DNA of 691 bases, taken from the NCBI RefSeq assembly GCF_003334765.1, contig NZ_QOWT01000106.1; one strand, given 5' to 3'. How positions within the stretch are numbered: the stretch's first letter is position 1; each line of letters opens with the position of its first letter. Both the position numbers and the translations under genes were made by a program. Source of the stretch: Escherichia coli (GTDB lineage Bacteria > Pseudomonadota > Gammaproteobacteria > Enterobacterales > Enterobacteriaceae). Below are positions 1-691 of the stretch, piece after piece. Under the pieces are notes generated by a model. That model had not been told where the DNA came from. It did no database searches and saw only the letters and a list, made by a program, of their open reading frames with translations.

Positions 1-691
1 ACACGCGCCTGGTTACCCATACACAGGGAACAGCCAGGGATCTCGATACGCGCACCACTCTTACCGAAGACGCTGTAGTAGCCTTCTTCGGTCAACTGTG
101 CGGCGTCCATACGGGTTGGCGGTGCCACCCACAGGCGGGTCGGCAACTGACCTTTATGCGCATCCAGCAGTTTACCCGCAGCACGGAAGTGACCGATGTT
201 GGTCATGCAGGAACCGATAAACACTTCGTCGATCTTCTCGCCCTGTACCGCAGACAGCGGACGCGCGTCATCCGGGTCGTTCGGAGCACAGAGGATTGGC
301 TCTTTGATATCCGCCAGATCGATGTCGATCACTGCCGCGTATTCCGCATCTGCATCGGCTTCCAGCAGCTCAGGATTCGCCAGCCATTTTTCCATGCCCT
401 GAATACGGCGTTCCAGGGTACGATGATCGCCGTAACCTTCCGCGATCATCCACTTCAGCAGGACGATGTTGGAGTTCAGGTATTCGATGATCGGTTCTTT
501 GTTCAGCTTGATGGTACAACCGGCAGCAGAACGCTCGGCGGACGCATCGGTCAGCTCAAAGGCCTGCTCAACTTTCAGATCCGGCAGACCTTCAATTTCC
601 AGGATGCGGCCAGAGAAGATGTTTTTCTTGCCTTTCTTCTCAACGGTCAGCAGACCTTGTTTGATCGCATACAGCGGAATAGCGTGTACCA
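1..691 (-). CDS. acnB: Aconitate hydratase B (aconitase B; bifunctional aconitate hydratase 2 / 2-methylisocitrate dehydratase), internal fragment truncated at both ends by the window
   Basis: Manual translation of the reverse complement gives an uninterrupted frame of 229 complete codons (codon n at plus-strand coordinates 690-3n to 692-3n; first complete codon 687..689, last 3..5; partial codons at 690..691 and 1..2). The peptide starts [231 protein letters not shown] recognise this as the catalytic region of enterobacterial AcnB, including the aconitase-family Fe-S ligand motifs SCMTN and [11 protein letters not shown]. Codon usage is typical of a well-expressed E. coli gene (CTG Leu, CGT/CGC Arg, GGT/GGC Gly, AAA Lys, GAA Glu). 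Identification is from recall, not a search. Confidence 0.95.
21..32 (-). other. acnB: Codons for predicted [4Fe-4S] cluster ligand cysteine pair (C-S-L-C in motif [13 protein letters not shown]), within acnB
   Basis: Plus-strand aca at 30..32 and aca at 21..23 are minus-strand tgt (Cys) codons separated by Ser-Leu, in the conserved aconitase motif [12 protein letters not shown]. They lie 59 and 62 residues downstream of the first ligand Cys, matching the family C-x58-C-x2-C spacing. By recollection these are Cys769 and Cys772 of AcnB. Confidence 0.75.
207..209 (-). other. acnB: Codon for predicted [4Fe-4S] cluster ligand cysteine (first of three; in motif [11 protein letters not shown]), within acnB
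   Basis: Plus-strand gca at 207..209 is minus-strand tgc (Cys), in frame within the motif [13 protein letters not shown]. The aconitase family uses one Cys in an S-C-M/T-T-N context plus a downstream C-x2-C pair as cluster ligands. If my recollection of AcnB numbering is right this is Cys710. Confidence 0.75.

Follow-up and report, generated by a model that had tools for sequence, protein, structure and literature searches.

An internal acnB fragment of Escherichia coli as an exact patchwork of the native allele and a rare island paralogue

The window, i.e. the whole stretch of 691 nt of E. coli DNA analysed here, consists of internal coding sequence of acnB, the gene of aconitase B. Its minus strand carries a single open frame of 229 codons at positions 1-689, with no stop codon and exceeding the window at both ends; the remaining two minus-strand frames are stop-rich. 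When the translation was compared to PDB sequences with phmmer, the best match was 1L5J_A (E. coli aconitate hydratase 2), aligned over residues 550-778 of the 865-residue protein with an E value of 2.2e-151 and identical in 228 of 229 residues. In NCBIfam, the fragment matched profile positions 540-767 of TIGR00117 (acnB) with 460 bits, and NF006690 was matched as well. The TIGR00117 score lies under the full-length cut-off because just 229 of 865 residues are present; a full-length AcnB encoded on a genomic island, described below, scored 1716 against a cut-off of 1287. Pfam assigned the translation of the window to the Aconitase family (PF00330), and the full-length island and native genes showed Aconitase_B_N, Aconitase_2_N and Aconitase, the N-terminal domains being encoded outside the window. 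An earlier sequence-only reading had placed the whole window inside acnB on the minus strand, at approximately residues 550-778 and with near-100% identity, and these predictions were matched to the residue.

Compared to K-12 AcnB (b0118; PDB 1L5J), the sole amino acid change is R638H, where codon 638 reads CAT (His) at 423-425 on the minus strand. The Fe-S ligands are the same. Cys710 (codon at 207-209, minus strand), Cys769 (30-32) and Cys772 (21-23) are all intact, with the latter two lying in the motif GCSLCMGN at 21-32 on the minus strand; these three cysteines are the [4Fe-4S] cluster ligands in the 1L5J structure. The product of the window would be part of a [4Fe-4S] dehydratase for the interconversion of citrate, cis-aconitate and isocitrate and for the hydration of 2-methyl-cis-aconitate. 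The protein is AcnB, which is already known, and the knowledge of aconitase B gains nothing from the window itself.

The plus strand also holds a stop-free frame of 229 codons (3-691), a feature left unmentioned in the earlier reading. An overlapping antisense protein would be conceivable from the length of this frame, and we consider it extremely improbable. A stop in this frame corresponds to TTA, CTA or TCA in the acnB frame, codons that do not occur in the window, and all of 5,000 synonymous permutations of the window likewise kept the plus frame open. Furthermore, the antisense translation gave no family match in NCBIfam, and the same frame contains 5-6 stops in full-length E. coli genes and 28 in a Klebsiella oxytoca paralogue. 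The openness is fully accounted for by the missing codons, as a by-product of codon usage, and the candidate antisense gene was rejected. Scanning the window with Rfam returned one chance-level match (24.8 bits against a gathering threshold of 60), and the repeat scan merely found a trivial imperfect repeat. Besides the acnB fragment, the window thus contains no further gene, RNA or meaningful repeat. Nor does it contain a novel system, a point already made from the sequence alone.

Annotated acnB was matched at 95% identity or more in all 5,426 complete E. coli genomes, and the exact sequence of the window was absent from every one of them. The closest matches came from 23 genomes at 99.4-99.6% (3-4 mismatches), each with two acnB places, and all of these matches were to a second acnB located on a genomic island. 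The other 5,403 complete genomes (best match below 99%) differ by at least 7 mismatches; the nearest native acnB among complete genomes has 7 and K-12 has 9. A 107-mer of the window used as a pattern was found in two metagenome contigs with native alleles 14-16 mismatches from the window, and gave no match among viral contigs or species-representative genomes. As for a plasmid-borne acnB, the ‘plasmid’ matches turned out to be chromosome-sized or very large E. coli records (~0.4-4.9 Mb) with native-type alleles of at most 98.7% identity, and this candidate was discarded.

Thus, the plain housekeeping reading first given to the window is unsupported as stated, since its 23 closest DNA matches are island acnB genes and 541 nt of it are identical to an island allele. 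The sequence-only reading had also pointed to the lack of a compositional break. This part stands in itself (GC between 0.49 and 0.62, without a break), but the absence of an island context does not follow from it, because island acnB consists of E. coli-like sequence. The near-perfect protein match to a core enzyme masked a DNA sequence patched together from two paralogues.

To describe this patchwork, positions are given on the sense strand, where column 1 corresponds to window position 691, so that columns 1-541 are window 151-691 and columns 453-691 are window 1-239. The first tract, at 151-691 on the minus strand, is identical to the island acnB of strain 746 (WP_001596151.1, NZ_CP023353.1 917273-919870) in 541 of 541 nt, with an identical protein fragment including His638, and the window showed no mismatch over these positions to L001 and L003-L011 either. 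It carries the island state at all nine sites that differ from K-12 (window 552, 525, 522, 471, 424, 408, 306, 291 and 240). The second tract, at 1-239 on the minus strand, is identical to the common K-12-type native acnB, so that the nine nucleotide differences from K-12, R638H included, fall in the other 452 nt and all match the island paralogue. Within this second tract, the window differs from the strain 746 island gene at three synonymous sites (window 150, 146 and 99; columns 542, 546 and 593), where it has the native state and where every 746-type island copy differs. Both parents are identical in the interval 151-239 (minus strand), in which the haplotype switches according to the alignment and the site table. 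The window has no mutation that is missing from both parents, and the order of the 9 + 3 informative sites corresponds to a single breakpoint (P = 0.009). Altogether, the window is fully accounted for as a patchwork of two E. coli acnB alleles that are already known.

The distribution of His638 was analysed with an exact 48-mer around this codon, which is blind to His638 alleles with a second nearby SNP. It was present in 24 complete genomes, consisting of 21 with an island copy and three with remnants, and those coordinates that were checked lie in island copies. In an exact-protein look-up, K-12 AcnB with R638H alone was found in eight contigs at native loci (lpd, yacH, acnB, yacL, speD, speE). 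The contigs L030, L032 and L033 carry His638 on markedly different native backgrounds, and the 51489-type island acnB has Arg at 638. His638 is present on several native backgrounds and is therefore not diagnostic; its use as an island-specific marker was rejected. Substitutions common to all three island types were identified outside the window, i.e. the ATG start, E3K, I71V, G858R, Q862P, T863S and A864V.

Further acnB mosaics exist. L031, a 205-kb SPAdes contig with native flanks on both sides, has 2 mismatches to the window, fewer than every island copy. This contig, too, is a perfect mosaic, composed of K-12 and the 746-type island allele (50 + 34 = 84 informative sites, without private changes). 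L029, located at the native locus of a 208-kb scaffold, consists of three segments, namely nat746-type, about 700 nt of island type and again nat746-type, with no unexplained difference. Both reciprocal island/native hybrid AcnB proteins were found by exact-protein look-up. Joins across the two loci were detected as well, with the gene order citX-citG-acnB-yacL in L036 and yacH-acnB-IS66 in L037. All mosaics found are in short-read or metagenome assemblies. Among the complete genomes, we found neither a native acnB with an island tract (the mosaic region of L031 reached 99.4% at best, and 99.2% in K-12) nor an island acnB with a native patch.

These observations bear on whether the window could simply be the housekeeping acnB of a lineage that is absent from complete genomes and has no island, the island allele having been copied from such a lineage. 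Every E. coli has the native acnB, as compared to approximately 0.6% for the island copy. Native alleles are themselves polymorphic for His638 and several of the ‘island-type’ states, the island alleles of acnB demonstrably consist of native-type sequence, and the nearest sequence, L031, has native flanks with just 2 mismatches. However, 5,403 complete genomes lie at least 7 mismatches away, L031 itself is an exact mosaic of K-12 and island sequence, unlike what would be expected of an independent old lineage, and the window has no private mutation while its ends abut two sites that distinguish the parents. We therefore consider an ordinary native allele rather unlikely.

This position of the window ends points to a different origin. 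At both bases flanking the window, namely T/C at column 0 and A/G at column 692, the 746-type island allele differs from the native one, in a comparison with three native alleles from complete genomes. The chance of both flanks being such parent-distinguishing sites is approximately 5e-4, for a coincidence that was spotted post hoc. It is the signature of a path in an assembly graph running between two unresolved bubbles in a sample with both sequences. For a fragment of 691 bases, the fact that all mosaics found come from short-read or metagenome assemblies tips the balance to paralogue collapse or chimerism during assembly. There is consequently, in our estimate, an even chance that the window is a short contig of an assembly graph, built from short reads of E. 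coli, or of a sample containing E. coli, in which the native acnB and a 746-type island copy would have been locally collapsed or chimerically joined. The source probably carries both acnB copies, as judged from the sequence.

Several points weigh against such an assembly fragment. The coincidences on which it is built were found post hoc; L031, with its native flanks and 2 mismatches, leaves room for the window being a genuine allele of the native locus; His638 is not specific to the island, and column 692 is polymorphic among native alleles. The 229-aa product of the window is also not indexed as the product of a stand-alone contig in the large assembly collection. Fragments of this kind can pass for novel alleles in MLST, cgMLST and SNP-based analyses.

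Following up the window brought to light that some E. coli carry a second cit-acnB operon, which is rare and mobile; strains with the module include 746, MS14384 and O157:H16 Santai. In the case of strain 746, the second acnB is the last gene of a module composed of a divergent HutC-type GntR regulator, an Amidohydro_2 protein (WP_000575589.1), an MFS transporter (WP_001596154.1), citCDEFXG and acnB. An integrase, IS66, IS21, IS3 and ISL3 elements and toxin-antitoxin genes are located in the region around it. The full 10.9-kb module was identified in 31 of 5,426 complete genomes (~0.6%), and approximately 38 of the 5,426 have two acnB copies. At least three island backgrounds harbour it, and in each of them both ends are bordered by transposase genes or remnants of these. 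Three more genomes retain only a 744-nt 3′ remnant beside an IS110 transposase fragment, adjoining the kps capsule locus in both of the two that were inspected. In the large assembly collection, the exact island AcnB protein occurs in 351 blocks, and in all nine places listed it directly follows citG. Scanning three island loci for tRNA genes as a possible integration site revealed none, and the signals in a promoter and terminator scan of the operon were no better than those of shuffled sequences.

Relatives of the operon were found in Enterobacter, Klebsiella oxytoca and E. fergusonii. The same operon is present in an Enterobacter chromosome, where it aligns without interruption over 8.4 kb, across the citG-acnB junction, at 79% identity; its acnB is a remnant of the first 42 codons. 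The K. oxytoca relative is composed of citCDEFG-oadGAB, a CitMHS transporter, three aconitases, PrpF and Iso_dh, and one of its aconitases is a divergent AcnB paralogue with 73% identity. Compared to the native E. coli locus citAB/citCDEFXG-citT, the island has the same complete set of citC-D-E-F-X-G genes (97.8% identical). It differs in being devoid of the CitT antiporter and of the CitA/CitB (DpiB/DpiA) two-component system, and in adding the divergent HutC-type GntR, the LigI-like Amidohydro_2 and the MFS gene upstream and acnB downstream. We found no account of the island acnB, of this operon or of its wider cluster family in a literature search, and RefSeq annotates the operon gene by gene only, so that it seems to be undescribed. 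The term ‘AcnB2’ in PMC3210124 denotes the AcnB dimer.

Important insight into the history of the module can be gained from the edges of its homology to K-12. The cit block begins 6 nt within citC, ends 19 nt ahead of the citG stop and is 97.8% identical; the acnB block begins at the second base of the start codon, ends 8 nt beyond the stop and is 96.8% identical. In the last 35-45 nt at each block edge, the divergence rises, as estimated by eye, to approximately 20-25%, after which similarity is gone. In a three-way comparison, the interiors of the island cit genes showed 90-100% identity to K-12, with island and K-12 equally distant from Enterobacter (70-88%). The island segments outside the cit block, comprising the 3′ end of the MFS gene, the citG-acnB junction and the initial ~140 nt of acnB, share 70-90% identity with Enterobacter and lack a counterpart at the K-12 cit locus. 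As the operon and the citG-acnB junction are common to Enterobacter, the acnB of the module predates the split and was later overwritten by native-type sequence in E. coli. That IS elements recently captured the native cit and acnB genes, as the 97-98% identity of the coding sequences might indicate, was rejected, because homology ends at the edges of the coding sequences with diverged ends and because the Enterobacter operon is found at 79%.

Exchange between the island and native copies was then assessed in complete or chromosome-level genomes with the three island types. Genes without a native counterpart diverge by 0.0-0.8% among these types, whereas island acnB diverges by 2.8-4.0% (odds ratios of 7-12, p = 4e-14 to 3e-24) and the island cit genes by approximately 2% in one type. 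Overall, the divergence of acnB and cit is roughly tenfold that of the genes unique to the operon, an excess that demonstrates long-term exchange with the native copies. The differences between island acnB and K-12 comprise 75 synonymous and 7 non-synonymous changes; being overwhelmingly synonymous, they indicate that island acnB is under purifying selection. In strain 746, island and native acnB differ at 88 sites without an unusually long identical run (P = 0.21), implying that the exchange is episodic rather than continuous. These patterns are reminiscent of tufA/tufB, which stand for concerted evolution of duplicated bacterial genes: here, too, recombination keeps two diverged copies in one chromosome similar, so that they are homogenised inside and diverged at the edges. 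Unlike tufA/tufB, one partner is located on a mobile island in less than 1% of strains, and exchange carries native polymorphism into the island copy.

With such a history, the window might be a real allele, formed by gene conversion (non-reciprocal homologous recombination) between island and native acnB in a two-copy cell. This would have produced either an island locus with a native patch at columns 542-593 or a native locus with an island tract at columns 140-452. The excess divergence of acnB and cit among island types is what such conversion would leave behind, and so are the 96.8-97.8% homology that decays at the edges of the coding sequences and the Enterobacter operon at ~79% with its acnB remnant; the clean three segments of L029 show such a mosaic at a native locus within a 208-kb scaffold. 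Real exchange over evolutionary time means that a genuine recombinant is not far-fetched, and this counts against the assembly fragment. On the other hand, neither hybrid form occurs in the 5,426 complete genomes, including the ~38 with two copies, the two genes of strain 746 do not share an unusually long identical run, and every mosaic found stems from a short-read or metagenome assembly. One conversion event alone also leaves the position of the window ends at parent-distinguishing sites unexplained. Altogether, we regard a true recombinant allele as possible but on the unlikely side, and a collapsed or chimeric assembly path remains the reading that we prefer.

In the case of the island operon, gene content suggests a metabolic role. 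The best solved relatives of the amidohydrolase are 2FFI (231 bits) and 4I6K, from the LigI/COG3618 lactonase group (Amidohydro_2). Its motifs DTHAH, VDHF and GSDWPH align with DAHCH, IDHM and GTDWPH of LigI (4D8L), which places the HxH motif, a conserved His and the catalytic Asp in register with those of LigI. In NCBIfam, the amidohydrolase gave a sub-cut-off match to 4-sulfomuconolactone hydrolase (137 bits against 500). The MFS transporter gave sub-cut-off matches only, to organic-anion and organophosphate transporters from the MFS superfamily. In the relatives, the GntR-lactonase pair lies beside CitMHS-family (citrate-type) transporters, citrate lyase, oxaloacetate decarboxylase and PrpF, with an isocitrate/isopropylmalate-type dehydrogenase and up to three aconitases in the same neighbourhood.

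From this gene content, a pathway of four steps can be proposed. Firstly, the MFS transporter would import a tricarboxylate or its lactone. Secondly, the lactonase would open the ring. Thirdly, the island AcnB would isomerise the product to citrate, and lastly citrate lyase would cleave citrate to oxaloacetate and acetate. Isocitrate lactone, aconitate or a hydroxycitrate-type lactone, for instance, are speculative candidate substrates. Regarding regulation, PMC4150767 describes RyhB and apo-AcnB as acting on the native acnB mRNA at the RBS region and the 3′UTR. The island acnB has neither the native RBS region nor the native 3′UTR, and it would consequently be regulated with its operon, unlike the housekeeping gene.

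Taken jointly, the window may mark a strain with an apparently undescribed mobile operon that would take up a tricarboxylate or lactone, convert it to citrate by means of its AcnB and split it by means of its citrate lyase, and whose cit and acnB genes would evolve in concert with the host copies through gene conversion; this combined reading is tentative and stays below an even chance. The operon is a natural example of an island paralogue that was overwritten by a housekeeping gene and is possibly also a donor to it, and it suggests a candidate trait of tricarboxylate/lactone catabolism in extraintestinal and commensal lineages. The island operon is of modest interest with regard to the evolution of paralogues and to accessory metabolism.

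It can be added that the two acnB copies of strain 746 are inverted and roughly symmetric about the start of the record, which is apparently near the replication origin. In this arrangement, they may mediate chromosomal inversions.

The two bases that directly border the 691-nt stretch may bear on its origin. When the window is numbered along the acnB coding strand (column 1 being window 691 and column 691 being window 1), these bases fall at sense columns 692 and 0, and at both the island acnB of the strain 746 type differs from the common native alleles. The chance that both bordering bases are such difference sites is about 5e-4. The coincidence suggests that the 691 bases represent an assembly-graph path lying between two unresolved paralogue bubbles.

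Two contigs are hybrids of the island and native loci. One carries citX-citG-acnB-yacL (acnB at 2451-5048 of locus L036) and the other yacH-acnB-IS66 (acnB at 4001-6598 of L037), thus each joins the island locus to the native locus and the two are reciprocal. Strain 746 has its two acnB copies in opposite orientations. They flank the record start, apparently close to the origin, at distances of about 918 kb and 972 kb. The hybrid junctions are exactly those that would be expected from a real ori-symmetric inversion; a misassembly would give the same junctions.

The island acnB itself varies between E. coli strains. In strain SWHEFF_58 (L013, 12001-14598), it differs from its 746-type counterpart by 4.0% and from K-12 by 4.7% (123/2598), with 13 amino-acid changes, while the other module genes diverge from the 746-type module by only 0.0-0.7% per gene. 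This acnB seems to have been swapped in from an unusually divergent donor. In three complete genomes the island acnB is reduced to a 744-nt 3' remnant with an adjoining IS110 transposase fragment. The two remnants inspected (7331-8074 in both L020 and L021) adjoin the kps (group 2 capsule) locus and an island segment with malX/agaR.

Outside E. coli, the gene is lost from the Enterobacter version of the operon, where only the first ~42 codons are kept 3' of citG (L022, 17447-17594; L023, 9092-9239), and the following ~1.3 kb contains one called ORF of 52 aa in L023 and none in L022. In Klebsiella oxytoca, a large cluster (L024/L025, 1-20795) comprises an aconitase (645 aa), PrpF, a second aconitase (754 aa), an Iso_dh-type dehydrogenase and an AcnB of divergent sequence (862 aa), followed by GntR, then a LigI-like lactonase, a CitMHS transporter, citCDEFG and oadGAB. 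This gene content has the appearance of an island dedicated to tricarboxylate catabolism. E. fergusonii (L026) shows a related arrangement, plus a second lactonase of the PF10282 type.

Within the window, the plus-strand frame at 3-691 is free of stops over 229 codons but does not represent a gene; it stays open because the sense strand uses no TTA, CTA or TCA codons. A sub-threshold Rfam match to the Pseudomonas PA5194 thermometer within the coding sequence (window 250-339, minus strand; 24.8 bits, where the gathering score is 60) was regarded as chance. Finally, several acnB-carrying ‘plasmid’ records in PLSDB (rows H118-H124) are chromosome-sized or very large replicons of 0.4-4.9 Mb, apparently chromosomes, or parts of them, that were assigned the wrong replicon type.

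Follow-up and report, generated by a model that had tools for sequence, protein, structure and literature searches.

AcnB takes part in the citric-acid and methylcitrate cycles and also senses iron and oxidative stress. Aconitases carry a cubane [4Fe-4S] cluster in which three cysteine thiolates hold three of the irons. The fourth iron has no protein ligand and binds the substrate hydroxyl and carboxyl groups together with water, and it acts as the Lewis acid when citrate, cis-aconitate and isocitrate are dehydrated and rehydrated. This mechanism is carried over to AcnB from mitochondrial aconitase. AcnB also hydrates 2-methyl-cis-aconitate to 2-methylisocitrate and is named bifunctional aconitate hydratase 2/2-methylisocitrate dehydratase. 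Oxidants or iron shortage strip the labile iron or the entire cluster to leave an inactive enzyme, and the apo-protein binds mRNA. The cluster states of AcnB and mRNA binding by the apo-enzyme have been summarized (PMC8987015). Residues C710, C769 and C772 of the AcnB structure 1L5J (Williams et al. 2002) are among the diagnostic residues listed for AcnB (PMC13147460), and C769, within a tryptic peptide, has been named as a [4Fe-4S] binding site (PMC10507379).

Six-frame translation of the whole 691-nt window (the entire stretch of DNA that was analysed) was used to locate its coding frame. The minus-strand frame from 689 to 3 contains 229 codons and zero stops, and stops are present in each of the remaining five frames. 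A phmmer search against PDB sequences aligned the translation to residues 550-778 of 1L5J chain A without gaps and with 228 of 229 residues identical (E = 2e-151). The window (1..691, minus strand) is matched to gene nt 1646-2336 of acnB, and codons 689..3 correspond to AcnB residues 550-778. The window contains neither end of the gene and covers 229 of 865 codons (26% of the gene). Annotated acnB matches the whole 691 nt at 95% identity or more in 5426 of 5426 complete E. coli genomes by megablast, and the cysteine pattern described below is therefore not a chance occurrence.

Profile searches placed the fragment in the same family. NCBIfam TIGR00117 scored 460 bits across model positions 540-767 and NF006690 scored 433 bits across model positions 541-769. 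The whole-protein cutoffs of these models (1287 and 782 bits, respectively) are out of reach for a 229-residue fragment, and the closest full-length relative scores 1716 bits with TIGR00117 and 1575 bits with NF006690. The next NCBIfam family reaches 88 bits, and the window scores far higher with the AcnB model (460 bits) than with those of homoaconitase and isopropylmalate isomerase large subunits (56-88 bits). The Pfam Aconitase domain (PF00330) was detected at fragment residues 148-228 (E = 2.5e-10) and 22-147 (E = 4.3e-4), and TIGR01340 matched with E = 6.6e-06. The closest full-length relatives carry the Pfam domains Aconitase_B_N and Aconitase_2_N (HEAT-like and swivel), which lie in residues 1-549 outside the window. 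We conclude with high confidence that the window is an internal part of acnB on the minus strand, and that it encodes residues 550-778 with Cys710, Cys769 and Cys772 intact at the superfamily ligand positions.

Searches for other features gave little. The repeat search of the window returned one 23-nt imperfect direct pair and found no inverted repeats. An Rfam match to the PA5194 thermometer, a Pseudomonas RNA, at 250-339 on the minus strand lies inside the coding sequence and scores 24.8 bits against a gathering score of 60 (E = 0.012); it was rejected as most likely due to chance. The matches from the plasmid search were set aside as well, being only mislabelled chromosomes or chromids that carry acnB.

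The three candidate cluster ligands were located in the open frame. The Cys710 codon (TGC, 207..209, minus strand) specifies fragment residue 161 within the motif GSCMTN and would provide the first [4Fe-4S] ligand. The Cys769 codon (TGT, 30..32, minus strand; fragment residue 220) and the Cys772 codon (TGT, 21..23, minus strand; fragment residue 223) lie together in the motif GCSLCMGN and would provide the second and third ligands. The three residues have the spacing C-x58-C-x2-C. Regular expressions for PROSITE-style aconitase patterns matched at both places, with the signature 1 region (residues 702-719, around Cys710) at 180..233 and the signature 2 region (residues 761-774, around Cys769 and Cys772) at 15..56, both on the minus strand. 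Two more cysteines in the fragment, at window positions 516-518 and 288-290, are unconnected to the ligand claim.

These observations bear on an earlier note made on this DNA, which had placed cluster-ligand codons at 207..209, 30..32 and 21..23 of the minus strand in SCMTN and CSLCMGN motifs with C-x58-C-x2-C spacing. Direct reading of the window gave TGC, TGT and TGT at these positions and reproduced the motifs and spacing exactly, and the assignment of the fragment to AcnB agrees with the TIGR00117 score, the PF00330 match and the identity to 1L5J. The note had proposed alignment to AcnB or another aconitase as a check, and in such alignments the cysteines coincide with C710, C769 and C772 of 1L5J and with ligand positions of the mitochondrial enzyme. 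In the latter case the phmmer match is weak (E = 0.028), and the TIGR01340 profile gives a better one. The phmmer alignment pairs the fragment cysteines with residues at index 357, 420 and 423 of chain 1B0K, the pig mitochondrial aconitase of 753 residues; these are the classical three ligands, C358, C421 and C424 when numbered as in 5ACN and 7ACN (754 residues). The fragment cysteines also align with cysteines of homoaconitase and isopropylmalate isomerase large subunits (E = 1e-16 to 1e-17, phmmer against PDB). The numbering 710/769/772, which the note had given, is correct by the gap-free 1L5J alignment and by PMC13147460, with C769 found also in PMC10507379.

By alignment, Cys710, Cys769 and Cys772 correspond to the three cysteines that ligate the cluster in the aconitase superfamily. 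From the near-identity of the fragment to a crystallised enzyme, their thiolates are predicted to bind three irons of the [4Fe-4S] cluster and the intact protein to have aconitase activity. Ligation of the aconitase cluster by three cysteines is a textbook feature that was already known and is not a discovery, as the earlier note rightly said.

Conservation of the three sites was examined in relatives retrieved by an HMMER scan of 1.84 billion cluster representatives, and the best 150 matches were analysed. Among these 150 matches, cysteine is present at site 710 in 93 of the 102 relatives covering it, at site 769 in 55 of 61 and at site 772 in 54 of 56. All three cysteines occur in 43 of the 53 relatives that span all three sites, and the motifs GSCMTN and GCSLCMGNQ are nearly invariant in the relatives with the complete set. 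The exceptions include four full-length AcnB-like proteins that do not have the first two cysteines, and most of the others look like broken metagenomic gene calls. The four Cys-less proteins (P0060, P0066, P0079 and P0119) are 805-838 amino acids long and 34-40% identical to the fragment, and they may represent a cluster-less AcnB-like subfamily. They score below the NF006690 cutoff, and the ligand cysteines therefore discriminate within the broader family.

Substitution patterns were compared between the window and other acnB copies. The window has eight synonymous changes and one non-synonymous change relative to K-12 acnB (pN/pS = 0.039), with eight of the nine differences at the third codon position of the minus frame, and pN/pS was 0 to 0.06 in comparisons with three other acnB copies. 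We infer that purifying selection acts on the stretch covered by the window and that this stretch has not decayed.

The window is matched at 99% or better in only 23 complete E. coli genomes, and all 23 have two acnB places. For 20 of these genomes, comparison of coordinates placed the best match about 7-10 kb from an accessory set of GntR, amidohydrolase and MFS genes. The best match in strain 746 is to a second acnB located 25 nt downstream of citG. The island operon of this strain (locus L001, 2067-12953) consists of a divergent GntR regulator, an amidohydrolase, an MFS transporter, a duplicated citCDEFXG citrate-lyase operon and acnB. Remnants of ISEc38, IS66 and IS100 flank this block, which lies near a malX island marker, and the same block is found in other contexts in loci L003, L005 and L009-L017. 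The three upstream genes (GntR, amidohydrolase, MFS) are present in 33 of 5426 complete E. coli genomes (~0.6%).

The citCDEFXG genes of the island are 97.8% identical to the K-12 core cit operon and lack citT, and its acnB is 96.8% identical to K-12 acnB, with homology that begins at the start codon after a new GGAG ribosome-binding site. The cit and acnB genes both match core copies, and acnB does so from the start codon; therefore, the island operon unites two core blocks that are otherwise unlinked. The amidohydrolase belongs to Pfam Amidohydro_2. Its best solved relatives are 2FFI, a putative 2-pyrone-4,6-dicarboxylate hydrolase (E = 1e-67), and LigI 4D8L (E = 4.5e-24), and it has a weak match to 4-sulfomuconolactone hydrolase. 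Judged from its sequence, the amidohydrolase is lactonase-like because of the matches to 2FFI, LigI and 4-sulfomuconolactone hydrolase. The island may be a mobile module for tricarboxylate or lactone catabolism. No papers on an accessory citrate-lyase/aconitase island were found in the literature searched.

A variant of the island was observed in strain 10 (locus L003, 18290-20887), where it is divergent and adjoins a LacI/sugar-ABC/kinase cluster. The acnB of this variant encodes Arg638, and 18 sites distinguish it from the window. Its identity to the strain 746 island acnB is 97.2%, which makes it about as distant from that copy as from core acnB, and the island acnB is therefore itself polymorphic or repeatedly converted.

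Alignment of the window with island and core copies separates it into two segments. The upstream segment (240..691, minus strand; gene nt 1646-2097; 452 nt) has the island-type haplotype. Among the matches listed, the second acnB copy of 20 genomes matches it at 100% and that of three more at 99.8%, and the best single-copy genome reaches 98.7%. The downstream segment (1..239, minus strand; gene nt 2098-2336; 239 nt) contains all three cysteine codons and has the core-type haplotype. Its identity to core acnB is 100% in K-12 and in many other strains, and 1366 genomes match it at 99% or better. The window has core alleles at positions 150, 146 and 99 (gene nt 2187, 2191 and 2238), and every island copy examined differs there. 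Twelve sites split the strain 746 island and K-12 alleles, and the window has the island allele at the nine upstream sites and the core allele at the three downstream sites. The probability of such a one-ended 9/3 partition is P ~0.009.

The upstream segment also contains an amino-acid marker for the island allele. Codon 638 (423..425, minus strand) is CAT for histidine in the window and CGT for arginine in K-12 and 1L5J, with the A located at gene nt 1913. The change of Arg638 to His is the sole amino-acid difference between the window and crystallised AcnB. A 33-mer centred on His638 occurs in 24 of 5426 complete genomes, once in each. Its position was checkable in 21 of the 24, and in these it lies in the island copy or in one of two truncated remnants and never in core acnB.

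We lean tentatively, and short of calling it probable, toward the window being a natural recombinant in which a gene-conversion tract joins the island acnB to the resident core acnB of the same cell, with the junction between 150 and 240. The 9/3 arrangement of alleles along the gene argues for this reading, as does complete identity of the 452 upstream nt to the island type and of the 239 downstream nt to the core type, and two acnB copies that are 97% identical within one genome make gene conversion possible. Against it, the hybrid haplotype is absent from the 5426 complete genomes and from the fetched island loci (L001, L005 and L009-L017), and the 171-nt haplotype that spans the junction has zero exact matches in metagenome contigs and in species-representative genome contigs. 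A search for the exact 229-aa product of the window found no record. The wider proposal is that the window has its origin in a rare accessory acnB instead of the housekeeping gene, or has recombined with such a copy, that the mosaic reflects gene conversion between paralogues, and that the island encodes an undescribed mobile pathway for import of a tricarboxylate or its lactone, isomerisation by AcnB and cleavage of the citrate so formed. We offer this proposal as a working possibility with rather less than even confidence.

A second account is that the mosaic arose as an artefact of assembly, in which a short contig combined reads of the two acnB copies, themselves 97% identical, or reads of two strains. 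The 691-nt window lies wholly within a gene that is duplicated in island-bearing strains, where short-read assemblers would be expected to break or mis-join, and the absence of the hybrid haplotype from all the collections searched fits this account as well. We regard an artefact as a plausible origin for the mosaic but a somewhat doubtful one.

It is unlikely that the window is the ordinary acnB of an unsampled Escherichia lineage that has the ancestral island allele, with the three island-specific bases acquired later. In its favour, the island acnB differs from E. coli core acnB by only about 3% along its full length, and its donor is therefore taken to be a close relative. However, the His638 33-mer is in no checkable core acnB among the 5426 genomes, and the three differences are clustered within 52 nt. 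In addition, 2187C is common to two divergent island variants, which suggests that this base is old in the island lineage.

The fragment could also be a dead acnB, a truncated or inactivated remnant in which the intact cysteine codons are left over, and such remnants do exist. In E. coli MLI106K3 and GmM066 only the final 744 nt of the island acnB (codons 619-865) are left, abutting an IS110 fragment next to kps capsule genes (L006 8960-9703 and L007 8960-9703), and both remnants still encode C710, C769 and C772. The window, however, runs 209 nt upstream of the truncation point of the remnants with a perfect match to acnB, and over that region the sequence preceding the remnants fails to match acnB (48 of 260 matches). 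There are zero stops in the 229 codons of the window, and its differences from other acnB copies are nearly all synonymous. A dead remnant is thus very improbable. The remnants nevertheless limit what the codons can tell. Intact cysteine codons are no proof of a working enzyme because truncated acnB remnants keep all three. The earlier note had reasoned that intact codons make the gene look functional rather than decayed; this is sound for the sequenced stretch, with its open frame and pN/pS of ~0.04, but does not carry over to the whole gene, of which the window covers 229 of 865 codons. The other catalytic and substrate-binding residues listed for AcnB all lie beyond the window, at 179-183, 191 (R), 244-246, 414 (Q), 444 (H), 480 (H), 497-499, 791 (R) and 796 (R) (PMC13147460). 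Where a short fragment has intact catalytic codons, these should not be taken as proof of a live gene.

Almost no weight is given to the reading that the real feature is a plus-strand gene and the minus frame incidental. The ORF listing does contain a plus-strand ORF of 68 codons (196-402) that overlaps the first cysteine codon, but the minus frame is open over the entire window and near-identical to a crystallised protein, the polymorphism sits at its third positions, and the plus-strand product is a low-complexity Ser/Ala-rich antisense translation with no independent conservation seen apart from acnB. The plus-strand ORFs were rejected as antisense artefacts, with stops in all frames but the minus frame 689..3.

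A result of modest value is that the window leads to an accessory citrate-lyase/aconitase island of E. coli that has drawn little notice. The relation of the window to described proteins can be stated at several distances. The nearest is the island acnB, exemplified by strain 746 (WP_001596151.1), whose protein is identical over the part that the window encodes, including His638. Three synonymous changes separate the two, and at each of these sites (150, 146 and 99) the window carries the core base. E. coli AcnB (1L5J) has C710, C769 and C772, the GSCMTN and GCSLCMGN motifs and the same spacing as the window, and differs by the single substitution of Arg638 to His, which is apart from the listed catalytic residues. 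The Cys-less AcnB-like proteins share the architecture and full length of AcnB, but they have L/H, S/N, A/T and S/H at the first two ligand sites where the window keeps cysteine. Their scores of 630-697 bits fall under the NF006690 cutoff of 782, and the window is not of that kind.

More distant members of the superfamily retain the ligands in other protein frameworks. The large subunits of homoaconitase and isopropylmalate isomerase (4KP2, 4NQY and 4KP1) belong to the same superfamily, and the cysteines of their FIGSCTN and PGCGPCLG or PSCSACMG motifs align with those of the window; unlike AcnB, these are two-subunit enzymes that act on other substrates. In pig mitochondrial aconitase (5ACN, 7ACN and 1B0K) the overall similarity is weak (E = 0.028), and 62 residues separate the first and second cysteines compared to 58 in the window. 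AcnB has an N-terminal domain 4 and a HEAT-like domain, a domain order unlike that of the mitochondrial enzyme. The three cysteines of the pig enzyme nonetheless match those of AcnB one-to-one and in equal order in the fold, and the pig enzyme and the window have G-S-C-x-T-N and C-x2-C-[IM]-G contexts in common.

Follow-up and report, generated by a model that had tools for sequence, protein, structure and literature searches.

Nine GATC sites in a 691-bp segment of Escherichia coli acnB: a probable by-product of protein sequence and codon usage

A 691-bp stretch of Escherichia coli DNA, analysed here over its full length and hereafter called the window, contains nine GATC tetramers, and we conclude that these sites are very probably a by-product of the amino acid content of the AcnB segment encoded there and of the way in which this segment is encoded, with no evidence of selection on their density or of a local regulatory role. 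The sites do exist and their number is nominally high, but it stays within the reach of chance given the protein, the codon usage and the multiple looks taken at the data. The window is an ordinary GATC-rich stretch and not a special methylation element. The result is in itself of little importance; its main lesson is methodological, namely that intragenic GATC density should be judged by a protein-conditioned null and by the retention of matched codons before a function of Dam, SeqA or MutH is inferred.

The acnB segment and its GATC sites

The window is an internal fragment of the coding sequence of acnB (aconitate hydratase 2/2-methylisocitrate dehydratase), coded on the minus strand over positions 1–691 and corresponding to nucleotides 1646–2336 of the 2598-nt gene, or approximately codons 549–779 of 865. 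The acnB frame begins at base 689 and proceeds leftwards, and it includes 229 complete codons (positions 3–689, residues 550–778) with a partial codon at each end. Minus frame 2 was the sole stop-free sense frame in an open reading frame scan of the window. Every one of the 5426 complete E. coli genomes contained a full-length match lying under a CDS annotated as acnB (identity 95.4–99.6%), and the AcnB segment shared 79–100% protein identity with its orthologues in 79 species; the frame is continuous, and it is homologous to and collinear with annotated acnB. The gene had been named as acnB in a preliminary description of this DNA, and both the stop-free minus frame 2 and the annotation of the matching CDS bear this out. 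The same description was right that acnB is coded here, but the strand that it took as coding needs correcting to minus. An Rfam scan returned one match only, to the PA5194 RNA thermometer of Pseudomonas at positions 250–339 of the minus strand; it scored 24.8 bits (E = 0.012), below the gathering score of 60, and is regarded as chance.

An exact search placed GATC at positions 39, 231, 317, 327, 425, 444, 489, 578 and 663, in agreement with the preliminary description at every position. Most of these sites had been assigned to Asp or Ile codon junctions, which in fact holds for all nine. On the coding strand, three of the nine sites have the phase GAT-C (Asp) and six have the phase xxG-ATC (Ile), while the third possible phase is absent. 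The segment contains 19 dipeptide positions that are able to encode GATC, nine of which are used.

The leftmost site (39–42) spans a Glu-Ile junction (GAG-ATC) and is present in 14 of the 24 Enterobacterales keeping a permissive dipeptide, compared with 4.2 expected, and the next (231–234) spans a Lys-Ile junction (AAG-ATC; 12/25 Enterobacterales). The sites at 317–320 (Asp-Leu, GAT-CTG; 23/24 Enterobacterales, 11.8 expected) and 327–330 (Val-Ile, GTG-ATC; 15/23 Enterobacterales, 5.4 expected) form a 10-bp pair, and are thus one helical turn apart. A 19-bp pair is formed by the sites at 425–428 (Asp-His, GAT-CAT) and 444–447 (Met-Ile, ATG-ATC; 10/26 Enterobacterales, 14.0 expected); in K-12, the junction at 425–428 is Asp-Arg (GAT-CGT), with GATC preserved. 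The remaining three sites are found at 489–492 (Pro-Ile, CCG-ATC; 12/25 Enterobacterales), at 578–581 (Asp-Leu, GAT-CTG; 14 of the 16 Enterobacterales having Asp-Leu there) and at 663–666 (Ala-Ile, GCG-ATC; 7/26 Enterobacterales, 5.5 expected). The distribution of GATC over K-12 acnB as a whole (L002, 19739–22336; near 131–134 kb in K-12-type coordinates and at 128.1–130.7 kb in NZ_CP062239.1) is uneven, as 10 of the 15 sites fall within gene nucleotides 1509–2298 (site starts 1509–2295), and a 691-bp stretch from gene nucleotide 1416 contains ten.

The origin of these sites that we favour combines protein content, codon choice and chance. An Ile-rich segment with conserved Asp-Leu, Asp-Pro and Asp-Arg/His dipeptides would supply the junctions, and because Ile is almost always written as ATC, many of these would become GAT-C and xxG-ATC junctions. 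The rest of the count would come from ordinary sampling variation, and related species would hold the same codons by descent. Codon and amino acid usage had already been proposed as the probable cause in the preliminary description, and the Ile-rich, ATC-biased composition of the segment, together with the location of every site at an Asp or Ile junction, agrees with that proposal.

Site counts under null models and in orthologues

The number of sites expected in the window is 2.69 under uniform composition (688/256) and 2.94 under the measured genomic frequency, and the approximately threefold excess initially reported is therefore correct; the Poisson probabilities of at least nine sites are 0.0019 and 0.0033, respectively. 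Dinucleotide shuffles gave a mean of 4.34 sites, with at least nine in 3 of 200 shuffles. When the protein was held fixed, the expectation was 4.38 with the codon usage of 34 neighbouring genes (P = 0.008), 4.96 with that of whole acnB (P = 0.017), 4.89 with that of acnB, aceEF and lpdA (P = 0.016), 4.25 with a 68,000-codon table evaluated analytically (P = 0.0065) and 4.28 with empirical, context-aware dipeptide GATC frequencies (P = 0.005). Permutation of the synonymous codons inside the window, which keeps its own codon counts, raised the expectation to 6.59 (P = 0.11). The synonymous shuffle suggested in the preliminary description as a check thus produces at least nine sites in 0.5–1.7% of cases under genome or gene usage, and in 11% with the codon counts of the window itself.

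The expectation climbs under the protein-fixed nulls because the segment is rich in Ile (8.7%, compared with 5.7% in the genome sample) and writes 17 of its 20 Ile codons as ATC. Roughly one in five ordinary coding windows had a protein-conditioned expectation at least as high. The step from 2.7 sites under uniform composition to 4.3–5.0, which covers roughly a quarter to a third of the excess, can be put down to protein sequence and general codon usage; most of what then remains (up to 6.6) reflects the local preference for ATC, and the residue is no larger than chance allows in a post hoc pick. Among the 136 strand-symmetric tetramer classes, GATC ranked first in the window by over-representation (P = 0.0034); this is approximately the level expected of the best of 136 tests, and it is therefore not significant after correction.

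The single-window P value of 0.005–0.017 under genome or gene codon usage still speaks against a by-product. As background, we used 200 kb of K-12-type chromosome from four arbitrary places (200–240 kb across analyses), a sample of a size that gives a rough estimate of the extreme tail. The GATC frequency in the 200-kb background was 4.26/kb, or approximately one site per 236 bp, which agrees with the published genome mean of 4.1/kb (PMC2912659). At least nine GATC sites occurred in 1.5% of 691-bp sliding windows, which fell into 10 separate regions per 200 kb; extrapolated from these 200 kb, approximately 230 such regions would exist per genome. The protein-conditioned null was applied to 166 non-overlapping 229-codon windows from long open reading frames in four unbiased chunks, and it gave an observed-to-expected ratio of 1.02, with P ≤ 0.05 in 4.8% and P ≤ 0.0065 in 1.2% of windows (the latter in 0.6% of overlapping windows). 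The null is well calibrated. There are approximately 5900 such windows per genome, about 38 of which are expected by chance to be as extreme as the acnB window. A 691-bp coding window of E. coli with a threefold tetramer excess is nothing unusual when its protein and codon usage are held constant.

A blind scan of the background for at least nine GATC sites per 691 bp flagged pyrD (12), rlmKL (10), uup (9) and etk (11), all four of them published stable SeqA targets, and the same criterion also flagged gyrA (11), nrdA, rcsD, yfaL, glpA and the matP-ompA region. The GATC-dense background regions at this threshold included L004 197–1487, 3249–4446, 5114–5817 and 38926–40084, and L006 30356–32101 and 39754–40761. 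With the protein held fixed, values such as those of pyrD (P = 0.003) and gyrA (P = 0.004) are to be expected by chance when this number of windows is tested. By this standard, and within the 200–240 kb sampled, even certain published SeqA targets with dense GATC look no more unusual than chance predicts.

We further compared orthologues, with each species represented by a single genome; the scan yielded 80 acnB loci, 79 of them codon-aligned without gaps, and each region was scored against the codon usage of its own acnB. In the 26 Enterobacterales, the window region contained 205 GATC sites compared with 143.3 expected (ratio 1.43), whereas the rest of the gene had a ratio of 0.89, and P ≤ 0.05 was reached in seven species. 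In the 15 genomes of Pasteurellales, Vibrionales, Aeromonadales and Alteromonadales, the corresponding values were 64 and 65.2 (0.98), with 0.85 for the rest of the gene and P ≤ 0.05 in no species. In the 38 genomes of Pseudomonas and others, they were 202 and 159.7 (1.27), with 1.22 for the rest of the gene and P ≤ 0.05 in three species. To our knowledge, Pseudomonas lacks Dam, SeqA and MutH, and its acnB was enriched in GATC to a similar degree at these same junctions (ratio 1.39). Pasteurellales, Vibrionales, Aeromonadales and Alteromonadales are taken to carry Dam and SeqA. This assignment has part of its basis in PMC2912659. In Pseudomonas and allied genomes (L031–L081), the excess extended over the whole of acnB, with 1.22–1.27 times the GATC count expected from codon usage, and was not limited to the window region; this whole-gene excess could stem from shared ancestry among close species or from codon context.

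The contrast in Enterobacterales between the window region and the rest of the gene, with seven of 26 species individually at P ≤ 0.05, counts against a by-product, and so do junctions that are nearly fixed, such as the Asp-Leu junction at 317–320. Codon-pair context does not have the strength to account for them. We considered it as the main cause of the near-fixed GAT-C junctions and rejected it, since the genome-wide effects in E. coli are small (DL 1.06, DP 1.11, VI 0.94, AI 0.81; 1.07 for phase 0 overall and 0.95 for phase 2 overall) and the context-aware null barely shifts the expectation.

Codon retention argues against selection for the sites as such. At conserved residues over the whole of acnB in 25 Enterobacterales, ATC was retained at a rate of 0.58 where it forms GATC and 0.60 where it does not, GAT at 0.76 and 0.73, and G-ending codons preceding Ile at 0.60 and 0.58, respectively. 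Where the residue is conserved, the third codon positions of the Enterobacterales had an identity of 0.64–0.79 to the window, which indicates that the sites are inherited. In a tetramer control with the same null in Enterobacterales, the z scores had a standard deviation of 2.27, and GATC ranked 14th of 216 by ratio and sixth by z; GAGC, AAGA, GAAG, TGAG and GCGT deviated more. In the orthologous region (L007–L030, L034, L073), GAGC, AAGA, GAAG and TGAG exceeded GATC in over-representation because the minor codons GAG and AAG are retained site-specifically in this part of acnB.

The 1.43-fold excess in Enterobacterales (z = 5.2 under independence) was therefore rejected as a sign of selection, in view of equal codon retention, the tetramer standard deviation and common descent. 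The window had been picked for its high count in E. coli and the relatives are not independent of it, and thus the excess in Enterobacterales is no evidence of selection. In the SeqA-bearing relatives, we found no GATC excess beyond descent and codon usage, given equal retention and the ratio of 0.98 in the other orders. Cross-species 'conservation' of an excess of this kind can come wholly from shared ancestry and the choice of window.

SeqA, mismatch repair and other GATC systems

In a Dam+ host, the nine sites would be methylated and then briefly hemimethylated after passage of the replication fork. While hemimethylated, they could bind SeqA, especially at the 10-bp and 19-bp pairs, and could be used by MutH. 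Such behaviour of Dam, SeqA and MutH is generic to any GATC-rich stretch, as at thousands of other sites, and requires no selection here. Transient, generic binding of SeqA at the window after replication is likely on this basis. The caveat about Dam methylation, SeqA and MutH in the preliminary description is fair as generic biology, and a specific or selected role is not indicated. A structural basis for the cooperative binding of SeqA dimers to pairs of sites on one helical face has been described (PMC2691817).

According to Sanchez-Romero et al. (2010, mBio, PMC2912659), the SeqA ChIP signal tracks the number and spacing of GATC sites, with spacings of approximately 10 or 20 bp, and below 50 bp, favoured. 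The same study defined 12 stable SeqA targets with 4.7–12.9 GATC/kb, such as pyrD, rlmL, uup and etk, with a pattern that is conserved most strongly in Enterobacteriaceae and only weakly in distant gammaproteobacteria. The acnB window resembles these targets in being intragenic with a density far above the genome mean (13.0/kb, compared with 12.9/kb in pyrD), in having some neighbouring sites approximately 10 and 20 bp apart, and in an above-average density of the acnB region in Enterobacteriaceae orthologues that fades in distant gammaproteobacteria. Its density also exceeds the genome average of 4.1/kb. Of its eight neighbour distances, three (10, 19 and 45 bp) fall within the range that predominates in SeqA-bound regions, and the other five are 85–192 bp. 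It also differs from the stable targets in that the high density of acnB is confined to approximately 0.7–1 kb, the whole gene having 5.8/kb in K-12 (6.2/kb in the accessory copy described below). Moreover, acnB is not one of the 12 stable targets and is not named in the main texts of PMC2912659 or PMC3384311.

These likenesses invite the interpretation that selection has made the 3΄ part of acnB, with its dense GATC sites, into a SeqA block kept in Enterobacterales, in which closely spaced sites on one face of the DNA would hold SeqA once the fork has passed and so help to organise new DNA, or would delay remethylation and transcription of acnB. We consider this interpretation highly unlikely. 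The local density rises to 28/kb over positions 317–492 (at most five sites in 176 bp), compared with a genome mean of 4.1–4.3/kb, and two pairs of sites lie within 31 bp where 0.44 are expected, but the number of equally extreme windows in the genome fits chance. The 10-, 19- and 45-bp spacings suit the in vivo preference of SeqA, and the match of the first two to the distances preferred in SeqA-bound regions is a point against a by-product. The excess in the Enterobacterales region and a conservation pattern like that of the published stable targets also favour a block, but codons forming GATC are retained no more than matched codons, GATC is not an outlier among tetramers, the other SeqA-bearing orders have no excess, and acnB is missing from the stable targets with a modest density over the whole gene. 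Expression is also to be weighed here, as acnB is well expressed under aerobic conditions, which we counted against a SeqA block. SeqA occupancy is reportedly lower where transcription is high (PMC2912659). The more specific proposal, in which the 3΄ third of acnB, with 10 of the 15 K-12 sites and with pairs at one and two helical turns, has been selected across Enterobacterales as a preferential SeqA block, is slightly less probable still; if true, passage of the fork would be coupled to the organisation of a gene of central metabolism or to its transient silencing.

Selection for mismatch repair is another conceivable source of the density, and one to which we attach very little probability. 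MutH incises hemimethylated GATC and repair efficiency drops with distance, so that a high density might protect a conserved part of acnB through a shorter distance from mismatch to nick, and the raw density of the window is in keeping with this. Mismatch repair nevertheless has a working range of roughly 1 kb, and the genome average of one GATC per approximately 236 bp is already well inside it. The slight depletion of the rest of acnB (0.89) fits poorly with gene-wide repair protection, and no GATC-specific codon retention was found.

The least credible alternative, which we almost wholly discount, is that the window belongs to the GATC regulatory network of Henaut and Riva, proposed to block intragenic transcription on a cold or oxygen shift, a condition in which the stability of hemimethylated DNA is greater. 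Riva et al. (2004, BMC Genomics, PMC493266) defined clusters as at least four motifs with a mean neighbour spacing below 18 bp, following a preliminary screen for a pair less than 8 bp apart or a triplet spanning under 62 bp, and energy and central-metabolism genes, the class to which acnB belongs, were said to be enriched. The likeness lies in the enrichment of GATC inside the coding sequence of a metabolic gene, and the pair at 317 and 327, with six bases between the sites, passes the pair part of the preliminary screen, whereas the tightest triplet (425–492) spans 68 bp and does not pass the triplet part. The formal definition is another matter, since the tightest four consecutive sites of the window have a mean spacing of 42.3 bp instead of less than 18 bp. 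In addition, the published cluster genes, 76 in E. coli and 57 in Salmonella (PMC493266, Additional File 1), do not include acnB, whose sole appearance is in the all-genes sheet of File 3. Membership of the window in a cluster of this type is ruled out by spacing and by the gene list.

Two further kinds of GATC arrangement provide a comparison for the by-product that we favour. Sequestration clusters of the oriC type have 11 GATC sites in about 245 bp. Like them, the acnB window has multiple sites, some of which pair up on one face of the helix; unlike them, it is sparser (9 in 691 bp) and lies wholly in a conserved frame, with each site explained by a codon junction. Dam switches of the pap and agn43 type have GATC within regulator-binding sites of a promoter or intergenic region, whereas all nine sites of the window are in the acnB frame, 1.6–2.3 kb into the gene. 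Among the papers listed by a literature search on GATC and acnB, none addresses this question, to judge from titles and abstracts.

A second acnB copy and the lineage of the window

No exact match to the window was present among the 5426 complete E. coli genomes. Matches at 99.4–99.6% identity occurred in 23 of them, all of which have two acnB copies, and the best single-copy (native) acnB allele was 99.0% identical to the window. In strain 746, the copy that matches the window best is the accessory acnB (L001, 11739–14336, corresponding to NZ_CP023353.1, 917273–919870), which has 96.8% identity to K-12 acnB over the whole gene. It belongs to an island with IS66, IS21, ISL3 and Mu remnants at its borders, where it lies directly downstream of citCDEFXG and genes for an MFS transporter, an amidohydrolase and a GntR regulator. 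The island, with its citrate-lyase (cit) genes and acnB, looks like an accessory citrate/aconitate module.

Residue 638 (codon CAT, window positions 423–425, minus strand), whose codon adjoins the GATC site at 425–428, serves as a lineage marker. It is His in the window and in the island copy, and Arg in K-12 and E. albertii. In the 79 other species, His did not occur at this residue, which was Arg in 30, Ala in 22, Val in 14, Pro in 10, Lys in two and Glu in one. Since the window is nearest to the accessory copy and shares His638 with it, the window probably derives from the accessory-copy lineage. The conclusion regarding GATC is unaffected by this lineage, because the native K-12-type acnB and the accessory copy share the same nine sites.

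A plasmid origin of the window was rejected, as no plasmid record matched at 99% and most of the 'plasmid' matches were chromosome-sized or very large. Several of the PLSDB records with acnB (NZ_CP134663.1, NZ_CP141089.1, NZ_OL790696.1 and CP125156.1) are 4.8–5.4 Mb long, and by this length evidently mislabelled chromosomes; others are 0.27–1.3 Mb.

On the antisense (plus) strand, frame 2 is without stop codons throughout window positions 3–691. The stop-free stretch extends over 293 codons in K-12 (L002, 19673–20551) and 507 codons in the island copy (L001, 11577–13097), and it is probably a shadow open reading frame arising from codon bias.

Follow-up and report, generated by a model that had tools for sequence, protein, structure and literature searches.

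Does a perfect inverted repeat lying deep inside a coding sequence act as a structured or regulatory element, or is it a by-product of the protein encoded there? This question is raised by a stretch of Escherichia coli DNA of 691 nucleotides, analyzed in full and referred to here as the window, in which the plus-strand segments GATGATCGC and GCGATCATC are exact reverse complements of one another. Contiguous perfect pairing ends at 9 bp, with c at 421 opposite c at 451 and c at 431 opposite c at 441 left unpaired, and within the window no other perfect 9-bp inverted repeat has a spacer of 20 nt or less. The first-pass annotation had described the two arms, the 11-nt spacer, the 9-bp limit, a GATC site in each arm and the encoded peptide, and all of these were confirmed by the sequence (Table 1). 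Core acnB, despite its imperfect repeat, has both arm GATC sites as well. The mRNA corresponds to the minus strand and reads tgG AUG AUC GCg gaa ggu uac gGC GAU CAU Cgu over the repeat. The right arm is accordingly the 5' arm of the transcript, GAUGAUCGC, comprising the third base of Trp629, Met630, Ile631 and the first two bases of Ala632, and the left arm is the 3' arm, GCGAUCAUC, comprising bases 2-3 of Gly636, Asp637, His638 and the first base of Arg639. The spacer accounts for the third base of Ala632, Glu633, Gly634, Tyr635 and the first base of Gly636. The right-arm residues are highly conserved, and most right-arm bases are therefore fixed by the protein. A second inverted repeat, designated I3, overlaps the left arm, and pairing of I3 and pairing of the 9-bp helix are mutually exclusive.

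Table 1 Features of the window, with positions counted from its first letter.
Feature	Position	Strand or letters	Basis or remark
acnB coding sequence, codons 550-778 of 865	3..689	minus strand	sole stop-free sense frame
Left arm of inverted repeat	422..430	plus-strand letters GATGATCGC	sequence read
Spacer/loop, 11 nt	431..441	CGTAACCTTCC on plus strand; GGAAGGUUACG in mRNA	sequence read
Right arm of inverted repeat	442..450	plus-strand letters GCGATCATC	sequence read
GATC (Dam site), left arm	425..428		sequence read
GATC (Dam site), right arm	444..447		19 bp from left-arm GATC
Overlapping inverted repeat I3	404..434; arms 404-413 / 425-434		9/10 complementary; perfect core 404-410 / 428-434
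Derived base completing the repeat	424	T on plus strand, A in mRNA	codon 638 CGT (Arg) to CAT (His)

The host gene is acnB. The fragment is open throughout, carries the Fe-S cysteine motifs GSCMTN and GCSLCMGNQ, and matches NCBIfam acnB equivalog profiles at positions ~540-768 (TIGR00117, E = 1.1e-137, positions 540-767); every E. coli match is annotated as acnB. The repeat occupies nucleotides 1887-1915 of the 2598-nt coding sequence, 681 nt upstream of the stop codon. Its earlier placement inside acnB was thus correct as to gene identity, but the gene lies on the minus strand and is an accessory paralogue rather than core acnB. The exact 61-mer spanning 394-454, which includes an island-specific C at position 408, is present in 24 genomes, 22 of which have two acnB places. 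Inspection of three of these genomes (strains 746, Santai and G5) placed the match outside the core gene, in an acnB copy that belongs to the same cit-acnB island in each and encodes an identical product, WP_001596151.1. The gene order of the island is amidohydrolase, MFS transporter, citC-citD-citE-citF-citX-citG and, last, acnB. A GntR-family regulator heads the island in strain 746, the sole locus reaching that far upstream, and the borders carry IS sequences, ISEc38 on the upstream side in strain 746 and remnants of IS66 on the downstream side in all three strains. Over the coding sequence the island acnB shares 96.8% identity with K-12 acnB, and the two proteins differ at eight amino acids. 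Homology between the island and core copies stops at the borders of the coding sequence, so that both untranslated regions of the island copy are unrelated to those of core acnB. The window encodes a protein identical to that of the island copy and differs from it at three synonymous bases, where it agrees with K-12. A search of a plasmid collection returned no island copy, the matches being core-like acnB genes in large entries that, although catalogued as plasmids, appear to be chromosomal, and a literature search on the cit-acnB island returned nothing relevant. That the window derives from a rare, accessory copy of acnB, linked to a second citrate-lyase operon and to genes for a lactonase-like amidohydrolase and an MFS transporter, is an observation in its own right.

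How unusual the repeat appears depends on the null model. The first-pass annotation had put the chance expectation at about 0.05 per window, and this value was reproduced under nulls that consider composition only: theory gives 0.053-0.057 such repeats per window, and dinucleotide shuffles (n = 5,000) gave a mean of 0.053, with at least one repeat in 4% of them, making the repeat mildly unusual. The estimate does not survive once coding is considered. When synonymous codons were permuted with the protein held fixed, the mean rose to 0.58 per window and at least one repeat was found in 44% of the shuffles. The repeat reappeared at its exact site in 10% of these, indicating that the peptide (W)MIA...GDHR, written in the usual codons of the gene, already makes the repeat likely. 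Natural sequences gave 0.086 such repeats per orthologous 687-nt fragment (81 sequences) and 0.26 per 691 nt in 325 kb of fetched gammaproteobacterial DNA, a density that implies hundreds to thousands of such repeats per genome. Under looser criteria, 233,730 short inverted repeats have been counted in the coding regions of K-12 (Lavi et al. 2018, PMC5941160). The acnB repeat resembles the repeats of that study in being perfect, with arms shorter than 20 bp and a short spacer, inside a coding sequence. The same study found repeats in non-coding regions to be more conserved than expected, and here the acnB repeat differs, its perfect state being limited to one paralogue lineage and unconserved across orthologues.

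A functional hairpin in the acnB mRNA, causing ribosome pausing, blocking a ribonuclease or binding apo-AcnB, would be expected to leave traces in folding and in sequence conservation. The isolated 29-mer is predicted to be stable as RNA (-13.8 kcal/mol, z about -5) and less so as DNA (-8.7 kcal/mol), and the core allele would keep the helix with one G.U pair at -13.4 kcal/mol. The stability of the 29-mer is circular evidence, however, because the segment was picked for being a repeat. Folded in its mRNA context and compared with shuffles, the region is unremarkable (z = -1.22 for 89 nt and -0.46 for 101 nt, with local values ranging from -0.1 to -1.6). The 9-bp helix is absent from the minimum-free-energy fold of both the 89-nt and the 101-nt mRNA, in which the I3 arms 404-413 and 425-434 pair instead. 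In the fold of the 691-nt sense strand the helix has a pairing probability of ~0.05, predicted to be so low because the overlapping I3 out-competes it. The first-pass annotation had proposed that a folding energy no better than that of shuffled controls would argue against the hairpin, and in the mRNA context this is what we found.

Conservation was examined in 80 orthologous loci, fetched from one genome per species and read in register. In an alignment of 82 sequences, 68.9% of the cells at the paired positions are paired, compared with 68.9 +/- 0.3 in shuffles; the covariation score is 0.078 against 0.077 in shuffled controls, a double change occurs at one pair against 1.0 in shuffles, and the RNAalifold consensus structure is formed without the helix. 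Covariation has little power at this site, because nearly all of the pairs have one partner fixed by Trp, by Met, or by the first two codon positions of Ile or Asp. Synonymous constraint is the informative test, and by this test the arm sites vary freely, breaking pairs. Among the Enterobacterales (n = 26) the codons are ATC in 11, ATT in 13 and ATA in 2 for Ile631, GAT in 16 and GAC in 10 for Asp637, and CGT in 15 and CGC in 10 for Arg638. Codons competent to pair are not enriched at these positions relative to the rest of the fragment (Asp637, 0.62 vs 0.72; Arg638, 0.60 vs 0.69; Ile631, 0.92 vs 0.99), and Gly636 alone leans toward its pairing codon (26/26 vs 0.90, P = 0.07). All nine pairs are kept, with G.U allowed, in only 5 of the 26 sequences, across which the predicted energy of the 29-mer ranges from -14 to -2.8 kcal/mol. 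Loss of complementarity through free synonymous variation in orthologues had also been named in advance as evidence against a functional hairpin; such variation is present, and covariation does not depart from shuffled controls.

RNA binding by AcnB is established and extends to a stem-loop in the acnB mRNA (PMC4150767), and the acnB repeat is likewise a predicted stem-loop in an acnB transcript. The known apo-AcnB-binding stem-loop lies in the acnB 3'UTR, directly after the open reading frame, and the neighboring stop codon is the position of an RNase E site (Benjamin and Masse 2014, PMC4150767). Neither the site of the repeat nor the island copy contains this element. The repeat, in contrast, lies within the open reading frame, far upstream of the stop codon, and the 3' flank of the island copy is unrelated to that of K-12. 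The changes that distinguish the island copy do not favor RNA structure either: the substitution at 424 shifts the local ensemble energy by only -0.26 kcal/mol and that at 408 by -0.20 kcal/mol, and gene-wide the island-specific substitutions are not RNA-stabilizing (mean ddG +0.14 against +0.19 for the null, P ~0.45). Taken together with the low pairing probability, the unremarkable z values, the lack of covariation and the synonymous variation that breaks pairs, these results make a functional mRNA hairpin highly improbable.

Other known classes of element fit no better. A permissive Rfam scan placed no family at the site, and its sole match lies elsewhere (RF02813, 250-339, minus strand, scoring 24.8 bits where the gathering threshold is 60); terminator and promoter scans of both strands returned no sites. 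The repeat has a G+C-containing 9-bp stem in common with the hairpins of Rho-independent terminators, for which the criterion was a G+C-rich stem with a loop of 3-8 nt followed by a T/U run. It differs from them in its 11-nt loop, in having no U/T tract on either strand and in its position within a translated region. The repeat cannot be assigned to any known family, whether of structured or of repeated elements.

At the DNA level the arms could in principle serve as the operator of a dimeric regulator, with half-sites 20 bp apart from center to center, or as a paired-GATC target of Dam or SeqA. The arms do form a perfect palindromic half-site pair with one GATC each, 19 bp apart, and the window contains 9 GATC sites against 4.2 +/- 1.9 in dinucleotide shuffles, of which a fraction of 0.0165 reach 9. 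This excess shrinks against codon-preserving shuffles (9 vs 6.6 +/- 1.6, P = 0.11), both arm sites are present equally in core acnB, the arms are not conserved across genera, and the repeat lies deep within the coding sequence. Repeated palindromic elements and operators are typically intergenic and recurring; the acnB repeat is intragenic, and a search of the 30-kb island for the half-site pair, allowing up to 3 mismatches, recovered the site itself only. Without recurrence in the island, an operator for the island regulator is unsupported, and we regard a DNA-level site of either kind as very improbable.

On the plus strand the helix has a predicted pairing probability of ~0.99, and the region folds into three adjacent hairpins with z = -3.2 (90 nt, 391-480) and -3.4 (89 nt, 392-480), as a structured antisense RNA might. 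A z of about -3.2 arising once among 82 overlapping tests is nevertheless a mild outlier. The window has no promoter-like site on either strand, and there is no Rfam match at the site. Moreover, in the core allele and most orthologues the G.U pairs of the sense strand become C.A mismatches in the antisense, so that conservation of the helix is worse on the plus strand than on the sense strand. Of the functional readings, an antisense RNA is the one to which we give least credence. By none of the tests applied here does the repeat behave as an mRNA hairpin, a terminator or a repeated binding site.

The perfection of the repeat depends on a single base. Codon 638 is Arg (CGT or CGC) in the Enterobacterales and A, P, V, K or E in more distant Gammaproteobacteria, and His is found in none of the 80 orthologues. 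In K-12, in three further E. coli core copies and in E. albertii the 3' arm is GCGAUCGUC, with G in the mRNA and Arg638; the 100% identity recorded for E. albertii applies to its best segment alone. This G allele forms an 8/9 repeat with one mismatch in DNA, corresponding in RNA to eight Watson-Crick pairs and one G.U, and the 8/9 quasi-palindrome is present in every Escherichia acnB examined. R638H is the only nonsynonymous difference between the window and K-12 over the 691 nt. Among 5,426 complete E. coli genomes, a 36-mer carrying the A allele was found in 24 and the exact G-allele 36-mer in 4,080; about 450 further genomes are one base off the K-12 36-mer, and about 900 match neither 36-mer query. 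A TAC-to-TAT variant in the loop, seen in one fetched copy, would suffice to prevent a megablast match of the 36-mer. None of the 4,080 exact matches to the G allele in core acnB carries the A allele, which was seen only together with the island-specific 408C. Residue 638 is variable across Gammaproteobacteria, and R638H is therefore probably tolerated as a neutral replacement.

The origin of this base is a question separate from function. Quasipalindrome correction offers one account: the 8/9 repeat would form a hairpin in nascent DNA, and an intramolecular template switch would copy one arm into the other, changing G to A at 424. Such a mechanism concerns how the repeat became perfect and is compatible with a functionless repeat. 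Mutations associated with quasipalindromes characteristically create pairing at a previously mismatched position (PMC7202029), and the correction model has genome-wide support (PMC5941160). The acnB site conforms to this signature, an ancestral 8/9 repeat having become a derived 9/9 repeat and the perfect arm through the site having grown from 3 to 9 bp. Only 10 of the 2,073 possible single substitutions in an ancestral-like window create a perfect 9-bp repeat, and for the ancestral DNA hairpin the mRNA-sense strand gives a predicted energy of -6.7 kcal/mol. The window contains just three island-specific substitutions. One of these, 16 nt from 424 at position 408 (U to C in the mRNA; Arg643, CGT to CGC, synonymous), lengthens the perfect core of I3 from 3 to 7 bp and would be a candidate for a second event of the same kind.

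We extended this comparison to the whole gene, which has 34 island-specific substitutions, 23 of them interior; an E. albertii outgroup column that had fallen out of register was left aside. Two of the 23 produce perfect arms of at least 7 bp, compared with 1.3% of random transitions (binomial P = 0.037), and the mean change in arm length for the interior set is +0.57 against -0.07 (P = 0.038). The arm-length statistic is subject to ascertainment bias, the window having been flagged for this very repeat, and once the flagged site is removed, arms of this length (7 bp or more) result from 1 of the remaining 22 substitutions (P ~0.25). We consequently rejected the nominal P ~0.04 for gene-wide repeat extension as evidence, since it is driven by the flagged site itself.

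The nature of the change also bears on its origin. G:C-to-A:T transitions are the commonest spontaneous class, and a lone change of this type is indistinguishable from ordinary misincorporation or deamination and needs no special mechanism. Position 424 is a single transition and lacks a multi-base templated signature. Nor does the site behave as a hotspot: the A allele accompanies 408C in every case and never appears in the more than 4,000 exactly matched core copies. With the template-switch sites described by Ripley (1982) and the thyA hotspot of Dutra and Lovett (2006), both as cited in PMC7202029, the acnB site shares an imperfect ancestral repeat perfected by a derived mutation. It differs from them in having one base change, no complex signature and no recurrence, and is inseparable from an ordinary transition. 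An origin of R638H by template switching at the 8/9 quasi-palindrome, perhaps with 408 as a second such event, is accordingly unlikely in our estimation, although less remote than the functional readings considered above. If true, it would represent a natural and datable correction of an imperfect to a perfect repeat in a recently duplicated gene, paid for by the replacement of one amino acid and as expected from the model of Lavi et al. 2018. It would then also serve as a small natural example of a nonsynonymous change fixed through quasipalindrome correction.

We conclude that the repeat is real and, with high probability, a non-functional by-product of the AcnB protein sequence and of codon usage. 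The first-pass annotation had judged it most likely coincidental and coding-constrained, a judgment that our results support, the folding and the orthologue comparison having both gone against function. In the explanation that we propose, the codons that Escherichia prefers for the conserved residues W-M-I-A...G-D-(R/H)-R give AUGAUC in one arm and GAUCNU in the other, and a single G-to-A transition on the mRNA strand (window position 424, R638H) then removed the last mismatch in one lineage. That lineage is the second acnB copy, at the end of the IS-flanked citCDEFXG island.

These results carry a point of method: composition-based estimates of chance for short intragenic inverted repeats can be about ten-fold too low, because protein sequence and codon bias together can make a given repeat likely (0.58 vs 0.05 here). 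As a biological element, the repeat matters little. Of more interest than the repeat itself is the gene in which it was found, an accessory acnB paralogue residing in a cit island.

The gene in the window (3-689, minus strand) is a second, accessory copy of acnB (WP_001596151.1) and not the core acnB. Comparison of this island copy (L081, the locus of strain 746, around 13119 and 15716) with the core gene of comparison locus L082 revealed that the two are homologous only from the start codon to a few bases past the stop codon. Because homology is limited to the coding sequence, the island acnB lacks both the core 5'UTR and the core 3'UTR stem-loop, which apo-AcnB uses to shield the core mRNA from RyhB-induced cleavage (PMC4150767). 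The C-terminal residues of island AcnB also differ from those of the core protein (G858R, Q862P, T863S and A864V).

None of the complete E. coli genomes in the collection matches the window at 100% identity. At positions 99, 146 and 150, all synonymous, the window departs from the three fetched island copies and has the base of the K-12 core acnB. The source copy is therefore an island variant that branched off earlier or, alternatively, the product of recombination with core acnB.

A second island-specific substitution is found at position 408, 16 nt from the derived base at 424; it changes U to C in the mRNA and is synonymous (Arg643, CGT to CGC). With this change, the inverted repeat at 404-413/425-434, which overlaps the 9-bp one, has a perfect core of 7 bp instead of 3. 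The 8-mer GATGATCG recurs in the region, owing to strings of ATC-ATC, GAT-CAT and ATG-ATC codons. Its direct copies at 422 and 486 belong to a 23-nt direct repeat of 74% identity, and its inverted copy at 443-450 offers an additional, alternative 8-bp pairing with 486-493. The number of GATC sites in the window is roughly double that in dinucleotide shuffles (4.2 ± 1.9), and falls within the expected range when protein and codon usage are held constant (6.6 ± 1.6, P = 0.11).

Coordinates of repeats and GATC sites in the window, and of the accessory gene cluster in the fetched loci
Feature	Coordinates	Sequence	Detail
Repeated 8-mer	422-429, 486-493 (direct); 443-450 (inverted)	GATGATCG	
Perfect 8-bp repeat	63-70/85-92	ACCGAAGA/TCTTCGGT	Inside the 46-135 fold window
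GATC sites	39, 231, 317, 327, 425, 444, 489, 578, 663	GATC	9 in 691 nt
Accessory cluster	L081 4830-15716; also L089 and L090 (strains Santai and G5)		IS-flanked; GntR regulator, amidohydrolase, MFS transporter, citCDEFXG, acnB last

A 90-nt sliding scan of folding z-scores gave its two most negative values at 46-135 on the sense (minus) strand (z = -3.5) and at 391-480, around the 9-bp repeat, where the antisense (plus) strand reached its lowest z of -3.2; among 82 overlapping tests, both are mild outliers. At 250-339 on the minus strand, Rfam returned a sub-threshold hit for the Pseudomonas PA5194 RNA thermometer, which scored 24.8 bits (E = 0.012) where the gathering score is 60. This hit falls within coding sequence and almost certainly reflects chance.

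The plus-strand frame in the codon register of acnB is free of stops over 3-689 (229 codons). This frame is open because the fragment contains none of the sense codons TTA, CTA and TCA, each of which reads as a stop on the opposite strand; together they occur only six times in the entire 865-codon gene. The antisense frame is an artefact of codon bias rather than a gene.

The cit-acnB cluster is rare, having been found in only 24 complete E. coli genomes out of 5,426, and a literature search on it found no paper. Its amidohydrolase is distantly related to 4-sulfomuconolactone hydrolase, scoring 136.8 bits where the cutoff is 500. It is conceivable that a lactonase, aconitase and citrate lyase would together provide a route for some tricarboxylate lactone.
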